From Candidatus Buchananbacteria bacterium RIFCSPLOWO2_01_FULL_39_33 (lineage in GTDB: Bacteria; Patescibacteriota; Patescibacteriia; 2-01-FULL-39-33): 64,000 nt of DNA. Made by a program: the position numbers and the translations under genes. This document shows positions 1 to 64,000 of this stretch, in pieces; position 1 is the first letter of the stretch; each line of letters starts with the position of its first letter. The stretch spans positions 6,953 through 70,952 of the forward strand of contig MHIM01000004.1 of NCBI GenBank assembly GCA_001817505.1, written 5' to 3'. Under the pieces are notes generated by a model that ran no database searches, was not told where the DNA came from, and worked only from the letters and a program-made list of their open reading frames with translations.

Positions 1-30
1 GACTTTCTTGTCGAGCGTAGTGATCGCCAT
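1..30 (-). CDS. 5' end of a gene running off the window (MAITTLDKKV...)
   Basis: ATG at 30 preceded by AGGAG SD; follows 80..811 in the same orientation. Confidence 0.5.
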   Translation of the reverse strand, partial: MAITTLDKKV

Positions 31-79
31 TGTTTTTTCTCCTGGTGTTGGTTGTTGGTTTTTTGATTGGAGATGAAAA

Positions 80-811
80 TTACATCAAATCAGTCACATC
101 AACTGACGGCTCAAACGGTTCAAGCAGGAACAAACCGCCAGAACCCTTGGCTTCGCCTTTCCTGGCATCCAAAAAAACCAGCCAGTGTCCGCCATCTTTT
201 TCTTTTGAAGTCACAAAATACATCAGGTCACCGGAATTAACACAACTATCTTCACCTTCAACTTCGGCATTAAAGGCACCAATATCAACCACTTCCCAGA
301 TCACACCTGGAGTAAGATTTTTGGGCAAAGAGTAGGGTACCGGATTGGTTTGACCATTTTCTTTGAATACTCTGGCCGGTCCAGGCGACTCATCGCTGCC
401 CTTATAAAAAGAAAGTAAGCTTGGTGTATAAATTTTTTCGCCTTTCAACCAAATTGGCTGGCCAGCTTCTTGATCGGGAATTTTAAAAATCCAAATGTCA
501 CCGGCCAAAGCTAAGGCCTTAGAAATTACACCAGTTCTGCTCCAAGGTTCACTGGACTGATGTTTAAACATTTCATTTAAAGTAATTGAGGCCCTAATAG
601 CTCTTTCCGGTTCGCCGATTAGAGTCATCGTTTGATCGGGTAAGGCCTGACATAATTGCGTCTTTTTATCCAAAGATGGAGTTTCAACCAACACACTGCT
701 TTGAGCAATATTAGCATCCCGGTTAATAACAGGAAAATTTCTAAATTTAAAAAACCAAATCAAACCCGCTACCCCCAATAAAATAATCAGAACTCCTAAG
801 GCAATATCCAT
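80..811 (-). CDS. hypothetical single-pass membrane protein
   Basis: 243-aa ORF, N-terminal hydrophobic helix, AAGGAG SD. Confidence 0.7.
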   Translation of the reverse strand: MDIALGVLIILLGVAGLIWFFKFRNFPVINRDANIAQSSVLVETPSLDKKTQLCQALPDQTMTLIGEPERAIRASITLNEMFKHQSSEPWSRTGVISKALALAGDIWIFKIPDQEAGQPIWLKGEKIYTPSLLSFYKGSDESPGPARVFKENGQTNPVPYSLPKNLTPGVIWEVVDIGAFNAEVEGEDSCVNSGDLMYFVTSKEKDGGHWLVFLDARKGEAKGSGGLFLLEPFEPSVDVTDLM

Positions 812-843
812 ATTATCCCTTTCTCCTTTCTGAAAGCGTGGTT

Positions 844-2676
844 TTAATAGCCATAACCGTCACTGCCACTGGAACTGCTGCCATAACCATCACCATCACT
901 GGAACTGCTGGAACTTCCGCCATAGCCGTAGCTATCACTGGAACTAATAGAATTACTTGAATCGCTAAAGCTATTATTATTATTCCAACCGCTGTCATTA
1001 GAGCTGTTTAAACTACCAGAATCAAAAGTATTGCTAAAATCATTGGCTGAGTTTTGACTCTCTTGATGGGTTCGATAAGCCCGAAGAGCCCTGTTGCCAG
1101 TGCCATCAGCTAAATTAATAGCTTCTTCAGCTTTTTGAGTGGCCAATTGGTATTCTTGGTTGTTAGCCAAGAAGCGAGCTGAAGACAAACAATCATTAGC
1201 TGAGTCAAAATCTGACTTAGCACTGGGAGAATAATCGCCATAATCGGTAATGTTGCTTTCTTCATCACTAACAGCATTTTCAGCTTGGCGTTCAATGTCG
1301 GGCCAATTTAAGCGATAACTTTCCAAACTTTCAGCTAATTGAACCAGGGCCAAAATCAAGCTCTGACCTTGATCCAAAAATTGAAGGCCGCTTTGCATTT
1401 CAATGATAGCCGTTTCGTAGGCCTGGTCTATTGAAATCAAATATTCAGCTTTAGCCAAATAATCCTTAGCTTGATAATAATTTTGATTAGCCATAGAGGC
1501 ATTATTAGCCACCGCAGACCAAGTGTTTTGGGCATGGTTATGAAGCTTGTTTTGATAGGATTTTGAATTGCTGATTCTTTTTTCCAAATCAGCAATGATC
1601 AAACGTAATCCTCCTAGACCCTTAGTTGCCTCAGTAAATAAAGCGACTTGGCAATTGGCTTCTTGGATTGCTTTGTCAGCCAAGTCCAGCGCTTTTAGGG
1701 CATCACCGTAAGCCAAGGGAAAATCATATTTATTTTCCGCCGTTAACCTTCCTAAAACGACTGACGCTTCGGCCAGTATTTTTTCCGCTTGAACGATGCT
1801 TTTAAAAGCCGTTTTAAGGGACTTGGCTGGTTTAAATGGACCTTTAGCCACTAAACCATTAAGATAATCAGAAGCAATAGCAATTTTTTGTTGCGAGGAA
1901 TCAATGGTAACGCCGGCTTTGTCCGTCGCTGCACGATAAAAATTAAAATTCTTCATAACTTCATCAACAGCCGATTCAACCGCAGTTAAATTTTCCTTGG
2001 CCGTTTTCAACAATTCCATAGCAGTACTAGGATCACCCAAGCGCTCCAAATTGCTCTCAACCGGCAGAAGATTGGAAGCGTCTTGGCACTCCATTACAAT
2101 TTCAGCCAAGTCATTTTTGGCTTGAATTAATATTTTTTCGTTAAACGCGGTATATTTAGAAAGGTAATCAGGTCCTTCATTAGTTAAGCGTTTTTCGGCT
2201 AAGGCCTGATAAGAAATTGCATCAGGTATAAGCACTTTAACTTGAGCCAATTCTTGGCGGGCATCGGCAGTCATTTTTTCAAAAGCTACCAATTGGTTTT
2301 GCGCTTGAACCAGATCATCAGAAACTGTTTTAATCAAGTCCTTAGCTTTATCAGCATGGGCCCGTTTTTCTTTTGAACTGCCGGCATTTTCTGCCGCCTT
2401 GATTTCACTTTCGGCCTGAACGGATTTCTCCTGGCAAGAGGAAAGTAAAACAGTAATCGGCAAAGTATATTCTTGCTTATACCAATTAAGCGTGACTTGG
2501 AAATTGGAATTGAATTGCTTCAATTCCTTAACTTCGCTGGCTACCAACTGCTTAGCAACGATCAGCGACTTTTCAGCTCTTCGCCCCGGCGAAGAAAAAA
2601 TAAGCCAGCTACCAAAGATTACAGCCGTTATTGAGATGACCGCTAAAACCTTGCTATTGACCTTAAATTTTTCCAT
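844..2676 (-). CDS. membrane-anchored long helical/coiled-coil protein with Ser/Gly/Asp-rich tail
   Basis: 610 aa, N-terminal TM, Ala/Leu/Gln/Lys-rich helices, C-terminal SSSSSDGDGYG low-complexity tail, AAGGAG SD. Confidence 0.75.
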   Translation of the reverse strand: MEKFKVNSKVLAVISITAVIFGSWLIFSSPGRRAEKSLIVAKQLVASEVKELKQFNSNFQVTLNWYKQEYTLPITVLLSSCQEKSVQAESEIKAAENAGSSKEKRAHADKAKDLIKTVSDDLVQAQNQLVAFEKMTADARQELAQVKVLIPDAISYQALAEKRLTNEGPDYLSKYTAFNEKILIQAKNDLAEIVMECQDASNLLPVESNLERLGDPSTAMELLKTAKENLTAVESAVDEVMKNFNFYRAATDKAGVTIDSSQQKIAIASDYLNGLVAKGPFKPAKSLKTAFKSIVQAEKILAEASVVLGRLTAENKYDFPLAYGDALKALDLADKAIQEANCQVALFTEATKGLGGLRLIIADLEKRISNSKSYQNKLHNHAQNTWSAVANNASMANQNYYQAKDYLAKAEYLISIDQAYETAIIEMQSGLQFLDQGQSLILALVQLAESLESYRLNWPDIERQAENAVSDEESNITDYGDYSPSAKSDFDSANDCLSSARFLANNQEYQLATQKAEEAINLADGTGNRALRAYRTHQESQNSANDFSNTFDSGSLNSSNDSGWNNNNSFSDSSNSISSSDSYGYGGSSSSSSDGDGYGSSSSGSDGYGY

Positions 2677-2826
2677 TCCCTGATCTCCTTCTGTTGTTTG
2701 TTTTTTTCTGTTTTAATTGTCAATGGACGTTGCAAATGCCTACATTTCCAATGGAAAATAGGACACTTCATATTATAACAAAATTCTGTAAAAGTCAATC
2801 TTTTTGATTTGAGGTTTTAATAAAAT

Positions 2827-2850
2827 AAAAAAACTCCCTGAAAGGAGTTT
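2827..2850 (-). terminator. intrinsic terminator downstream of tRNA-Lys
   Basis: aaaaaactccctgaaaggagtttt hairpin giving a U-tract on the minus strand. Confidence 0.55.
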
Positions 2851-2936
2851 TGCAATCTTCACAAATCGCCAACGGCAACTTGGCGATTTGTTTCGTCCTG
2901 GGTGGCCGCCAATCCTCCCGCTTTGTCGTATAATCT

Positions 2937-3012
2937 TGGTGCGCCCAGCAGGACTCGAACCTGCGACCATCAGCTTAAAAGGCTGTTGCTCTACCGACTG
3001 AGCTATAAGCGC
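2937..3012 (-). tRNA. tRNA-Lys(TTT)
   Basis: GCGCTTATAGCTCAGTCGGTAGAGCA...CT-TTT-AA...GGTTCGAGTCC...GGGCGCACCA cloverleaf with encoded CCA. Confidence 0.95.
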
Positions 3013-3047
3013 ATATATTACTTTCTTAATTGTAACTTGATTTAAAT

Positions 3048-3093
3048 TGTTTTTATCCGACTGGGCCCTGCCTGCGCAGGCAAGTATAGGCGC
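3048..3093 (-). pseudogene. degenerate tRNA 5' half interrupted by an 18-bp palindromic element
   Basis: GCGCCTATA[CTTGCCTGCGCAGGCAGG]GCCCAGTCGGATAAAAACA resembles an acceptor 5' strand plus D-arm. Confidence 0.5.
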
Positions 3094-3229
3094 CTGTTTT
3101 ATTCTAACTTTAATTGCTGAATTATTTTATAACATTTGCCGAAATTATAACACATAAAATTATTTTTGACAATTATTTTTGACAATAATTAAAGCTTATG
3201 CCAAAGCATAAGCTTTATATCTCACTTTA

Positions 3230-3466
3230 CTACTTGGGATAAGTCCGTACAATTATATAACCACGTATAATTGCCATCAATATCACACCAGCAACACCAA
3301 ACATTAATTGAAAGATAGCTATAACTATCCCGAACAATAACAGGTCGTCATCTGAAATTTTTTCCGGATAAATTGAAAAACCAACTACCAAATATATCCA
3401 GGTGGGTATCAACACTGTCATTACAATTGACAAATAGACAATGAATTTCAGGGTTCTGTTTGACAT
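3230..3466 (-). CDS. small two-TM membrane protein
   Basis: 78 aa, two hydrophobic helices, GAAAGGA SD. Confidence 0.65.
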   Translation of the reverse strand: MSNRTLKFIVYLSIVMTVLIPTWIYLVVGFSIYPEKISDDDLLLFGIVIAIFQLMFGVAGVILMAIIRGYIIVRTYPK

Positions 3467-3656
3467 TATACCATCCTTTCTTCCTATACTTTCCTAAAAA
3501 AGGTCCTGCCAAAAGATTAGCAATTTACTAGTCATTTGTCAATAAGTTGGTAGCTCGCTAAGCAACTTATTTAGATAGAATAAAGTGTATAAAACCTGTG
3601 CTTGTTTTTAAAATAGTTATTAGTTAAAATGGACTAATAATTATCCTTTAATTCCT

Positions 3657-5057
3657 ATGCCTGATATCGTGTCTAATTCTTTGGCCAAGTTGCCGCCGCA
3701 AAATATTGAGGCGGAGCAATCGCTGATCGGCGCCATTTTAATTGATAAGGATGCCATCATCAAAATAGCTGATATGCTTTCTCCCAATGATTTTTATCGT
3801 GAAGCGCATGCCGCCTTATATGGAACTATTCTGGAATTATTTGAAAAGAAAGAAGCTATAGATATTTTAAGTTTAACTAGCCGGTTGGAAGAAAAAAAGA
3901 AACTGGAAGCCATTGGCGGCCGCAGTTATCTGGTAACCCTCACCAACCAAACGCCGTCAGCCGCCCACGTGGTTTCTTACGCCCAAATCATCCAAAAAAA
4001 AGCAACCTTAAGACGGTTGATTTCCGCCGCCAATAATATCCTGGAATTGGGTTACCATGAAGAAAAAGAAGTTAATGATATTTTGGACAAAGCCGAACAG
4101 TCGGTTTTTGCCGTTTCCCAGCAATTTTTAAAAGAAAAATTCATTCCTATTCAGGATGTTTTGTCGGCCGCTTTTGACAGAATTGATCAATTGCATCGGG
4201 AAAAAGGCAAATTAAGGGGCTTGCCGACCGGCTATTCTGACTTGGATAATCTTTTGGCTGGCTTTCAAAAATCGGATCTAATCGTCTTGGCCGCCCGGCC
4301 TTCGGTCGGCAAAACCTCACTAGCTTTAGATATCGCCAGGCACGTGGCTATCAAAGCCAAGAAATCAATCGGCATCTTTTCTTTGGAAATGTCCAAAGAA
4401 CAGCTGGTTGACCGCTTGATCTGCGCCCAAGCCGGAGTTGGCCTATGGAAAATGAGAACCGGCCGATTATCGGAAACAACCGATGACTTCCCAAAAATCG
4501 GTCAGGCCATGAGTGAACTTTCCGAAAGCCGTATTTATATTGATGATTTTGCCAATACTAATGTCATGGAACTGCGTACTAAAGCCCGGCGCCTGCAAAT
4601 GGAACACGGGCTGGATATGGTTATAATTGATTACTTGCAATTAATGGAAGGTAGCGGCCGCAAATCCAGCTTTGAAAATCGCGTCCAAGAAATTGCCGAG
4701 ATTTCCCGCGCTTTAAAAGGCCTAGCCAGGGAATTGGACATACCGGTTTTGGCCTTATCCCAGCTTTCTCGGGCCGTTGAACAAGCCAGTCCGGCCATAC
4801 CAAAATTATCGCATCTAAGAGAATCGGGCTCTATTGAACAGGATGCTGATGTGGTGATGTTCATTTATCGCAAAGCCGCCGACCGGAGTTTTGATATCAA
4901 CTCGCTGACTGAAGAGGAAAAAAATTCGGCTGAGATTTATATCGCCAAGCACCGCAATGGTCCGACCGGCCAAGTTAAACTGTATTTTCAAAGCGATTTA
5001 GTCAGTTTTAGGACATTAGAAACTAAACGTCAAGTGACTGAAAACCCGGAGATGTAG
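3657..5057 (+). CDS. dnaB: replicative DNA helicase
   Basis: PPQNIEAEQS, AARPSVGKT Walker A, IIDYLQLM, LRESGSIEQDAD, KHRNGPTG. Confidence 0.98.
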   Translation: MPDIVSNSLAKLPPQNIEAEQSLIGAILIDKDAIIKIADMLSPNDFYREAHAALYGTILELFEKKEAIDILSLTSRLEEKKKLEAIGGRSYLVTLTNQTPSAAHVVSYAQIIQKKATLRRLISAANNILELGYHEEKEVNDILDKAEQSVFAVSQQFLKEKFIPIQDVLSAAFDRIDQLHREKGKLRGLPTGYSDLDNLLAGFQKSDLIVLAARPSVGKTSLALDIARHVAIKAKKSIGIFSLEMSKEQLVDRLICAQAGVGLWKMRTGRLSETTDDFPKIGQAMSELSESRIYIDDFANTNVMELRTKARRLQMEHGLDMVIIDYLQLMEGSGRKSSFENRVQEIAEISRALKGLARELDIPVLALSQLSRAVEQASPAIPKLSHLRESGSIEQDADVVMFIYRKAADRSFDINSLTEEEKNSAEIYIAKHRNGPTGQVKLYFQSDLVSFRTLETKRQVTENPEM

Positions 5058-5078
5058 ATAACAAAGCTAACAATTAAC

Positions 5079-5194
5079 AAATTCTAAATATTAATATCGA
5101 AATATTGAACAAATCATAAATTAGAAACTCTAAATATTTTTAAAATTTAAGATTTGAAATTTGTTTCTAATTTGAGATTTCGAATTTAAGATTT
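5079..5194. repeat. AT-rich heptamer-periodic imperfect inverted repeat
   Basis: aaattctaaat...atcgaaat...aaattagaaac arm versus gtttctaatttgagatttcgaattt arm. Confidence 0.5.
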
Positions 5195-5242
5195 ATATTA
5201 TTAATTATTATTTTTTTATTTTATTATTTATTATTAACATTT

Positions 5243-5527
5243 ATGTTCAACAAACTTAAGCAGATACAAGAATTAAAATCCCAGGCCAACCAAATAAAAA
5301 AAGCCCTTTCAGCAGAAACAGTTGAAGGTTCTGGCGGCTGGGGCAAAATCAAAATAACCATGGACGGTAATCAGGAAATTAAAAAAGTTGAAATAAACGA
5401 TGAGCTTTTAAAAGATAAAGTTAAATTGGAAAGCGCTGTTTTGGAAGCGGCCAATGACGCCATCAAAAAGGTTCAAAGGGTGATGGCGCAGAAAATGTCG
5501 CAGTTTGGCGGTTTGTCTGGATTATAA
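5243..5527 (+). CDS. ybaB: YbaB/EbfC family nucleoid-associated protein
   Basis: VEGSGGWGKIKITMDGNQEI...AANDAIKK; lies upstream of recR. Confidence 0.9.
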   Translation: MFNKLKQIQELKSQANQIKKALSAETVEGSGGWGKIKITMDGNQEIKKVEINDELLKDKVKLESAVLEAANDAIKKVQRVMAQKMSQFGGLSGL

Positions 5528-5532
5528 AAATG

Positions 5533-6136
5533 AAAAGAGCCCCCACCTACTTATTGTTCGGTGAGGGCTGGACGCCGCCGACGGGTGTTACCCGAAGCGA
5601 CATCGGGCTTTTAGGAAGGAGTGCCGGCAGATGAAAGCCGGGAGCGGGCAGGAGAAGCGAGAAATTCATATCCCGTCCCCTGTATGTTACAGAATCAAGC
5701 GAGCCGATTGCCACTTGTTCATCTGCATGCTTGCAGCAGATCGGTTATGTCCGACGCTCAATTCCTGGCCTACTGGCTTGATACACAGACCAAACCAGAT
5801 TCCCGCCCAGCGAACTGTTCAGCCCGCCGGCACTCCAAGCTCCAAAGGAACTGGCACACTACAGTAGTGTGCCACGACCGCGAAAATTAAAATTTCGCAT
5901 ACCTGGGATTACCTCCCGGTTGGTCGCCGCCACATTAATTACAGATCAGCGGCGAGGACTGCGGTTTCAATAGCCCACCAGAGCAAAGCACCAGGCACCG
6001 GGGCGAGAGGCACCAGGCACTTAAGGAGAGAACTACACATACCCGACTGGATATTTCATCCGCACGGGTACCTCCTTTCTTTTCCCTGTTCAACTTAATA
6101 TGTATGTTCGGAGGTTGATCTTTCGCAACCTCTCTG
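5533..6136 (-). ncRNA. candidate ~600-nt GC-rich structured transcript (ncRNA or micropeptide mRNA)
   Basis: consensus promoter at 6143-6171, terminator-like hairpin at 5533-5569, GC clearly above flanks, several hairpins, no convincing long ORF. Confidence 0.4.
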
Positions 6137-6142
6137 TGAGAC

Positions 6143-6171
6143 ATTATATCACACCCATGTTTTTTTGTCAA
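6143..6171 (-). promoter_or_regulatory. sigma70 consensus promoter TTGACA-17bp-TATAAT with extended TG
   Basis: minus strand TTGACAaaaaaacatgggtgTGaTATAAT. Confidence 0.75.
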
Positions 6172-6229
6172 TGCCACTTTGTTAAAAACTATCAAAAATG
6201 ACTAAAATTAGATAAAAATTAGATAAAAA

Positions 6230-6829
6230 ATGAAATATCCTTTAATAATTCAAAACCTAATAGACCAATTTTCCAAATTACCAAGCGTCGGACCTAAAAG
6301 CGCCGAGCGTTTGGTCTTTCATCTGCTTTATCAGCCGCAAAGTGAGTTGCATGAATTTAGTCACGCTATAGACCATTTGAAAAGCAGCATTAAACAATGC
6401 CGGCTATGTTTTAATTTTTCCGAAAGTGATCCCTGCTACATCTGTAATAACAGCCAAAGGGATAAAACCCTGATCTGTGTGGTCGCTAAACCTCAAGATA
6501 TGGCCATCATAGAAAAAACCGGGTCATTTAACGGTACTTATCATATACTTGGCGGCAATATCAACCCTTTGGAAAACATCTCTCCGCACAATATAAAAAT
6601 AAAAGAACTGCTGTTGAGAATAAAAAACGACAGTATTAAAGAAATTATTTTAGCCCTCAATCCCGATATGAACGGTGAAACCACCTCGCTTTATCTCTTA
6701 AAGCTAATAAAACAATTCCCCAAGATTAAAATTACCCGGTTGGCCAGGGGTTTGCCAATGGGCGCCGATTTGGAATACGCCGATGAAGTGACCTTGGAAA
6801 ACGCGCTTAAAGATAGGAAAGAGTTATAA
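6230..6829 (+). CDS. recR: recombination mediator RecR
   Basis: LPSVGPKSAERL, C4 zinc finger, Toprim EIILALNP, RLARGLPMGADLEYAD. Confidence 0.97.
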   Translation: MKYPLIIQNLIDQFSKLPSVGPKSAERLVFHLLYQPQSELHEFSHAIDHLKSSIKQCRLCFNFSESDPCYICNNSQRDKTLICVVAKPQDMAIIEKTGSFNGTYHILGGNINPLENISPHNIKIKELLLRIKNDSIKEIILALNPDMNGETTSLYLLKLIKQFPKIKITRLARGLPMGADLEYADEVTLENALKDRKEL

Positions 6830-6859
6830 AAAAAATCCGCTGTTATAGCGGATTTTTTT
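6828..6859. terminator. bidirectional terminator between recR and rplU
   Basis: aaaaaaatccgc-tgttata-gcggattttttt. Confidence 0.75.
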
Positions 6860-7160
6860 AGATCTTGATAATTTCTATTTCATTGAATTCCTGGCGATGG
6901 CCGAATTTTTTAGCTTGCCTGGTCTTAGGTTTATATTTGACGCCCCGAACTTTATCGCTCCGATCCAATCTTAAAATAGTGCCCTCAACTTTATCAGCTA
7001 AAGTCGGCAGGCCGATTTCTACCTTCTCACCGTCAGCAATAAGCAAGGTGTCAAATTTTACTTTTTGGCCGACTGCGATGTTAAGCTTCTCAACCTTAAT
7101 CTTATCTTTGGCTTTAACCACATATTGCTTGCCGCCGGTTTTAATAACTGCCATTTTCAT
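6858..7160 (-). CDS. rplU: 50S ribosomal protein L21
   Basis: AVIKTGGKQY...KKFGHRQ. Confidence 0.97.
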   Translation of the reverse strand: MKMAVIKTGGKQYVVKAKDKIKVEKLNIAVGQKVKFDTLLIADGEKVEIGLPTLADKVEGTILRLDRSDKVRGVKYKPKTRQAKKFGHRQEFNEIEIIKI

Positions 7161-7286
7161 AATTTCACTGGAAAATATAATTTAAAATAACCATTTCATC
7201 TTACCTTATTTTAACCTGATTGTCAAACGCCAGCCATCCCATTTTAACCTGACTCCCAAAAGAGAGAGATTTTCCTTAATAATAAA

Positions 7287-7766
7287 TTAAATATCAAAGT
7301 CAACCTTATCACCCACTCTAATCCCATACTTTTCCACCAAACCGGCATTGATTTCTAAGACATAATTAACAAAGGCCCTGGGTTGATAAATCGGCAGATC
7401 GACCTCACCGGCAACTGGGTTGAGATTTTTTTCATAGCCCACCACCATGTCGTCTTTGATCCAAATAATATCAATGGGAAATTTCATATCTTTCATCCAG
7501 AAAGTGGGAATCAGAGACCTTTCATAAACAAATAACAAGCCATTTTTTTCTGGTAATTTTTTTCTCTGGCTTAGGCCAATAGTTTTTTCCTTGGCAGTTT
7601 TAGCTAATTCAATATTGAACTTTTGTTCGGCTATAACAACTGCCCGCTGATTGGCTGACTGGAAAAAATAATTAATCAAAAAAGATAAGACCAGCGTTAA
7701 AATGATTAATAAAAATATGATTGTAAGCCGGCTTGATAATTTTGGGTTTTTAGGTTTTGGAAACAT
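7287..7766 (-). CDS. DUF192 family protein
   Basis: GLLFVY...FWMKDMKFPIDIIWI...YVLEINAG...GIRVGD. Confidence 0.9.
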   Translation of the reverse strand: MFPKPKNPKLSSRLTIIFLLIILTLVLSFLINYFFQSANQRAVVIAEQKFNIELAKTAKEKTIGLSQRKKLPEKNGLLFVYERSLIPTFWMKDMKFPIDIIWIKDDMVVGYEKNLNPVAGEVDLPIYQPRAFVNYVLEINAGLVEKYGIRVGDKVDFDI

Positions 7767-8817
7767 CTTGAGAGGATTTTTTATAAACTACCAAAATAAT
7801 TACCGACATCAGCGCTATTAGCGCTATCAAGCCGATTAATTTGCCCAAGCTGCCACTAACCACGGCCACTAAGCCAAAAATAATAGCCAATAAATAAAGA
7901 AATAGGACGGCCTCCCGATGCTTGAAACCAGCCATCAGTAACCTGAAATGAAGATGTTTTTTATCAGCGTGGGAAAAGGGTGATTCCCGCTTGATTATTC
8001 GACTAGCCATCACCAGTAAAACATCCAAAGCAGGAATGCCGACCACTAAAAGAGTAGTAGCTATTTTAGACCCTGATATTATGGATAAAACGCCAAGCAT
8101 AAAACCCATAAAAAGACTGCCGCTTTCGCCTAAAAATATCTTAGCCGGATGCCAATTAAAAAACAAAAAACCGCTTGAGGCCCCCAAAAGCAACAAGGCC
8201 CAGATACCAGTGGCCGACAAATATAAATCCCAATCCAAACTCAATGCAAAGATCATGATGGCCGCAATAGCGGTAATACCAGCCACTAAGCCGTCCAAGC
8301 CGTCTAAGAGTTTGGTAGTGTAGATAATAGCCATCAGCCAAATAAATGAGAGCGCGCCGCCTAAAACCGGAGCCAGATAGATAATGGCATTTTCAGAAGT
8401 GCCCAAAGGATTGGTAATATAAGAAATTCTGATGCCGGCTAAAACTGTCAGACCGCTGGCTAATAATGGCCAAATTATTTGTTGCCAAGGCAAAAGGCGA
8501 TATTTATCATCAAGCGTGCCGCCAATCATAATCAGTAAACCAGCTAAAAATACAACTGCTATGAATTGATCGGAAATTTTAGAAAAATCAGCCAAGTTAT
8601 ACCAGCGGAAAATAATCAAGGGAACAAAAACTGATAAAAAAACAGCCCAGCCGCCCAAAAGCGCCACGTCTTTTTTATGAATTTTCCTATCAGCCGAAGC
8701 CGGCTGGTCTAAAATCCTAAAATGAAAAGAAATTTTAATCATTAGCGGGGCCAGCGCCAAAGACATCAGTAGACTGATTGTCAGAGCTAAAAAATAAATT
8801 GGATTGATAATGGCCAT
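7750..8817 (-). CDS. WecA/TagO-like undecaprenyl-phosphate GlcNAc-1-P transferase (MraY family)
   Basis: RKIH, LGG, GTLDD, DGLDGL, FNWHPAKIFLGESGS, HLHFRL. Confidence 0.92.
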   Translation of the reverse strand: MAIINPIYFLALTISLLMSLALAPLMIKISFHFRILDQPASADRKIHKKDVALLGGWAVFLSVFVPLIIFRWYNLADFSKISDQFIAVVFLAGLLIMIGGTLDDKYRLLPWQQIIWPLLASGLTVLAGIRISYITNPLGTSENAIIYLAPVLGGALSFIWLMAIIYTTKLLDGLDGLVAGITAIAAIMIFALSLDWDLYLSATGIWALLLLGASSGFLFFNWHPAKIFLGESGSLFMGFMLGVLSIISGSKIATTLLVVGIPALDVLLVMASRIIKRESPFSHADKKHLHFRLLMAGFKHREAVLFLYLLAIIFGLVAVVSGSLGKLIGLIALIALMSVIILVVYKKSSQDVSKT

Positions 8818-8936
8818 AAGATAATTATAATGGAAGATAGCCGCTCTGTTAAGCCAGCAACCGAGTCGCTCTCAAATCTGAAAAAAATTTTACTTAACCT
8901 AATTAAGCCCAACAAGCTAAATAAAAAATTCCAACA

Positions 8937-9359
8937 TCATCTGTTGGAATTTTCAAATATCAGATTTTTGCTTAATTTCCTGCGTATTTTTATACCCCAG
9001 CGGCTAACAACAGCCACTTGTTCCCGGGATTTTAAATAAACTAAAAATTCAACATTCCTTTTGGCGGCCCGACGCCTCAATGATAATATAAAAATCAGAA
9101 AATAAGTGCCTAAGGAATTCCAACTATCAGCAGCCTGTAAATTACGGCAATCCAATATCAAATGTTTAATGTCTCTTAGCCAAACTTTTTCCAACTTATT
9201 TTTAACAGTTGATAAGCCGACTGTCCAGTCCAGGGTCCCGCTGATAACCGCCAGACAGTCCTTATTCTCAAACAAAATTTCCACTCGCAAATCATTATCC
9301 TTGGGTTTTCTGGGCAGGAACACAGCAGGCCTCCTTTCTTTATCATTTAAAAAGAACAA
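8937..9359 (-). CDS. hypothetical protein, STAS-like
   Basis: ISGTLD...HLILDCRNLQAADS resembles a STAS fold. Confidence 0.4.
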   Translation of the reverse strand: MFFLNDKERRPAVFLPRKPKDNDLRVEILFENKDCLAVISGTLDWTVGLSTVKNKLEKVWLRDIKHLILDCRNLQAADSWNSLGTYFLIFILSLRRRAAKRNVEFLVYLKSREQVAVVSRWGIKIRRKLSKNLIFENSNR

Positions 9360-9426
9360 TCTCTATTAGTATTATACAGAAAAAATAAAATTTTTCAAGT
9401 CCGGCTAAACCGACCCGCTTGGTTTA

Positions 9427-9587
9427 TTACAAAATCTTCCTGGGTATTAAATAAATGTATAAAGCGCTGAATAAGCACAGTACAGCCATAATTATAAAAA
9501 GGACATTAAAGCCCAAAAAAGTCACTATAAATCCGCCTAAAAATGCTCCTGAATTGGTAAAAGTAAGATTCTTAAAGCCTGGTTCAT
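9427..9587 (-). pseudogene. internally deleted, frameshifted MFS-like transporter remnant
   Basis: MNQALRILL start joined out of frame to GAFLGGFIVTFLGFNVLFIIMAVLCLFSALYIYLIPRKIL*. Confidence 0.5.
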
Positions 9588-10750
9588 AATTTTCCCCGGC
9601 TTATTGCTTGGCGAATTTCCACCATTAAGGTTAAATAAAATTCCAAATTATTCAAAGTTGCCAAGCGCATAGCTAAGGGCTCTTTGGTTTTGAATAAGTG
9701 ATGCAAATAAGCCCGGCTGTATTGTTTTAGGTTAGTGTTATTGATAGGCGTTTTATCACTTCTGAACCTCGCATTAGTGATATTTATAGTAGTATAAAAT
9801 TTTCCTTCCTTTCCCAAAGAAAGACCAGGGAGAAATTGGCCGACTGTCGGCCAACCTCCCCTTAATCCCCTCCTTGGTAAGGAGGGGAAACAATATAACC
9901 GACCATGTCTGGCTTCCCGAGTCGGGATGACACAGTCAAACATATCCACACCGCGTTTGACTGCTTCAATGATATTGGCCGGCGTGCCTACACCCATTAA
10001 ATACCGCGGTTTATCCTTTGGCATGGCTGGAGTTAAATAATCCAAAACTTTATACATTTCTTTGGGACTTTCGCCAACCGCCAAGCCGCCAATAGCATAA
10101 CCGTCCCAGCCAAGCGAAACCAAGTCATTTAAACTCTTTAAGCGCAAATCTTTATATAAACCGCCTTGAATAATTCCAAAAAATAATTGATTTCTTGATT
10201 TATTGTTTTCTGGTTTTCTTGTTTTTTTGATTTCTTGACTAGCTTCCTTGGCCCAAATAGTCGTCAAATCAACCGCTGCTTTAATTTTTGATTTATTTTC
10301 TTTGGAACTCGGACAGACATCTAAAATCATAGCAATATCCGAGCCGATTATTTTTTGTATCTCTAAAACTTTTTTCGGCGTTAAAACATGCTTACTGCCA
10401 TCAATGGGCGAACTAAATTCAACACCATAGGGCATGATCTTTCTAATTTTAGCCAGAGAAAAAACCTGAAAGCCGCCGCTATCGGTTAAAATCGGGCCTG
10501 ACCAGTTCATTAATTTATGCAAACCACCGATCTTTTCTAAAACCTTTAAACCCGGCTGAAGATATAAATGATAAGTGTTAGCCAAGATAATTTCCGCTCC
10601 CAAACCCTTAACTTCATCGGCAGTCAGGTTTTTTACCGCCGCTTTAGTGGCTAGAGGCATAAAAAACGGAGTTGGGATATCTCCGTGCGCCGTTTTTAAA
10701 ATTCCCAAGCGGGCCTGGGATTTTTGGGAAGTTTTTAATAATTTATACAT
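9584..10750 (-). CDS. tgt: tRNA-guanine transglycosylase carrying an in-frame palindromic insertion
   Basis: TPFFMP, ANTYHL, TDSGGFQVFSL, GIIQGG, RYLMGVG, DMFDCVIPTR. Confidence 0.97.
   Translation of the reverse strand: MYKLLKTSQKSQARLGILKTAHGDIPTPFFMPLATKAAVKNLTADEVKGLGAEIILANTYHLYLQPGLKVLEKIGGLHKLMNWSGPILTDSGGFQVFSLAKIRKIMPYGVEFSSPIDGSKHVLTPKKVLEIQKIIGSDIAMILDVCPSSKENKSKIKAAVDLTTIWAKEASQEIKKTRKPENNKSRNQLFFGIIQGGLYKDLRLKSLNDLVSLGWDGYAIGGLAVGESPKEMYKVLDYLTPAMPKDKPRYLMGVGTPANIIEAVKRGVDMFDCVIPTREARHGRLYCFPSLPRRGLRGGWPTVGQFLPGLSLGKEGKFYTTINITNARFRSDKTPINNTNLKQYSRAYLHHLFKTKEPLAMRLATLNNLEFYLTLMVEIRQAISRGKL
9802..9889. mobile_element. miniature palindromic element (family P) inside tgt
   Basis: reverse complement begins tcccctccttaccaaggagggg, identical to the start of the uvrA copy at 52787. 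Confidence 0.75.
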
Positions 10751-10871
10751 TTCTAATTAATTTCTAATTTCCAATTTCTTCAGGCCATAGGCAGATCCCA
10801 TACCAGAGGCGGGCACGGCGCCTTTGGCGGAAAATAATTTAAAAATTAATTAATTGTTTTTTTAAATTACT

Positions 10872-12908
10872 CTACTGAACAATGCCCTTGGTCTGACCTA
10901 AAATCGGGTCGTCAAAAGCAGTGGTAATGGCTTTGACTTCTTTACTGATGGCAGCGCCGGTTTCGCTGTCTTTGGCCGTTAGATTGATATTGGAGAGTAA
11001 AATCAAAATCCGGCCCCGATCGTTGTCAGTTGGTTTGATATCAATATTAAAAGTGGCAATAACCGGCTGGGCTGACTTATCTAAATTTGAAATATTCCAA
11101 ATAACTTCACCGGCAACCGCGTTGTAAATTAAGTCACCTTGATCATGAGTTTCTCTGTTTGACCAAAAAACATTGCTTGGCAATTTGGCCTTCACTTGAA
11201 TATTCTCCGCCCGATGCAAATTATTAGATAAAGCCAATTTAATATTATAAGTTGAAAGTTCGCCAACCCGGGGTTCTATCGGCCCCAGGCCCAAGGGAAC
11301 ATTATCTTCGTTATAATACCTGGCTTCAGCTGACATGGTCAAATCGGAATTGACGGAATTAACCAAAATTTTCGTGCTAACAACCGATTCACCCGTTAAT
11401 TTTCCCGTCTGCTGCGCTTTGGCTTCAATAAAACTCTCAACACTGAACTTGCCGACATTAATATCATTGATAGCTGAGGCATCCTGAACTCTGATCTGCC
11501 AATCTATCTGTCCCTCTTCGCCAGCTCCCAATTTCAATAATTTCGGTATGCGCCGGCCGGTCCAAATTATTGAATTATCCTCCCTGACACCCTTATTTTC
11601 ATCTTTGAGAGTGTTCCAGTCCAAAATTTCGGAGTTTAAATTAGCTTTAATCTGGATATTTTCCAAATTTTCTTCGCCGGTATTTTTATAATTAAGGGTA
11701 TAAACCAGCAAATCGCCGAAACTTATCGGCTGGTCCTCGCTCGAACCATTAACAATAAGCTGCATGGATAATTGGTCTTTAATAACTTCAGTCACCAGTG
11801 TTTCTTCACTTTGGGGATAATAATCACCGTCCTTTTTAAGCTGAAGCCGAGCGGTAAAATCGCGATTGCCACCGCTTTCAGCGGCTGAATAATCACCCTT
11901 CACCTTAATTTCGCCCCTGGTTCCGGCTTTCAATTCCGCCAGATTCCAAGTGTTATTCATTTCTTTTTCCGAAGACGGCTCGGCCGAACCCAAGACGAAT
12001 GATTCCGGATAAACAGTCACTATCTGAAGATTAGTGAAATCCTCTTCGCTGGAATTTTCATATTTTATAACATACTCAACTTCCTGATTAGCCAAGGTCT
12101 TATCCGGTCCAGTTATATCCAAACCAAAAACCGAGGCAGAAACCATGACATCAACAATGGTTTCCTGCTTGAAATTGGCATTGAGATTAGCCGGCTTGAA
12201 ATTCAGCCAGCCCCTGAAGGTCTGGGTGGATTTTAAAGCAGCAATTATTTTTCCTTTTAATTCTATTTTTTGGCTTTCGCCTGATTTTAAAACGCTGAAA
12301 CTCCAGCTGTTATTTTTATCGCCGCCAGCTTTGGGGACAGCATCAAGATAAATGAAGTTCTCGGGATATAAAAGCTCCAACTCCAAATTATAAAGATCCA
12401 CTTTCTCCTTATTGGTGATAGTCACTGTATAAATGCCTTCTTGGCCGGAAATAATGGTAATCGGCGTATCTATTTTAAGAGTAATGCGCTCATTAGTGAA
12501 ATTATCGGTATTCCAGTTGCTGAAAAACCAGAAACCGGCAATTGCCACTACGAATAAAACTGAAAAAACACCGATCAAGGAATACAACAACGTCTGCCAG
12601 GGTGATTTATCGTTTTTTTCCAAGCGAGTTAAATCGGGTATCTCGCCATCGCCGTCGGTATAAACTTCCGTTAGCTTCCTTTGGATCTCACTGTTCTCCG
12701 GCTGTCTTTCCCCAGCCGGCTTAAATTCTAAAGATTTACCGGCCCGATTTTTCTTGGCCATTAGCTTGGCCAGATCATCTTGCATGGTGGTAACCAACCC
12801 TTTCTTGTTTTTATCCTTGACAGCGGTGGCAATTTTGTCCTTCTTGGATTTAATCAATGGATTCAGGGGCTGGTCGCCACTAGTTGATAGATAATTTTTG
12901 ACCGACAT
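10872..12908 (-). CDS. membrane-anchored protein with repeated DUF11-like Ig domains
   Basis: single TM followed by repeated Y..x..N...L.N...LP...W units. Confidence 0.75.
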   Translation of the reverse strand: MSVKNYLSTSGDQPLNPLIKSKKDKIATAVKDKNKKGLVTTMQDDLAKLMAKKNRAGKSLEFKPAGERQPENSEIQRKLTEVYTDGDGEIPDLTRLEKNDKSPWQTLLYSLIGVFSVLFVVAIAGFWFFSNWNTDNFTNERITLKIDTPITIISGQEGIYTVTITNKEKVDLYNLELELLYPENFIYLDAVPKAGGDKNNSWSFSVLKSGESQKIELKGKIIAALKSTQTFRGWLNFKPANLNANFKQETIVDVMVSASVFGLDITGPDKTLANQEVEYVIKYENSSEEDFTNLQIVTVYPESFVLGSAEPSSEKEMNNTWNLAELKAGTRGEIKVKGDYSAAESGGNRDFTARLQLKKDGDYYPQSEETLVTEVIKDQLSMQLIVNGSSEDQPISFGDLLVYTLNYKNTGEENLENIQIKANLNSEILDWNTLKDENKGVREDNSIIWTGRRIPKLLKLGAGEEGQIDWQIRVQDASAINDINVGKFSVESFIEAKAQQTGKLTGESVVSTKILVNSVNSDLTMSAEARYYNEDNVPLGLGPIEPRVGELSTYNIKLALSNNLHRAENIQVKAKLPSNVFWSNRETHDQGDLIYNAVAGEVIWNISNLDKSAQPVIATFNIDIKPTDNDRGRILILLSNINLTAKDSETGAAISKEVKAITTAFDDPILGQTKGIVQ

Positions 12909-12928
12909 AGGATTGATAAATAAGTAAT

Positions 12929-15745
12929 TTAATATTGAAAGCCAATAAAATAAAATAAGTCATGTGTCAGCTTATCGCGGTAAATGCTCTCTTGGGCGTT
13001 ATTTTCAACTGCGCCGGGATAACTGGGATAAGTAATTTGGGAACTTAGTCCGCTGGGGTATTCAACTTGGCTGACAAAATAATCATCATCACTGCCGGGT
13101 TGTTTTTGGACTAATAAACTATAAGAATTATAAGTAAGGCGATTAAAAAAAGCCGCCTTGATTTTATCTAATAATCCGTCACTTTTATTTTCTTCGCGAT
13201 TTAAGTTAAGTCCGAAAGGCAGTTTATAAACTAATAAAACCTCCCGGTCATCACCCGGCGCCACAGTCAGCCAATTGGCAAAAACCGTCTTGCCATCTTC
13301 GTTGTATATTTTAGTTGATGTTTCCTTATCAATTAAGGCCGCCTTTTCATTGAGCAGGGCTGGATTCTCTTTTAAATAATCATCAACCGGCTTAAACTCG
13401 TTATCGGCCGGGTGTTTGAAGCCTTGGGCCTTTAAAAGTTCACTGCCCAGCGGCACATAAACCCTGATATAGCTGCGATTGGGCAGATTGGTAAAATTAC
13501 CGTCAAGCGGGCCAAAGTGACTTCGGTTGATAACCACATTGTCAATGATCGACCCATCCTCGGCAATGCTGGCTTGATGATAAATTTCTTGCCGGATGGC
13601 ACTATCGGTCTTACCGCCGCCGATGTTAGTGACAACCACATTTAAATAATCCTGGCCGGTATCTTTTAGCCGGCCATCCCAATTGTTCTCTGCCACAAAT
13701 TTTTGCTCGTTTTCATCGGCTAAATAAACCAAAATGTCTTTTTCGGCCAGGCCTTGATTCAAAGCTGAAGCCAAAGATAACATTTGATCGGGAGCAATAG
13801 CCAATATTTTTTCAATCAGCTTGGGCGCTAAATCGCTTAATATTTTTTTGGGCTGGGTTTTATCTTGGGCTTCAACTTCAATGCTTTGCTGTAATTCCAT
13901 TTCAAAATTAGTCGCTTTGATGGTTTTTTGGTAATCGGGCATTTCAATCGGGCCAATAACAGCTAATAAGCTACCCAACCAATCGGAATTTATAGCAATC
14001 ACTCCATCAATGGTAGCGCCGGCGCTGTCATTGTAAAAATACGAGATATTTTTAGCTGAAGTCGGCCAGTCGGGCCACCAATTAGCATCTTGAAATTCCC
14101 ATCTTTGATTGACTAATCTCAGCGGTTCGGGTGATTGCCATAACTTGGTCAAACCGGCTTTAAAATCATAAGTTCCGCCGGACGGTATTTCAATATTTTC
14201 AATATTCCCATTTTTAAAATCTACCAAAGCGACGCTGCCCATAAAGCCGCCGGTGGCTCGAAGTTCATTGTCATTTTGAAAAACTATCAAATACCGTTTT
14301 AAACCCTGTTCGCCCAAAAAATTCGTGATGAAACCCATCAGGTTATCGGATTTTTTCAAACTGGCTATAAACATCGGCAAATTATCTTTTAATTCAACGA
14401 ATTTATCCTGATTTTCCGCCGGCAAATGGCTTATTTTTATTTTACTAACATTTTCTTCAGCTGACTCCATTTGCCTTAAGGCCTCTTTGGTGTCCACTTG
14501 GAAATTTTTTACCCGAGATGACAAGGACAAGTCCGATTCACCGGTAAACTGGTTCAAGCCGGCTACGATAAACTCGCCGGCTTTGGTCAATTTTTCGCCC
14601 AAATCAATTAAATTCTTGCCACTGCGATAAGTATTATTCAAAGGCAAGATCTCGGCCAAAATAGTCAAAAATGATTTGATTTCAGCCAGTTGTTTCTGAG
14701 CTGAAATAAAATCATTATTAGCAGCTGATAAATAACTTTGCGCTTCGCTAAATTTAAAATCAGCCAGCGCCGATTGAGCCGAGGTTAAACTGTTTAAGGC
14801 CTCCTCGGCCTGACCCAGCACCTGGCCTTTGGTTTCTTTAGCGCTTTCTAAATAAAAATATAACCTGATGGGAATAACAATCAAAAGAGCTACTACTGAA
14901 AATGCCAACAACGGTTTTAAAGACAATTGGCTTAGTTCAAAACTTTTTATTAAGCCGCTAAAATTAATCGGGGGTAAATTAATTCTGAATCTCTTATTGA
15001 CTAAAGAATTTGTTTGGCTGGTCGGCAATGGATTTTTTTCAATTGCTATCACTTTTTTCGTCTCCAGGACAACTACCTCGTCCCGACCAATATATTGACC
15101 CACCAAATTGGCATAGAGGTGGCTGACTAAACGCCAGCCCAGGTTAAAAAGCCAGCTGATTTTGGAACTGATAAAAAATAAAAAATTAATAATTGATATC
15201 TCCTGCCAAATATCAAAACCTTGGTTGGCTTTGGCCTTTTTTTTCGCCAGCGGCAATTTGGGAGAAAAATCAATGCGCTGAAAAGGTTTTTTAACCAGCC
15301 ATGTAAATTTAGACCAGCCATACTTGAGCCAATTTAAGATTTCGCTGTTATTCAGCGCCAGAAGTTGGAAAATCTGCAATTTTTCCAAGATTTCTCCGGC
15401 CGGTAAATCCTGATAACTGACTTGAAAACTGCCATCTAAGGTCGGCTTGACTCTTTCTATGTACCGCTTCTTCGATAAATCCAAAAGATAGGGCGACGAA
15501 TATTGGTCAAGCGGGTGCTCGGCAATATTAACACCAACCGAACTGTTATAAGAAGTCCCTACGGGGATATGATGCAAGCCGCCAAATCGGTTTTCTTCAA
15601 ACATAACAATATCAAGCGACTTCTTATCGCCATCAAAAATTTTCTTCACCCTGTTTGATAAAACCGCTTTTTTCTTAGCCAGCCGTTTCTTGACCCTAAT
15701 CTTCGGGATTTTTTTATTCACCTTCATGTTTTTTTGAAGCATCAC
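12929..15745 (-). CDS. DUF4012 domain protein
   Basis: YLIVFQNDNELRATGGFMGS, DANWWPDWPTSA, NIGGGKTD, YIRVYVPLGS, VQKQPG. Confidence 0.88.
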   Translation of the reverse strand: MMLQKNMKVNKKIPKIRVKKRLAKKKAVLSNRVKKIFDGDKKSLDIVMFEENRFGGLHHIPVGTSYNSSVGVNIAEHPLDQYSSPYLLDLSKKRYIERVKPTLDGSFQVSYQDLPAGEILEKLQIFQLLALNNSEILNWLKYGWSKFTWLVKKPFQRIDFSPKLPLAKKKAKANQGFDIWQEISIINFLFFISSKISWLFNLGWRLVSHLYANLVGQYIGRDEVVVLETKKVIAIEKNPLPTSQTNSLVNKRFRINLPPINFSGLIKSFELSQLSLKPLLAFSVVALLIVIPIRLYFYLESAKETKGQVLGQAEEALNSLTSAQSALADFKFSEAQSYLSAANNDFISAQKQLAEIKSFLTILAEILPLNNTYRSGKNLIDLGEKLTKAGEFIVAGLNQFTGESDLSLSSRVKNFQVDTKEALRQMESAEENVSKIKISHLPAENQDKFVELKDNLPMFIASLKKSDNLMGFITNFLGEQGLKRYLIVFQNDNELRATGGFMGSVALVDFKNGNIENIEIPSGGTYDFKAGLTKLWQSPEPLRLVNQRWEFQDANWWPDWPTSAKNISYFYNDSAGATIDGVIAINSDWLGSLLAVIGPIEMPDYQKTIKATNFEMELQQSIEVEAQDKTQPKKILSDLAPKLIEKILAIAPDQMLSLASALNQGLAEKDILVYLADENEQKFVAENNWDGRLKDTGQDYLNVVVTNIGGGKTDSAIRQEIYHQASIAEDGSIIDNVVINRSHFGPLDGNFTNLPNRSYIRVYVPLGSELLKAQGFKHPADNEFKPVDDYLKENPALLNEKAALIDKETSTKIYNEDGKTVFANWLTVAPGDDREVLLVYKLPFGLNLNREENKSDGLLDKIKAAFFNRLTYNSYSLLVQKQPGSDDDYFVSQVEYPSGLSSQITYPSYPGAVENNAQESIYRDKLTHDLFYFIGFQY

Positions 15746-15901
15746 AAAAAATCTTGGTTGTTTTGAGAAATTTTCTCTTTAAATATTGCTGTTATTATAA
15801 CATAAAAGCCTAAATTCACAAAAGCACAAAAGCACAAAGTAGCACCAAGCTACTTGTTTTAAAGCTTATTTATCAACAGATCATAGATATGTTTTTGTTT
15901 T

Positions 15902-17017
15902 TTAGTTCTGTTGGTATTCTTTAAGAGTTTTTTGAGCGCAATCATCCCAAGAATATCTTTTGACATTCTCCAGGCCTTTGACTTTTAAACTAGCCAATAA
16001 TTCGGGATTATTTAAAGTATTGGTAATAACCTTAACTATCGTTTGAATATTATCAGGATCAAAATAAACAGCGCTCTCGCCCAATATTTCCGGCAGACAA
16101 GTTGAATTGGAGCTGACAACCGGCAAGCTATAACTCTGGGCTTCCAAGGGCGGCAGGCCGAAACCCTCAATTAAGCTGGGGAAAACATAGAGCTTGGCTG
16201 ACTTATAAAGGCCAGTCAATTCGTCATCGCTAAGGTAATCAGTTAGAATAACATTATTTTCTAACTTCTCTTTTTTTATTTCTTTGGCTAACCGGTTATA
16301 AAAATAATTTTTCTTACCCACCAAAACTAACTGCAAATTCGGATTATCAATAATCTTAAAAGCTGAAATTAATTTTTCCAGATTTTTATGCGGATAAGCT
16401 GAACCGACATAAAGCAAAAAATCTTTACTGATTCCCAGTTTAGTTTTTAATTCATTACAATTCATTTGACTAGTTTTGGGCAAATCAACGCCTTCATAGG
16501 TTACTATGATTTTTGCTGGTTCAATTTTTAACAGTTTAATAATATCTTTTTTAGTGTATTTAGAAACCGCAATTATTTTTTTGGCTTTTTGAGCGGCGTT
16601 TTTAATTATGACTTTATAAAAAAATAATTTGATTTTATAAACCAGAGGGTTAAGAGTAGTAGTCCGGCTATTGGGATAATGCGAAATAATCAAATCATGG
16701 ATAGTCACAATAAATTTACCTCGATAAAAAATCGGCGCGTTAAAATGGGGAAAGTGAACCAAATCTAGCTGATATTTCTTTAATAGAGGTGGAAACAACA
16801 GTTGTTCCTTTAAGCCATAAACTTTAAAGTCAGCCAAAACTTTCTGGAAATTTTTATTGCTCGGCTGATAGTCATTAAAATTGTCTTTTGATAAAAAAAT
16901 AAATAATTTAGTATTCTGATCAGTTTGCAATTCCAGCTGTTTAATTAAATTTTCCGTGTACCGTCCGATACCGCCATGTTGTGATCCATATAACCTGGCA
17001 TCTAGTCCGATTTTCAT
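15902..17017 (-). CDS. glycosyltransferase family 4 (GT-B)
   Basis: GGIGRY, TIHDL, PHKN, EGFGLPPLEA. Confidence 0.93.
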   Translation of the reverse strand: MKIGLDARLYGSQHGGIGRYTENLIKQLELQTDQNTKLFIFLSKDNFNDYQPSNKNFQKVLADFKVYGLKEQLLFPPLLKKYQLDLVHFPHFNAPIFYRGKFIVTIHDLIISHYPNSRTTTLNPLVYKIKLFFYKVIIKNAAQKAKKIIAVSKYTKKDIIKLLKIEPAKIIVTYEGVDLPKTSQMNCNELKTKLGISKDFLLYVGSAYPHKNLEKLISAFKIIDNPNLQLVLVGKKNYFYNRLAKEIKKEKLENNVILTDYLSDDELTGLYKSAKLYVFPSLIEGFGLPPLEAQSYSLPVVSSNSTCLPEILGESAVYFDPDNIQTIVKVITNTLNNPELLASLKVKGLENVKRYSWDDCAQKTLKEYQQN

Positions 17018-18132
17018 ATTATTTTTAAACTATTAAATATAGCCAAGGTTTCCTTGGCTGTCTGATGCCAACTATATTCTTTGGCTTTAGCCAAACCACT
17101 TTTAATCAGATTAGCCCTTAGGATTTTGTCTTCTAAAATAAACTCAATGGCTTTTTTAATTTCACTTATATTATAAGGATCAACCAATAAACCGGCGTTA
17201 GCGACCACTTCTGCCTGCGAAGAATTTGAGCCAGCAATGACCGGCGTGCCACAGGCCATAGCTTCAATCAGCGGCAAGCCGAAACCTTCATAATAAGAAG
17301 GGTAGACGAAAACGTCAGCTAAATTATACAATCCCTTTTTATCCTCTTCTTTAACATAACCAACTATCTTAATTTTATCATTTTCAGCCGCTAATTGCTT
17401 AATAGCTTTTGATTTCCAACCGTCGCCGCCGCCAATCACCAAATAATGATCAGTTTTCAATTGGTTAAAGGCCTCAATAATACTTTCAATGTTTTTCCTA
17501 GGTTCTAATGTCCCTAAAAATAATAAAAATCTATTCGGCAATTTATATCTCCTTTTAACTCGCTCCAATTCAATTTTATTATCAACTGGCTGGAATTTTG
17601 GGTCAACTCCTCCATAAATCACTTTTATTTTATCATCTTTGATTTTCAACAAGTGAACCAAGTCGTTTTTAGTATTGACAGAATCGGCAATAATAACATC
17701 GGACTCCTGTATTATTTTTTTAGCCATGATTATTTTATGCCAAATTATTGATTTTAAAGTAAAAAATTCCGGATACCGCCAATAGGACAAATCATGGACA
17801 ATAATCACTCGCCGGCAATAATTGGAAAAAGCCGCAGAATTAATATTGGGCATAAAAAAAACATCAACGCCGCCTATCATCTTATCTATTTTTGGCTTAT
17901 TGCCGATATGGAAAAACAAATTTAAAATTTTATTGGGATATTTAAAGCCGGCGTAGCTAACATTAGCGCTTTTAAAATCCGGCAAATTAACCGGCTTGGC
18001 ATTATTATAAAAAAGAACATATTCATTATTTTCATCTATGGCAAAAAGCGCCGTAAGCAAATTAAAAGTGTACCAAGCCACGCCGGAATAATTAGCCGCC
18101 ATTAGACACCTTACATCAATGCCGATTTTCAT
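17014..18132 (-). CDS. glycosyltransferase family 4 (GT-B)
   Basis: GTLEPRKN, YPSYYEGFGLPLIEAMACGTPV. Confidence 0.93.
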   Translation of the reverse strand: MKIGIDVRCLMAANYSGVAWYTFNLLTALFAIDENNEYVLFYNNAKPVNLPDFKSANVSYAGFKYPNKILNLFFHIGNKPKIDKMIGGVDVFFMPNINSAAFSNYCRRVIIVHDLSYWRYPEFFTLKSIIWHKIIMAKKIIQESDVIIADSVNTKNDLVHLLKIKDDKIKVIYGGVDPKFQPVDNKIELERVKRRYKLPNRFLLFLGTLEPRKNIESIIEAFNQLKTDHYLVIGGGDGWKSKAIKQLAAENDKIKIVGYVKEEDKKGLYNLADVFVYPSYYEGFGLPLIEAMACGTPVIAGSNSSQAEVVANAGLLVDPYNISEIKKAIEFILEDKILRANLIKSGLAKAKEYSWHQTAKETLAIFNSLKII

Positions 18133-19282
18133 AACTTAATATTTCATTTATTCTCTTTTTAAAATTATCAAGGCTGAAATTTTTAGCATGGTTCCTAATC
18201 AGCTCGGGATTATATTTAGTTTCGTCAAACCTGATGATTTTATCAGCTAATTCTTCCCACCACTGCTCTTCAAAAAATTCGCCGGTCTGGCCCGCCATCA
18301 CTGTTTCCGTAGCGCCGCCGGCTTGGTAAGCAATGACTGGCCGGCCAGAGGCCATAGCTTCAATAGCCGTGATGCCGAAATCCTCCTCTTGGGGATTCAA
18401 GTAAGCCAGACAATTGGCGAAAAGATCTCTTTTGGCTTTATCCGACACTTTGCCTAAGAACTCTATATTGTTTTTGACTCGCCCGCGTAGACAAGCCAAG
18501 TTTTTTAAATATTTCATTTCCGGACCGACACCGAAAATTTTTAAGGGTATGCCCAGACGGACAAAGGCCTTGACGGCTAAATCAATTCTCTTATAAGGCA
18601 CTAAGCGGCCGCCGGCCAAATAATATTTCTTAGGGTGATTGGAAATATAAAAATTATCAACATCCACCGGCGGATAAACCACCTGGCTGTCGCGCTGGTA
18701 ATATTTTTTAATCCTGTCTTTGACTGTCTGGGAACTGGCAATAAAAAAATCAACCTTATCGGCTGCTGACTTATCCCAAGCCCTTAATTTGTTCAAAGTA
18801 AAAGGCAAAATGATTTTGATTAGCGGGTTGACTTTTAAGCCCTCAACATAAGAATAGGCATCGCTCCATAAAAATCTGGTCGGCGTGTAGCAATAGCAAA
18901 TATGGCGGCTAAAGGGACTGGTAATCACTCCTTTAGAAAAAGCCGAGGCGCTGGAAATAACCAAGTCATAACCGGTTAAATTATGCCTTTCGGTTAAAAA
19001 TGGCATTAAAGCCAGCCACCACTGGTATTTTTTGACTCCTAAAGGAATTTTTTGTAAATAGGAAGTTCTAATTTCTTGATCAAGAAAAAATTTATTGGTG
19101 TTTTTTTTATCAATGATCAAAGTGAAAATCGGCGCCGCCGGAAATATTTCCTTGAGCGTCATCAATACTCTTTCAGCGCCGCCGTCTTGGGCTAAATGGT
19201 CATGGACTAAAGCCACTTTGGCGTTGGAAACTTGCTCACCTTGAGCAAATATGTTTGTTGTATAATTCTCATCTATTGCCAT
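18116..19282 (-). CDS. glycosyltransferase family 4
   Basis: VALVHDHL..GGAERV, RLVPYKRID, EEDFGITAIEAMASGRPV. Confidence 0.92.
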   Translation of the reverse strand: MAIDENYTTNIFAQGEQVSNAKVALVHDHLAQDGGAERVLMTLKEIFPAAPIFTLIIDKKNTNKFFLDQEIRTSYLQKIPLGVKKYQWWLALMPFLTERHNLTGYDLVISSASAFSKGVITSPFSRHICYCYTPTRFLWSDAYSYVEGLKVNPLIKIILPFTLNKLRAWDKSAADKVDFFIASSQTVKDRIKKYYQRDSQVVYPPVDVDNFYISNHPKKYYLAGGRLVPYKRIDLAVKAFVRLGIPLKIFGVGPEMKYLKNLACLRGRVKNNIEFLGKVSDKAKRDLFANCLAYLNPQEEDFGITAIEAMASGRPVIAYQAGGATETVMAGQTGEFFEEQWWEELADKIIRFDETKYNPELIRNHAKNFSLDNFKKRINEILSYENRH

Positions 19283-19525
19283 ATCAAAATTCTATATTAT
19301 TAGAGTATTTTTGGCAAATAAAAAACCGCTTTAGGTAATTGTCAAAGCGGTTTGATAAATACTAAATAATGATCTAAACTATTTTAAACTTTTTTATCGC
19401 CAGAAATTTGAATGCAGACCTTCTCATAACCCATCATTTTTCTCTCCTTCCTGATTTCGCTGATAGTTATCAGCCAGGTTGTTTAGCCCCAGTTTTAATT
19501 AGAGCTGGCTGATTGGTTAAAGAAC

Positions 19526-20929
19526 TTATTCTGTCTTACGTTTCTTTAAAACCGCCATTGGTGTTTTCAATAATATCAGCCAATCCAATTTCGGACTCCA
19601 ATTCTCCATATACCAGATATCTAACCTGATTTCTTCATTAAAGTCAAGGTCGCTGCGGCCAGCAACCTGCGCCATGCCGGTCATCCCTGGTTTGATAGTT
19701 AACACCCTTTTTTGGCGAATATTATACTTAGCCACTTCTTCTACTTCATGCGGCCTGGGGCCAACCAAGCTCATTTTACCAATCAGCACATTGAATAATT
19801 CCGGCAATTCATCCAAACTGAAACGCCTGATTATTTTTCCAACTCTGGTGATTCTGGGATCGTCTTTGAATTTTATCATCGGCGTGCCAGCCCGCAAATT
19901 TTCCTGGCTCTTTAAAAAATCCTCGTCAAATCTTTTTTGATGGGCGTTTTTTACCATTGATCGGAATTTAAAATAATTAAAGGGCTGACTGCCTTGGCCG
20001 ATCCTCTGATAAGAAAAAAAGACGCCGCCGCGGGAATCAATGATTATCAATAAAGTCATCAAAATCATCAGCGGTGAAAGTATGATTATTAAAATAAACG
20101 AGGCAAAAATATCAAAAGTTCTTTTATAGACCTTGCCCCAGCCGTCAAGGCGGGTTTTTTTAACTTCAATAATCGGCAGATTAGCCACAGTGTTAAATTC
20201 AAAATTAATTATCGGCGAATCAAAAATGCCGGCCACAAATTTCAAAGTCAAGTGATTTAAATAAGAAAAATTATTAAGTCGATTAACTTCCTCATCGGAA
20301 ATATTGGCATCCGCCACTAGGAGCTCGTCGATTTTATTTTTTTTAATCAGTTCGTATAATTGATTTTCAACTGTTTGGCTGAAATCAAAAAATTTGGCCA
20401 CAATTTTATAGCCGGCTTTAATATCTTTTTTGAAATTTTCTACCGCTTCATTGGCCAGCTGTCCTTTACCGATGATAACCACCCGATGAACGCCCAAGCC
20501 ATACCGATAAAGCCGGTGTTGGATAAAACGAATCAGGCCTCGGGTCATAATCACAAAAAGAGTGGAAAAAATCCAACCGGCAATGATAATAAAACGGGAA
20601 TCAAAAAGGTTACGGCTAAAGAAAAAAATGAACATTAAAATCGCCACAGCCGTGGAAGAACCCAGAACAATCTTATAAATTTCATCAATCGGCCGGCTGG
20701 TGCCGCGCATGGAATAAAGCCCGGCTAAAGCAAAGCCCAAAGGCCAGAGCAAAGCAATGACCCATAAAAGAGACAGGTAGGATTCAAACGACAATTCAAA
20801 AATCGCCGGTCTGATTTCTTGAACCGGCTGCCAAAAACGAATGAAGTAAGCAGCCAGGCCAGCTAAAATAACCGTCAAATAATCAATCGGCAGCAAGCTG
20901 GCGGAGATGGCTATTTCGGATTTTTTCAT
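19526..20929 (-). CDS. polyprenyl glycosylphosphotransferase (WcaJ/WbaP-like sugar transferase)
   Basis: KRTFDI, FKFRSM, DPRITRVG, SLDELP, MSLVGPRP, KPGMTG.AQV.GR. Confidence 0.93.
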   Translation of the reverse strand: MKKSEIAISASLLPIDYLTVILAGLAAYFIRFWQPVQEIRPAIFELSFESYLSLLWVIALLWPLGFALAGLYSMRGTSRPIDEIYKIVLGSSTAVAILMFIFFFSRNLFDSRFIIIAGWIFSTLFVIMTRGLIRFIQHRLYRYGLGVHRVVIIGKGQLANEAVENFKKDIKAGYKIVAKFFDFSQTVENQLYELIKKNKIDELLVADANISDEEVNRLNNFSYLNHLTLKFVAGIFDSPIINFEFNTVANLPIIEVKKTRLDGWGKVYKRTFDIFASFILIIILSPLMILMTLLIIIDSRGGVFFSYQRIGQGSQPFNYFKFRSMVKNAHQKRFDEDFLKSQENLRAGTPMIKFKDDPRITRVGKIIRRFSLDELPELFNVLIGKMSLVGPRPHEVEEVAKYNIRQKRVLTIKPGMTGMAQVAGRSDLDFNEEIRLDIWYMENWSPKLDWLILLKTPMAVLKKRKTE

Positions 20930-21070
20930 AAACTACAAAACTTACCAATCAATGATGAATTTACAAATATTAATTTTTTCATTTATCTTTATGTTAAGAT
21001 AATATCTTACCAGCTAAAATTGAAATTGTCAAAATTGACAAATTAATTGCTTTATGATAACATTAATAAT

Positions 21071-21596
21071 GTTCAAACAAGTTGGATGGTTGCTCTGATG
21101 CCGTCAATTGGCGGAATATCGGAGAGGAAAGTCCGAACACTCTTTGATAATTTATCAATATTTATCAATGTCATGGTAGTGGGTAACGCCCACCGGCTAG
21201 ATTGCAAAATATAGTCAGGACCAGTTCCACAGAGACAATACTAACCAGTACTACGCATTAGAAATCCTAAATCCAAAAATACAAACCCCAAATAAATTAA
21301 TTCAAAAAATAAAAATTGAATTCAAAATTGGGAGTTGGAAATTTGGTGCTTGGAATTTCCACTGCGTGGTAGTGGTAAAAGGTGAAAAGTGTTATGATGT
21401 TTTGGGATTAAGCAAGGGATATCCCCTTAGCCCAAAGCTACATGACTCAACTGTCGGCAACCGGCAGTTTGTGGTAAACTCTACCTGGTGCAACCTCAAA
21501 TATAGTAGAGGGCTGGAGCTTGCCAGCAATGACAAGCCAAGATAGATAACCATCTCCCTAACAGGAACAGAATTCGGCTTACAGGCTTGTTTGAAC
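21071..21596 (+). ncRNA. rnpB: RNase P RNA, enlarged
   Basis: P1 gttcaaacaag/cttgtttgaac, GAGGAAAGTCC, GGTAAC loop, ACAGAGA, GGTGAAA, GGTAAACTC..GTGCAA, ACAGAATTCGGCTTA. Confidence 0.93.
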
Positions 21597-21630
21597 AAAA
21601 AAAATCACAACTTTAAGTTGTGATTTTTTT
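21597..21630. terminator. bidirectional terminator after rnpB
   Basis: aaaaaaaatcacaac-ttta-agttgtgattttttt. Confidence 0.75.
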
Positions 21631-21642
21631 ATCGGCTGAATT

Positions 21643-22041
21643 TTAAAACCGCTCATCAATGGCCTCATTAACCAGTTGGTCGGCTTCTTTATTATCCTCC
21701 CGAAATATATGGATGAATTTTACCTTTTTAAACTGTTGAGTCAGATTCCAAACCTGGATAAATAATGGCCTTAGACCTTCATTTTTAACCTTATACTCCC
21801 TTTTCAATTGTCTAACTACTAATTCCGAATCCAAATAGCAATCAACTTCACTGACACCGGCTTTTTTGGCTTCAGTCAAACCCAAAATCAAAGCCTGATA
21901 TTCAGCTTGATTATTGGTGGACTCGCCGATATATTTTTTAAAAATTTTTTTCTGACCGCTGATTTCCAAAACTACGCCAATACCCGCCGGTCCAGGATTG
22001 CCTCGAGCGCCGCCATCGGTGTGCAAAATCGCTTTAGACAT
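21643..22041 (-). CDS. rnhA: ribonuclease HI
   Basis: TDGGARGNPGPAG, TNNQAEY, DSELVV, REDNKEAD; probable start MSKAI. Confidence 0.93.
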   Translation of the reverse strand: MSKAILHTDGGARGNPGPAGIGVVLEISGQKKIFKKYIGESTNNQAEYQALILGLTEAKKAGVSEVDCYLDSELVVRQLKREYKVKNEGLRPLFIQVWNLTQQFKKVKFIHIFREDNKEADQLVNEAIDERF

Positions 22042-22160
22042 AATGCTTAACATTTATTAATACTAAGAATATTATATTCATAGTTCGTTTCACTTATAAC
22101 ACAGTGGGGTCTTTTATTTATTATAATATAATTTTATACGAGCCTTATAAAATGAATTTG

Positions 22161-22320
22161 ACTGCGGTCTAAAGACCGCAGTACCTGCCTGCCGGCAGGC
22201 AGGTCTGGGCAAATTCAGAATGACTGGTAGAGACGGGGCATGCCCCGTCTCTACCGCCGACAATATTTTTTCTCACACTGGCCTTCATCCCCTGGCTTAA
22301 AAGCCAGGGGTATTCGGCCA
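22161..22320. repeat. cluster of four unrelated palindromes (REP/MITE-like)
   Basis: actgcggtctaaagaccgcagt; acctgcctgccggcaggcaggt; ggtagagacggggcatgccccgtctctacc; cccctggcttaaaagccagggg. Confidence 0.8.
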
Positions 22321-22326
22321 GCAACA

Positions 22327-22854
22327 TTATAAATTATACCAAAAGTTGAGTAAAATAAAAGCTCTTTGGGTAGTTACCAAAGAGCTAATTGATTCAATTT
22401 GACTTTTGACAGCCAAAAAGCCATGCCCTTCATGCCAAAGAAAATTGGCATAATCCAATTTCAGGCAACGCCGGTCATCATCGGTTACATCTAAGCTGGC
22501 GACCATCAAAAGATTTATGGATATTTTCCAAACGGAAGCTAAAGCGGAAATCGGCAAAGTTCTTTGTTTTTCTGGATAGCTAGCTCCCAAAGCCAAAAGA
22601 TGTTCTATTCTAGCCGAGTCATAACTTTCTAACCTCAGTCTTTCCCTAACAGCCGCTGAAGACATTTGACAATCAAAAGAAAAAATTCCCAACTCAACCT
22701 CCGGCTCTCCTTTAATTATCGGAAAATTATCTAGGGTGATATCACTATCAACCACTTGATAACGGCCAGCTGAAATCATCTGGGGCAGGGTCAACCTATA
22801 ATTAATCCTAAAGCGGACAAGCGGCCTGAAAGTGGACTTGGCACTCCTAACCAT
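22327..22854 (-). CDS. hypothetical protein
   Basis: 175-aa ORF with AGGAG SD. Confidence 0.6.
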   Translation of the reverse strand: MVRSAKSTFRPLVRFRINYRLTLPQMISAGRYQVVDSDITLDNFPIIKGEPEVELGIFSFDCQMSSAAVRERLRLESYDSARIEHLLALGASYPEKQRTLPISALASVWKISINLLMVASLDVTDDDRRCLKLDYANFLWHEGHGFLAVKSQIESISSLVTTQRAFILLNFWYNL

Positions 22855-22943
22855 AGCACTTCTCCTGACTGTTTTACCCAGTTAATATCCGGTTTCTTAA
22901 AGATCTTGGTAAATTATAGCACATCCAAGATGATTGTCAATAT

Positions 22944-24671
22944 TTATATTTCGCTTTTCTTTAAATCAACAACCTTCAATTGCAATTCTCTATTATTATT
23001 CCATTCATTGATCCCGATTTCAAAAACCACATCTAGCTGGTCACCAATATCCAATTTAGTGCACCACTGGCTGAAATAAAAGCCGATAATTTTATGGCTG
23101 ACCGGATGATTGGCTTGACTAACCATTGCTCGCAAGTGCTGGCCGTCGCTGCCCACCATTTGTAGTTGTTCAATTCTTAGATTTTTTACCAAAAATAAAG
23201 GTTGGGGATTAGCCTCACCATAGGGCTCAAACCTTTTTAGCCAATTATAGAAATTCCAATCAATATCAGCTAAACTTATTGCCGCTTCAATACTTAAAAC
23301 CGGTTTTAAATCAAGCCCGGATAATTCTGCTTGAGCAATGGCTGATAATTTTTCTTTGAATTTATTAAAATTATCTTGGCCCAAAACCGTAAAGCCGCAG
23401 GCCTGGGGATGGCCGCCATATTTTTCCAAATATTTATCACTTTGCTTTAAAGCGCCAGTGATATCAAAAATATCAATACTTCGGCCTGAGCCGACGTATT
23501 TATCTCCGTCTTTAGCAACAACTATGGCCGGTAGATTATATTTATCGCTGATTTTGCCGGCCACCAAACCGACAATGCCCGGCTGCCAATTTTCCCCCAC
23601 CGCCCACAATAATTTCTCATTTTTAATAGCCTCAACTTGCCTTTCCGCTTCCCTTAAAATGGCGGCAGTAATTGATTGGCGCTCAGTGTTTTCTTTTTCC
23701 AATTGCCCGATTAATTTGGCTGACTCTTCAACGTCTTCTGAAACGATTAACCTGAAAGCTGAAGAAGCGTGATTGACCCGACCGGCCGCATTGATTCTGG
23801 GGACCAGACGCCAGCTGATATATTGGGCGTCTATTTCACCGCTGTAATGATTGACTTGTTCAATGATTTTCATCACCCCGGCGCGCCGTGTTTTATTTAA
23901 AACTATCAGGCCATACTTTACCAACACTCGATTCTCGCCCAATAAGGAAACCATATCACCGACAGTGGCAATCGCCACCAAATCCAACAGCCACTTGTCA
24001 AAACCGGCCGGAATCTTAGAGCTTAACTTAAATTCATTTTGTTTCTTCATCAGCGCCTGGACGATCTTAAAAGCCACACCAGTGCCGCAAAGATACCGGA
24101 AAGGATAAGTAGAATTTTTTAACGACGGATTGATAATAGCTAAGGCGCTATTAGGCAGTTCCAACGGCTCTTGATGATGATCGGTTATAATTACCTCAAC
24201 GCCTTGGCTTTTAAAAAGAGCGACTTCTTCTTTATTGGCAATGCCGCAATCAACGGTAATCACTAATTTATAGCCATTAGCAATAATTTCTTGGACGGCC
24301 GCCGGATTCAAGCCATAGCCCTCCTTTTCCCGAAAAGGAATCCAGACACCGACATTTATCCCTAATTTTTTCAAAGCATTGTATAGCACTGCGGTAGCGC
24401 AAACGCCGTCAGCGTCATAATCGCCATAAATCATAACTGGTTCATTATTCTTAGCAGCGGCTAAAATTCTCTTGACTGCTTTCTCCATATCGGCAAATAA
24501 AAAAGGATCTATGATTTGTTTTTCATAGTCGGGATTTAAAAAATCGTTGATTGCCCGGGGCTCGGTTAAACCTCGGTGATAAAGCAATTGCCGGATTATT
24601 TTGTTAGCCACGGGAAAATTCTCAACCAGCTGATCGGCGGCTGGTTCAAGAACTTGCCAGGTTTTTGGCAT
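22944..24671 (-). CDS. recJ: single-stranded-DNA exonuclease RecJ
   Basis: GDYDADG, TVDCG, TDHH, PRINAAGR, GSGRS, GGHPQACG. Confidence 0.97.
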   Translation of the reverse strand: MPKTWQVLEPAADQLVENFPVANKIIRQLLYHRGLTEPRAINDFLNPDYEKQIIDPFLFADMEKAVKRILAAAKNNEPVMIYGDYDADGVCATAVLYNALKKLGINVGVWIPFREKEGYGLNPAAVQEIIANGYKLVITVDCGIANKEEVALFKSQGVEVIITDHHQEPLELPNSALAIINPSLKNSTYPFRYLCGTGVAFKIVQALMKKQNEFKLSSKIPAGFDKWLLDLVAIATVGDMVSLLGENRVLVKYGLIVLNKTRRAGVMKIIEQVNHYSGEIDAQYISWRLVPRINAAGRVNHASSAFRLIVSEDVEESAKLIGQLEKENTERQSITAAILREAERQVEAIKNEKLLWAVGENWQPGIVGLVAGKISDKYNLPAIVVAKDGDKYVGSGRSIDIFDITGALKQSDKYLEKYGGHPQACGFTVLGQDNFNKFKEKLSAIAQAELSGLDLKPVLSIEAAISLADIDWNFYNWLKRFEPYGEANPQPLFLVKNLRIEQLQMVGSDGQHLRAMVSQANHPVSHKIIGFYFSQWCTKLDIGDQLDVVFEIGINEWNNNRELQLKVVDLKKSEI

Positions 24672-24782
24672 TTATCTAAGCTAAGTAATTAATAACTATC
24701 TCAATTTTAACAGAGATAAAAATAATTGACAATTGACAATTATTTTAATATCATTATTAGTGTTACCCTAAACTAATTTGGC

Positions 24783-24878
24783 ATGAAAAAGCAAAAAATA
24801 CAAAAAACTATTTGGACTATCATAGTCATCCTGATGATTTTGTCAATGATAATTTTTACCTTAGCTCCCTTGCTATAA
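24783..24878 (+). CDS. 31-aa single-TM small protein MKKQKIQKTIWTIIVILMILSMIIFTLAPLL
   Basis: basic N-terminus plus hydrophobic helix; TTGACA upstream; below the ORF-track cutoff. Confidence 0.5.
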   Translation: MKKQKIQKTIWTIIVILMILSMIIFTLAPLL

Positions 24879-24903
24879 AATTGATATGGGATAAAGCCGG
24901 CTT

Positions 24904-26679
24904 TTATTTCTTCAAAACCGCCAAAAAAGCGTCGGCAGGTATATCAATTCGGCCGGTAACCATCATTTTCTTTTTGCCTTTTTTTTGCTTTTCCAAAAGC
25001 TTCTGCCTTCGACTCCAATCGCCGCCGTAAAGCTTGGCGGTAACATCTTTCCTTAAAGCCGAAATTCTTTCCGCCGCGATGATTTTGCCGCCAACTGCCG
25101 CTTGGATTTTAACAACAAATTGCTGTCTGGGCAATTTATTTTTCAGGATAGTGACTAGCCGGCGGCCCACTTCACCAGCCGAGTCCTTATAAGTTATCAG
25201 CGATAAGGCCTCAACCTTTTCTTCGGCTACCAGAATGTCCATTTTTACCGCTTCCGTTTTCTGCCAGCCGTAAAAATTATAATTTAAGCTGGCATAACCG
25301 GAAGAAATCGATTTCAACTTGTCATAAAAATCAACTATTAATTGGGTCAGGGGCAGATAATAATGCAAGATGGCCATCTCCCGGTCTAAATATTCGGTAT
25401 TGATGTAGGTCCCTCTTTTTTCGGCTGCCAGTTGCATTATTGTCCCCAAATATTGCTTGGGTGTGAAAATATCAACCTGCATCACCGGCTCTTCCACATA
25501 ATTTATAAAAGTCGGATCAGGAAATTCAATCGGGTTATAAATCATTTTTTCGCCGCCGCTCTTATAACAAACCTTGTAAGCCACACTGGGAGTGGTAACA
25601 ATCAGATCAAGGTCGAATTCGCGTTTTAATCTTTCCTGAAAAATTTCCAAATGCAGCAAGCCCAAAAACCCGCATCTAAAGCCAAAGCCCAGCGCCTGAG
25701 AATTTTCCGGTTCATACATCAGTGAAGCGTCATTGAGTTTGAGCTTTTCTACGGCCTCGCGCAACTTGGTATAATCGCTGCCGTCTTTACAAAAAACTCC
25801 GGCATAAACCATTGGTTTAATTTCCTGAAAACCCGGCCAGGGATTGACTTTGGCTTCAGCCAGTGTAATAGTATCGCCGACTTTCACTTGAGAAACATCG
25901 CGCAGGCCGGTGACTAAATAACCGATTTCCCCAGTTGTTAATCGGTTGCTTTTTACATATTGGGGAGAAAAATAACCAACTTCCAGCGCCTTAGCCAACT
26001 TATTACTGGCCACGAATTTTACCGCTTCGCCATTTTTGATTTCGCCTTCAAAAACCCTGATATAAGCAATCACTCCTTTATATTCATCATAAAGAGAATC
26101 AAAAATTAAGGCCCGAAGATTTTTTTTATCAGGGGCTATAGCCGGCGGCGGTACCTTGGCTATGACCGCCTTTAAAACACCTTCAACGCCTGCGCCGGTT
26201 TTAGCCGAAACCTTATAAATTTCCTCCTCCCGACAACCTAAAATGCTAATGATTTCCTCTTGGACTCTGTCTATCTGCGCGTTGGGCAGATCAATTTTAT
26301 TAATGACCGGTATAATCTCCAAATTCTGATCCAGCGCCAAATACAAATTGGCCAAGGTCTGGGCCTGGATTCCTTGGGTGGCATCAACCAACAGTATCGC
26401 TCCTTCAACCGACATTAAACTGCGGGAAACCTCATAAGTAAAATCAACATGGCCGGGAGTATCAATTAAATTCAATTCATAACCACCATATTTCATTCTA
26501 ACCGGCTGGAGTTTGATAGTAATTCCCCTCTCCTGCTCAATATCCATTTGATCCAGAAGCTGGGCTTTCATATGCCGCTTATCAACCGTGCCGGTAATTT
26601 CCAGCATACGATCGGCTAAAGTTGACTTGCCATGGTCAATATGAGCGATAACGCAGAAATTGCGTATTTTATTGGTCAT
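24904..26679 (-). CDS. lepA: translation elongation factor 4
   Basis: IRNFCVIAHIDHGKSTLADR, DTPGHVDF, GFRCGFLGLLH, RKDVTAKLYGGD; probable start MTNKIRN. Confidence 0.98.
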   Translation of the reverse strand: MTNKIRNFCVIAHIDHGKSTLADRMLEITGTVDKRHMKAQLLDQMDIEQERGITIKLQPVRMKYGGYELNLIDTPGHVDFTYEVSRSLMSVEGAILLVDATQGIQAQTLANLYLALDQNLEIIPVINKIDLPNAQIDRVQEEIISILGCREEEIYKVSAKTGAGVEGVLKAVIAKVPPPAIAPDKKNLRALIFDSLYDEYKGVIAYIRVFEGEIKNGEAVKFVASNKLAKALEVGYFSPQYVKSNRLTTGEIGYLVTGLRDVSQVKVGDTITLAEAKVNPWPGFQEIKPMVYAGVFCKDGSDYTKLREAVEKLKLNDASLMYEPENSQALGFGFRCGFLGLLHLEIFQERLKREFDLDLIVTTPSVAYKVCYKSGGEKMIYNPIEFPDPTFINYVEEPVMQVDIFTPKQYLGTIMQLAAEKRGTYINTEYLDREMAILHYYLPLTQLIVDFYDKLKSISSGYASLNYNFYGWQKTEAVKMDILVAEEKVEALSLITYKDSAGEVGRRLVTILKNKLPRQQFVVKIQAAVGGKIIAAERISALRKDVTAKLYGGDWSRRQKLLEKQKKGKKKMMVTGRIDIPADAFLAVLKK

Positions 26680-26810
26680 AAAAATTAATCTAAGTGTCTT
26701 ACCGCGAAAAAAATTGACTAAAAAACCAATCAATGCTAAATTATTGTATCAGGAAGCACCTTTAAAATCAACCTGGTTAAAAACCAAAACGGCAACTTGG
26801 GAGAAAAACC

Positions 26811-27458
26811 ATGGCTAAAAAGCCGGGATTAAAAAGTAAAAAATTGTTTTTAGCCTTTTTGATTATTGGCCTATTAATAAATCCGATTGGCCTTAGCCAG
26901 TCGGCTGGTCAACCGGCAATTAAATTATTTTCCATCTTGCCTAATCTTGATAAATTATTGCGACAAAAACCGGCGCCGTATGAATTGCATACTATCTCCT
27001 TAGTTGATGCTCATCCCAGCCGGAAAAGCCTCATAGAAGTATCAATTAGGGGGGACAAAAAAGGGGTCTTCATCCATATCCGCCACAAAATCCGTCCCGG
27101 CTGGCTGAAAAGAATAAATTACCAACTCACTCTGACTGATGAACCAATAAAAACCAGTGATGGTTTTAAATTTGGCAATATCACTGAAATCAAAGCTAAT
27201 TTCTCCAATAACTACGGGCAAAATTCTCAAGGCTTGGCTATGACTGTTTCTAAAAGTGTTTATTTTGATGTTGACCAAGGGCCTTGGCCGCCGGCTATGC
27301 TGGCTGATTTGGAAAAACTTTATGATTCAGTCGCTGAGGCCATTTTAAACCAGGATAATGATTCAATCCACCAAATAACCCATCAACTCCAATTAGCCGA
27401 TTTCTTTCAAAAACACCGGCTCATCAACGAAGAAGATGTCACGGTGCGATCTAAATAA
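26811..27458 (+). CDS. hypothetical exported protein
   Basis: signal-peptide-like N-terminus, GGGAG SD, hairpin downstream. Confidence 0.65.
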   Translation: MAKKPGLKSKKLFLAFLIIGLLINPIGLSQSAGQPAIKLFSILPNLDKLLRQKPAPYELHTISLVDAHPSRKSLIEVSIRGDKKGVFIHIRHKIRPGWLKRINYQLTLTDEPIKTSDGFKFGNITEIKANFSNNYGQNSQGLAMTVSKSVYFDVDQGPWPPAMLADLEKLYDSVAEAILNQDNDSIHQITHQLQLADFFQKHRLINEEDVTVRSK

Positions 27459-27577
27459 GCCGATAATGCTCCTCTTTTTGGGGAGCTTTTATTCTTATTA
27501 TGATTAAATTGACACAACTATAAAATTATACTAAGATGAATTTGGTTATTAGCACCTTTAAACCAAGGAGAAAAACA

Positions 27578-28078
27578 ATGTCTAACAGAAAAAAGGAGTT
27601 AATTGGTTTTATCTCATTTATTCTGATGTTGCTCTTTTTACTATTAACCCTGCTCGGCACTAATCAGGAAAAAAACTTAACTATTGTCCTTAAAGAGGGC
27701 TCAATTTTACAAAAGGCCTTAATTATCGGCGACCCTAAAAAACCAATAATTAACCCGCGATCGGTTTCAACTTCGGTACTAATGGAAAATAACGAATATT
27801 ACCAAAAGTCATTGAAAGCCAAAAATGCCGGTTTATTGGGTAAGTCCGACATTTATTTCCAGTGGGCCAAAGAAACGGTAATGAAACAAATCAAGACCTA
27901 TGCTCAAACAAACAATATTGGATTCATCTTTGAAGAAGGACCGTTTTTCAAATTTTTAAGGACCAAATTGGATTTTGCCAATAAAACCAACAAGGAGTTG
28001 AGAGAAGAATTTGATCTAACCGATGCTATTATAAAATCAGTTAGGCAAGAAAAGGCCAAGGCGGCAAAGAAGCAATAA
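27578..28078 (+). CDS. hypothetical membrane-anchored protein
   Basis: AAGGAG SD before MSNRKK, N-terminal TM; terminator at 28091-28115. Confidence 0.65.
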   Translation: MSNRKKELIGFISFILMLLFLLLTLLGTNQEKNLTIVLKEGSILQKALIIGDPKKPIINPRSVSTSVLMENNEYYQKSLKAKNAGLLGKSDIYFQWAKETVMKQIKTYAQTNNIGFIFEEGPFFKFLRTKLDFANKTNKELREEFDLTDAIIKSVRQEKAKAAKKQ

Positions 28079-28122
28079 AATGGTTTAACAAAAACCTCCT
28101 ATTAAAGGAGGTTTTATTTTTT

Positions 28123-28212
28123 CTCCCACTCCTTTGGCACTTCGTGCTACTCCCCCCTGCCTACCCTGACTACCGGCAGGCCGGCCGGACAAACAAGCTC
28201 GGGCAGGTAGAG
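28123..28212. repeat. composite of nested palindromic elements
   Basis: ctcccactcctttggcacttcgtgctactccc...tcgggcaggtagag resembles the uvrA insert at 51714-51760; nested cctgcctac/cctgactaccggcagg units. Confidence 0.55.
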
Positions 28213-28221
28213 ATAATCAAA

Positions 28222-29922
28222 TTAAACACCCTCACCTTCCTGACTGGTATCTTCAGCCACTTTGACCGCTCTAAACAATTTTTTCTGCATCGCGCTGACA
28301 AAAACAGCCATTTCCGCCATATTAAGCAGATAACCCAAAAGCCAATAGCCCAACAAGCCAATACTGCCGGCTATAAAACCCTGGAAGAATAAACCTAAAA
28401 AGGTCTCAGTCATTACCAATTTAGCCAATAATTGCAAAGAAGCGTAAGTAAAAAGCCCGGCGCCCAATGAAGCAAAAATTATTCTCATTGACGAATCCAA
28501 TATTTTTCGGCCATCCAATCGGCCTATCTTGCGCCTTAAAGCTAATAATAAAAAGAAGAGATTGATTAAGGATGAGAAAGAAATGGCCAGCGGCATGGCT
28601 AAGACCCGCAGATCAGCCACTGACCACAAATCAGCCATTTTTAATTCAGCGATAACAAAAAATGAAAACCAATTTGGCCAACTAAAAACCCAAGCAAAAA
28701 AGACCAGTCCGGTTAAATTGGCAATCAACGCCAATAAGCCGATGTAAAACGGCGTTTTGGTGTCATGCAGGGCATAAAAGCCACGTACCAAAAGAGGCAG
28801 AGTCCCTTGGGCAAACAGGCCTAAGGCAAAGATGGCTAAGGTCGCCGCTGTCAGCCGGGTATCTAGCCAACTAAACGCTCCACTGCCTAAAATTATCCTG
28901 ACAATTTGAGCGCGCAGAACATAAAGCAAGATTGAGATTGGAATAATAAAAAACAAGGTTTGTCTAAAAGTGCTAGAAATGACCGAGACAAAATCAGCCA
29001 AGTTATTTTTAACAGCTAAAGTTGAGAGTATCGGCAAAGCCGCTACCGCTAAGGACACGCCAAAAATTCCCAAAGGAAAACTTTGTAAATTATTTGATAA
29101 ATTAAAAATGGCCAGTGAACCAACCGCTAAGGTAGAACCAACAACAGTAACCACTAAAAAATTAACCTGATTAATAATCAACGTCAAGGTCCTGGGAATT
29201 AAAAGCCGGCCGACCTTTCTGACATTTTTATCACGCCAGTTAAAAATCGCTTGATATTTATAGCCCAAAGAAAAAGTTGGCGGAATTTGCACCAGTAAAT
29301 GGAAAAACGACCCTAAAACCACACCCCAAGCCAAACCGTAAATCCCGAAATAATCAACCAAGTACAAAGCGCCAATAATAATGCCGACATTATAAAAAAT
29401 CGGCGCCAGCGAATAAACAAAAAACCGCCTAAACGATTGGAGAATTGAGCCAAAAATGGCCGATAGGCCTAAAAATATCGGGCTCAAAAACATTATCTTA
29501 GAAAGGCTGATAACCATCGCCATTTTTTCTTGGCTAAAGCCCGGCGTGATCAGTGGCATTAGGTAGGGAGTGCTCAAAAATAAAAGCGCGCAAATAACCA
29601 CGACCGCCAAAAACAATAAATTTAAAACGCTGTTTATCAGCTTCCAGGCCTCATTTTCCCCGCCGAATTTTTTAACTATCAAGCCGGTAAAAACCGGAAT
29701 CAAACCGGCCGAGATGGCTCCCAATATCAGGATATTATAAACCAAATCCGGCAAGCGGAAAGCGGCATAATAGGCATCTAAAGTATCGCCGGCGCCGAAT
29801 TGCGCCGCCAAAATCCGATCGCGGAAGATGCCTAAGATTCGGCTAATTAAAGACAGGGCGCCGATGATTATCGCCGCCGAAGTGATGGTCTTGGCCTGGG
29901 AATTGATTAACTTATTAAACAC
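28222..29922 (-). CDS. murJ: lipid II flippase MurJ (MviN)
   Basis: SRILGIFRD, FGAG..LDAY.AAFRLPD, FYALHDTKTP. Confidence 0.95.
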   Translation of the reverse strand: MFNKLINSQAKTITSAAIIIGALSLISRILGIFRDRILAAQFGAGDTLDAYYAAFRLPDLVYNILILGAISAGLIPVFTGLIVKKFGGENEAWKLINSVLNLLFLAVVVICALLFLSTPYLMPLITPGFSQEKMAMVISLSKIMFLSPIFLGLSAIFGSILQSFRRFFVYSLAPIFYNVGIIIGALYLVDYFGIYGLAWGVVLGSFFHLLVQIPPTFSLGYKYQAIFNWRDKNVRKVGRLLIPRTLTLIINQVNFLVVTVVGSTLAVGSLAIFNLSNNLQSFPLGIFGVSLAVAALPILSTLAVKNNLADFVSVISSTFRQTLFFIIPISILLYVLRAQIVRIILGSGAFSWLDTRLTAATLAIFALGLFAQGTLPLLVRGFYALHDTKTPFYIGLLALIANLTGLVFFAWVFSWPNWFSFFVIAELKMADLWSVADLRVLAMPLAISFSSLINLFFLLLALRRKIGRLDGRKILDSSMRIIFASLGAGLFTYASLQLLAKLVMTETFLGLFFQGFIAGSIGLLGYWLLGYLLNMAEMAVFVSAMQKKLFRAVKVAEDTSQEGEGV

Positions 29923-29996
29923 TTGACAAATTAATTTATTTTAATTATGCTGTAAACAGTCATTAGCACCTTACAACTGAAGAAGGAGAAAAGAAT

Positions 29997-30242
29997 ATGA
30001 GAAAGAGAACTATTACTACCATTCCTAATCCCTCAGAAATGTTAGCACTGGCTAATAAACTTAGAACTGCTCTTCCCCACCCTGAACTGATTAGCAATAT
30101 AGATGTGTGTTCAATAGAAAATACCGTTAGGTTCACTTATTACTGCCGGCTATTTGAAGTATCAACTGATTTGCAGGTTCGACCAATACACGCTTATGAC
30201 GAAGTAATAGCTGTTTTAATTGAAGCGTTACTTAAAAAGTAA
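29997..30242 (+). CDS. hypothetical protein
   Basis: AAGGAG SD, TTGACA promoter upstream. Confidence 0.6.
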   Translation: MRKRTITTIPNPSEMLALANKLRTALPHPELISNIDVCSIENTVRFTYYCRLFEVSTDLQVRPIHAYDEVIAVLIEALLKK

Positions 30243-30288
30243 AATAACTTTCGTTTAAAATCCTCAACAAAAGGGAAAGGAGAAAGAA

Positions 30289-30486
30289 GTGATGAAAAGA
30301 AATTACAATGTTTGGCCATTAATAATGTTTCTTCTCTCTATGCTCTGCTTGGTACTCTATGCCATTTCTGATGAGACGTATCTCGGTATTCTTATTATTT
30401 ATTTTCTGCTACTCTATGTCAAAGATGAAATAATTGATAAAATCGAAGAAATTAAAAAAGAACTCAAAAATATACAACATCACTAA
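30289..30486 (+). CDS. small membrane protein
   Basis: two hydrophobic segments plus charged tail, AAGGAG SD. Confidence 0.6.
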   Translation: MMKRNYNVWPLIMFLLSMLCLVLYAISDETYLGILIIYFLLLYVKDEIIDKIEEIKKELKNIQHH

Positions 30487-30515
30487 CCATAATAACTCCT
30501 AACGGAGTTATTTTT

Positions 30516-31697
30516 TTATTTGTTTGTTTTTTTAATTTTTTGTTTTTTTATTTCCTGGTCAACAATTTCCTTGGCTATCATCAACTCTTCATTGGCCGGA
30601 ATGATAACTGATTTAAACTGGCCTAAATGTTTGATTCTTTCCAAAATTATTTTTCTGATAATCGGGCTTCTTTCCCCGATGCCGCCGGTAAAAACAATCA
30701 AATCCAACCCTTTCATTGAGACAGCTAATTGTCCGATATATCGGACAATGTCATAAATAAAAATAGCCAGGGCCAATTGTGATTTTTTTCTTTGTGCTAA
30801 ATTAAACCGTTGGTGGCTCTGATAGCCGCTGACTTTATAACCGCTGGCCGATAATATTTCCCGCATATCCATAGTGCCAGCCACACCCAGTAAACCCGAG
30901 CGATTATTTAACAGATCGCTTATTTCTTGAGTGGACATTTTCAGCTCATCAATCAAAAAAAGCGGTATGGAAGCATCTAAGTCCCCGGCTCTGGTAGACA
31001 TTGTCAGCCCTTCTAAGGGCGTAAAACCCATAGTGGTATCAATAGCTCGGCCATTTAAAGTGGCAGTCAAGCTACAGCCGCTGCCCAAATGGCAAGTGAT
31101 AATTTTGGCTTTATGGATTTTGATATTCGCCTTTTTGGTTCCTTCCAGAGCCGAATATTTATGAGAAAGGCCATGGAAGCCATACCTTCTAATGCCTAAC
31201 TTATAAAATTTCTCCGGCAAAGCGTAACGATGAGCATACTCGGGAATAGTGGCATAATAAGCCGTATCAAAAACCGCCCAGTGTTGAACTAGGGGCAGGA
31301 TTTTTATGGCCTCTTTAGCGCCAAGCAAATTTATCGGATTATGGAGTGGCGCTAATTTATTATAACTTGCCAATTTTTTAATAATTTTATCAGTCAGCTT
31401 GGCTGGCTGGTTGAAAACGCCGCCGCCATGAACCACCCGATGGCCGACTAATTTTACGTCCGGCAAAATATCTTGGAGTTGAACTGACATTTCACCAAAA
31501 GCGGCGTTCTGGTTTTTAATTCCCTTGGGATATTTTTTAATAATTTTACTTTTGGCCGATTTTACGGATAAAAAAGAATCCTTTAAGCCAATACGTTCAA
31601 TCAGGCCGGAAATTTCTTCCTCTAAATTGACCGCCGAAAAAACCTTGAATTTCAAGGTGGCGCTGCCAGCATTAATTACCAATATTTTCTTCATCAC
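30516..31697 (-). CDS. ackA: acetate kinase
   Basis: ILVINAGSATLKF, GHRVVHGG, APLHNP, RRYGFHGLSH, TMGFTPLEG, FTGGIGE, NEELMIA. Confidence 0.96.
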   Translation of the reverse strand: MMKKILVINAGSATLKFKVFSAVNLEEEISGLIERIGLKDSFLSVKSAKSKIIKKYPKGIKNQNAAFGEMSVQLQDILPDVKLVGHRVVHGGGVFNQPAKLTDKIIKKLASYNKLAPLHNPINLLGAKEAIKILPLVQHWAVFDTAYYATIPEYAHRYALPEKFYKLGIRRYGFHGLSHKYSALEGTKKANIKIHKAKIITCHLGSGCSLTATLNGRAIDTTMGFTPLEGLTMSTRAGDLDASIPLFLIDELKMSTQEISDLLNNRSGLLGVAGTMDMREILSASGYKVSGYQSHQRFNLAQRKKSQLALAIFIYDIVRYIGQLAVSMKGLDLIVFTGGIGERSPIIRKIILERIKHLGQFKSVIIPANEELMIAKEIVDQEIKKQKIKKTNK

Positions 31698-31915
31698 TAA
31701 CTCAATTTACTTTGAATTATCAAAACCGCCACTACCGCGATAAAAATTACTCCAATAAATAAATAAAGCATTTTTTTATTATTATTTGTTAATTTTGGTT
31801 TATAGCCCGCAGCCAGCTGTAAAATACCACTTTTTAAGGGAATCAAGCGAGTAAAACGAATAAATTTATTAATTTCTGCCTGGGATTATTAAAATCATCC
31901 CTGTTGCCGCTAGAA

Positions 31916-32494
31916 TTATGCTGATATTATTTCTCCTTGGCTACAGATGCCGGCCGGTAAAGCGGCATTGCCCTCATCGGTGTCAAGATGAACTGATAAA
32001 TCAAAATTTTTTTTCACCCGAACTACAACATTATGAAAAGTCACGCTTCTGGCGCCTAGGGTCTTAACAGCTAAACTCTGACCATCTTGCAAACCCAGTT
32101 TATTGGCTTGAGCGGGGTTGCAATGCAAATGTCTTTGGGCAATGATGATACCCTCTTTGATGTTAACTTTCCCTTTGGATCCGATTAGCATCGCTCCGGG
32201 TGTTTTTTCAATATCACCGGACAATCTAATCGGCGGATTTATTTTTAATTTTCTGGCCTCGGTCAGAGTTATTTCCACCTGGGTCTTGGGTCTGATCGGT
32301 CCTACCACCCGGACATTAGTCAATTGTCCGCCTTTGGTTTTAACCGTAATGGTCTCTTGAGAAGCAAATTCGCCAAGTTGAGACAATGGCTTAATAACTT
32401 TTAATTTATAATTTTTACCTAAAAGTTTTTGGGCATCTTGATCCGATAAATGGCAGTGGCGGGCTGAAATTTCTATTTTTATTTTATTTTTCAT
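31916..32494 (-). CDS. pduL: phosphate propanoyltransferase PduL
   Basis: SARHCHLS, LSQLGEFA, VRVVGP.R..TQVE, RHLH, HLDTDEGNAA; probable start MKNKIK. Confidence 0.93.
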   Translation of the reverse strand: MKNKIKIEISARHCHLSDQDAQKLLGKNYKLKVIKPLSQLGEFASQETITVKTKGGQLTNVRVVGPIRPKTQVEITLTEARKLKINPPIRLSGDIEKTPGAMLIGSKGKVNIKEGIIIAQRHLHCNPAQANKLGLQDGQSLAVKTLGARSVTFHNVVVRVKKNFDLSVHLDTDEGNAALPAGICSQGEIISA

Positions 32495-32593
32495 GACGTT
32501 TAGATGATTTATAATCATCTATTATATAATAACACATTCCAGGCAAATAAAAAATCCTGCAAAGCAATTTTGCTTTACAGGATACGTGCTGTA

Positions 32594-33499
32594 CTATGGG
32601 GTGGGTGGCTTTGTGGTCTGCTCCTCGTACTCAAATGAGATATCCACATAGACATCGCCCATCCATGAGGGATAGACATAAGGCACATACATAATGCCAT
32701 AAACCGCATCGAATAGATCAAAATCCAGTTGGGTGGCGTACGATTTACCATTTATATCTTGGATGGCCAAGACCGCCTGATTAAGCAAACTGTCAAAATC
32801 TAGCGGCAACCAAGCGGTGAAAATCATCGTCACCGGATCCTGGCCACCTGGGTTCTGCGGAGAGAACCAGGCGTAATAAGTTGATCCGTCGTTAGTCGTA
32901 ATAACTGCCTGGCCGTATTCGTCATATTCACCGGGCAATTCTCCCACGAAAAACCGATAGCGATAGCTCTCGGTCATGATGAAGACGACCTCGATTAGAT
33001 TTTCTCCGCCATTGACTTCAAACTTCAAATTGTCAGAGAAAAGGACATTGCCGTAAGCGTCTATGGCCTCCACCCAGATATCGTAAGTGCCGGGACGGAT
33101 CATGATTTCGGCATAGTAGCTGCCGTTTTCCACCGGCACGAAGAATGATTGGCTCTGGTTGAGCTGATCATCCCCTTGCAGGTAGAAAAAGAAATTCAGG
33201 GACGTGATCTGCCTTTTCAGTAGATCGCCGTAGTCCCCAATAGATGCCTTCGCCGCAGGGTCATACAACTGTCCGCTGACAATGACCTTACCCAATTCCA
33301 GTTCGATTACTCCGCCGCCGTTATCTGTCGATAACGTACCCGAAACCGGACAACCCGTGAAAGTGCACAGAAGCAGAAACGCAACCAAAACGCAAGCCGC
33401 GAAAGAGATGGTACTACTAAAAGTCCATTCTGTCTTCCTGATTTCGCTCATCTTATTCATGTTCATTCCTCCTTTTCCGTTGTTTTCTCTCAACCTCAC
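32594..33499 (-). CDS. putative exported lipoprotein, higher GC than flanks
   Basis: hydrophobic segment ending FTGC; acidic beta-rich body; true start probably a downstream Met after AAGGAGG. Confidence 0.6.
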   Translation of the reverse strand: MRLRENNGKGGMNMNKMSEIRKTEWTFSSTISFAACVLVAFLLLCTFTGCPVSGTLSTDNGGGVIELELGKVIVSGQLYDPAAKASIGDYGDLLKRQITSLNFFFYLQGDDQLNQSQSFFVPVENGSYYAEIMIRPGTYDIWVEAIDAYGNVLFSDNLKFEVNGGENLIEVVFIMTESYRYRFFVGELPGEYDEYGQAVITTNDGSTYYAWFSPQNPGGQDPVTMIFTAWLPLDFDSLLNQAVLAIQDINGKSYATQLDFDLFDAVYGIMYVPYVYPSWMGDVYVDISFEYEEQTTKPPTP

Positions 33500-33632
33500 T
33501 AAGGTTAGCCGGCTTCACATTAACCAATGATTTTGTAACGTACAAAACATAATTATATCATACTTTAAAAATTTTGTCAATAGTTACGTTAATTAGATGA
33601 TATATTTAGCTAAAATTAAATAAAATATAAAA

Positions 33633-33660
33633 ATAGAGACGCATTGCAATGCGTCTCTAT
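33633..33660. repeat. REP-like perfect palindrome
   Basis: atagagacgcattgcaatgcgtctctat, related to 22226-22255. Confidence 0.7.
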
Positions 33661-33709
33661 AATTAATAAATTCACTAATTTCCTATTTCTAATTTTTTGT
33701 TTTCTTGTT

Positions 33710-36361
33710 TTATTGTTTTCTTTCTCTAATCACCGCTTGAGCAGCTGCTAATCGAGCAATTGGCACTCTAAAAGGCGAACAGGAAACATAATCAAAACCC
33801 TGTCCATGGCAAAATTCCACACTGCTGGGTTCGCCGCCGTGCTCGCCGCAAATGCCGATTTTCAGATCGCTTCTGACTTTCCTGCCTTTCTCCACGGCGA
33901 TTCTGATTAATTCGCCCACGCCTTCTTGGTCTAAGACCTCAAAAGGATCCCGATCATAAATGCCTTTGGCTACGTATTCTTTTAAGAATTTGCCGGCATC
34001 ATCACGGCTGAAACCGCAGCCCATTTGCGTCAAATCATTGGTGCCGAAAGAAAAAAATTCTGCTTCTTCGGCAATCTGATCAGCGGTTACAGCGGCTCTG
34101 GGCACTTCAATCATCGTGCCAATCTTATAAGGCAAATCAAGGCCTGAACTTTTAATAATGGCCTTAGCGATCTCCACCGTCCTTTGCTTTAAAATTGAAA
34201 ATTCTTTACTGTTGCCGACTAAAGGAATCATTATTTCCGGCGCAACTTGGCTTGATCGGCCACAAGTTGGACACTCTTTGGCAACCTCAATAGCCGCTTC
34301 AATTATGGCTCGGACCTGCATATCGTAAATTTCCGGATAAGTAATGGCCAGCCGGCAACCCCGGTGGCCAAGCATCGGATTAAATTCATGCAAATCGGAA
34401 ATCTTGGCTTTCAACGTGCCGGCATCAACTTCCATTTCCCTGGCTAAATCATAAATATCTTTTTCAGTGATTGGCAAAAATTCATGCAACGGCGGATCCA
34501 GCAATCTAATAGTTACCGGATAACCTTCCATAGTTTTAAATAAGCCGATAAAATCCTGTTTTTGGTAAGGCAATAATTTAGCCAGAGCTTTTTGGCGTCC
34601 CTCAACATCCGAAGCTAAAATCATTTCCCTAACTGCTTTTATTCTATCACCTTCAAAAAACATATGCTCTGTTCGACATAAGCCGATGCCTTCAGCGCCG
34701 AATTTTCTGGCTACTTTAGCATCCTGGGGGGTATCGGCATTAGTTCTGATTTTTAATTCTCTTATTTCATCAGACCAGTTCATAATAGTCCCGAAATCGC
34801 CGCTTAACTCCGGCTCTTGGGTATTTAATTTGCCTAAATAAACTTGGCCATCGCCGCCATCAAGAGTTATAAAATCACCTTCTTTGACCACCAATCCACT
34901 CTCTTTAAGAGTGAACTTCCTGCCTTTTTCATCAATCTGTATATCAGCGCAGCCAGCGATACAGCAAGTACCCAGGCCTCTAGCGACAACAGCAGCGTGT
35001 GAAGTCATACCGCCTCTGGCGGTTAAGATACCCTTAGCGCTATGCATGCCGTCAATGTCTTCAGGCGAAGTTTCAACTCTAACCAACACGACATCTAAAC
35101 CTTGTTGAGTTTTTTTATAGGCCTCGGCGGCGGTAAAAACAACTTGACCAACAGCGGCTCCCGGCGAAGCCGGTAAGCCGGTGGCTATCACTTCAGCTTT
35201 GGCTTTAGCTATTAGATCCAGTTGCTTGTGCAATAATTGATCCAATTGTTCCGGCTGAACTTTCATTAAGGCCTCGGCTTTAGTTAAAACGCCTTCTTTG
35301 ACCAAATCAACGGCAATTTTCACAGTCGCCGCCGCTGTTCTTTTGCCATTTCTGGCCTGTAAAATAAAAAGCTTACCTCCTTGAATGGTGAATTCCATAT
35401 CCTGCATATCTTGATAATGTTTTTCCACCTGATCGCAAATAGCCACCAATTCATCATAAATAGCTTTATTTTGCTCGGCTAAAGCGGAAATCGGTTGGGG
35501 AGTTCTAATGCCGGCTACCACATCTTCGCCTTGGGCATTCATCAGATATTCGCCATAAAATTTATTTTCACCGGTTGAGGGATTTCTGGTAAAGCAAACA
35601 CCAGTGCCGGAATTTTCATTTAAGTTGCCAAAAACCATGGCTTGGATATTAACCGCCGTGCCGACTAAGCCCTTGATATTATTAATTTCTCTATATCTAA
35701 TAGCCCGATAATTGTTCCAAGAATTAAAAACCGCATCAATAGATAATTGCAGTTGTTCCATTGGGTCTTGGGGAAAATCCCGACCCTTTAATTCAATGAT
35801 TTTAGCTCGGTATCTTTTAACTATGGCCTCCAGATGTCCAGCTGTTAAATCAGTGTCAGACTGGACGCCAACAGTATCTTTGACCTTTTCTAAAATTTCC
35901 TCAAATTCACTGCCCTTAATTTCCATCACCACCTCGCCAAACATTTGGATGAATCTCCGATATGAGTCCCAAGCAAACCTGGGATTATTTGATTTTTGAG
36001 CTAAGCCCTCAACTGATTGGTCATTAAGGCCTAAATTGAGAATAGTATCCATCATCCCCGGCATAGAAGCGGCCGCACCGGAACGAACCGAAACTAACAG
36101 CGGATCATTGGCCTCACCCAACTTTTTACCCATTTTATTTTCCAATTCCCGAAGCTGGTGACTGATTTGTTCTTTGACCTCACTAGGATAATTTTTGTTA
36201 TTCTGGTGATAAATATCACAAACTTCAGTAGTAACAGTAAAGCCCGGCGGCACTCTAATACCCAAGCCGCTCATTTCCGCCAAGTTAGCGCCTTTGCCGC
36301 CTAGAATGGCTTTCATTTCCCTATTCCCCTCCTCAAAAGAATAAACGTACTTCTTCTCCAT
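33710..36361 (-). CDS. ppdK: pyruvate, phosphate dikinase
   Basis: LGGKGANLAEM, SVRSGA..SMPGMMDT, GGMTSHAAVVARG, GLCRTEHMF, GTNDLTQ, CGEHGG. Confidence 0.98.
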   Translation of the reverse strand: MEKKYVYSFEEGNREMKAILGGKGANLAEMSGLGIRVPPGFTVTTEVCDIYHQNNKNYPSEVKEQISHQLRELENKMGKKLGEANDPLLVSVRSGAAASMPGMMDTILNLGLNDQSVEGLAQKSNNPRFAWDSYRRFIQMFGEVVMEIKGSEFEEILEKVKDTVGVQSDTDLTAGHLEAIVKRYRAKIIELKGRDFPQDPMEQLQLSIDAVFNSWNNYRAIRYREINNIKGLVGTAVNIQAMVFGNLNENSGTGVCFTRNPSTGENKFYGEYLMNAQGEDVVAGIRTPQPISALAEQNKAIYDELVAICDQVEKHYQDMQDMEFTIQGGKLFILQARNGKRTAAATVKIAVDLVKEGVLTKAEALMKVQPEQLDQLLHKQLDLIAKAKAEVIATGLPASPGAAVGQVVFTAAEAYKKTQQGLDVVLVRVETSPEDIDGMHSAKGILTARGGMTSHAAVVARGLGTCCIAGCADIQIDEKGRKFTLKESGLVVKEGDFITLDGGDGQVYLGKLNTQEPELSGDFGTIMNWSDEIRELKIRTNADTPQDAKVARKFGAEGIGLCRTEHMFFEGDRIKAVREMILASDVEGRQKALAKLLPYQKQDFIGLFKTMEGYPVTIRLLDPPLHEFLPITEKDIYDLAREMEVDAGTLKAKISDLHEFNPMLGHRGCRLAITYPEIYDMQVRAIIEAAIEVAKECPTCGRSSQVAPEIMIPLVGNSKEFSILKQRTVEIAKAIIKSSGLDLPYKIGTMIEVPRAAVTADQIAEEAEFFSFGTNDLTQMGCGFSRDDAGKFLKEYVAKGIYDRDPFEVLDQEGVGELIRIAVEKGRKVRSDLKIGICGEHGGEPSSVEFCHGQGFDYVSCSPFRVPIARLAAAQAVIRERKQ

Positions 36362-36369
36362 GATTTAAA

Positions 36370-36402
36370 AAATTAGAAATTAGAAATTAGAAATTAGAAA
36401 TT
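36370..36402. repeat. tandem heptamer (AAATTAG)x4.7
   Basis: aaattagaaattagaaattagaaattagaaatt just upstream of the ppdK start. Confidence 0.85.
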
Positions 36403-36513
36403 TTGGTAAAAATCTATAATTTACAATTTTCAACTTCAATTTACTTATTTTTTAGAAAAAAAATTATAGACCTGACTTGGTCTATCACCTGCCTGAACTT
36501 TAAGCAATTAACC

Positions 36514-37476
36514 TTATCTTTGGGCCAGCCGCCTTTTATCCAACAAGCCATTTTGGGCTCCAACTTTGCCAATGACGGAAGCAGAGTTTTTTATACCCCA
36601 GCTTAAAGCTGTCTTGATATTTTTACCATAAATCAAAGCGCCTGTAAAGGCCGAAGAAAAAGCATCGCCAACACCGACCGTATCCACGCTTTTCACCTTC
36701 AACGCTTTCATAAAATAATATTTATGGCCATCATAAACATAAGCGCCAGCGCTGCCATCGGTAATTACCACTATCTCTGGGCCTAAGCCCCGGATGTATT
36801 TGATCAATCCCTTAATATCCTTTAATTTTTTGAATTCTAAGGCCTCATCTTTATTCAAAAGAAACAACTTTACCTTGGGCAAATATTTTCCCATTTTGGC
36901 TAGCTGCTGCAGTTGCGCATTGCCGGGATTCCAGGCAATTTTAGATTTCGTCTTAATAACCGAAGCCATTATCCCTGCCCAGTTAATTTTAGGCAATGAG
37001 GAAATATAAAGCCAGTCGCTTGCTATCTTGTCTAACTGCAAATCTTTATTTGAGAGGGTATCACTCGCTCCCCGGTGAGCAAAAACTATATGTTCGTTTT
37101 CCGCGCCCTTAACCGTTAAAATCATGGAAAAAGCGGTTAAATTGTGCTTATCATATTTTATCAAGCTGGAATCAACTCGGTGTTTTTTCAAATTCTCCAC
37201 CGCTTTCCTGCCCTCTTCATCCCAACCAACTTGGCAGATTATGCCAGTTTTCAAACCCAAACGGGCAAAAGCCACAGCCGTATTAGCTGCTCCGCCGCCA
37301 TAGGTAGGATAAAGTTTATCAGCTATTATTTTGGCGCCATATTCAAAGGCCAATAATTTCTGCTTGGTTAAATTGTTGGTGGAAATCAATTCACCTTCAC
37401 CGGAGTAGAACATAAAATCACTGGTGGCGCCGCCAATGGAAACAACATCAAATTTTTTAATATTTCTTTTCAACAT
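36514..37476 (-). CDS. PfkB family carbohydrate kinase
   Basis: GGGAANTAVAFARLG, NPG, DTVGVGDAF. Confidence 0.92.
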   Translation of the reverse strand: MLKRNIKKFDVVSIGGATSDFMFYSGEGELISTNNLTKQKLLAFEYGAKIIADKLYPTYGGGAANTAVAFARLGLKTGIICQVGWDEEGRKAVENLKKHRVDSSLIKYDKHNLTAFSMILTVKGAENEHIVFAHRGASDTLSNKDLQLDKIASDWLYISSLPKINWAGIMASVIKTKSKIAWNPGNAQLQQLAKMGKYLPKVKLFLLNKDEALEFKKLKDIKGLIKYIRGLGPEIVVITDGSAGAYVYDGHKYYFMKALKVKSVDTVGVGDAFSSAFTGALIYGKNIKTALSWGIKNSASVIGKVGAQNGLLDKRRLAQR

Positions 37477-37571
37477 GCCTTAAATTATAGCAAATAAACG
37501 ATTAATTTGACAAATAATCATTAAAAAATATAAGATTAATATCAATACTTTTATTAAGAAGGAGAAAAAAG

Positions 37572-38183
37572 ATGAGATTTTTGACTTTGATTTTTGGCAC
37601 GGTTGGCTCGGGCAAGACCGCTGAACTTTTACGGCTGGTCAGCAAGCTGGAAGAACATAATAGCCGCTGCCGGCTGATTGAAAAACGAAAATTTACCGTT
37701 TTCAAACCCGTAATAGAAACCAGAAGCGATCAAATAACTATTATTTCTCGAAGCGGGCAAGCTTTTGATAAGGTGGTAGCCGTTAGCGATATTAATGATT
37801 TGGTCAGGGAGTTGGACAGGCATAATCCCGATATCATTGTTATTGAAGAATGCCAATTTTTTGAAATCGGCGCTGGCAACGAGCCGCAGGCCTTCATTCT
37901 GTTAATCAGGAAACTATTAGAGAGCAAAAAACAAGTTATTCTCTGCGGCTTAATTCAAAATTGTTACGGTGGTCAATTTGAAATTTCAAGTTCTCTCTGC
38001 CCGGAGGCAGATGAAATCATCAATCCGCACACCACCTGCCATTGCGGCCAAGTAGCTTCTCGCAGCCAAAGATTGCAAATTGGCTATTCTACGCCCATAA
38101 CTGACCCGGTATTTATAGTTGACGACGATTCCAGCCATAACTTGGGTTACAGTTACGAGCCCAGGTGCAATAACTGCTGGTAA
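37572..38183 (+). CDS. tdk: thymidine kinase, divergent
   Basis: GTVGSGKT P-loop, FKP..ETR, IEECQF, C-x-C and YEPRC..CW zinc site. Confidence 0.8.
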   Translation: MRFLTLIFGTVGSGKTAELLRLVSKLEEHNSRCRLIEKRKFTVFKPVIETRSDQITIISRSGQAFDKVVAVSDINDLVRELDRHNPDIIVIEECQFFEIGAGNEPQAFILLIRKLLESKKQVILCGLIQNCYGGQFEISSSLCPEADEIINPHTTCHCGQVASRSQRLQIGYSTPITDPVFIVDDDSSHNLGYSYEPRCNNCW

Positions 38184-38326
38184 TTGCCTAAAAAGCCCCA
38201 TCCGAATTTAGCGACTTTTAGAAAAATCATAGCTGAAAAATCGGCATTGGAAATTGAATTAGAAAGAATCAGCCGCCTTAAACCATAAGACAGCTTTTTT
38301 ATTTTTTACTTGACAAAGCCAACAAC

Positions 38327-39466
38327 CTATTCTTTTAATTTTACTCCGCCTCTTTTCTTAATTCCTTTGAGCGGAATGGAAACATAAAATGTCGTGCCGC
38401 CATTTTCAATTGACTCAAACCAAACCTGGCCATTTAATTTTTCCACCGCCAGTTGGACAATATAAAGACCCAAACCAGTGCCTTCAGTTAATTTTTCTTT
38501 GGCATTTTTAGCTCTAAACAATCTGCTAAATATTTGAGCTTGCTGGTCTTTGGGTATGCCAATGCCAGTATCAGCAATTTTAATTAAAAGCTTATTTTTA
38601 AGTTTATTGATACTAATAAAAACCTGGCCATTTTTAGGCGTGTACTTGACAGCGTTAGAAAGAAGGTTTTGGCCAATAATCCTGGCTAACTTAGAATCAA
38701 GAATAATGTTGGGAATTGATTTATCATACTTTTCTTCAATTCTTATTTTTTTATTCTTAATCAGAGGGAATAGTTCTGATAAAACGCTTTCAATAACCTC
38801 TTTAAAATTAACCACTTCTGGTTTGATGGTAATTGTCCCTAAATCTATCCTGGAAATATTCAAAAGATCATTTACTAATTCAATCATTCTTTGAGTGCCA
38901 TGATAAATTTCTTCAACGTATCGGTTTTGCTCTTTGGTTAATTTGCCGGTGTCACCAGTCAGCATCATCTCCGAATACCAATTAATAGTTGACAACGGCG
39001 TTCTAAGTTGATGGGAAGCCAAAGAGACAAATTCTGTCTTGGTCTGTTCAATTTCCTTATCCTGGGTGGTATCGCGAAAAATAATAAAACTGCCAATTAT
39101 TTTATCGTCTTTATCTTTAAAAGGTGTGACACTGATAGCCACCGAGACCGTCTTGCCATTGGATTTTAAAATAATGCTATTTTTATTAAAATCTCTTACA
39201 CTCTTGCCAGATTTAACTAATTTTTCAATTAAATCATTTAAATCTTTTCCAGTTTTTCCATCTACAAATCTTATGAAATTTTGTTTTTTATTAATAATAT
39301 GGCTTAGAGGCAATTCAATTAATTTCAAAGCCGTATTATTGGCATACAAAATAACGCCATCAATATTTAGAATAATAACAGCGTTAGGTGAATTATCAAC
39401 TACTGTTTTAAAAACTGATAAACCAATAACTTGGCTAGCTAAACTTCTCTTATTAAATAAAAACAT
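38327..39466 (-). CDS. PAS-domain sensor histidine kinase
   Basis: ASHQLRTPL H-box, NLLSNAVKY, DTGIGIP, GTGLGL. Confidence 0.93.
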   Translation of the reverse strand: MFLFNKRSLASQVIGLSVFKTVVDNSPNAVIILNIDGVILYANNTALKLIELPLSHIINKKQNFIRFVDGKTGKDLNDLIEKLVKSGKSVRDFNKNSIILKSNGKTVSVAISVTPFKDKDDKIIGSFIIFRDTTQDKEIEQTKTEFVSLASHQLRTPLSTINWYSEMMLTGDTGKLTKEQNRYVEEIYHGTQRMIELVNDLLNISRIDLGTITIKPEVVNFKEVIESVLSELFPLIKNKKIRIEEKYDKSIPNIILDSKLARIIGQNLLSNAVKYTPKNGQVFISINKLKNKLLIKIADTGIGIPKDQQAQIFSRLFRAKNAKEKLTEGTGLGLYIVQLAVEKLNGQVWFESIENGGTTFYVSIPLKGIKKRGGVKLKE

Positions 39467-39510
39467 TACAAAATTAACTTAGGATATTAAAATTGGAAAA
39501 AATTAACTTT

Positions 39511-40047
39511 TTACCTGGTAATATTGATAGTGGCTCCACTTTCAGCATTGGGGGCAGTTATTGTCACCCGGCCGGTAGTGGCATCTTTCGAAATGGTATA
39601 ACCAGTGGTATCTCCGGCAGTAGCAGTCAAGCTGGGATCAACTGGCATAGAAACAATATAAGTGGGCACTAAATCGCCACTTAATTCAACCAAACCAGTG
39701 CAAGTTCCAGTATCTAAACAAATTGCCGTATCAGTCGTAGTTATAGCCGCTGGCAAGTAACCATTATTATCCAAAGAATACTGATAAACGGCATTTAAAA
39801 TAGTATTAACATCAACTTTTCTTTGAGCGTTTCTGGTATCGCCTAATTGTTTGCCGGGATTAATGGCAATAATGACAATACCGGCTAAAATGCCAATCGC
39901 CGCCACTACTAATAGAATTTCTAGCAGGGTGAATCCAGCACCACTTTTCTTCTTGGATAAGAAAGATACATTAAATTTATCACTTACATCACCGCTATCA
40001 AAGTGGTGCTGGGTGAAACCCCTTTGCTTTTGGAATAATTTTTTCAT
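39511..40047 (-). CDS. type IV pilin with a 28-codon insertion in its leader
   Basis: RGFT-QHHF...KSGA-GFTLLEILLVVAAIGILAGIVIIAINP class III signal. Confidence 0.9.
   Translation of the reverse strand: MKKLFQKQRGFTQHHFDSGDVSDKFNVSFLSKKKSGAGFTLLEILLVVAAIGILAGIVIIAINPGKQLGDTRNAQRKVDVNTILNAVYQYSLDNNGYLPAAITTTDTAICLDTGTCTGLVELSGDLVPTYIVSMPVDPSLTATAGDTTGYTISKDATTGRVTITAPNAESGATINITR
39927..40020. mobile_element. non-autonomous pilin-targeting inverted-repeat element
   Basis: TIRs ccagcaccacttt (39935-39947) and aaagtggtgctgg (40000-40012), flanked by duplicated GGWTTCACCC (GFT codons). Confidence 0.8.
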
Positions 40048-40088
40048 GTTTTTTAATTATTAATAATTATTAATATTATACCACTATA

Positions 40089-40508
40089 TTAAAAATCAGC
40101 CAATTCTTGCCAAGACAAAATATTAATTTGCGGATTAATCTGGTCAATATTTAATTTTACTTTTCTAACCGCCTTCCCAGCCTGGCCAGAGGCAATAATC
40201 AGCCGGCTTTCACTACCGGTATTAGCGACCGTAAAAGAGCAGCTGCCTTGAGTTAAAGATAAATTGCCAGAACCAGAAAAATTGATATCATTTCTTACTT
40301 CCTGAAGAGCCTGTTCAGCGCAAGCATTGGCTAAAGATTTGGCTTGAGCTGACTTTTCCAAAGACAGACTGGACTGGCTAGCGCCTAAACCTAATAAAAC
40401 CAAAGAAACTGTTATAGCCAAACCGACGGCACCGACTACTAAAACGCTAAGCAGGGTAACATAACCTTCGGTTTTGATTAATTTTTTATCTAAGCGAAGC
40501 CGAACCAT
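40089..40508 (-). CDS. minor pilin, PilX-like
   Basis: EG|YVTLLSVLVVGAVGLAI, A...A.ACAE.AL, C-terminal SWQE. Confidence 0.75.
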   Translation of the reverse strand: MVRLRLDKKLIKTEGYVTLLSVLVVGAVGLAITVSLVLLGLGASQSSLSLEKSAQAKSLANACAEQALQEVRNDINFSGSGNLSLTQGSCSFTVANTGSESRLIIASGQAGKAVRKVKLNIDQINPQINILSWQELADF

Positions 40509-41304
40509 AAAAGGTCTTGGTGTAATCATACTCTTTTTTATTCTCCGGATTAATATGCTTTAAGGTAAATGTTATTCTGACAGTGCCGGGGGTATTAGTG
40601 ATAGACAAATTATCAAAATTTAAATTAGAGGATTCTATTCTAGAGGAGGTTAGATTAACCGGTAAATTAGATCCTTCGGCCATTAAAATAGCTGTGCCTG
40701 ACAAGCTAAAAATAGTCGGGCTTAATGAAATATCAGAAACATTCAAAGATAATTGCGAGGCGCTGCTACCGGCCATTGGTGAATTAATAACCTCGGAGTT
40801 GCGAATAGTTTGAGTGATTATATTCATCACCTGCCAACCCTGTTGTTCAACTTCTGAAACAACTTGGTTATCTACCCGCGATTGTAAAATTACCGATAAA
40901 AATATGGAAACAGTTAAAAGCATAGCTGATGACAGACCGATATAAAGCAATAATTCAATTAGGGTAAACCCAGCACCACTTTTATCGTTAACGATAAAAG
41001 TGGTGCTGGGTAAACCCTCAACCTCATTATTTTTTTTATTTTTATCAATATTAATATTAATCAATCCATTTCTCTTTTTTAATTCTCTTATTGCGTTGCC
41101 ATTATATTTTAATCTTTTCTCTCTAACCCTTGCTAATCGTTCTGTTTTATATGATTCATAATAAACTAAAGTCCAAGGCATATAACGCCTTGTTGATTTT
41201 TCTTTTCCACTATTATGTTTGGAAAATCTTCTTTTTAGATCTCCCGTTGAACCGATATATATCTCACTATTCATGTTATTTTTTAATAAATAAACATAAT
41301 ACAT
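40486..41304 (-). CDS. GIY-YIG nuclease fused in frame to a type IV pilin-like protein
   Basis: MYYVYLL...IYIGSTGDLKRRFSKHNSG...LVYYESY...ARVREKRLK, then KSGAG|FTLIELLLYIG pilin body with no intervening stop. Confidence 0.85.
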   Translation of the reverse strand: MYYVYLLKNNMNSEIYIGSTGDLKRRFSKHNSGKEKSTRRYMPWTLVYYESYKTERLARVREKRLKYNGNAIRELKKRNGLININIDKNKKNNEVEGLPSTTFIVNDKSGAGFTLIELLLYIGLSSAMLLTVSIFLSVILQSRVDNQVVSEVEQQGWQVMNIITQTIRNSEVINSPMAGSSASQLSLNVSDISLSPTIFSLSGTAILMAEGSNLPVNLTSSRIESSNLNFDNLSITNTPGTVRITFTLKHINPENKKEYDYTKTFYGSASLR

Positions 41305-41332
41305 ATAATTAAAAGTGGTGCTGGGTGAAACC
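40962..41332 (-). mobile_element. nuclease-carrying pilin-targeting element
   Basis: left end GGTTTCACCCAGCACCACTTTT (41311-41332), GIY-YIG ORF, 44-bp perfect palindrome 40968-41011 flanked by direct repeats gggtaaaccc. Confidence 0.8.
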
Positions 41333-41353
41333 TTTTTTATCAATGACCATAAA

Positions 41354-43225
41354 TTAAGGAATAATATTGCTTATTAATTTAGTTGAACCGTCAAGCATAA
41401 TAAAATTTATACTCAAAGTAGTACCAGTCATATTTTTATTAAAAATAAGATAGGTTAGAGGGTAAGTAACTGATGGTAATAAAGTAAAGTTGCTGATGTT
41501 CTCGGTCGCACCCGAGTTATTGCTGCCGGTCCAAACTGAAACGGCATTAATAGTAATTCCTGTTATTTTGGTGCCACTAAATGCTCCAGTCCAAGAGACA
41601 ATCATTTGATCTAAAATTATGTCGGCGGCGCCAATATTAGAAATGGTCAAACCGATTACTCTTTTATTATTAGTAGAATCTATGCCGGCACCAGTAATAT
41701 TAACGTTTAACAAATCAGCCTGCGATTGCGCTAAAGTAGTGGCGCTGGGAACATCAGACAAAAGTGAGGTATTAGGCACTTCATCAGAGGTCTTGATGGC
41801 AAAATAATAAGTAGTGTTAGAAGACAGACCGGAAACTGTCAGAGATTGAGCAGTGCCAGCTATCAAAGGCGCTGGTTCGCCTGATACTTGAGTGGCTGTT
41901 GCCCAATTAGCTTCAGTGATCAGTGAAGTTGAATAGCGTATATCATAGGTTGTAGCCGTACCGGTATCACCATCATCACCGGGAGAAGTCCAACTTAATA
42001 AAACTGAATTCAGAGTTATATTGGAAATAGTTAAATTGGTAATAGCAGCTGGCGATGTTGTATCGACTGAAAGCGGCAAGGTAGCAACGCTGGGAACATT
42101 AGACAAAAGCGAGGTATTGGGCACTTCATCAGCGGTCTTAATGGCCAAGTAATAAATGGTTGAAGGTAATAAATTGGAAACTGTCGCTGATTGAGCAGTG
42201 CCAGCTACTTGAGGTATTGGTTCACCAGTTAATTGTAAAGCCGTTGCCCAATTGCTATCATTGATCGGATTAGTAGAATATCTAATATCATAAGAAGCGG
42301 CTGTTCCTGTATTGCCATCATCACCGGGAGCAGTCCAGGACAAATCAATTGAATCAGAAGTTGGATTAGAAACTGATAAATCAATTACCGCTGATGGCGG
42401 AGTGATATCGGCAATTGTTCCGGGAGAAAAAGTAGCGGTAGCAATTGAGCCATCAGCCATAATAAAATCAAGAGTAATGGTCGTGCCCGTCATATTCCTG
42501 TTAAAATCTAAAAAGTCAATTAGATAAACAGTATTGCCGACTGGCAGAGTAAAATCGGTAATATTTAAGGTAGTGCCTGAATTAGCGCTGCCACTCCAAA
42601 CTGAACTGCCGGCTAAATAAACATTATTTATTTTAGAACCGCCTTCTCCATTAATCCAAGAAACAACCATTTGATTAATAGTTATATCAGCTAAGCCGTT
42701 ATTTTTCAAAGTTAAACCAATTATCTTGGTATTATCTAAAGCATCAAGATCAGAAGAACTGCTATCAATAATCAAATCAGTAGCTTGAGAAGTTCCCAGA
42801 GCCATCCAATAAGTCAGATAAGTGTCTAAAGAAACACTGCCAGATCTTTGTAGATTCTGCTGCCAAGTTACAGTGGAAGTTATTTTTTTAGTATCGCTAT
42901 TGATAGGACTGATGGTAATTTGACGGGTAAAATTTCCAATAACATCACTGGAACCGGCAATATTCCAACGACCGCCGACAACTTGCAAGCCATAAGTGCC
43001 ATCAATCAAATTACTAAAATCATCATCTCTGATATTTTTAACCGCTTCCAATCCCTCCTCGGCTAAAAAAACCGCTTGAGCTCTTTGGCCAGATAAAACT
43101 GTGCTTTCTTGGCCATAAATTATAGCCCCGACCAAAGCAGTAGTTATCAGAATAAACACCGAGCTAGCCAAAATAACCTCTACCAAAGAAAAACCACGAT
43201 TAGTAACTAACCAATCCTTTGGCAT
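41354..43225 (-). CDS. large pilin-like protein with two fibronectin type III repeats (putative adhesin)
   Basis: RG|FSLVEVILA; two D.T.P.A...LSWT.PGDDG.TGTA..YDIRYST repeats; probable start MPKDW. Confidence 0.85.
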   Translation of the reverse strand: MPKDWLVTNRGFSLVEVILASSVFILITTALVGAIIYGQESTVLSGQRAQAVFLAEEGLEAVKNIRDDDFSNLIDGTYGLQVVGGRWNIAGSSDVIGNFTRQITISPINSDTKKITSTVTWQQNLQRSGSVSLDTYLTYWMALGTSQATDLIIDSSSSDLDALDNTKIIGLTLKNNGLADITINQMVVSWINGEGGSKINNVYLAGSSVWSGSANSGTTLNITDFTLPVGNTVYLIDFLDFNRNMTGTTITLDFIMADGSIATATFSPGTIADITPPSAVIDLSVSNPTSDSIDLSWTAPGDDGNTGTAASYDIRYSTNPINDSNWATALQLTGEPIPQVAGTAQSATVSNLLPSTIYYLAIKTADEVPNTSLLSNVPSVATLPLSVDTTSPAAITNLTISNITLNSVLLSWTSPGDDGDTGTATTYDIRYSTSLITEANWATATQVSGEPAPLIAGTAQSLTVSGLSSNTTYYFAIKTSDEVPNTSLLSDVPSATTLAQSQADLLNVNITGAGIDSTNNKRVIGLTISNIGAADIILDQMIVSWTGAFSGTKITGITINAVSVWTGSNNSGATENISNFTLLPSVTYPLTYLIFNKNMTGTTLSINFIMLDGSTKLISNIIP

Positions 43226-43649
43226 TAATTGTGATAGTTTTTGAATCATTAATAGTGGTTAAAATAAGCGTGCCAGAACTTTGCGGCCAGCCCGTGAATT
43301 TATTAAAAATTATTTCTTGATTGCCTGAAGGAGTTATGGTCTTAGCTAAATCAAAAACTTCATCAAAGCCGATATCGCGACTAAAATAACTGGCGCCTTT
43401 AAAAATTGTTATTTTATTGTTGCCAACATAAACACCCCAAGTCATGTCCCCTTCAACTGCTTGAGATAATAACTGTGCCCTTCTTAATGATTGGGCTACA
43501 GTATTGACAGCCAAATCAAGATCATTTCTGACTTGAAAGGACTGATAAACGGGTACACCAATACCAGCGATAATAGCAATCACTGCTATTGAAAGAAGCA
43601 TTTCCAGCAAAGTAAAACCAGTAATTTTATTAAACGATTTAAAACCCAT
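43200..43649 (-). CDS. pilin/pseudopilin (FimT/GspH-like)
   Basis: TG|FTLLEMLLSIAVIAII. Confidence 0.85.
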   Translation of the reverse strand: MGFKSFNKITGFTLLEMLLSIAVIAIIAGIGVPVYQSFQVRNDLDLAVNTVAQSLRRAQLLSQAVEGDMTWGVYVGNNKITIFKGASYFSRDIGFDEVFDLAKTITPSGNQEIIFNKFTGWPQSSGTLILTTINDSKTITINAKGLVSY

Positions 43650-43659
43650 AATAGAATTT

Positions 43660-45132
43660 TTACTGGTTGATAAGTTCTACATAATCACCAAAGACCCAGC
43701 CAGTAGCGGCTGAAGGTAAAATTATTTCATACCAGCCAGCTTGCTCACTTTGATATTCATAAATCTCATCAGGATAAATCCTTAATAAGATACGGCCATT
43801 TAAATTGGGATTATCTCTGACATTTAAATAACCAACGGGGGTTGGTTTGATTTTTAATTTTTTAAGAGAAATAATATTCTCGGTAGTGGTAGCCAGTGGT
43901 TGTTCGGCTATTTCTTCAATTTCAATAATCGGTGAAGGCGGCAAAGGAGTTGAAGTTGATGACGACTGGCTCAAGCCGCCAATCAAGCTATAAATCGGTA
44001 AGATTACCGCCAAAGCCACCGCCACCACGCCCAGCCAGATTATTATCAAAAGAACCGGTTCAAGAATAATGGCTAAATTTTTAGTACTGATTTCTGTTTT
44101 CTCTTCAAAAATCTCGCCAATTTTTAACAAGGTCTCTGGCAGACAGCCTGATTTTTCAGCCGAACCGATCATTTGTTGAACGGGAATAGTTATTAATTTA
44201 TCACTATTTTTATAAAGGCCAAAAGTCCTATATATAGAATTGCCATTTTCAAGGCTTTTTTGTAAAAAATAAAAAAACTTTTTATAATTATAAAAAGTTG
44301 TAGCTTCAGCCAACGAGCTAATTGAATTAACAATTGGCAAGCCAGCCTTAAGCAGAGTACCTAAAATATAACCCAACTGGGCCATTTGCACTTGCTGGAT
44401 TAACTTGCCAACGCCGGGAATTTTAAAAAGAAGATACTGGCCAATGAATTTGGTCTTATAAAATATGAAGACAAAATAAATTATCAGCAGTAAAAATAAA
44501 ATTGAAATCGGAAAAAAAATAAAACCATAAACCTCTATAAATTTGCCAGTGGCTATTAAAACCTTAGTTAAAAATGGCAAGTCCAATCTTAATTGATTAA
44601 AAACGGAAGCTAAGCGGGGCAGAATAAACCAAGAAATCCCAATACCAATAACGCCAGTCAAAACTAAAACCAGCACCGGATACATCATAGCTGAATTTAC
44701 TTTTGACCTAAAAGACCTTTCTTTTTGCTGTTGGATAACTATTACCTTTAAATTATCGGCCAATTTGCCAGTTTCTTCGCCTATCCTGATCAGTGAAATA
44801 ATATGCTCGGGAAACAATTTACTTTCAATTAATGATTGGGATAAGGAAAAACCGGCATCAATATTACCTTTTAAATCACTGACTATGTCTTTTAATTTTT
44901 TTGATCTAATATCTGATTGGATGGCGTCTAAAGAAGATAAAAGATCCAGGCCTGATAATAAGAGCATAGATAAGTTTTCTATGAGATAATCTTTTTCTGC
45001 CGCCAAGCCGAAATTAGAAATAAAAGGCAGGTTAAAGCGCTTTTGATGAGTAGTTTTATATTCTTTTATGGCCTTAACCCGAGCTGGTAAAATTGTAGCT
45101 GTATTTTTTTTAACCTTTCTTTGACTAACCAT
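43660..45132 (-). CDS. pilC: type IV pilus platform protein PilC/GspF with C-terminal SH3-like domain
   Basis: GEETGKL, AMMYP, AEKSGCL, LEPVL; C-terminal YLNVRDNP...GWYEI...TGWVFGDYV. Confidence 0.88.
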   Translation of the reverse strand: MVSQRKVKKNTATILPARVKAIKEYKTTHQKRFNLPFISNFGLAAEKDYLIENLSMLLLSGLDLLSSLDAIQSDIRSKKLKDIVSDLKGNIDAGFSLSQSLIESKLFPEHIISLIRIGEETGKLADNLKVIVIQQQKERSFRSKVNSAMMYPVLVLVLTGVIGIGISWFILPRLASVFNQLRLDLPFLTKVLIATGKFIEVYGFIFFPISILFLLLIIYFVFIFYKTKFIGQYLLFKIPGVGKLIQQVQMAQLGYILGTLLKAGLPIVNSISSLAEATTFYNYKKFFYFLQKSLENGNSIYRTFGLYKNSDKLITIPVQQMIGSAEKSGCLPETLLKIGEIFEEKTEISTKNLAIILEPVLLIIIWLGVVAVALAVILPIYSLIGGLSQSSSTSTPLPPSPIIEIEEIAEQPLATTTENIISLKKLKIKPTPVGYLNVRDNPNLNGRILLRIYPDEIYEYQSEQAGWYEIILPSAATGWVFGDYVELINQ

Positions 45133-45142
45133 TATTTATTTT

Positions 45143-46798
45143 TTAAGTTTTGTCGATAAAAGGAGGAGCGGCTACCCGCAGTAATTCTTCAATAGTCGTC
45201 TCACCCTGCTTGACTTTTATTAGGCCGTCTTCAAAAAGAGTTTGAGCGCCTTCTTTGGTGGCTAATTCCCAAATTCTCTGGGTAGATGGATTGGTTAATA
45301 TCAATTCTTTCATTTTTGGCGTTATAGAAATAAATTCAAAAATAGCTATTCGGCCTTTATAACCGGTCTGGTTGCAAACATGGCAACCCTTACCCTTATA
45401 AAGAGTGTTGGTTTTAGAAAAATATTCTTTAGCCGAAGGAAAAAATTTTGATAATTCATTAAGGCTGACAAAGTAACTATGACGACATGATTGGCAAACT
45501 TTTCTAACCAAACGCTGAGCAATTAAAACTTCCATGGTCGAAGCCAAGAGGAATGGTTCAATACCCATATCCAATAGACGAGGGATAGCGGTGGCAGCAT
45601 CATTAGCATGAAAGGTGGACAATAATAAATGACCGGTTAAAGCGGCATTAACCGCTATTTCAGCTGTCTCATTGTCTCTAATTTCACCAACTAAGATGAC
45701 ATCCGGGTCCTGACGGACAATGGAACGCAGACCTTTGGCAAAAGTTAAGTTGGTTTGCAGATTAACTTGTATTTGATTTAAACCAGCTATCCGGTATTCA
45801 ATGGGGTCTTCAATAGTAGTGATATTAATATCTATGTGGTTAAGTATTTTCAAAACGGCATAAAGGGTGGTGGTCTTGCCCGCGCCAGTGGGGCCAGTAA
45901 CCAAAATCATGCCAAAGGGCTTTTGCGAGGCCTCTTTGATTAATTTCTGATGGAGAGCGTTCAAACCCAAATCCGCCAAAGCAAAGGCCTTAACATATTC
46001 GGAGAGAAGGCGCATAACTATTTTTTCGCCCTCAATAATGGGTATGATGGAAACTCGAAAATCAATAATTCTTTCATTTTTTACAAAGTGGATAGATCCG
46101 TCTTGAGCAGCCAAATGCTCATCAGTTCTTAAATGGGCCTGAACTTTGATACGATTTAAAATATTTTCATAATAACCCTTTTTTATCCGACCCGCTTCTT
46201 GTAAAACCCCGTCTATTCTAAAGCGAATTATAACTTCCATGGCCTGCGGTTCAAAATGTATGTCAGAAGCCCGATAAAGAACAGCGTCTTCAAATATTTC
46301 TTCAAGGATCTCTGGAGCCACACGGGTTTGCATTTTAATGATTTGAGCAAAGCGAGTTGATAAGGGCTGCCGATAATTAACAAAAATATTATCAATATCT
46401 TGAGGCAATGAATAGGCCAATGTTATTTTTTTGTTGGGAAATATTTTTTCAACTTCTTTTAATATTTCTTTATTGGTCGGATCATCAGAAGCAATAATAA
46501 CGGACTTGGCCTCTTGAGAAAAAAGAACTAAGCGATGCTTTCTGGCTATATTTTCCGGTATTTTTAAGACCTGGGCGGCCGGTGGAATATTAGAATTTAA
46601 ATCAGCATAAGGCACTTTAAAAAATTCGGCTAAGGCCTGGCCCAATAAATCAAAACTAATCAATTGTTCAGTGATCAAATAATCAATTATGGAAACCTGA
46701 TTAACTGCAGCGTAATCATCGGCCTTTTTAAGATCACTCTCGGTTATATAATCGCCTTTCAAAAGGATAGCGCCTATTTTTTGGTCGTTAAGATTCAT
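45143..46798 (-). CDS. pilB: type IV pilus assembly ATPase PilB/GspE
   Basis: ASDIHFEP, GPTGAGKTTT, TIEDPIEY, RQDPDVILVGEIRD, TGHLLLSTFHAN, tetra-Cys. Confidence 0.95.
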   Translation of the reverse strand: MNLNDQKIGAILLKGDYITESDLKKADDYAAVNQVSIIDYLITEQLISFDLLGQALAEFFKVPYADLNSNIPPAAQVLKIPENIARKHRLVLFSQEAKSVIIASDDPTNKEILKEVEKIFPNKKITLAYSLPQDIDNIFVNYRQPLSTRFAQIIKMQTRVAPEILEEIFEDAVLYRASDIHFEPQAMEVIIRFRIDGVLQEAGRIKKGYYENILNRIKVQAHLRTDEHLAAQDGSIHFVKNERIIDFRVSIIPIIEGEKIVMRLLSEYVKAFALADLGLNALHQKLIKEASQKPFGMILVTGPTGAGKTTTLYAVLKILNHIDINITTIEDPIEYRIAGLNQIQVNLQTNLTFAKGLRSIVRQDPDVILVGEIRDNETAEIAVNAALTGHLLLSTFHANDAATAIPRLLDMGIEPFLLASTMEVLIAQRLVRKVCQSCRHSYFVSLNELSKFFPSAKEYFSKTNTLYKGKGCHVCNQTGYKGRIAIFEFISITPKMKELILTNPSTQRIWELATKEGAQTLFEDGLIKVKQGETTIEELLRVAAPPFIDKT

Positions 46799-46817
46799 AA
46801 TTTAGATAAAAATTATT

Positions 46818-47198
46818 TTATTGATCCAATAACTTATTGATGTGGCCGACAACTTTGATAATTGGAGTGTTGGATTTAATAAAATAATCTTTAGCGCCCA
46901 GATTTTTGGCGCGCTGCAAATCCTCCTCCTGGCCTAAATTACTTAAAACAATAACCGGTATTTTAATGTTTTTACTTTTTAAAAATTCCATAATGCCAAA
47001 GCCATCAATTGGAGACATTACCAAATCAGTTAAAATAAGATCAAAATCTTCTTGGTTTAATAATTTAATGGCTTCTGTCCCATTAAAAACAGCTTTAGCC
47101 CGAAAATTAAGCTTATTTAATTTTAATTCTAAGGCCTGCGCCATTGGCTTTTCATCATCAACAATAAGTATCCTTTTACCCTTATTTTCCCTCTTCAT
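46818..47198 (-). CDS. single-domain response regulator
   Basis: ILIVDDE, DLILTDLVM..IDG, LSN, GAKDYFIK. Confidence 0.92.
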   Translation of the reverse strand: MKRENKGKRILIVDDEKPMAQALELKLNKLNFRAKAVFNGTEAIKLLNQEDFDLILTDLVMSPIDGFGIMEFLKSKNIKIPVIVLSNLGQEEDLQRAKNLGAKDYFIKSNTPIIKVVGHINKLLDQ

Positions 47199-47249
47199 AA
47201 GAATTAATATAATGCTATTATTATAACATTATTTCCAAAATCAATAAAA

Positions 47250-48449
47250 TCAATTTATTTTAACAACACCGCTTCTTAAAACAATAATTTTATCATCTTC
47301 TATTTTTATCAGAGTTGAGGGTTCTGATTCTAATTTACCCTGGCCAAGGTAGAAATCTACAGTATTGCTAAAATACCTTTTAGCTTGCTTAATGGTTAAA
47401 GCCGGCTGTCGTCCTTCAGGATTAGCGCTGGGCGCTACCAGCGGACCGGTTTTTTTAAGCAGAGTTAAGAGCCACTGGTTATTAGGCAATCTAAAAGCCA
47501 AAGAATTAGTGCCACGATGCAAGTATTTTAATTTTTTATTGACTGATAGAACAATGCTAATTTGTCCTGGCCAATATTTCTGGAGAATTTTTTTGGTTGG
47601 TAAATCAATTTTTACTCCAAATTTTTTTAAGTCAAATAAAGAACTGATTAAGATAATAAATGGCTTGTCTGGTTTTCTTTTTTTGATTTTATAAATCCTC
47701 TCAATTGTTTTTTTATTTTCTGCCAAGCCGACTAAGCCGTAAAGAGTGTCGGTGGGCATAACGCCAACACCGCCATTTTTTAAAATTTTAATTTGCTGAT
47801 TCAAATATCTTTTAGCCAGATCATTAAGATTAACAACATCACCGGCTGTAAATTGTCCGACTCTGATTCTTTTTAGGCCGGTTAAATAACCGCCAACTCC
47901 CAAATCTTGACCGATATCCTTGGCCAGCGACCTGATATAAACGCCCGGACCAGTAACAACTTTTATTTTTAAATTAGGATATTGATATTTTAAAATTTTA
48001 ATATTTTTGATTTCTACCGGTCGAGATTTTAATTCAATCACTTGGCCGGCTCTGGCTAATTTATAAGCCCGCTGACCGGAAACTTTAATGGCGCTGTAAG
48101 CCGGCGGAGCTTGTTTGATTATACCAGTAAATTTCTTTAAAACATTTTCTACTTCAACTTTATGAACTTTATGAACTTTCAAACTTTTAACTTTCTGGCC
48201 TTCCCCATCATCGGTACTGCTGGTTAATCCCAGTTTTATATCAGCCAAATATTCTTTCTCTTTTTTGACTATTTGGCTTAATTGTTTGGTGGCTTCTCGC
48301 CCCAAACCCACGACTAAAATACCTTCAGCTAAGGGATCAAGTGTGCCAGCGTGACCAACTTTCTGTTCACCAGTAAGTTTTTTTATTTTAGCCATCAAAG
48401 CAAAAGAAGTCGGGCCTTGGGGTTTATAAATTGGAAAAATATTATTCAT
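47250..48449 (-). CDS. truB: TruB tRNA pseudouridine-55 synthase fused to TsaC/Sua5 threonylcarbamoyl-AMP synthase
   Basis: GHAGTLDPLAEG, PPAYSAIKVSG, GVYIRSL; then PTDTLYGL, KRKPDK, WPG, APSAN, PSTLI. Confidence 0.9.
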   Translation of the reverse strand: MNNIFPIYKPQGPTSFALMAKIKKLTGEQKVGHAGTLDPLAEGILVVGLGREATKQLSQIVKKEKEYLADIKLGLTSSTDDGEGQKVKSLKVHKVHKVEVENVLKKFTGIIKQAPPAYSAIKVSGQRAYKLARAGQVIELKSRPVEIKNIKILKYQYPNLKIKVVTGPGVYIRSLAKDIGQDLGVGGYLTGLKRIRVGQFTAGDVVNLNDLAKRYLNQQIKILKNGGVGVMPTDTLYGLVGLAENKKTIERIYKIKKRKPDKPFIILISSLFDLKKFGVKIDLPTKKILQKYWPGQISIVLSVNKKLKYLHRGTNSLAFRLPNNQWLLTLLKKTGPLVAPSANPEGRQPALTIKQAKRYFSNTVDFYLGQGKLESEPSTLIKIEDDKIIVLRSGVVKIN

Positions 48450-48562
48450 ATGAGTTGATAAAATAACTGGCCTTAATCTTTTATTTATTGACTAATCTTT
48501 TTATTTGCTGTAATCTTGACTTAGCACCTTGACTATAATCAAAACAGCCAAAGGAGCATAAA

Positions 48563-48895
48563 ATGGTTATGGACTGTCGTCCTGATTACGAAGTTTGCGA
48601 TTGCCAGTGCCACCGCTTTCCTGGCTTTGAACACATTATAAATTGTTGCAATAACTGCCCTTATTGCCACCGTAATATCAAAACATTTTTCTTTGATGAG
48701 CATGTGGTTGAATGCGCTCAAAAAGCATCGGGATTATTGTGTATCTCAGACAGTGAGCTCTGCGACTGTGAATACCACCAATTGCCAGCCCATTGCCGGC
48801 CACCTTGCTGTATGGAATGCCCTTATTGCAAACTGCACATCAAAAAAACCAGTTTAACAAAGCATTTAGAAAAATGCAGCAAAAATCGGCAATAA
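48563..48895 (+). CDS. Cys/His-rich duplicated zinc-finger protein
   Basis: two repeats of CDC..H...CC..CPYC-x11-H-x3-C; AAGGAG SD. Confidence 0.7.
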   Translation: MVMDCRPDYEVCDCQCHRFPGFEHIINCCNNCPYCHRNIKTFFFDEHVVECAQKASGLLCISDSELCDCEYHQLPAHCRPPCCMECPYCKLHIKKTSLTKHLEKCSKNRQ

Positions 48896-48971
48896 GCGCC
48901 TCAAATTATTTGAGGCCTTTTTATTTACCCCGTTAGATAGGTAATTACGTTGCCAAAAAACTCCTTTCAGT

Positions 48972-50150
48972 TTATTTAACAGGGTTAACAATACTAAATC
49001 TTTTTCTTCTCCTTTGGCAGCTGGCGGCATTGCCGAAACGATGCGCTTCGTCCCGGACTTTTACCAGCATTATTCTTTGCGATTGCGCCAATTCCCTGAC
49101 GGCCTGGCTCATTTTATCAGGGAACACCATTCTATCACCAGCGAATTTAGAAAGACCGATAATCGGAATATTGAGATGGAGATCACGAAAAATTTTACTG
49201 ATATAATCAATTTGCGGTCGTCCGCCGTCAATTAAAATCAAATTAGGCCATGGCCATTCCTGGTGCTTGAATCTCCTTCTGATCATTTCTTCCAAAGCCC
49301 GCAAATCATCATTTTTGGGAGCTTCTTTGATGTTGAATAAGCGGTATTCATCCTTAGCTAACTGGCCATTAATGGCTACCGACATAGCGCCAATCGTTTC
49401 TTGACCGGTCAGATGGGAAATATCATAACCCTCAATCCGGTTTTTGACAGCCCTGGCATCAACTTCATCTTGGGTAATTAAAGTCACATCCTGGATATTT
49501 TTAAGTAGGCCGGCTAATTTCGGATTGTCTTTCTTTAATTTTTTCACTAACCTTTTCTTTTGGCCTTTGAATAATAAAACTATATTTTGGATATTTTCCT
49601 GGTAATCTTTCTGGGTAATTTCGCCAATACAAGTTCCTGGACAAAGCCCGACTTGATAATCAAAGCATGGCCGGCCTGAATTAGGCAGGCAAGTGCTGTA
49701 AGGAAAAACCCGTCGGATAATCCTTAAAGTATTTTTGAGCAAGGTGGCATTCTGATAAGGGCCGAAGATATGCACTTGGTTAGTAGGAAATTTATTCAAT
49801 TCCCGTTCGCGAACAATAATCGGATAAGCATAAGCTTTTTTAGAAATCACCACAAAAATAAAAGACCGCTGGTCTTTGTCTTTGACATTATATTTCGGCC
49901 AATGCTTTTTTATCAGATTGGCTTCCAAAATCACCGCTTCCAAGACAGTATCGGTTTTTTTATGCCTGATGCTTTTAGCCAAAGATACCATTTCAGCTAT
50001 GCGAGAATCAATATCTTTCCTAAAATACTGCAAGACACGTTTTTTCAAGCTGGTCGCCCGGCCAATATAAAGAATCTCGCCCTTTTGGCCGATGAACATA
50101 TAAACACCTGGAGATAATGGTAATTTAACTGCTTTTTCTTTCAAATTCAT
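48972..50150 (-). CDS. uvrC: excinuclease ABC subunit C, short form
   Basis: PGVY, LYIGRA..L..RV.QYF, RPCFDYQ..LCPG.C, IEGYDISH, LIDGG, RDEAHRF. Confidence 0.9.
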   Translation of the reverse strand: MNLKEKAVKLPLSPGVYMFIGQKGEILYIGRATSLKKRVLQYFRKDIDSRIAEMVSLAKSIRHKKTDTVLEAVILEANLIKKHWPKYNVKDKDQRSFIFVVISKKAYAYPIIVRERELNKFPTNQVHIFGPYQNATLLKNTLRIIRRVFPYSTCLPNSGRPCFDYQVGLCPGTCIGEITQKDYQENIQNIVLLFKGQKKRLVKKLKKDNPKLAGLLKNIQDVTLITQDEVDARAVKNRIEGYDISHLTGQETIGAMSVAINGQLAKDEYRLFNIKEAPKNDDLRALEEMIRRRFKHQEWPWPNLILIDGGRPQIDYISKIFRDLHLNIPIIGLSKFAGDRMVFPDKMSQAVRELAQSQRIMLVKVRDEAHRFGNAASCQRRRKRFSIVNPVK

Positions 50151-50257
50151 GATTATCTTTTAGTTTATTTCAGATAAAAAAATAATTTAATATTGATAGA
50201 CATTTTATTTTCATAATTAAATAAAAATTGCTATAATTTAATATTAAGGAGGGTGCA

Positions 50258-50449
50258 ATGATGGCGCTAATACATGACATATTATGGGCTGTCGGTTTAG
50301 CTCTAATGATAATGAGTGCTGGCTATGGTCTTAAATTATTCCAAGCAAGTCATAAAATTAAAATTCCAATTTACGTCGTCTTAATATTCATAGCCGGAAT
50401 TGTTATGTACCTTATCAGCTTCTTTTTACCAATCCCTATTGTACGCTAA
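50258..50449 (+). CDS. small two-TM membrane protein
   Basis: AGGAGG SD, two hydrophobic helices. Confidence 0.6.
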   Translation: MMALIHDILWAVGLALMIMSAGYGLKLFQASHKIKIPIYVVLIFIAGIVMYLISFFLPIPIVR

Positions 50450-50627
50450 TAGGGATTTTTTATCTTAAAAGTGTTCATTAAATATATTTTACCATAATCT
50501 ATTGACAATATTTTAATATTTGATAAGCTATTTACAGATTGTATTAGCGTAGTTTATTTCATAAATAAATTTAACCAGCCGATTAACAGAACACCAATCA
50601 AAACCAGGGAAAGGGAAGGTGGCTATA

Positions 50628-50792
50628 ATGGAAGAATATGAGAATCCAGCAGGTCCTGAGGCCGACATAATCCGAAAAATTGGCGAGCAAAGAGGATTGC
50701 GAGAACCTGATCTTCAAGAACAACTTAGACGACTTCTTAGAGAAAATCAAGGACTTAGAGAAGAAAACAAGAAATTACGAAAAGAAAAATAA
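50628..50792 (+). CDS. 54-aa coiled-coil small protein (MEEYENPAG...LREENKKLRKEK)
   Basis: ATG after GGAAGGT SD; heptad pattern; better candidate than the overlapping TTG-start ORF 50680..50964. Confidence 0.5.
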   Translation: MEEYENPAGPEADIIRKIGEQRGLREPDLQEQLRRLLRENQGLREENKKLRKEK

Positions 50793-50876
50793 TTCCAAAA
50801 AAATCCATAAAAACACGCTAACGCAACCAGCCAGTGAAAAACCCTGTCAACAGGAAAATATCACTGGTTTTTATTT

Positions 50877-53624
50877 TTATTTCAAATACTCTTTCAAATA
50901 TTTGCCAGTCACGCTTTTGTCATTATTTATAATTTCTTCCGGCGTGCCTTTAGCCACTAAGTAGCCGCCTCGATCCCCGCCTTCAGGTCCCAAATCAATC
51001 ACATAATCGGCAGCATGGATAATATGCATATTGTGTTCAATCACCGCAATGCTGTTTTGCCTGTCAATTAATTTGTTCAAAACTTTAAGCAGCAGCTCAA
51101 TATCATGGTAATGCAAACCGACTGTGGGCTCATCCAATAAATATAAGGTCTTGCGTCCTAAAGTATGAGTTAATTCTCTGGCTAATTTTATCCTTTGGGC
51201 TTCACCGCCGGAAAGTGTAGTGGCACTCTGGCCTAATTGCAGATAACCCAAACCGACTTCCTGCAAGACCTTCAATTTGTCGGTAATCTGATAATGGCTG
51301 TCAAAATAACCGATGGCTTCATCGATAGTTAAAGCCAGAACTTCGGAAATATTTTTGCCTTTATATTTGACTTGCAAAGTCTCGCGATTGAATCTTTTGC
51401 CGTGGCAGACCTCGCATTCAACTGTGACGGCTGGCAAGAAATGCATTTCTATTAAATTGGAGCCGGCGCCAGCGCAGGCCTCGCAGCGTCCGCCCGGCCG
51501 GTTGAAGGAAAACCGAGAAAGCGTATAACCGCGTTCGCGCGATTCCGGCAACAGCGCAAAGAATTCCCTGACGGGAGTAAAAATACCGGTATAAGTGGCT
51601 GGGTTGGAACGTGGCGTTCGGCCTATGGGCGACTGGTCAACTACCACCACTCGATTAATATATTCCGTGCCTAAAATTTTGGCGACATCTTCCAGTTCTC
51701 TCTTTCTGTAATCCTCTCCTGCCCGAAAAGAGGTGGCACGAAATGCCGAAGAGGTAGGAGCAGCCAAAGGCGGATTAGCTTTTATTTTTTGGACATTCTT
51801 ATATAAGACATCATAAAGCAAAGATGACTTGCCGCTGCCGGAAACGCCAGTCAGGCAAACCATTTTCCTAAGCGGTATATCAACTTGAACATTTTTCAAA
51901 TTATTAGCTCGGGCGCCGATAATCTTAATGGCCTCGCTGGTGGCAGTACGCCGGTGTGAAGCCGTTTCAATTACCCTTTCACCCCTTAAATATTCCAGAG
52001 TTAATGATTTTTGGGGATTATTTTTTTTGAGCAGTTCTTGAGTTTCACCAATAGCCACCACTTGCCCGCCCTGACTGCCGGCCAACGGCCCTAAGTCAAC
52101 AAAAAAATCCGAGGCCCTGATAGTTCTTTCATCATGCTCAACGATAATCACCGAGTTGCCCTGCTCTTTTAAGGATTTTAAAGTTTTAATCAATCTTTCC
52201 GTGTCCCGTTCATGCAAGCCGATTGTCGGCTCATCCAAAACATATAAAGTTTTGGACAAGTGCGAACCGATTTGCGAACCTAATCTTATCCTTTGCGCTT
52301 CGCCGCCCGATAGCGTTTCAGCTTCGCGGCTAAGCGATAAATAATTAAGTCCCACTTGCAATAAAAAATCCAAGCGGTCCGCAATTTCTATGACAACATT
52401 TTCGGCAATGTCTTTTTGTCTCGCGGTCATTTTATTATGGTAAGTAATAAAAAAGTCATAGGCCTGTTCAATAGATATAGCACTGACCTGGGCGATATTT
52501 TTGCCGCTCACTCTGACCGATAATGACTCCGGTCTTAACCTCTGGCCTTCACAAGCCTGACAAAGCTCAACAGCTTTTTCATATTGGTTCCGATACTCGC
52601 CGACTTCCTGGCCTTCTTCAGCCAGTTTCTTTTTATTTTCCCATAATTCCAATTTACCTAAGCCGTGGCATTTTTCGCAGGCGCCATGCGGGCTGTTAAA
52701 AGAAAATAATCTTGGCTCAACTTCCGGAAAAGCGAAACCGTCATGAGGACAAGTCCAATTAGATGAAAGTAGAAATTCTAATGTTATCCCCTCCTTACCA
52801 AGGAGGGGTTTCGGGGTGGTTGCCGAAATTTTTGGCCAACCCTTCCCTGCCTCCCTTTGGTAAGGGGAGGATTTTATTTTCTTCCCCTTAGTAAGGGGAG
52901 AATTATTATTAAATAAAGCAACTACCAAACCATTAGTATAATTAATGGCATTTTCCACCGCTTCCGATAATCTACTTTCATCATTAATCATCACTTTATC
53001 TATAACAATATCAATACTATGTTTGCTGTGTCTGGCTAATTTTACTTTTTCATGAAGAGAATGAAATTTACCATCAATTCTAGCTTCGGAAAATCCCAAA
53101 TTAAGATAATCATAAAGCAACTGGTAATACTCGCCTTTCCGATCAACTACTACCGGAGCTAAAATCGTCACATATTCTTCATTTAATTCTTTGGCCCGGT
53201 TTTTAATGATATCAATCATCTCATCCAGCGCCAGTTTATCAATTTTGCGGCCGCATTTAGGACAATAAACTTCTCCCAGCCGGGCGTATAAAACACGCAG
53301 ATAATCATAAATCTCCGTCAGGGTGCCGACAGTAGAACGCGGATTATGCGAAAGAGCTTTTTGGTCAATGGAAATAGAAGGCGCCAAGCCAATTATTTCA
53401 TCAACATCAGCCGGCTTCATCTGGCCCAAGAATTGTCTGGCGTAAGGCGAGAGTGATTCAATATAACGCCTCTGGCCTTCGGCAAAAATAGTATCATAGG
53501 CCAGCGATGATTTACCGCTGCCGGAAACGCCGGTAAAAACCACCAATTGGTTATGGGGTATGGCCAAGTCAACATTCTTTAAATTGTGCACCCGCGCCCC
53601 GCGGATGGTTATCTGATCTTTCAT
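50877..53624 (-). CDS. uvrA: excinuclease ABC subunit A with two in-frame repeat insertions
   Basis: GARVHNLKN, two GVSGSGKSS, two LSGGEAQRI, LDEPT, zinc fingers. Confidence 0.98.
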   Translation of the reverse strand: MKDQITIRGARVHNLKNVDLAIPHNQLVVFTGVSGSGKSSLAYDTIFAEGQRRYIESLSPYARQFLGQMKPADVDEIIGLAPSISIDQKALSHNPRSTVGTLTEIYDYLRVLYARLGEVYCPKCGRKIDKLALDEMIDIIKNRAKELNEEYVTILAPVVVDRKGEYYQLLYDYLNLGFSEARIDGKFHSLHEKVKLARHSKHSIDIVIDKVMINDESRLSEAVENAINYTNGLVVALFNNNSPLTKGKKIKSSPYQREAGKGWPKISATTPKPLLGKEGITLEFLLSSNWTCPHDGFAFPEVEPRLFSFNSPHGACEKCHGLGKLELWENKKKLAEEGQEVGEYRNQYEKAVELCQACEGQRLRPESLSVRVSGKNIAQVSAISIEQAYDFFITYHNKMTARQKDIAENVVIEIADRLDFLLQVGLNYLSLSREAETLSGGEAQRIRLGSQIGSHLSKTLYVLDEPTIGLHERDTERLIKTLKSLKEQGNSVIIVEHDERTIRASDFFVDLGPLAGSQGGQVVAIGETQELLKKNNPQKSLTLEYLRGERVIETASHRRTATSEAIKIIGARANNLKNVQVDIPLRKMVCLTGVSGSGKSSLLYDVLYKNVQKIKANPPLAAPTSSAFRATSFRAGEDYRKRELEDVAKILGTEYINRVVVVDQSPIGRTPRSNPATYTGIFTPVREFFALLPESRERGYTLSRFSFNRPGGRCEACAGAGSNLIEMHFLPAVTVECEVCHGKRFNRETLQVKYKGKNISEVLALTIDEAIGYFDSHYQITDKLKVLQEVGLGYLQLGQSATTLSGGEAQRIKLARELTHTLGRKTLYLLDEPTVGLHYHDIELLLKVLNKLIDRQNSIAVIEHNMHIIHAADYVIDLGPEGGDRGGYLVAKGTPEEIINNDKSVTGKYLKEYLK
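52787..52900. mobile_element. miniature palindromic element (family P) inside uvrA
   Basis: tcccctccttaccaaggagggg...ctccctttggtaaggggagg...ttccccttagtaaggggag. Confidence 0.8.
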
Positions 53625-53767
53625 TTGAATTAATAAATTTTGAATTATGAATTTTTAATCAATTTTGAAATTTTAATTTTGAATATAATTTTTATTTTTA
53701 TTAAAAATTAAATCATTAAAAAAATAAATCATCAAAAATTTATTCGAAATTAGAAATTAAAAATTAG
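53625..53767. repeat. AT-rich heptamer-periodic inverted repeat between uvrB and uvrA
   Basis: tttgaat/tttaat units on the left, attaaaa/aaattag units on the right. Confidence 0.5.
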
Positions 53768-55746
53768 TTATTTTTCCCAATATCCAATAACTCTTCAATC
53801 TCTTTTTGGATTGTTTTAGGCGTGATTTTGTGCTTCTTGTTATAAACCAACTGCAACTGCCTCCGCCTGTCCACCACTTCCATCGCCCGCTTCATTGAAC
53901 CGGTCTTTTTATCGGCATATAAAATGACTTTGCTTGAGACATTTCTGGCGGCTCGGCCCATGGTCTGGATCAGCGATTCCTCGCTGCGCAAAAAGCCCTC
54001 ACGGTCGGCATCCATAATCGCCACCAGTGTCACTTCCGGCAAATCCAAACCCTCGCGCAGCAGATTAACGCCAACTAAAATATCAAACTGGCCTTCTCTA
54101 AACTCTCGTAAAATTTCCGTCCTTCTGAAAGTTTTGACATCACTATGCAGGTAAGCGGCTTTAAAGCCGTTCTTTTGCAGATAAGAATCCAGGTCTTCGG
54201 CCATTTTTTTAGTTAAGGTGTTAACGATGACTCGGCCGGTTTGAATATCTCCCCTCCTTTCCAAGAAGGGGCTGGGGGTGCCTGCTTGCCGGTAGGCAAG
54301 GTTGACCGAAGATTTCGGCCAACTCCTCTCTATCTCCCCTTGGTAAGGGGAGAATTTTATTTGTTTTCCTTTAGTAAGGGGAAGAAAAACTATTTTTTTC
54401 AACTCTTTGATCAAATCATCAACTTGGCTACGATTAGTTTTCTTGTCGTAAACTGAACGGATTTCAATCGGCGGATCAATTAAACCGGTCGGACGAATAA
54501 CTTGTTCTACCACTTTCTTGGAATGGCTGATTTCCCAAGCGCCGGGAGTAGCCGAAGTAAAAATCGTCTGGCCGATGCGCTTTAAAAATTCCTCAAACTT
54601 CAACGGTCGATTATCCAAAGCGCTGGGCAGTCGCCAGCCATATTTGATTAGGTTCTCTTTTCTGGCTCGATCGCCCTCATACATGCCGCGCACCTGCGGC
54701 AAACCGATATGCGACTCATCCATAATCAAAAGAAAATCTGGCCGGCTTTTTTTATCTTTAGGGAAATATGACAAGAGCGAATCAGGCGCTTCACCGGCCA
54801 ATTTGCCCGTCAGATGCCGGGAATAATTTTCAATGCCATGGCAATAGCCCAAACTCCTTAACATCTCCATATCGTATTTGGTGCGCCTCTCCAATCTTTC
54901 GGCTTCCAGATACAAATTATTTTTGGCAAAAAAATTTAATCTGTCTTTTAATTCAACTTTAATATCTTTGATGGCCCGTTCAATTTCCGGCTTAGTGGAA
55001 ATAAAATGCTTAGGCGGAAAAATAATTATATCTTTCAGGTCTTTAATGATGCGTCTGGTGATTTTATCAACTAGGCCGATATCAGAAACTTTCTGCTCGC
55101 TTAATTCTAACCGGTAAATAACTTCTTCGGCCGCCGGCATAATTTCAAAAACATCGCCCCGCACCCGAAAATGCCCGCGTTTCAACTCGCCTGGCGTTCT
55201 GGCAAATTGCATCTTAACCAATTGAGAAATCAGATCTTTTCTGACAATCGGCTGGCCGATGGATAAATGAAGCGAGGATTCGGTATAGCTGACCGGCAAA
55301 CCCAGGTTATAAATGCAGGAAACTGAAGCCACGATTATGACATCGCGCCTGGTTGAGAGAGCAGTTGTCGCCTGATGGCGCCAGCGGTCAATTTCTTCGT
55401 TGATCATCGCTTCTTTTTCTATATAAGTATCGCTTGATGGCATATAGGCCTCGGGCTGATAATAATCGTAATAAGAAACAAAATAATTAACGCTGTTTTT
55501 GGGGAAAAAATTCTTGTACTCGCGGTAAAGCTGGGCAGCTAAAGCTTTGTTTGGCGCCATTACCAAAACCGGCCGATTGAAATGCTCTATCACTTTGGCC
55601 ATAGTAAAAGTTTTGCCCGAACCGGTAACGCCCAAAAGCGTTTGAAAATCATGATTTTTTTTCAAACTGCCGATTAGCTCTTTGATGGCCTGCGGTTGAT
55701 CGCCGGCTGGAGCAAATTTGGATTTTAATTGGAATATTTTTGTCAT
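53764..55746 (-). CDS. uvrB: excinuclease ABC subunit B with an in-frame repeat insertion
   Basis: PAGDQP, GVTGSGKT, YYDYYQPEAY, GIENYSRH, DESH, NLLREGLD.PEV, GRAARN; start MTKIF (the earlier ATG lies inside the tRNA). Confidence 0.97.
   Translation of the reverse strand: MTKIFQLKSKFAPAGDQPQAIKELIGSLKKNHDFQTLLGVTGSGKTFTMAKVIEHFNRPVLVMAPNKALAAQLYREYKNFFPKNSVNYFVSYYDYYQPEAYMPSSDTYIEKEAMINEEIDRWRHQATTALSTRRDVIIVASVSCIYNLGLPVSYTESSLHLSIGQPIVRKDLISQLVKMQFARTPGELKRGHFRVRGDVFEIMPAAEEVIYRLELSEQKVSDIGLVDKITRRIIKDLKDIIIFPPKHFISTKPEIERAIKDIKVELKDRLNFFAKNNLYLEAERLERRTKYDMEMLRSLGYCHGIENYSRHLTGKLAGEAPDSLLSYFPKDKKSRPDFLLIMDESHIGLPQVRGMYEGDRARKENLIKYGWRLPSALDNRPLKFEEFLKRIGQTIFTSATPGAWEISHSKKVVEQVIRPTGLIDPPIEIRSVYDKKTNRSQVDDLIKELKKIVFLPLTKGKQIKFSPYQGEIERSWPKSSVNLAYRQAGTPSPFLERRGDIQTGRVIVNTLTKKMAEDLDSYLQKNGFKAAYLHSDVKTFRRTEILREFREGQFDILVGVNLLREGLDLPEVTLVAIMDADREGFLRSEESLIQTMGRAARNVSSKVILYADKKTGSMKRAMEVVDRRRQLQLVYNKKHKITPKTIQKEIEELLDIGKNN
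54250..54384. mobile_element. family P element inside uvrB with a nested cctgcttgccggtaggca unit
   Basis: colinear with uvrA 52787-52900 apart from an insertion at 54281-54298. Confidence 0.8.
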
Positions 55747-55748
55747 AG

Positions 55749-55822
55749 TGGGCATATCCCGATTTGAACGGGAGACCTTTCGGATGTGAACCGAATGCTC
55801 TAACCAGCTGAGCTATATACCC
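55749..55822 (-). tRNA. tRNA-Val(CAC)
   Basis: GGGTATATAGCTCAGCTGGTTAGAGCA-TTCGG-TT-CAC-AT-CCGAA...GTTCAAATC...TATGCCCA; no encoded CCA. Confidence 0.93.
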
Positions 55823-56001
55823 TAAAAAATTTCTAATTTATAATTTTTAATTTCTTCAGGCCAGAAGCAGATCCCATCCCCAATTTCCTATTTCTTATTT
55901 CTTCTTTCTAAATATGCAAAAACGGCCGAGTGGTACGGCTTATGGGGGTAAGCATTAATCTGTAAGGGGTATCTTATAATAAAAATAATGTTTTAGCAAA
56001 T

Positions 56002-56029
56002 AAAAAAGCGAATACTTGGTGTATTCGCT
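56002..56029 (-). terminator. intrinsic terminator of the ubiquitin-like operon
   Basis: aaaaaagcgaatac-ttggt-gtattcgct. Confidence 0.7.
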
Positions 56030-56062
56030 GTAATTTGAACTTGAAAAAAGTACGATTAAAAA

Positions 56063-56635
56063 TTAGAGATCCAAGATGGCTACGATGGCAGCCAGCTTGC
56101 CTTCGGCGGTTAACGGATATTTTACGCCATCAACTTCAATTTCCGGCTTGTCGTCTGCCGGCGCATCGGTGGAAAAATACACCTCAATATCATCGCCATC
56201 GCCGACAAGATCCTCCAAATGGGCAAAGTCGCCATTAACTTTAACTGAAATAACATCATTCGGATTCTTGCCAACCACGTCGCGTAAAATATTGGCGATG
56301 GTATCAGGCGTTGCCAGAGCGTAATCTTGGCCGTCAATGACGCATTCAAGAGCGCCGCCTTCATTGCCTTTAATCTGTTTAAGGACTAAAATGATATCGC
56401 CATCTTCCAGGGGGGTGGTGACAACACTGCCTACATAGCCGTCGGCTTTGTCAACAGCTTCAATATTGGAGAACTTCTTTTTATTAACCCGGACTTCCCG
56501 GTCACGAACTAACTCGGACCAATTGATGCTACCGTTGAATGAAGCGGCTTGCCGGGCTACTTCCATGACTGTAGCGCCATCAGCAACTTCAATATAGATA
56601 ATTTTCCCCGGAACAACCATAATCTTGATATTCAT
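56063..56635 (-). CDS. multi-domain ubiquitin-like (beta-grasp) protein
   Basis: AAGGAG SD before MNIKIMVVPG; domain 1 ends LEDGDIILVLKQIKGN; domain 2 ThiS/MoaD-like ISVKVNG...VGDGDDIEV. Confidence 0.75.
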   Translation of the reverse strand: MNIKIMVVPGKIIYIEVADGATVMEVARQAASFNGSINWSELVRDREVRVNKKKFSNIEAVDKADGYVGSVVTTPLEDGDIILVLKQIKGNEGGALECVIDGQDYALATPDTIANILRDVVGKNPNDVISVKVNGDFAHLEDLVGDGDDIEVYFSTDAPADDKPEIEVDGVKYPLTAEGKLAAIVAILDL

Positions 56636-56705
56636 TGGTATCTCCTTCTTTGGTTTTACTTGGCTGGAAAATTTGAAAATATTACTGGTAAAAAGAACTG
56701 CCGAT

Positions 56706-57449
56706 TTAACCTTCAATAATCATCATTGGCTTGGCGCAAACAATCAATTCCTGCTGATAATTATCCCCCTTAAACCATTTGATCAGCTTCCAAACAGCTA
56801 TGGAAGCAATTAAAGAAACTGTCGGTGAAATTGCCCGATTGGTGCAAGGCGACTCCTCCGCTTCTTCATCGGTGTATAAGGTACCCTCCCATAAACGGAT
56901 ATCTTCCGGACTAAAAGGCAGAATAGCATATACTCGGCCGTTGTCAATACCCATTCTGGTTTCTACCATCAATCTGACATTGAGCCGATATTTAATAGCT
57001 CCTTCCCAGATTTCCCGCCTGACATTCATGGAATCAACCATTAAATAAACTATGCCTTTTAACTTGGTGGCGCTGGTGACTACTTCATTATGGACAGTAA
57101 TTTCAAGGCCGGTTGCTTCTAAAATTATGTCTCTAAGCGCCTCAACTTTTGGGTGGCCAACATCTTTGAGACGATAAACTTGATTGGGCAGATTATGGTC
57201 TTCCACCGCATCAAAATCATAAATATGTATTTTTTTAATTCCCATTTTAGCTAACAGGAAAGCCACATAACTGCCAGTGGCCCCGACACCGATAATATGG
57301 ACTTCATCTTCAAATTTATCGGGTGGAAACAAATCCAGTTGCCGCCAGTAGTCAACTATCACTATGGACGCCGGAACGGTTGGCTCCACTGTCGCTGGAT
57401 GATCCAAAACCTCTTCAGGAGTATCGGTGGCCGCTTGATCTTCTGCCAT
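56706..57449 (-). CDS. ThiF/E1-like activating enzyme
   Basis: RQLD, IIGVGATGS, DFDAVEDHNLPNQ, KVEAL, VDSM..R, ETRMG, candidate catalytic Cys in EESPCT. Confidence 0.9.
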   Translation of the reverse strand: MAEDQAATDTPEEVLDHPATVEPTVPASIVIVDYWRQLDLFPPDKFEDEVHIIGVGATGSYVAFLLAKMGIKKIHIYDFDAVEDHNLPNQVYRLKDVGHPKVEALRDIILEATGLEITVHNEVVTSATKLKGIVYLMVDSMNVRREIWEGAIKYRLNVRLMVETRMGIDNGRVYAILPFSPEDIRLWEGTLYTDEEAEESPCTNRAISPTVSLIASIAVWKLIKWFKGDNYQQELIVCAKPMMIIEG

Positions 57450-58447
57450 TAATCCATCTCCTGATAAACAATCGAGGATCGATTTTTATCATCAAGAGAC
57501 CTTTCAATAACCAGGTCTTCAAAATAATGGCAACTGTCTTTGACCGAACAAAAAAAACATTCATCCCCAGTTGGCTCTTGGCCACAAAGCGGTAAAATAG
57601 CTGAAGCTTGGTTGGTAATCGGCAGCAGCTTGCCATTGTTCTGGCTGTCTCTTCTGCTACCTTTTATCACCTCTTTCTTTTGCCACTTAAGTGAACGAGG
57701 AGCTATTCGAACCCCAACCGAATCCAACAAAGAGTTGGCTTCTTCAAGTTCTCCAATACTATAACCTAGCTGGGAGTAATAACCACCATAATTTCTAGCC
57801 ATAGACACAATTTCCTGAGTGACTTTGGCGTTGATTTCCGCTTTTTGAGTGACTTTGGCATCAATCTCCGCCTGCCATTTGGCTGTTAATTCCTTGTTTA
57901 GAGGACGGCTAATCTGCCAAGGCACGTCTTGCCAGATAATGCCTCTTTGGTAATCATAGAAAGTAAATTCAGCGCGTCCGCTTCGCCCGAAGATGCCCCG
58001 GATGAACCAAGGATTGTGACTGAAATGTTTCATCTGGTCATCGTCTTGGCCAGAGGGACTAGTGGAACTGCTGGGATGGACATGACCCCAAAACATCAGT
58101 CGTTGGGCCAGTTCCTCATTTTCAATAATTAAATCAGTGAACAAATCAGCCAAACCTTCTTCGGTTATTTCAGTAGTCGCTCCATGAACTTCCTGCTGGA
58201 ATAAGAAAATTCCGTCAATCAAAAATCGATAATCGGTAATGGTTAGCACGCTGCCCAGCCAACCGATTTCATCAAACCCGCTTAAATTAGCAATAGTCAG
58301 CATATCAGCATAAGCTTCGGGTGTGATAAAAATACCAGGGACATTATTCCTGTTGATAGTTTCTTGTCTGGTCTCAAATTGATGGGGGGCGAAAGGATCC
58401 GCCCCCTTTTTGCCACCTTGCCAAATATTGCCTTTCCAGTTAGACAT
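57449..58447 (-). CDS. JAB/MPN metallopeptidase with C-terminal Cys cluster
   Basis: DEIGW...WGHVHP.SSTSPSGQDD matches the JAMM E...HxH...S..D motif. Confidence 0.85.
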   Translation of the reverse strand: MSNWKGNIWQGGKKGADPFAPHQFETRQETINRNNVPGIFITPEAYADMLTIANLSGFDEIGWLGSVLTITDYRFLIDGIFLFQQEVHGATTEITEEGLADLFTDLIIENEELAQRLMFWGHVHPSSSTSPSGQDDDQMKHFSHNPWFIRGIFGRSGRAEFTFYDYQRGIIWQDVPWQISRPLNKELTAKWQAEIDAKVTQKAEINAKVTQEIVSMARNYGGYYSQLGYSIGELEEANSLLDSVGVRIAPRSLKWQKKEVIKGSRRDSQNNGKLLPITNQASAILPLCGQEPTGDECFFCSVKDSCHYFEDLVIERSLDDKNRSSIVYQEMD

Positions 58448-59597
58448 TATTTATCTCCTTGGGTTCATTTTCCACTATCGGCCAATGCTTGACAATGTTT
58501 GAACCAGCCCCGTCATCAAAATTAACCGTTTCCAAATATTCTAAAGCCAGCAGGGCAATAGCGGCAAATTGATATTCGGCTATCAGCTGGGCAATTATTT
58601 CCTTGATATTACCCAAGCAGGGTATACCATTTTTATTAATATGCGGGTGTTGGATATTGAAATCATCGCCAGTGCCTTTTCTGGTAGTATTGAAAAATTT
58701 GATGCCGCCGTCTTGGCCATTAAGATAAATTTCAATTCTGAACTTACCGATGTCAAAAGTAACTTTCTTCTGGCCGCCATTCGGCACTTTAGTGGTGATG
58801 TAAATGTGGCCGGTGTCAATGATCACCATATCCTCACTGGCTCTGACACTCTCCACGCCGTCCAAAGATACCAATTTATTATACTCGGCCTCAAAAATGG
58901 CAACATCGGATTGTTCACGCTGTTTTATTTGAAGCAATTGGCGCCTCGAATCGTCAGCGTTGCGAATAATAGCTATCAACTGCTTTTGCAAATTAACCTG
59001 CGTTGATTCCTGATCGGCTAAATTAGCTTCAATTTTTCTGATAAACATTTTATATTGCTGGCGGCAAGCTTCAACATAAAATTTCAGCTGGCGCTGCTGA
59101 CGGTCCTTAGCCAACTGAAGGTCGCGCTGCTGGCGTTCTTGGTCGGGCAAGGTCAACTCAACCACAGTCTGCTCTAAAATCTTGCGGTAAATATCTACAC
59201 CTTTGGTTATGTCACTTATAAAAATCGGCAGATGAATATACAAATTATCACCGATTATTTCGGCTAAAATATAATCTGATTGACCATCAGTAATGCCAAT
59301 GCCGGTATCAGTGAATTTAAAGCAGCTCCAACCATGCGTATTATCAGTAGTCAAGCCGAATAATTTATTGGGTACTTTAGCCGGACCGCTTCCGCCCATA
59401 GCCGCTGACCAGACAAAAATATGAAAACAACCATTACTTAAAGGAATCTGGCAGATATTAGAGAAGTGAACGATAGTTTTACGATTGATAACCGGCAACA
59501 ATATTTCTTCAGTAGCTCTTTTAAAGGCTAAAATTCTTTGGTGAGTAACATTTACCAGACCAGACTGATTAATAACCACCTGGGGAATATTAATCAT
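58440..59597 (-). CDS. E2/UBC-like conjugating domain fused to a coiled coil and a novel N-terminal domain
   Basis: C-terminal FDIGKFRIEI...QHPHINKNGIPCLGN resembles the E2 HPN...C active site. Confidence 0.75.
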   Translation of the reverse strand: MINIPQVVINQSGLVNVTHQRILAFKRATEEILLPVINRKTIVHFSNICQIPLSNGCFHIFVWSAAMGGSGPAKVPNKLFGLTTDNTHGWSCFKFTDTGIGITDGQSDYILAEIIGDNLYIHLPIFISDITKGVDIYRKILEQTVVELTLPDQERQQRDLQLAKDRQQRQLKFYVEACRQQYKMFIRKIEANLADQESTQVNLQKQLIAIIRNADDSRRQLLQIKQREQSDVAIFEAEYNKLVSLDGVESVRASEDMVIIDTGHIYITTKVPNGGQKKVTFDIGKFRIEIYLNGQDGGIKFFNTTRKGTGDDFNIQHPHINKNGIPCLGNIKEIIAQLIAEYQFAAIALLALEYLETVNFDDGAGSNIVKHWPIVENEPKEINNV

Positions 59598-61075
59598 TTT
59601 TTTTGTTCTTCTTCTGGCAACTGTAAAAATTTCAGTGCTTTCTCCAATATCTTTCTGAAGATATTATAATCGTCGTGATAATCTTCGTGGCAAATATCAT
59701 GGAAAATATAGAGATTATTGCCAATAATTTCCGCTATGGGGTTGTCATCGTTGGTTTCGTCAGTAATAACGAAATCGGCCAAGTCGCTGGGTAAAAAACC
59801 AGGATCAGTACAACCAACTCCATAACCCCACATTCTGGCGGCTGTCATGGCATTTTTCTTGGAACCATTTAGCGATGACCAGATTAAGATATTAAAATCG
59901 TCATTGGCGGGTAATGGATGATTACTCCCATGAGGCACAAAAAGTTTAATATTTTTATTAACCGCCGGCAAAATAATCTGCCGAATCAGAGCTTCCACTC
60001 GTTCCAATTTCATTTGACCGACCCAGTTATTGGGCGTGATAAAGAAAACATCCTGGGGACGCAGTCCAGCAGGCGCTTGGCCCAGAGCAATGGGAATATA
60101 ATGTTCCAGTAAGTCAACGCAAAAAGCCAAATCAAAGTCATCTGGAGTATCGTTTAAGCCGAAAATATTAACCACCCGGCCATTAGCCAAATAACCGATA
60201 TTATTCCCTTGGTCTTCGCTCAAATTCAACTCCCGGCCAACAATAATATGAAGTTCATCGTCGGTTTGAGCGCGGGTGGGCAAGCCTTCACTGGCACAAT
60301 ATCTTTCATAAAGCTTGATTCTTTTAACGCCAGTAACATTAGTCCTAAGCCAATCACTTAAATTAATGAAAAGATCTTGCCAGCCATTATTATAATAGCC
60401 ACAGGGAGCAACAATTTCCATTTTAACACCTTGGCGAGCCATCAAATTCTCTCCTTCTTCGGCGGTAGCAGCCATCACAACCGGCAGATAGAGATGGATG
60501 TCATTTATTAACCGGTCATATTCGCTAAAGGTGAAATCATCAGAAATTTTCCTAAAGCCTATAACCTGGCCACCGGGTCGATAACTGACTCGGCCGTCAA
60601 TGACACTTGCCGTGATGCCGGCGCCAATAACCAGGTGAAGCTCATCGTCAACCGGCCTAATATCCCGATCTTCGTCGTCCACAGCTTCATGAATGACAAT
60701 GGTATGCGGATAATATTGACTTAATCGATTTTTCAGAACTTGAAGCTGCTGTTCCCAGTATTCGTTTAAAAAACCATTGGGCGCGGAAATAGCAACGCGC
60801 TCTCTGGGCGCTGCCGGCTCTTGGACAGCCGTCGGCATAAAAGTTACTGTTTCTGAATCCCGGACTGTTAACTTCAAAATACCGGGAATGGAAGTTTCGG
60901 TTTGCGCTGACACGTCAATTTTTAATAAAGTCAAAAATCTTATAATTTTATCTTCTTCCAAAATCAAGCCGTCGTCGCCGTCAATCTCCATATCAATACA
61001 AGGAATATCAATATTGGCCGAGGTAAATATTTTTTCTTCAGTCAAATCAGAAAAAGCCACGAAAAAATTGTTCAT
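59594..61075 (-). CDS. hypothetical repeat-domain protein, first gene of the Ubl operon
   Basis: AAGGAGG SD; internal duplicated DDELH.I.G units; C-terminal domain paralogous to the N-terminus of the E2 protein. Confidence 0.7.
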   Translation of the reverse strand: MNNFFVAFSDLTEEKIFTSANIDIPCIDMEIDGDDGLILEEDKIIRFLTLLKIDVSAQTETSIPGILKLTVRDSETVTFMPTAVQEPAAPRERVAISAPNGFLNEYWEQQLQVLKNRLSQYYPHTIVIHEAVDDEDRDIRPVDDELHLVIGAGITASVIDGRVSYRPGGQVIGFRKISDDFTFSEYDRLINDIHLYLPVVMAATAEEGENLMARQGVKMEIVAPCGYYNNGWQDLFINLSDWLRTNVTGVKRIKLYERYCASEGLPTRAQTDDELHIIVGRELNLSEDQGNNIGYLANGRVVNIFGLNDTPDDFDLAFCVDLLEHYIPIALGQAPAGLRPQDVFFITPNNWVGQMKLERVEALIRQIILPAVNKNIKLFVPHGSNHPLPANDDFNILIWSSLNGSKKNAMTAARMWGYGVGCTDPGFLPSDLADFVITDETNDDNPIAEIIGNNLYIFHDICHEDYHDDYNIFRKILEKALKFLQLPEEEQKK

Positions 61076-61392
61076 CTTGCCCTCCTTTTGACTTGAGGTT
61101 ATCAGCTGTTGGTTTTTTAGTTTTCCTGTTTTTCAATTGTCAAAGAACCGATCCCCTTCTTTTTTATCAGCCCTAAATATAAAGAGGAAAGGCCAAAAAG
61201 GCAAAATTTGCCTGTTTAGCTTTTCCTCCTGTGTAAAACTGTTTAACTTTTTACCTTACCAAAATTGACTTTTTTTGTCAACTAAAAATTATTCACTTAA
61301 AAAATCGCAAAAAATCCCTAATTTAAAAGAAAAAACTCTTGTATTTAGGAATACGGGAGTTTTATTGTTTTTATTATTATCACCTCTTTCTA

Positions 61393-61513
61393 TCATCCCT
61401 GCGAAAGCCTGCCTGCACAAGTAAGTAAGAATCAATCCTTTATTTTATTTCTGGATCCCGGACCTGCCTGCCAGCAGGCAGGTCTTAGCTTAATCGGCAA
61501 ATTCCGGGATGAC
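61393..61513. repeat. REP-like element with two nested cctgcctg palindromes
   Basis: tcatccctgcgaaagc...ggatcccgg...ccgggatgac frame; nested units at 61408-61425 and 61462-61483. Confidence 0.7.
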
Positions 61514-61526
61514 ACGGGTAAATGTT

Positions 61527-62150
61527 TTATTGTTTTCTGGCTTTATTGCTTTTTGCCTCCTGATAATATTTATCCACTTGCTCCCAATTAATGACTTGAA
61601 AAAAATTCTCAATGTAGGCCGGCCGGCGGTTCTGGTATTTCAAATAATAAGCGTGCTCCCAGAGGTCTAATAATAAAATCGGATCTTGACCAACGCTCAA
61701 AGGCGTATCCTGATTAGGCGTAGTTATAATTTCTAATTCACCATCATTTAAAATCAGCCAAGACCAGCCGCTGCCGAATAATCTGGCAGAAGCGTCAGTG
61801 AACTGCTTTTGGAATTCTTCAAAACCGCCGAATTTTTCAGCCAGGGCTTTGGCGATTTCGCCACCAACTGGCACATCTTTTTTCAATAATTTCCAAAACA
61901 GAGCATGATTGGCCGAACCGCCGCCATTATTTTTGACCGGCCGACAGATTTCGGCCGGTAAATCGTTAAGGTTTTTTAAAAGTTCAACAATCGGCTGGCT
62001 TTGTAAGTGTTCGTATTTTTCTAAAGCCGTATTTAACTTGTCCACATAACCTGCGTAATGCTTATCGTGATGAATCTCCATAGTCAGCTTATCAATAAAT
62101 GGCTCTAAGGCGTCATAAGCGTAGTCCAACGCTTCGGCTTGGTATTTCAT
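61527..62150 (-). CDS. sodA: Fe/Mn superoxide dismutase
   Basis: ALEP.I...TMEIHHDKH, NNGGG..NH..FW, FGSGW, DLWEHAYYL.YQN.R. Confidence 0.93.
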   Translation of the reverse strand: MKYQAEALDYAYDALEPFIDKLTMEIHHDKHYAGYVDKLNTALEKYEHLQSQPIVELLKNLNDLPAEICRPVKNNGGGSANHALFWKLLKKDVPVGGEIAKALAEKFGGFEEFQKQFTDASARLFGSGWSWLILNDGELEIITTPNQDTPLSVGQDPILLLDLWEHAYYLKYQNRRPAYIENFFQVINWEQVDKYYQEAKSNKARKQ

Positions 62151-62179
62151 ATTTTAGATAGTTATTAATAAATAAAATT

Positions 62180-63427
62180 TCATTTCATTTCATCCCAAAT
62201 CTCCATCAGCCGGTTGTACTTGGCAATCCTCTCGCCGCGGGCCAGCGAGCCGGCCTTAAGGTAATTGGCGCTGGCAGCGACCGCTAAATCAGCGATAAAA
62301 TCATCCAAGGTCTCGCCGCTGCGATGAGAAATGGCGACTTTATAATTATGCTTTTGCGCTAACTTGAGGCAATTAACCGTTTCCGTCAAAGTGCCGATTT
62401 GGTTTAATTTAATTAAAATGGCATTGCCAACTTGCTTTTTAATCCCCTCTTTCAAGCGTTTGACATTGGTGACAAACAAATCATCGCCGACCAAAGTGAT
62501 TTTTTTGCCTAATTTTTTAGTCAGCTTTTGCCAGCTATTCCAGTCATCTTCAGCCAAGCCGTCTTCCAAGGACTCCAGCGGATATTTTTTAAGCCAACTT
62601 TCATACAATTCCAGCATTTGCCCAACATCGCGTTTTTTTTTATCGGCGGCCATAGCATAAACGCCATCTTTATAAAATTCGCTGGCCGCCGCATCAATGC
62701 CCAGTTTCACCTGGCTATCAGTTTGATAACCGGCTTTAGTTACCGCCTGCAAAATAATGGCCAGGGCTTTTTCATTGCCCGGCAACTTGGGCGCATAGCC
62801 GCCTTCATCGCCGACAGTCGTGGCATAACCCCGGCTTTTTAAAATTTTTTTCAAAGAGGCAAAAATTTCCGCTCCACAACGTATCGCTTCTTTGATATTT
62901 TTCTGCTTGGGCAAAATCATAAATTCCTGGATATCAACCGCCCAACCGGCATGAACGCCGCCGTTTAAAATATTCATCATCGGCACCGGAAATGACAATT
63001 TACCCCGAGACCAATATTTCTTCTTCAAATAAAGATAGAGCGGCTGGCTATTGTCAATAGCCGCTACCCGAGCCACTGCCAGCGAAACGCCCAAAATCGC
63101 ATTGGCGCCCAATTTTGATTTATTCGGCGTACCGTCCAATTTCAACATCAGCTCATCAATCTTTTTTTGATTTTTGGGATCCAAGCCGATTAACTTGGGC
63201 GCGATTTTTTTATTAACACTATCAACCGCTTTTAAAACACCCTGACCCCAATATCTTCTCTGGTCCTGATCGCGTAGCTCTAAGGCCTCATGGGTGCCAA
63301 TGGAAGCGCCACTAGGCACACTGGCCCAGGCCTGGCGGCCGCTGGTTAAAACCACCTCAACCTCAACTGTCGGCTGGCCGCGCGAGTCAAGAATTTCCCG
63401 AGCCGTTATTTTTCTAATAATACTCAT
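62180..63427 (-). CDS. eno: enolase
   Basis: REILDSRGQPTVE, VPSGAS.G..EA.ELRD, VGDEGG, VGDDLFVTN, SHRSGET. Confidence 0.98.
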   Translation of the reverse strand: MSIIRKITAREILDSRGQPTVEVEVVLTSGRQAWASVPSGASIGTHEALELRDQDQRRYWGQGVLKAVDSVNKKIAPKLIGLDPKNQKKIDELMLKLDGTPNKSKLGANAILGVSLAVARVAAIDNSQPLYLYLKKKYWSRGKLSFPVPMMNILNGGVHAGWAVDIQEFMILPKQKNIKEAIRCGAEIFASLKKILKSRGYATTVGDEGGYAPKLPGNEKALAIILQAVTKAGYQTDSQVKLGIDAAASEFYKDGVYAMAADKKKRDVGQMLELYESWLKKYPLESLEDGLAEDDWNSWQKLTKKLGKKITLVGDDLFVTNVKRLKEGIKKQVGNAILIKLNQIGTLTETVNCLKLAQKHNYKVAISHRSGETLDDFIADLAVAASANYLKAGSLARGERIAKYNRLMEIWDEMK

Positions 63428-63476
63428 AAATTTTATATTCCCCTCCTCCCCCCTCCTGATCAGGGGAGGAATTTAT

Positions 63477-64000
63477 TTACCTTATTTCATAACTAATACT
63501 GACACTGACGCTTATTTCCTCACTACCAACTTGAATATCGGGTGCCGGCAAGGCCTTTTCTGTTCCGCCGCCCAAGCCCAAAGCCAGATCACTGCTATAA
63601 AAAGGTGTGGGATAACCGCCGAAATTCTCAGAGAAATTAACAATCGGTCCCAATTTGATACCGACTTGGTCGGCTAAGACCTTGGCTTTGTCTTTGGCTT
63701 GGGCAATGGCTTTTTCCCGCGCTTCAGCTTTATAGACCTCCGGATCATCAATGACAAAAGTCGGGCCATTTAAACTATTGGTGCCAAGTTCGGCCGCTTT
63801 GGCTAAGATATTGCCGATTTTATCAAAATCCCGCACCTTAATTTCCACTGCTTGGCTGATACTGTAACCAATGATCCGCAGTGAGCCGTCGCTCCAAGCA
63901 TAGCGGGGATAAATGCTGTATTGGCTGGTTTTAATGTCTTTATCTTCAATTTTAAAATCGTTTTTGAGCGTTTTAATGATGGCGTTCATTTTTTCGGTGT
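63477..64000 (-). CDS. SIMPL (DUF541) domain protein, 5' end outside the window
   Basis: DIKTSQYSIYP.Y, VKVRD, AREKAIAQAKDKA..LA, C-terminal VSISYEI. Confidence 0.88.
   Translation of the reverse strand, partial: TEKMNAIIKTLKNDFKIEDKDIKTSQYSIYPRYAWSDGSLRIIGYSISQAVEIKVRDFDKIGNILAKAAELGTNSLNGPTFVIDDPEVYKAEAREKAIAQAKDKAKVLADQVGIKLGPIVNFSENFGGYPTPFYSSDLALGLGGGTEKALPAPDIQVGSEEISVSVSISYEIR

Follow-up and report, generated by a model that had tools for sequence, protein, structure and literature searches.

The gene considered here lies on the minus strand of the 64,000-nucleotide stretch of DNA that was analysed (the window), within a type IV pilus operon that also encodes an ATPase, a platform protein, and other pilins. 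To judge from the names carried by relatives, the host belongs to the Patescibacteria. The native start of the gene (ATG 41350) opens the leader MVIDKKGFTQHHF, which ends at a stop codon (41311-41309). A second ATG (41304), 4 nt past this stop, begins a 272-aa open reading frame in which a nuclease and a prepilin are joined. A GIY-YIG domain (PF01541) covers residues 1-71 of the product (E 3e-16, Pfam), and a prepilin N_methyl-like motif is found at residues 111-132, with a score of 16.1 bits that is under the cut-off of 21.2. The predicted cut between Gly112 and Phe113 would split off a leader of 112 aa from a mature pilin of 160 aa. The features of a class III signal peptide are present in the fusion (hydrophilic leader ending in Gly, hydrophobic helix, Glu5), with a leader longer than the reviewed prepilin range of 6-26 aa. 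The 272-aa frame is open through a perfect 44-nt palindrome (40968-41011), is also open upstream to TTG 41343, and contains an in-frame TTG at codon 81. An earlier note, made from the letters alone, had described the native leader interrupted by a stop behind QHHF, the new ATG 4 nt from it, the palindrome read through without a stop, and the division into 112 and 160 residues; all of these were confirmed in the sequence.

Three neighbouring genes deserve a mention. A 631-aa pilin-like protein (window 41354-43249) has two fibronectin type III repeats and is longer than its family relatives. The PilC-type platform protein (window 43660-45132) ends with a C-terminal SH3 domain. Finally, a 399-aa open reading frame (window 47250-48449) presumably encodes a TruB plus Sua5/TsaC fusion, judging by eye.

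Anatomy of the Insert

The insert measures 357 bp and is made up of two tandem units, a GIY-YIG cassette of about 311 bp and then a 42-bp hairpin (Table 1). The first unit begins with the left arm (41325), continues with the nuclease, and ends at what is probably an eroded right arm (41028-41015); TTTA and the hairpin (41010-40969) follow. The right arm of the hairpin encodes KSGAG. The 4-mers bordering the composite insert differ by one letter (TTCA vs. TTTA). The arm CCAGCACCACTTT has five exact copies and one match with two mismatches (chance expectation 1.08). All five exact arms of the 973-kb genome fall in the pilin locus, within two pilin genes about 1 kb apart.

Table 1. Features of the interrupted pilin gene and of the neighbouring pilin leader, in window coordinates (the arrow marks the predicted cut).
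Feature	Position	Strand	Basis
Original start and leader of the pilin, turned into an upstream open reading frame of 13 codons (MVIDKKGFTQHHF, then stop) ending inside the left arm	41309..41350	-	Empty orthologue P0006 (80% identity) begins MVVNKKG↓FT
Left copy of the 4-nt target TTCA (Phe codon and first base of Thr)	41326..41329	-	Family-wide 4-nt duplication
Left inverted-repeat arm of the nuclease cassette	41310..41325	-	Sequence
Single-domain GIY-YIG nuclease, residues 1-81; Y5, Y16, G18, R26, H30, E62 intact	41062..41304	-	PF01541, conservation, pS>pN, structure model
AT-rich linker in frame; TTG codon 81 a possible internal start	41029..41061	-	Sequence
Right arm of the nuclease cassette, probably eroded, 9/14 letters as in the family right arm; then TTTA (41014-41011)	41015..41028	-	Assigned by eye; intact right-arm/TTTA/left-arm junctions in L024, L146
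Nuclease-less hairpin unit of 42 bp, core of the 44-nt palindrome; reads PSTTFIVNDKSGAG; supplies Gly-1	40969..41010	-	Sequence
Right-hand copy of the 4-nt target, TTTA, where the mature pilin (FTLIE) begins	40965..40968	-	Sequence
Mature minor type IV pilin, 160 aa, uninterrupted	40486..40968	-	Domain search, orthologues
Second nuclease-less unit of 80 bp, flanked by an exact duplicate of TTCA; adds 84 nt to the leader of major-type pilin gene 40047-39511 and keeps the frame	39934..40013	-	Sequence

Could this layout have arisen during assembly at the palindrome? Contigs do break there: one contig from another run covers 39800-41004 and another 40975-41700, the two overlap at the palindrome centre, and none of those listed spans the whole insert. 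However, contigs of four other runs from four studies, none marked as a possible source, match letter for letter, without gaps or joints, and the same layout is repeated in many genomes. An assembly artefact is thus largely refuted and its remaining probability is negligible. No joint to the empty form was seen in the contigs of the four runs; contigs drop rare variants and are therefore silent on excision.

A Family of Mobile Units

A search of 34 other genomes of the order recovered nine orthologues of the interrupted pilin. All nine are empty, with leaders of 4-20 aa; none of their loci has a GIY-YIG gene, and the downstream gene is kept at eight of the nine. In addition, an empty/occupied pair exists within the genus: a pilin on contig C36 of this genome is empty (GGT TTTA CTTTA), and in genome G003 its orthologue is occupied by an 80-bp unit between two copies of TTTA. 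Empty orthologous alleles, to which the earlier note had tied its idea of an insertion, thus exist.

A scan of metagenomes for hairpins gave at least 122 loci, 114 of them distinct and usable, 80 with family-type ends. Among the matches listed, a 4-nt direct repeat flanks 28 of these 80 loci vs. 10.1 in oriented shuffles (maximum 19), and repeats other than TTTA are found at 7 vs. 0.7. Eighteen of 28 loci taken from genomes have paired arms, with an exact 4-nt repeat at 13 of the 18 and five different 4-mers. The terminal inverted repeats of the family measure 14-21 bp. A duplication of 8-10 nt was considered and rejected, the strongest signal of an offset scan being 4 nt at a fixed offset. 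Together, the 4-nt repeats at paired arms and the empty/occupied pair indicate that the ends are terminal inverted repeats and that the target is duplicated. Judged from these ends, the unit itself is almost certainly mobile. Hence, the view that a mobile element sits at prepilin cleavage codons gains support from the ends, the target duplication, and the empty alleles. This is not the case for homing into an empty double-stranded site: a 4-nt target duplication favours insertion-sequence-like integration, and nothing shows classical homing. No GIY-YIG enzyme is known to make target duplications.

A related nuclease (E≤1e-24) occurs in 101 of 401 sampled genomes of the class. The 30 top-ranking loci were examined, together with 15 more. 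A perfect inverted repeat of at least 10 nt surrounds the gene at 33 of the 41 nuclease loci with enough flank, in agreement with the proposed co-occurrence of the nuclease with these repeats, and the own arm pair is longer than every cross pair at 21 of the 41. The arm sequence varies with nuclease lineage and target class. An exact 15-nt arm search, which retrieved only 2 of 400 other genomes phylum-wide, was too strict because the arms vary. At the level of the class, the arm is present in 29 of 400 other genomes, with up to 34 copies each. Six genomes (G656, G768, G579, G668, G712, and G751) each have 14-34 arms; their units measure about 35-45, 80, and 100-110 bp. Nuclease-less derivatives of the family measure 33-110 bp. 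If our reading is right, arms that change by lineage would amount to a natural library of specificities.

Among the matches listed, 10 of the 114 short hairpins lie at pilin junctions, far above what 8 prepilin junctions per Mb in this genome would give; survival bias may contribute to this excess. The repeat, which had been regarded as pilin-specific, is a general mobile end that in most cases lies outside pilins. Nine of the ten pilin-junction hairpins (again among the matches listed) add 3n+1 bases (for example L031, L047, L114, L126, and L131), and their leader is therefore read from a non-native frame. They are perhaps remains of composite inserts.

Sister lineages of the nuclease are located at tRNA, rRNA, or RNase P RNA genes or between genes. 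By their motifs, we place several of these GIY-YIG cassettes (L173, L186, L191, L237, L155, L185, and L192-L194) in 16S/23S rRNA, at RNase P RNA, and at the 5′ ends of tRNAs. Viral contigs contain only five distant relatives of the nuclease (31-52% identity). The catalytic residues are near-invariant, in fused and stand-alone nucleases alike. In all 105 pairs formed by 15 loci, pS is greater than pN, and the ratio has a median of 0.15 in the 46 unsaturated pairs; by this measure, the nuclease is under purifying selection. Its structure model has a pLDDT of 88.7. A fold search with this model gave no match at E≤0.001, the best rows being UPF0213, HIGLE, and Slx1, and in the Atlas the nuclease matches only GIY-YIG clusters.

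Terminal inverted repeats with a 4-nt duplication are the classic signature of a transposase. The arms might therefore be those of miniature elements (MITEs) that an unrelated transposase of the DDE or HUH type mobilises in trans, with the GIY-YIG gene as cargo and pilin leaders as rare tolerant coding sites. This would suit the fact that most copies are devoid of nuclease and lie outside pilins. Moreover, none of the 15 matches fetched (of 22) from five arm-rich genomes is a nuclease bracketed by arms, and Y1 transposase genes are present in all five genomes tested. However, no arm pair encloses more than 308 bp as one unit in the 28 loci, none of 12 transposase loci is bracketed by arms, and arm sequence tracks nuclease lineage and target class. 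Of the two transposase families tested, DDE_Tnp_1 occurs in only two of the five genomes and is absent here. A non-exhaustive search found no DDE, HUH, or serine transposase in an autonomous unit, the longest units (299-311 bp) having GIY-YIG only. We consider transposition in trans unlikely.

Recurrent Association with Prepilins

Among the best 30 loci of the class sample, nine are at prepilin codons and seven of the nine are fused, this locus counted. At the two others, the nuclease stops and the pilin gets a new start. L193, scored as pilin-adjacent by the script, was counted as non-pilin: it is a tRNA-side cassette with the motif 416 nt away. The nine pilin-site loci group with one non-pilin, epimerase-site locus (2 label changes, 8 after shuffling; SH-aLRT 81). 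With nine of the ten clade loci at pilins among the best 30, one nuclease clade is, by its phylogenetic grouping, specialised for prepilin G↓F codons. Six of the eight other pilin-site loci in this set are fused, vs. one-third by frame alone (P 0.02).

When relatives are clustered at 50%, 87 of the best 150 and 64 of the top 75 are prepilin fusions, a share that this clustering inflates. Clustering at 90% gives 84 short, unfused relatives vs. 70 long ones, from unequal candidate sets. G↓FxxxE is present in 66 of the 70 long relatives, which include one near copy of the 272-aa protein; the other four are pilin-like by eye, and no fusion partner other than a pilin was seen among the 70. In total, 141 distinct fusions were collected. 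All 141 have Gly at -1 although the search pattern allowed G/A/S; Glu at +5, also in all 141, is circular since the pattern required it, and was left unused. The 132 fusions long enough to classify belong to 22 pilin families. Leaders are basic and without a transmembrane-like window in any of the 141, and linkers span 5-51 aa, with a Met in only 11. The claim of a recurrent nuclease-prepilin fusion therefore stands as regards the number of fusions and of pilin families. It does not extend to the close relatives as a whole, about half of which are unfused; at L166, L168, and L054 the nuclease is at a pilin and unfused.

Nucleases that are 91-93% identical occur on unrelated pilins, and pairs at ≥75% identity are on different pilin families in 69 of 112 cases. 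In a tree of 109 rows from the five largest pilin families, the family label must change 44 times, compared with a minimum of 4 and with 57.3 after shuffling; this tree is quick and weak, with 3 of 103 branches at ≥95, and 44 is closer to the shuffled value than the resolved branches alone can force. Taken together, these comparisons imply that the nuclease moves between pilin genes.

Even with a real element, the fusion could be incidental read-through, the pilin being made from an internal or coupled start and the nuclease remaining fused, membrane-anchored, or idle at such loci. Besides TTG codon 81 here, an ATG, GTG, or TTG is in frame within 35 codons of the Gly at 14 of 15 fused loci (ATG at five), and such internal starts might yield a pilin with no nuclease attached. 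Unfused pilin-adjacent copies have their own starts, and the non-native frame at nine of the ten short pilin-junction hairpins among the matches listed goes in the same direction. On the other hand, linkers can be as short as 5 residues and rarely contain Met, at L025 a TTG lying in the nuclease is the one start in that 35-codon range, and fusions are commoner than expected from frame alone. Thus, mere read-through appears improbable.

A third possibility is that the nuclease was domesticated by the host as an Ssn-like filter on DNA imported by the pilus, co-produced with the pilin. Purifying selection on the nuclease would agree with such a role, as would the published properties of SsnA, which cuts single-stranded DNA at its hairpins and lowers transformation (available sections of PMC11893778). 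However, the nuclease is rare and patchy (8 of 400 other genomes of the class among the best loci fetched), absent from all nine orthologues, and scattered over 22 pilin families, and this genome has only five arms. Domestication is therefore very improbable.

In P0018 and P0036, orthologues of the same pilin carry unrelated small nucleases, DUF559 and PDDEXK_3, as leaders. Hence, the leader niche may be common to several element families.

Possible Mechanism and Known Systems

The explanation that we favour, with a probability of about 0.58 for the whole, combines a minimal insertion-sequence-like element, tandem insertion, translational restart, and release of the nuclease by PilD. The element would be composed of inverted-repeat arms around one 81-aa GIY-YIG gene and would have short nuclease-less derivatives. 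It would integrate at a 4-nt T-T-N-A and duplicate it, the pilin target being the TTYA of Gly↓Phe-Thr codons. The right arm ends with GGT GCT GG(G/A). Combined with the duplicated TTYA, this end means that every pilin insertion rebuilds Gly-Ala-Gly↓Phe-Thr before the mature pilin. At the present locus, the nuclease cassette and the short unit would result from tandem insertion at the regenerated site. With the native start cut off by a stop, ribosomes would restart 4 nt on at the nuclease ATG and produce one 272-aa prepilin. Its basic, non-hydrophobic 112-aa leader would stay cytoplasmic, and PilD would cleave it off, setting the nuclease free and leaving a normal pilin.

Prepilins are cut by PilD on the cytoplasmic side, just behind the Gly. 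A PilD with both domains is encoded on contig C36 of the same genome, which also has the assembly ATPase and the platform protein. According to the available sections of two papers, the hydrophilic prepilin leader stays in the cytoplasm and PilD alone cuts after the Gly (PMC4471445, PMC10191384), needing no partner (PMC10191384); reviewed leaders have 6-26 aa (PMC4471445). On our reading, PilD should be able to remove an entire folded domain, an activity of which a literature search at the level of listed records found no report. We believe that the fusion is probably translated and its so long leader cleaved. By analogy with SsnA, the nuclease may well recognise its own arms, probably as a single-stranded stem, and drive movement with the help of host repair. 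Overall, the sequence evidence for a real, recurrent, mobile GIY-YIG cassette with a prepilin-codon clade is strong, and PilD release of the nuclease and nuclease-driven mobility are plausible.

Among known systems, the closest comparison is with the Ssn family (cd10448). SsnA binds its hairpin in single-stranded form and cleaves next to it, and an IS-like NTS-ssnA-NTS layout is noted by Chenal et al. (2025) (PMC11893778, available sections). As in Ssn, a single-domain GIY-YIG protein of less than 100 aa (81-aa core here, PF01541) is tied to inverted repeats. In contrast with Ssn, the gene here lies between the arms of one pair, and there is a duplication of a 4-nt target. No NTS was found in the window, and an SRM was found near the nuclease (-300/+400 nt) at 0 of 45 loci, which rules out membership in the Ssn/SRM group. 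The genome does contain a separate Ssn-like, SRM-adjacent GIY-YIG gene (G000, contig C24, near 4766) and 11 SRM matches genome-wide, one of which is in the 5′ part of an open reading frame just after a pilin on C36. This SRM-adjacent gene is 41% identical to the nuclease over 66 aa, the weakest of five paralogues.

GIY-YIG insertions in rRNA genes of CPR bacteria that are not introns and seem outside homing were described by Tsurumaki et al. (2024) (PMC11270868, available sections). The host group is the same, and sister cassettes of our family lie in 16S/23S rRNA, as assigned from motifs; the published insertions are probably such cassettes. However, ends, target duplication, and protein-gene targets do not figure in the available parts of that account, and the word "pilin" appears 0 times in its main text (PMC11270868). 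If correct, our reading would explain these insertions in Patescibacteria rRNA genes, so far catalogued but unexplained.

The short units also resemble bacterial MITEs and the Rickettsia RPE, which are short units with terminal inverted repeats and target duplication, some of them in frame in genes. RPE-type inserts remain in the mature protein and are not known to encode an enzyme. Here, in contrast, an enzyme-coding partner exists and the insert is in the part that is cut off. Homing endonucleases of group I introns, inteins, and IStrons are selfish nucleases at conserved host-gene sites whose product is restored. The present unit of about 300 bp differs in being almost all nuclease open reading frame, in its proposed removal by a host peptidase, and in its target duplication. 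There is no non-coding room for a ribozyme or an intein around the nuclease, and the group I intron endonuclease model gives 27 bits vs. a cut-off of 56. DDE and HUH insertion sequences share terminal inverted repeats, a short target duplication, and non-autonomous derivatives, whereas the sole open reading frame of this element is a GIY-YIG domain.

The earlier note knew of no described element class working in this way. Our literature search, covering few subscription journals, likewise found no description of pilin-leader elements. If our reading is right, selfish DNA would persist in a protein gene without RNA or protein splicing, inside a leader that the host removes, and an 81-residue GIY-YIG protein would rank among the smallest mobility enzymes. 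The odd long leaders of many Patescibacteria pilins would also be explained; such fused genes are annotated as nucleases and overlooked as pilins. More tentatively, and at somewhat less than even odds, we suggest a self-mobilising class with the 81-aa GIY-YIG nuclease as transposition enzyme, one prepilin-codon clade of which would use PilD for "splicing", possibly linking nuclease release to the building of the pili that import the DNA through which the element spreads.

A last observation concerns a sister cassette inserted in GGAGF codons (L172:1440-1830 and P0331). A replacement N-terminus follows its right arm, which amounts to the same trick without a peptidase. The target is presumably the start of an NAD-dependent epimerase gene, to judge from its motif.

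What the first reader, a model, noticed from the sequence alone, without database searches (positions are those of the whole stretch)
56063..61075. Five-gene ubiquitin-like conjugation operon (repeat protein, E2, JAB, E1, multi-Ubl) in a CPR-like genome
Seen: co-oriented genes, the first four overlapping or abutting, with SD motifs and a terminator. They carry an E2-like HPH..G.PCLGN site, a JAMM E/HxH/SxxD motif, a ThiF nucleotide-binding motif with a candidate catalytic Cys and no CxxC zinc pairs, and a beta-grasp protein. No thiamine, molybdopterin or sulfur-relay genes are adjacent. Established knowledge: bacterial E1-E2-JAB-Ubl operons (BilABCD, Bub types, CBASS Cap2/Cap3) conjugate proteins, some for antiphage defence. 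Inference: a protein-conjugation system of a different architecture, with a coiled-coil E2 and an extra paralogous repeat protein, next to a tRNA gene. It may act in defence or proteostasis.
Basis: partly seen in the sequence, partly recalled or inferred. Interest (0 to 1): 0.87.

Follow-up and report, generated by a model that had tools for sequence, protein, structure and literature searches.

The report
Four-part CPR–phage ubiquitin-like tagging operon
This small-genome bacterium carries genes for a ubiquitin-like tag and for enzymes predicted to trim, activate and attach it; the supposed fifth gene is the broken-off front of the attaching enzyme, and the set belongs to a large unnamed family shared with phages that likely tags proteins by a route distinct from known bacterial systems.

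Summary
The operon is real, but it has four parts, not five. The 'repeat protein' (59594-61075) and the E2 (58440-59597) are the two halves of one gene that is fused in seven relatives. Here it is one base short, which leaves an ATGA stop/start overlap; seven runs' contigs show the same letters.

The E2 domain models as a UBC fold with an invariant Cys (61/61 aligned). The minimal E1 keeps its Cys (35/35) and has no CxxC. The JAMM motif is intact (6/6). The tag starts at 56635, and its conjugable Gly is internal (Gly90|Asn91). Of 35 family tags, 24 have Gly|Asn, some as head-to-tail polyubiquitin-like precursors.

The E2 profile finds 4,915 protein clusters, matches no prokaryotic E2 family, and occurs in both bacterial and viral contigs. 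It fails the defining tests for Bil, Bub, PRTRC, CBASS and sulfur relays. Flanks are housekeeping genes, so defence is unsupported by context. Conjugation and targets are untested.

This scan noted the same family before on other DNA (three notes). My ten paper searches found no description.

The parts
59594..61075 (-). N-terminal half of the E2 gene (493 aa): a 70-aa 'A' domain plus three alpha/beta repeats (two degenerate, one full 'R' domain). No invariant catalytic residue.
   Evidence: Aligns to P0048 1-494 at 63%. Model pLDDT 86.9 shows three repeats of similar topology. R occurs in 146 of 197 family E2 sequences in 1-5 copies, A in 81 of 197. Fold matches are weak, flavodoxin/GATase-like, Z up to 6.4.
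59594..59604 (-). Split point: eight A followed by TGA, with an overlapping ATG (ATGA); one base short of the fused frame of relatives, which have Leu where the downstream ORF starts with Met
   Evidence: Same letters and no indel in contigs of 7 of 8 runs laid; the eighth does not cover it.
58440..59597 (-). C-terminal half of the E2 gene (385 aa): R domain (about 29-145), 76-residue coiled-coil helix (152-227), UBC-fold E2 domain (229-375) with H317-P318-H319 and Cys327
   Evidence: Model pLDDT 86. All listed Foldseek PDB hits are E2s, best E 7.8e-3. VIA Z 7.5, rmsd 3.9, 118 residues to UbcH10. Cys invariant in 61/61 and in 96% of 163 domains.
57449..58447 (-). JAB/JAMM metalloprotease (332 aa) with a variable C-terminal tail
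   Evidence: E60, H122, H124, S132, D135 invariant in 6/6. Library hits are weak only: Prok-JAB E 0.2, PADLOC JAB E 0.005.
56706..57449 (-). Minimal single-domain ThiF-type E1 (247 aa) with crossover-loop Cys202 and no zinc CxxC pairs
   Evidence: PF00899 E 8e-21. Cys202 aligns with the crossover-loop Cys of E. coli ThiF, 1zud. Invariant in 35/35; no CxxC in 0 of 35 rows.
56063..56635 (-). Ubl precursor (190 aa): unit 1 (residues 1-90, ending KQIKG; 56366-56635), then Asn91 and a 100-aa extension (a degenerate second beta-grasp-like unit and a truncated third) with no Gly motif
   Evidence: The profile of 23 family units hits SAMP2 (E 2.5e-6) and ThiS (E 0.005) in PDB; 5 of 23 units hit Pfam ThiS. 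Gly|Asn in 24 of 35 family Ubls. Unit 2 scores E 3e-16 on a profile that included it but only probability 9.9 on an independent one.
56007..56029 (-). Intrinsic terminator-like hairpin with U-tract closing the operon
   Evidence: z -3.8 against shuffles
55748..55822 (-). tRNA-Val(CAC), downstream neighbour, probably not part of the system
   Evidence: same position in G001 and G003; absent together with the operon at this site in G002

Best explanation
The locus encodes a Ubl, a minimal E1, a JAMM protease and a coiled-coil E2 whose gene is split in two here, and these likely form a self-contained cascade that covalently attaches the Ubl to target proteins through cysteine thioesters. Step 1 (inferred): the JAB cuts the precursor after Gly90, releasing a 90-residue tag and a 100-residue pro-piece. 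Step 2 (inferred from ThiF-family chemistry): a homodimeric E1 adenylates Gly90 and takes it on Cys202. Step 3 (inferred): the tag moves to E2 Cys327. Step 4 (inferred, weakest): with no E3 gene, the variable A/R modules on the coiled-coil arm pick the target, and the JAB can reverse the link. In this genome the front modules are probably made as a separate, translationally coupled chain, while the E2 half keeps one R domain, the coil and the active site. The most likely biological setting is conflict between small cells, their phages and hosts, because the family moves between viral and cellular genomes and is patchy among kin. Shown: genes, folds, conserved residues, linkage, the split. Not shown: any activity or target.
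For: UBC fold and aligned catalytic Cys. Cys invariant in E2 (61/61) and E1 (35/35); JAMM residues 6/6. Among loci found by the E1 alone, an E2 lies adjacent in 19 of 20 genome loci and 14 of 16 viral loci (three of those weak); JAB and Ubl each occur in 14 of 16 viral loci. Of 24 distinct genome loci, 18 have a JAB and 21 a Ubl; three are cut by contig ends. Gly|Asn ends 24 of 35 Ubls, and head-to-tail precursors repeat the motif at every unit boundary (L046, L047, L058, L060), which marks the cut site. Front modules vary from 0 to 5 R copies and other repeats are inserted in some members, while the E2 end is fixed. No sulfur-pathway neighbour recurs among 107 flanking proteins. Viral and genome E1s are interleaved: 7 label changes, at least 3 forced.
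Against: No experiment. The E2 fold scores are modest (Foldseek E 7.8e-3, none at 0.001; VIA Z 7.5 ties with coiled-coil rows). The JAB has only weak library hits. The Ubl is closest to SAMP2/ThiS, and JAB trimming also serves sulfur-carrier systems (recalled). Five genome loci have E2 and E1 adjacent with no JAB hit (L015, L016, L019, L020, L044), and 3 of 35 Ubls have no terminal Gly. The E2 ORF has no AGGAG site, so its translation is uncertain. No defence gene recurs nearby and the window's flanks are housekeeping, so the conflict role rests on distribution alone. Loci were gathered with patterns from close relatives and are not a random sample.
Confidence: 0.68

Rival explanations
1. Same cascade, but the acceptor is not a protein lysine: a protein N-terminus, a hydroxyl, a lipid or small molecule, or only the E2 arm itself.
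For: His replaces the canonical Asn: xPH in 145 of 163 domains, HPH in 71. PMC9527308 (passages) says UBE2W, the one human E2 with His there, modifies N-termini. The minimal homodimeric-type E1 with a crossover-loop Cys resembles ATG7/Cap2 as described in 10.1101/2022.03.31.486616 (passages).
Against: One residue of analogy across very distant proteins. No membrane anchor or lipid enzyme recurs nearby.
Confidence: 0.14
2. Sulfur-carrier or small-molecule pathway: the JAB exposes Gly, E1 adenylates it, and the Ubl is thiocarboxylated; the E2-like domain is a partner, not a conjugase.
For: Ubl profile nearest to SAMP2/ThiS/MoaD; E1 nearest to ThiF; a cysteine desulfurase-family gene and MnmA exist elsewhere in the genome.
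Against: E2 fold with invariant Cys tightly linked to the E1. No ThiG over cut-off and no MoaE found in a 97% complete genome. No sulfurtransferase among neighbours. Single Gly in most members. Many copies are viral.
Confidence: 0.08
3. The family is functional, but this copy is decaying; the split is the first lesion.
For: All seven long relatives are fused. The downstream ORF lacks a ribosome-binding site. A same-genus genome has lost the operon at this site.
Against: Both halves are open over their whole length and equally conserved against P0048 (63% and 64%). All catalytic residues are kept. The lesion leaves an ATGA overlap at a domain boundary. Strain variants P0001 and P0018 keep the same start.
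Confidence: 0.1

Closest known systems
Bil type I/II (BilABCD; Iyer 2006 class 6c for type II)
   Same: Separate Ubl, E2, JAB and E1 genes, no E3; the JAB exposes a Gly; Cys on E1 and E2
   Different: BilD is IAD-AAD with an inserted CYS domain and a zinc site at the E2 interface; type II BilB has a CEHH motif; order Ubl-E2-DUB-E1. Here the E1 is one 247-aa domain without zinc pairs, the E2 has PH-x-C-L-G-N on a long coiled-coil arm with repeats, and the order is E2-JAB-E1-Ubl (some viral members use Ubl-E2-JAB-E1).
Bub type I/II (6E/DUF6527)
   Same: The JAB cleaves inside a precursor right after the Ubl Gly; multi-unit Ubls
   Different: Bub works through Tyr/Ser oxyesters, has BubAB, BubCD or BubBD fusions and a DUF6527 protease. 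None of these is seen here; both cysteines are invariant.
PRTRC / Iyer class 6d
   Same: Stand-alone Ubl, JAB, E1 and E2 genes; mobile
   Different: The 6d E2 lacks the upstream His and has a His after the Cys; here the reverse. PRTRC_ThiF scores 32 bits against a cut-off of 145.
Canonical UBC E2 enzymes (PF00179), UBE2W in particular
   Same: Fold; HP-x motif about eight residues before the Cys; 2 of 74 family members hit PF00179 (E 3e-5, 7e-5)
   Different: His for Asn; below the Pfam cut-off; long N-terminal arm; works with a minimal E1
SAMP/UbaA/JAMM and ThiS/ThiF
   Same: Ubl sequence and minimal E1 are nearest to these
   Different: Dedicated E2; Gly|Asn instead of a Gly-Gly end; no zinc pairs

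Membership tests
Bil type I/II | E1 with IAD + AAD + inserted CYS domain | tested here: not met
   247-aa single ThiF domain
Bil type I/II | Four-Cys zinc site in E1 (shown for type II) | tested here: not met
   0 of 35 E1 rows hold CxxC
Bil type II | CEHH motif in E2 | tested here: not met
   Motif is PH..G..C[LF]GN with no conserved E/H/H after the Cys
Bil type I/II | JAB that exposes the Ubl Gly | tested here: inconclusive
   Motif and Gly|Asn boundary present; cleavage not assayed
Bil type I/II | Antiphage conjugation to a tail protein | not testable with these tools
   Needs infection assays
Bub type I/II | E1 and E2 lack catalytic Cys (oxyester chemistry) | tested here: not met
   Cys invariant in both
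Bub type I/II | DUF6527 BubE gene and BubAB/BubCD/BubBD fusions | tested here: not met
   No such Pfam hit in the operon or 107 flanking proteins; genes are separate
PRTRC / class 6d | E2 without upstream His, with His after the Cys; PRTRC models over cut-off | tested here: not met
   no NCBIfam E2 model among 61 members
Type II CBASS | CD-NTase and E2-E1 fusion Cap2 | tested here: not met
   No CD-NTase among the flanking genes scanned; PADLOC E1-E2 models match only the E1 nucleotide-binding part
Prok-E2 families A-E (Pfam) | Match to a prokaryotic E2 profile | tested here: not met
   0 of 74 representatives and 0 of 10 domains; PADLOC E2 models hit single members of 61 at E 0.003-0.004
UBC/E2 superfamily | UBC fold with Cys at the canonical place | tested here: met
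   (predicted model; modest scores, consistent hits)
UBC/E2 superfamily (canonical) | HPN triad | tested here: not met
   His 93%, Asn 2% at that column of 163 domains
ThiS-ThiF / MoaD-MoeB sulfur relay | Gly-Gly end and downstream ThiG or MoaE | tested here: not met
   Gly-Gly in 4 of 35 Ubls, not in the window; ThiG under cut-off, MoaE not found in a 97% complete genome
Beta-grasp Ubl | Beta-grasp fold ending in Gly | tested here: met
   Family profile to SAMP2 E 2.5e-6 with the terminal Gly aligned; no structure model of the window's own Ubl was made

The most novel reading that the evidence does not exclude
CPR bacteria and phages share a large, undescribed ubiquitin system with polyubiquitin-like precursors and an E2 nearer to canonical UBCs than to any catalogued prokaryotic E2. 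Its swappable front modules act as a built-in E3, and its His-for-Asn active site may tag N-termini or other non-lysine acceptors. Viruses would then own, not merely suffer, ubiquitin-like tagging, and minimal cells would keep it on the chromosome.
Probability: 0.3. Interest if true: 0.9.

Novelty: new variant of a known kind. Interest (0 to 1): 0.72.

Why it matters
Bacterial ubiquitin-like conjugation is known from a few host-encoded families. This family has thousands of divergent members and no database model. It sits in genomes of about 1 Mb and in phages, and all four parts are small enough to reconstitute. If active, it gives a minimal Cys-based E1-E2 pair, an E3-free way of choosing targets that can be tested by swapping modules, and a new data point on where canonical E2s came from. 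The natural split in this genome is a ready-made test of whether the front modules work in trans.

Tried and rejected
Five-component reading: rejected (fused in relatives). Assembly error at the split: unlikely, since contigs from 7 runs agree; five of those may be the source of this DNA, they may share a site, and contigs drop rare variants. Conserved programmed frameshift: rejected as a family trait. Relatives are in frame and no stimulatory fold follows the A-run (z -0.46); low-level slippage is not excluded. No near-identical fused protein was found among longer proteins (weak evidence).

Prophage or island: no phage or integrase gene among the 26 flanking ORFs scanned between 26.8 and 64 kb (ORFs before 25 kb were not scanned). 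No flanking repeats. GC and GC3 match the other genes. tRNA targeting: tRNA-Val follows the operon in two genera, but most loci lack it.

Complex prediction of E1 dimer + Ubl + E2: no verdict. No RNA holder listed. Fold of the A/R modules: no specific match; A was barely tested. The single E2 domain found nothing in viral contigs or cultured phages; E1 queries did.

Rows dropped: L027, L028, L038/L018, L040 and L042 duplicate earlier loci and were counted once in the 24-locus and 35-Ubl counts. L058 and L062 have identical E1s. L018, L040, L042, L044 and L045 were left out of the tree. Gly invariance in alignment A7 is an artefact of trimming at that Gly and was not used. Some record titles are unreliable: L027 is titled Gammaproteobacteria but is the same locus as a same-genus genome's.

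Paper searches that found no description of this family; one search concerned UBE2W.
Full report
What is there. Five minus-strand ORFs lie between sodA (61527-62150) and tRNA-Val/uvrB/uvrA/uvrC, closed by a terminator at 56007-56029. The genome is 973 kb and 97% complete. Close relatives of the E1 and E2 carry the record title Ca. Buchananbacteria, which fits a CPR cell. GC and GC3 match the other genes. Each part is single-copy in the genome.

Four genes, not five. The 493-aa and 385-aa ORFs align end to end to one 886-aa protein (P0048, residues 1-494 and 495-883, 63-64%). The two same-genus genomes with the operon at this site encode fused proteins of 751 and 785 aa, and all seven longer relatives found are fused. 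The window is one base short at 59594-59604. Relatives have Leu where the downstream ORF now starts with Met, so loss of one base made both the TGA and the overlapping ATG. Contigs of 7 of 8 runs laid show the same letters with no indel; the eighth has no cover. Five of those runs may be the source of this DNA. The two proteins are on record on 16 and 18 contigs. The downstream ORF alone lacks an AGGAG site. I read this as a recent fission with translational coupling; slippage or decay remain possible.

The E2. The model (pLDDT 86) has an R domain, a 76-residue helix and a C-terminal domain. Every listed Foldseek PDB hit is an E2, though none reaches E 0.001. VIA gives Z 7.5 over residues 229-375, tied with coiled-coil rows for the helix. 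A sequence profile independently ranks UBE2L3 first and aligns HP..G.C (E 0.31). The profile of ten domains finds 4,915 clusters at E 0.001 and 2,355 at 1e-10 among 1.84 billion; I examined only the best 150. Cys is 96% and His 93% conserved over 163 domains. Of 74 members scanned, none hits a Prok-E2 family and two hit canonical UQ_con below cut-off. NCBIfam has no E2 match for 61 members. The front end varies: R in 146 of 197 sequences, in 1-5 copies; A in 81; other repeats in some. The front-half model shows A plus three repeats, with only generic alpha/beta matches. Target selection by these modules is inference.

E1, JAB, Ubl. The E1 is a single ThiF domain with Cys202 at the ThiF crossover-loop position, invariant in 35 of 35, and no CxxC in any row. 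The JAMM residues are invariant in 6 of 6, but library hits are weak. The Ubl starts at 56635. A profile of 23 units hits SAMP2 at E 2.5e-6. Of 35 Ubl-bearing loci including the window, 24 have Gly|Asn, 4 Gly|Gly, 2 Gly|Ala, 2 Gly-Ser and 3 no Gly. Several encode two or three units head to tail with the motif at each boundary, like polyubiquitin. In the window Gly90 is followed by 100 residues without the motif. The same layout holds in the five genome loci that form a supported E1 clade with the window. Without JAB cleavage this Ubl could not be activated at a Gly.

Distribution. The E2 was found in 7 of 101 related genomes and 4 of 401 phylum-wide genomes, the window's own included. One of three other same-genus genomes lacks both operon and tRNA at the site. 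E1 patterns gave 20 genome and 16 viral loci. An E2 is adjacent in 19 of 20 and 14 of 16, three viral hits being weak. Gene order is E2-JAB-E1-Ubl in most, Ubl-E2-JAB-E1 in six. Five genome loci show no JAB. On a 43-row E1 tree the viral and genome rows are interleaved (7 changes, at least 3 forced), and two members of the window's own family fall in another clade. The tree is unrooted, so no donor is claimed. Cultured phages hold related E1s (80 records). Xanthomonas phage PhiXhv-12 has a Gly-Gly Ubl candidate, a coiled-coil HPH..CLG protein (profile E 0.019, weak) and an E1 in a row. The crAss-like and Flavobacterium phages examined have a parallel set whose E2 candidate does not match my profile. 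The ESM Atlas look-alikes of the E2 domain are mostly viral clusters (0.94). Among 107 flanking proteins no defence, sulfur or proteolysis family recurs; viral loci sit near helicase, ligase, polymerase and nucleotide genes.

Mechanism and rivals. The best reading is JAB trimming, E1 adenylation and thioester, transfer to E2 Cys327, and E3-free conjugation directed by the front modules (0.68). His for Asn, as in UBE2W, raises a non-lysine acceptor (0.14). A sulfur relay is disfavoured: no MoaE, and ThiG under cut-off, although a desulfurase and MnmA are present (0.08). Decay of this copy: 0.10. No proteasome subunit was found, which argues against tagging for proteasomal degradation. A conflict role rests on patchiness and viral carriage only.

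Known systems and literature. It works like Bil but fails the defining features of Bil, Bub, PRTRC/6d, CBASS and ThiS/MoaD systems (see membership tests). What I saw of each paper: the first part of the text of PMC11601596 (1 of 7), 10.1101/2023.09.26.559546 (1 of 7) and PMC11601603 (1 of 6); passages of PMC1779556, 10.1101/2022.03.31.486616, PMC9527308, PMC13444090, PMC7824862, PMC11354881 and PMC12660748; otherwise search listings. No supplements were read, and operon tables there could list members. Searches found no description of the family; the library lacks most subscription papers. Three earlier notes of this scan describe what appears to be the same family on other DNA. My reading of the fusion and the Gly-Asn end was recorded before seeing them, and they are not independent evidence.

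Verdict. A real, undescribed family of a known kind of system; interest 0.72. The window adds two particulars: an internal processing site with a conserved C-terminal extension, and a natural split of the E2 arm.

Noticed in passing
window 47253-48449 (-): One ORF carries both TruB and Sua5/TsaC domains.
   Followed up: no
window 57449-57600 (-): The JAB tail has a Cys cluster (C..C-x-x-C..C-H) that the five aligned relatives lack, plus a short tandem duplication at 57816-57871.
   Followed up: partly
P0002, P0030: Metagenome proteins that are partly identical to the window's E2 or JAB and partly different; P0002 starts like P0048. They are recombinants or chimeric assemblies with a relative.
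   Followed up: partly
L015, L016, L019, L020, L044: JAB-less E2-E1 operons; where a Ubl was seen it ends in Gly-Ser or Ser-Ser, so activation may not need a terminal Gly or uses a protease in trans.
   Followed up: partly
L025 2736-6612 (Xanthomonas phage PhiXhv-12): Cultured jumbo phage with Ubl(GG), coiled-coil HPH..CLG protein and E1 in a row, annotated as hypothetical or thiamine biosynthesis.
   Followed up: partly
L023, L024, L026 (crAss-like and Flavobacterium phages): Conserved four-gene run upstream of and including the 'ThiF': a protein with an internal K-S-G motif, a His/Cys protein, a JAB-motif protein and the E1. A parallel system with a different E2 candidate.
   Followed up: partly
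P0037, P0039, L037, L052, L053, L054: Tandem E2 domains in one chain or two adjacent E2 genes.
   Followed up: no
L033 6757-7755, L036 6010-6981: Ubl extensions include a coiled coil; in L033 it ends in a short helical segment that resembles a SAP/HeH motif (by eye, recalled).
   Followed up: no
L013, L014: In another genus of the same family the operon, from a different E1 clade, is also followed by a tRNA-Val (GAC).
   Followed up: partly
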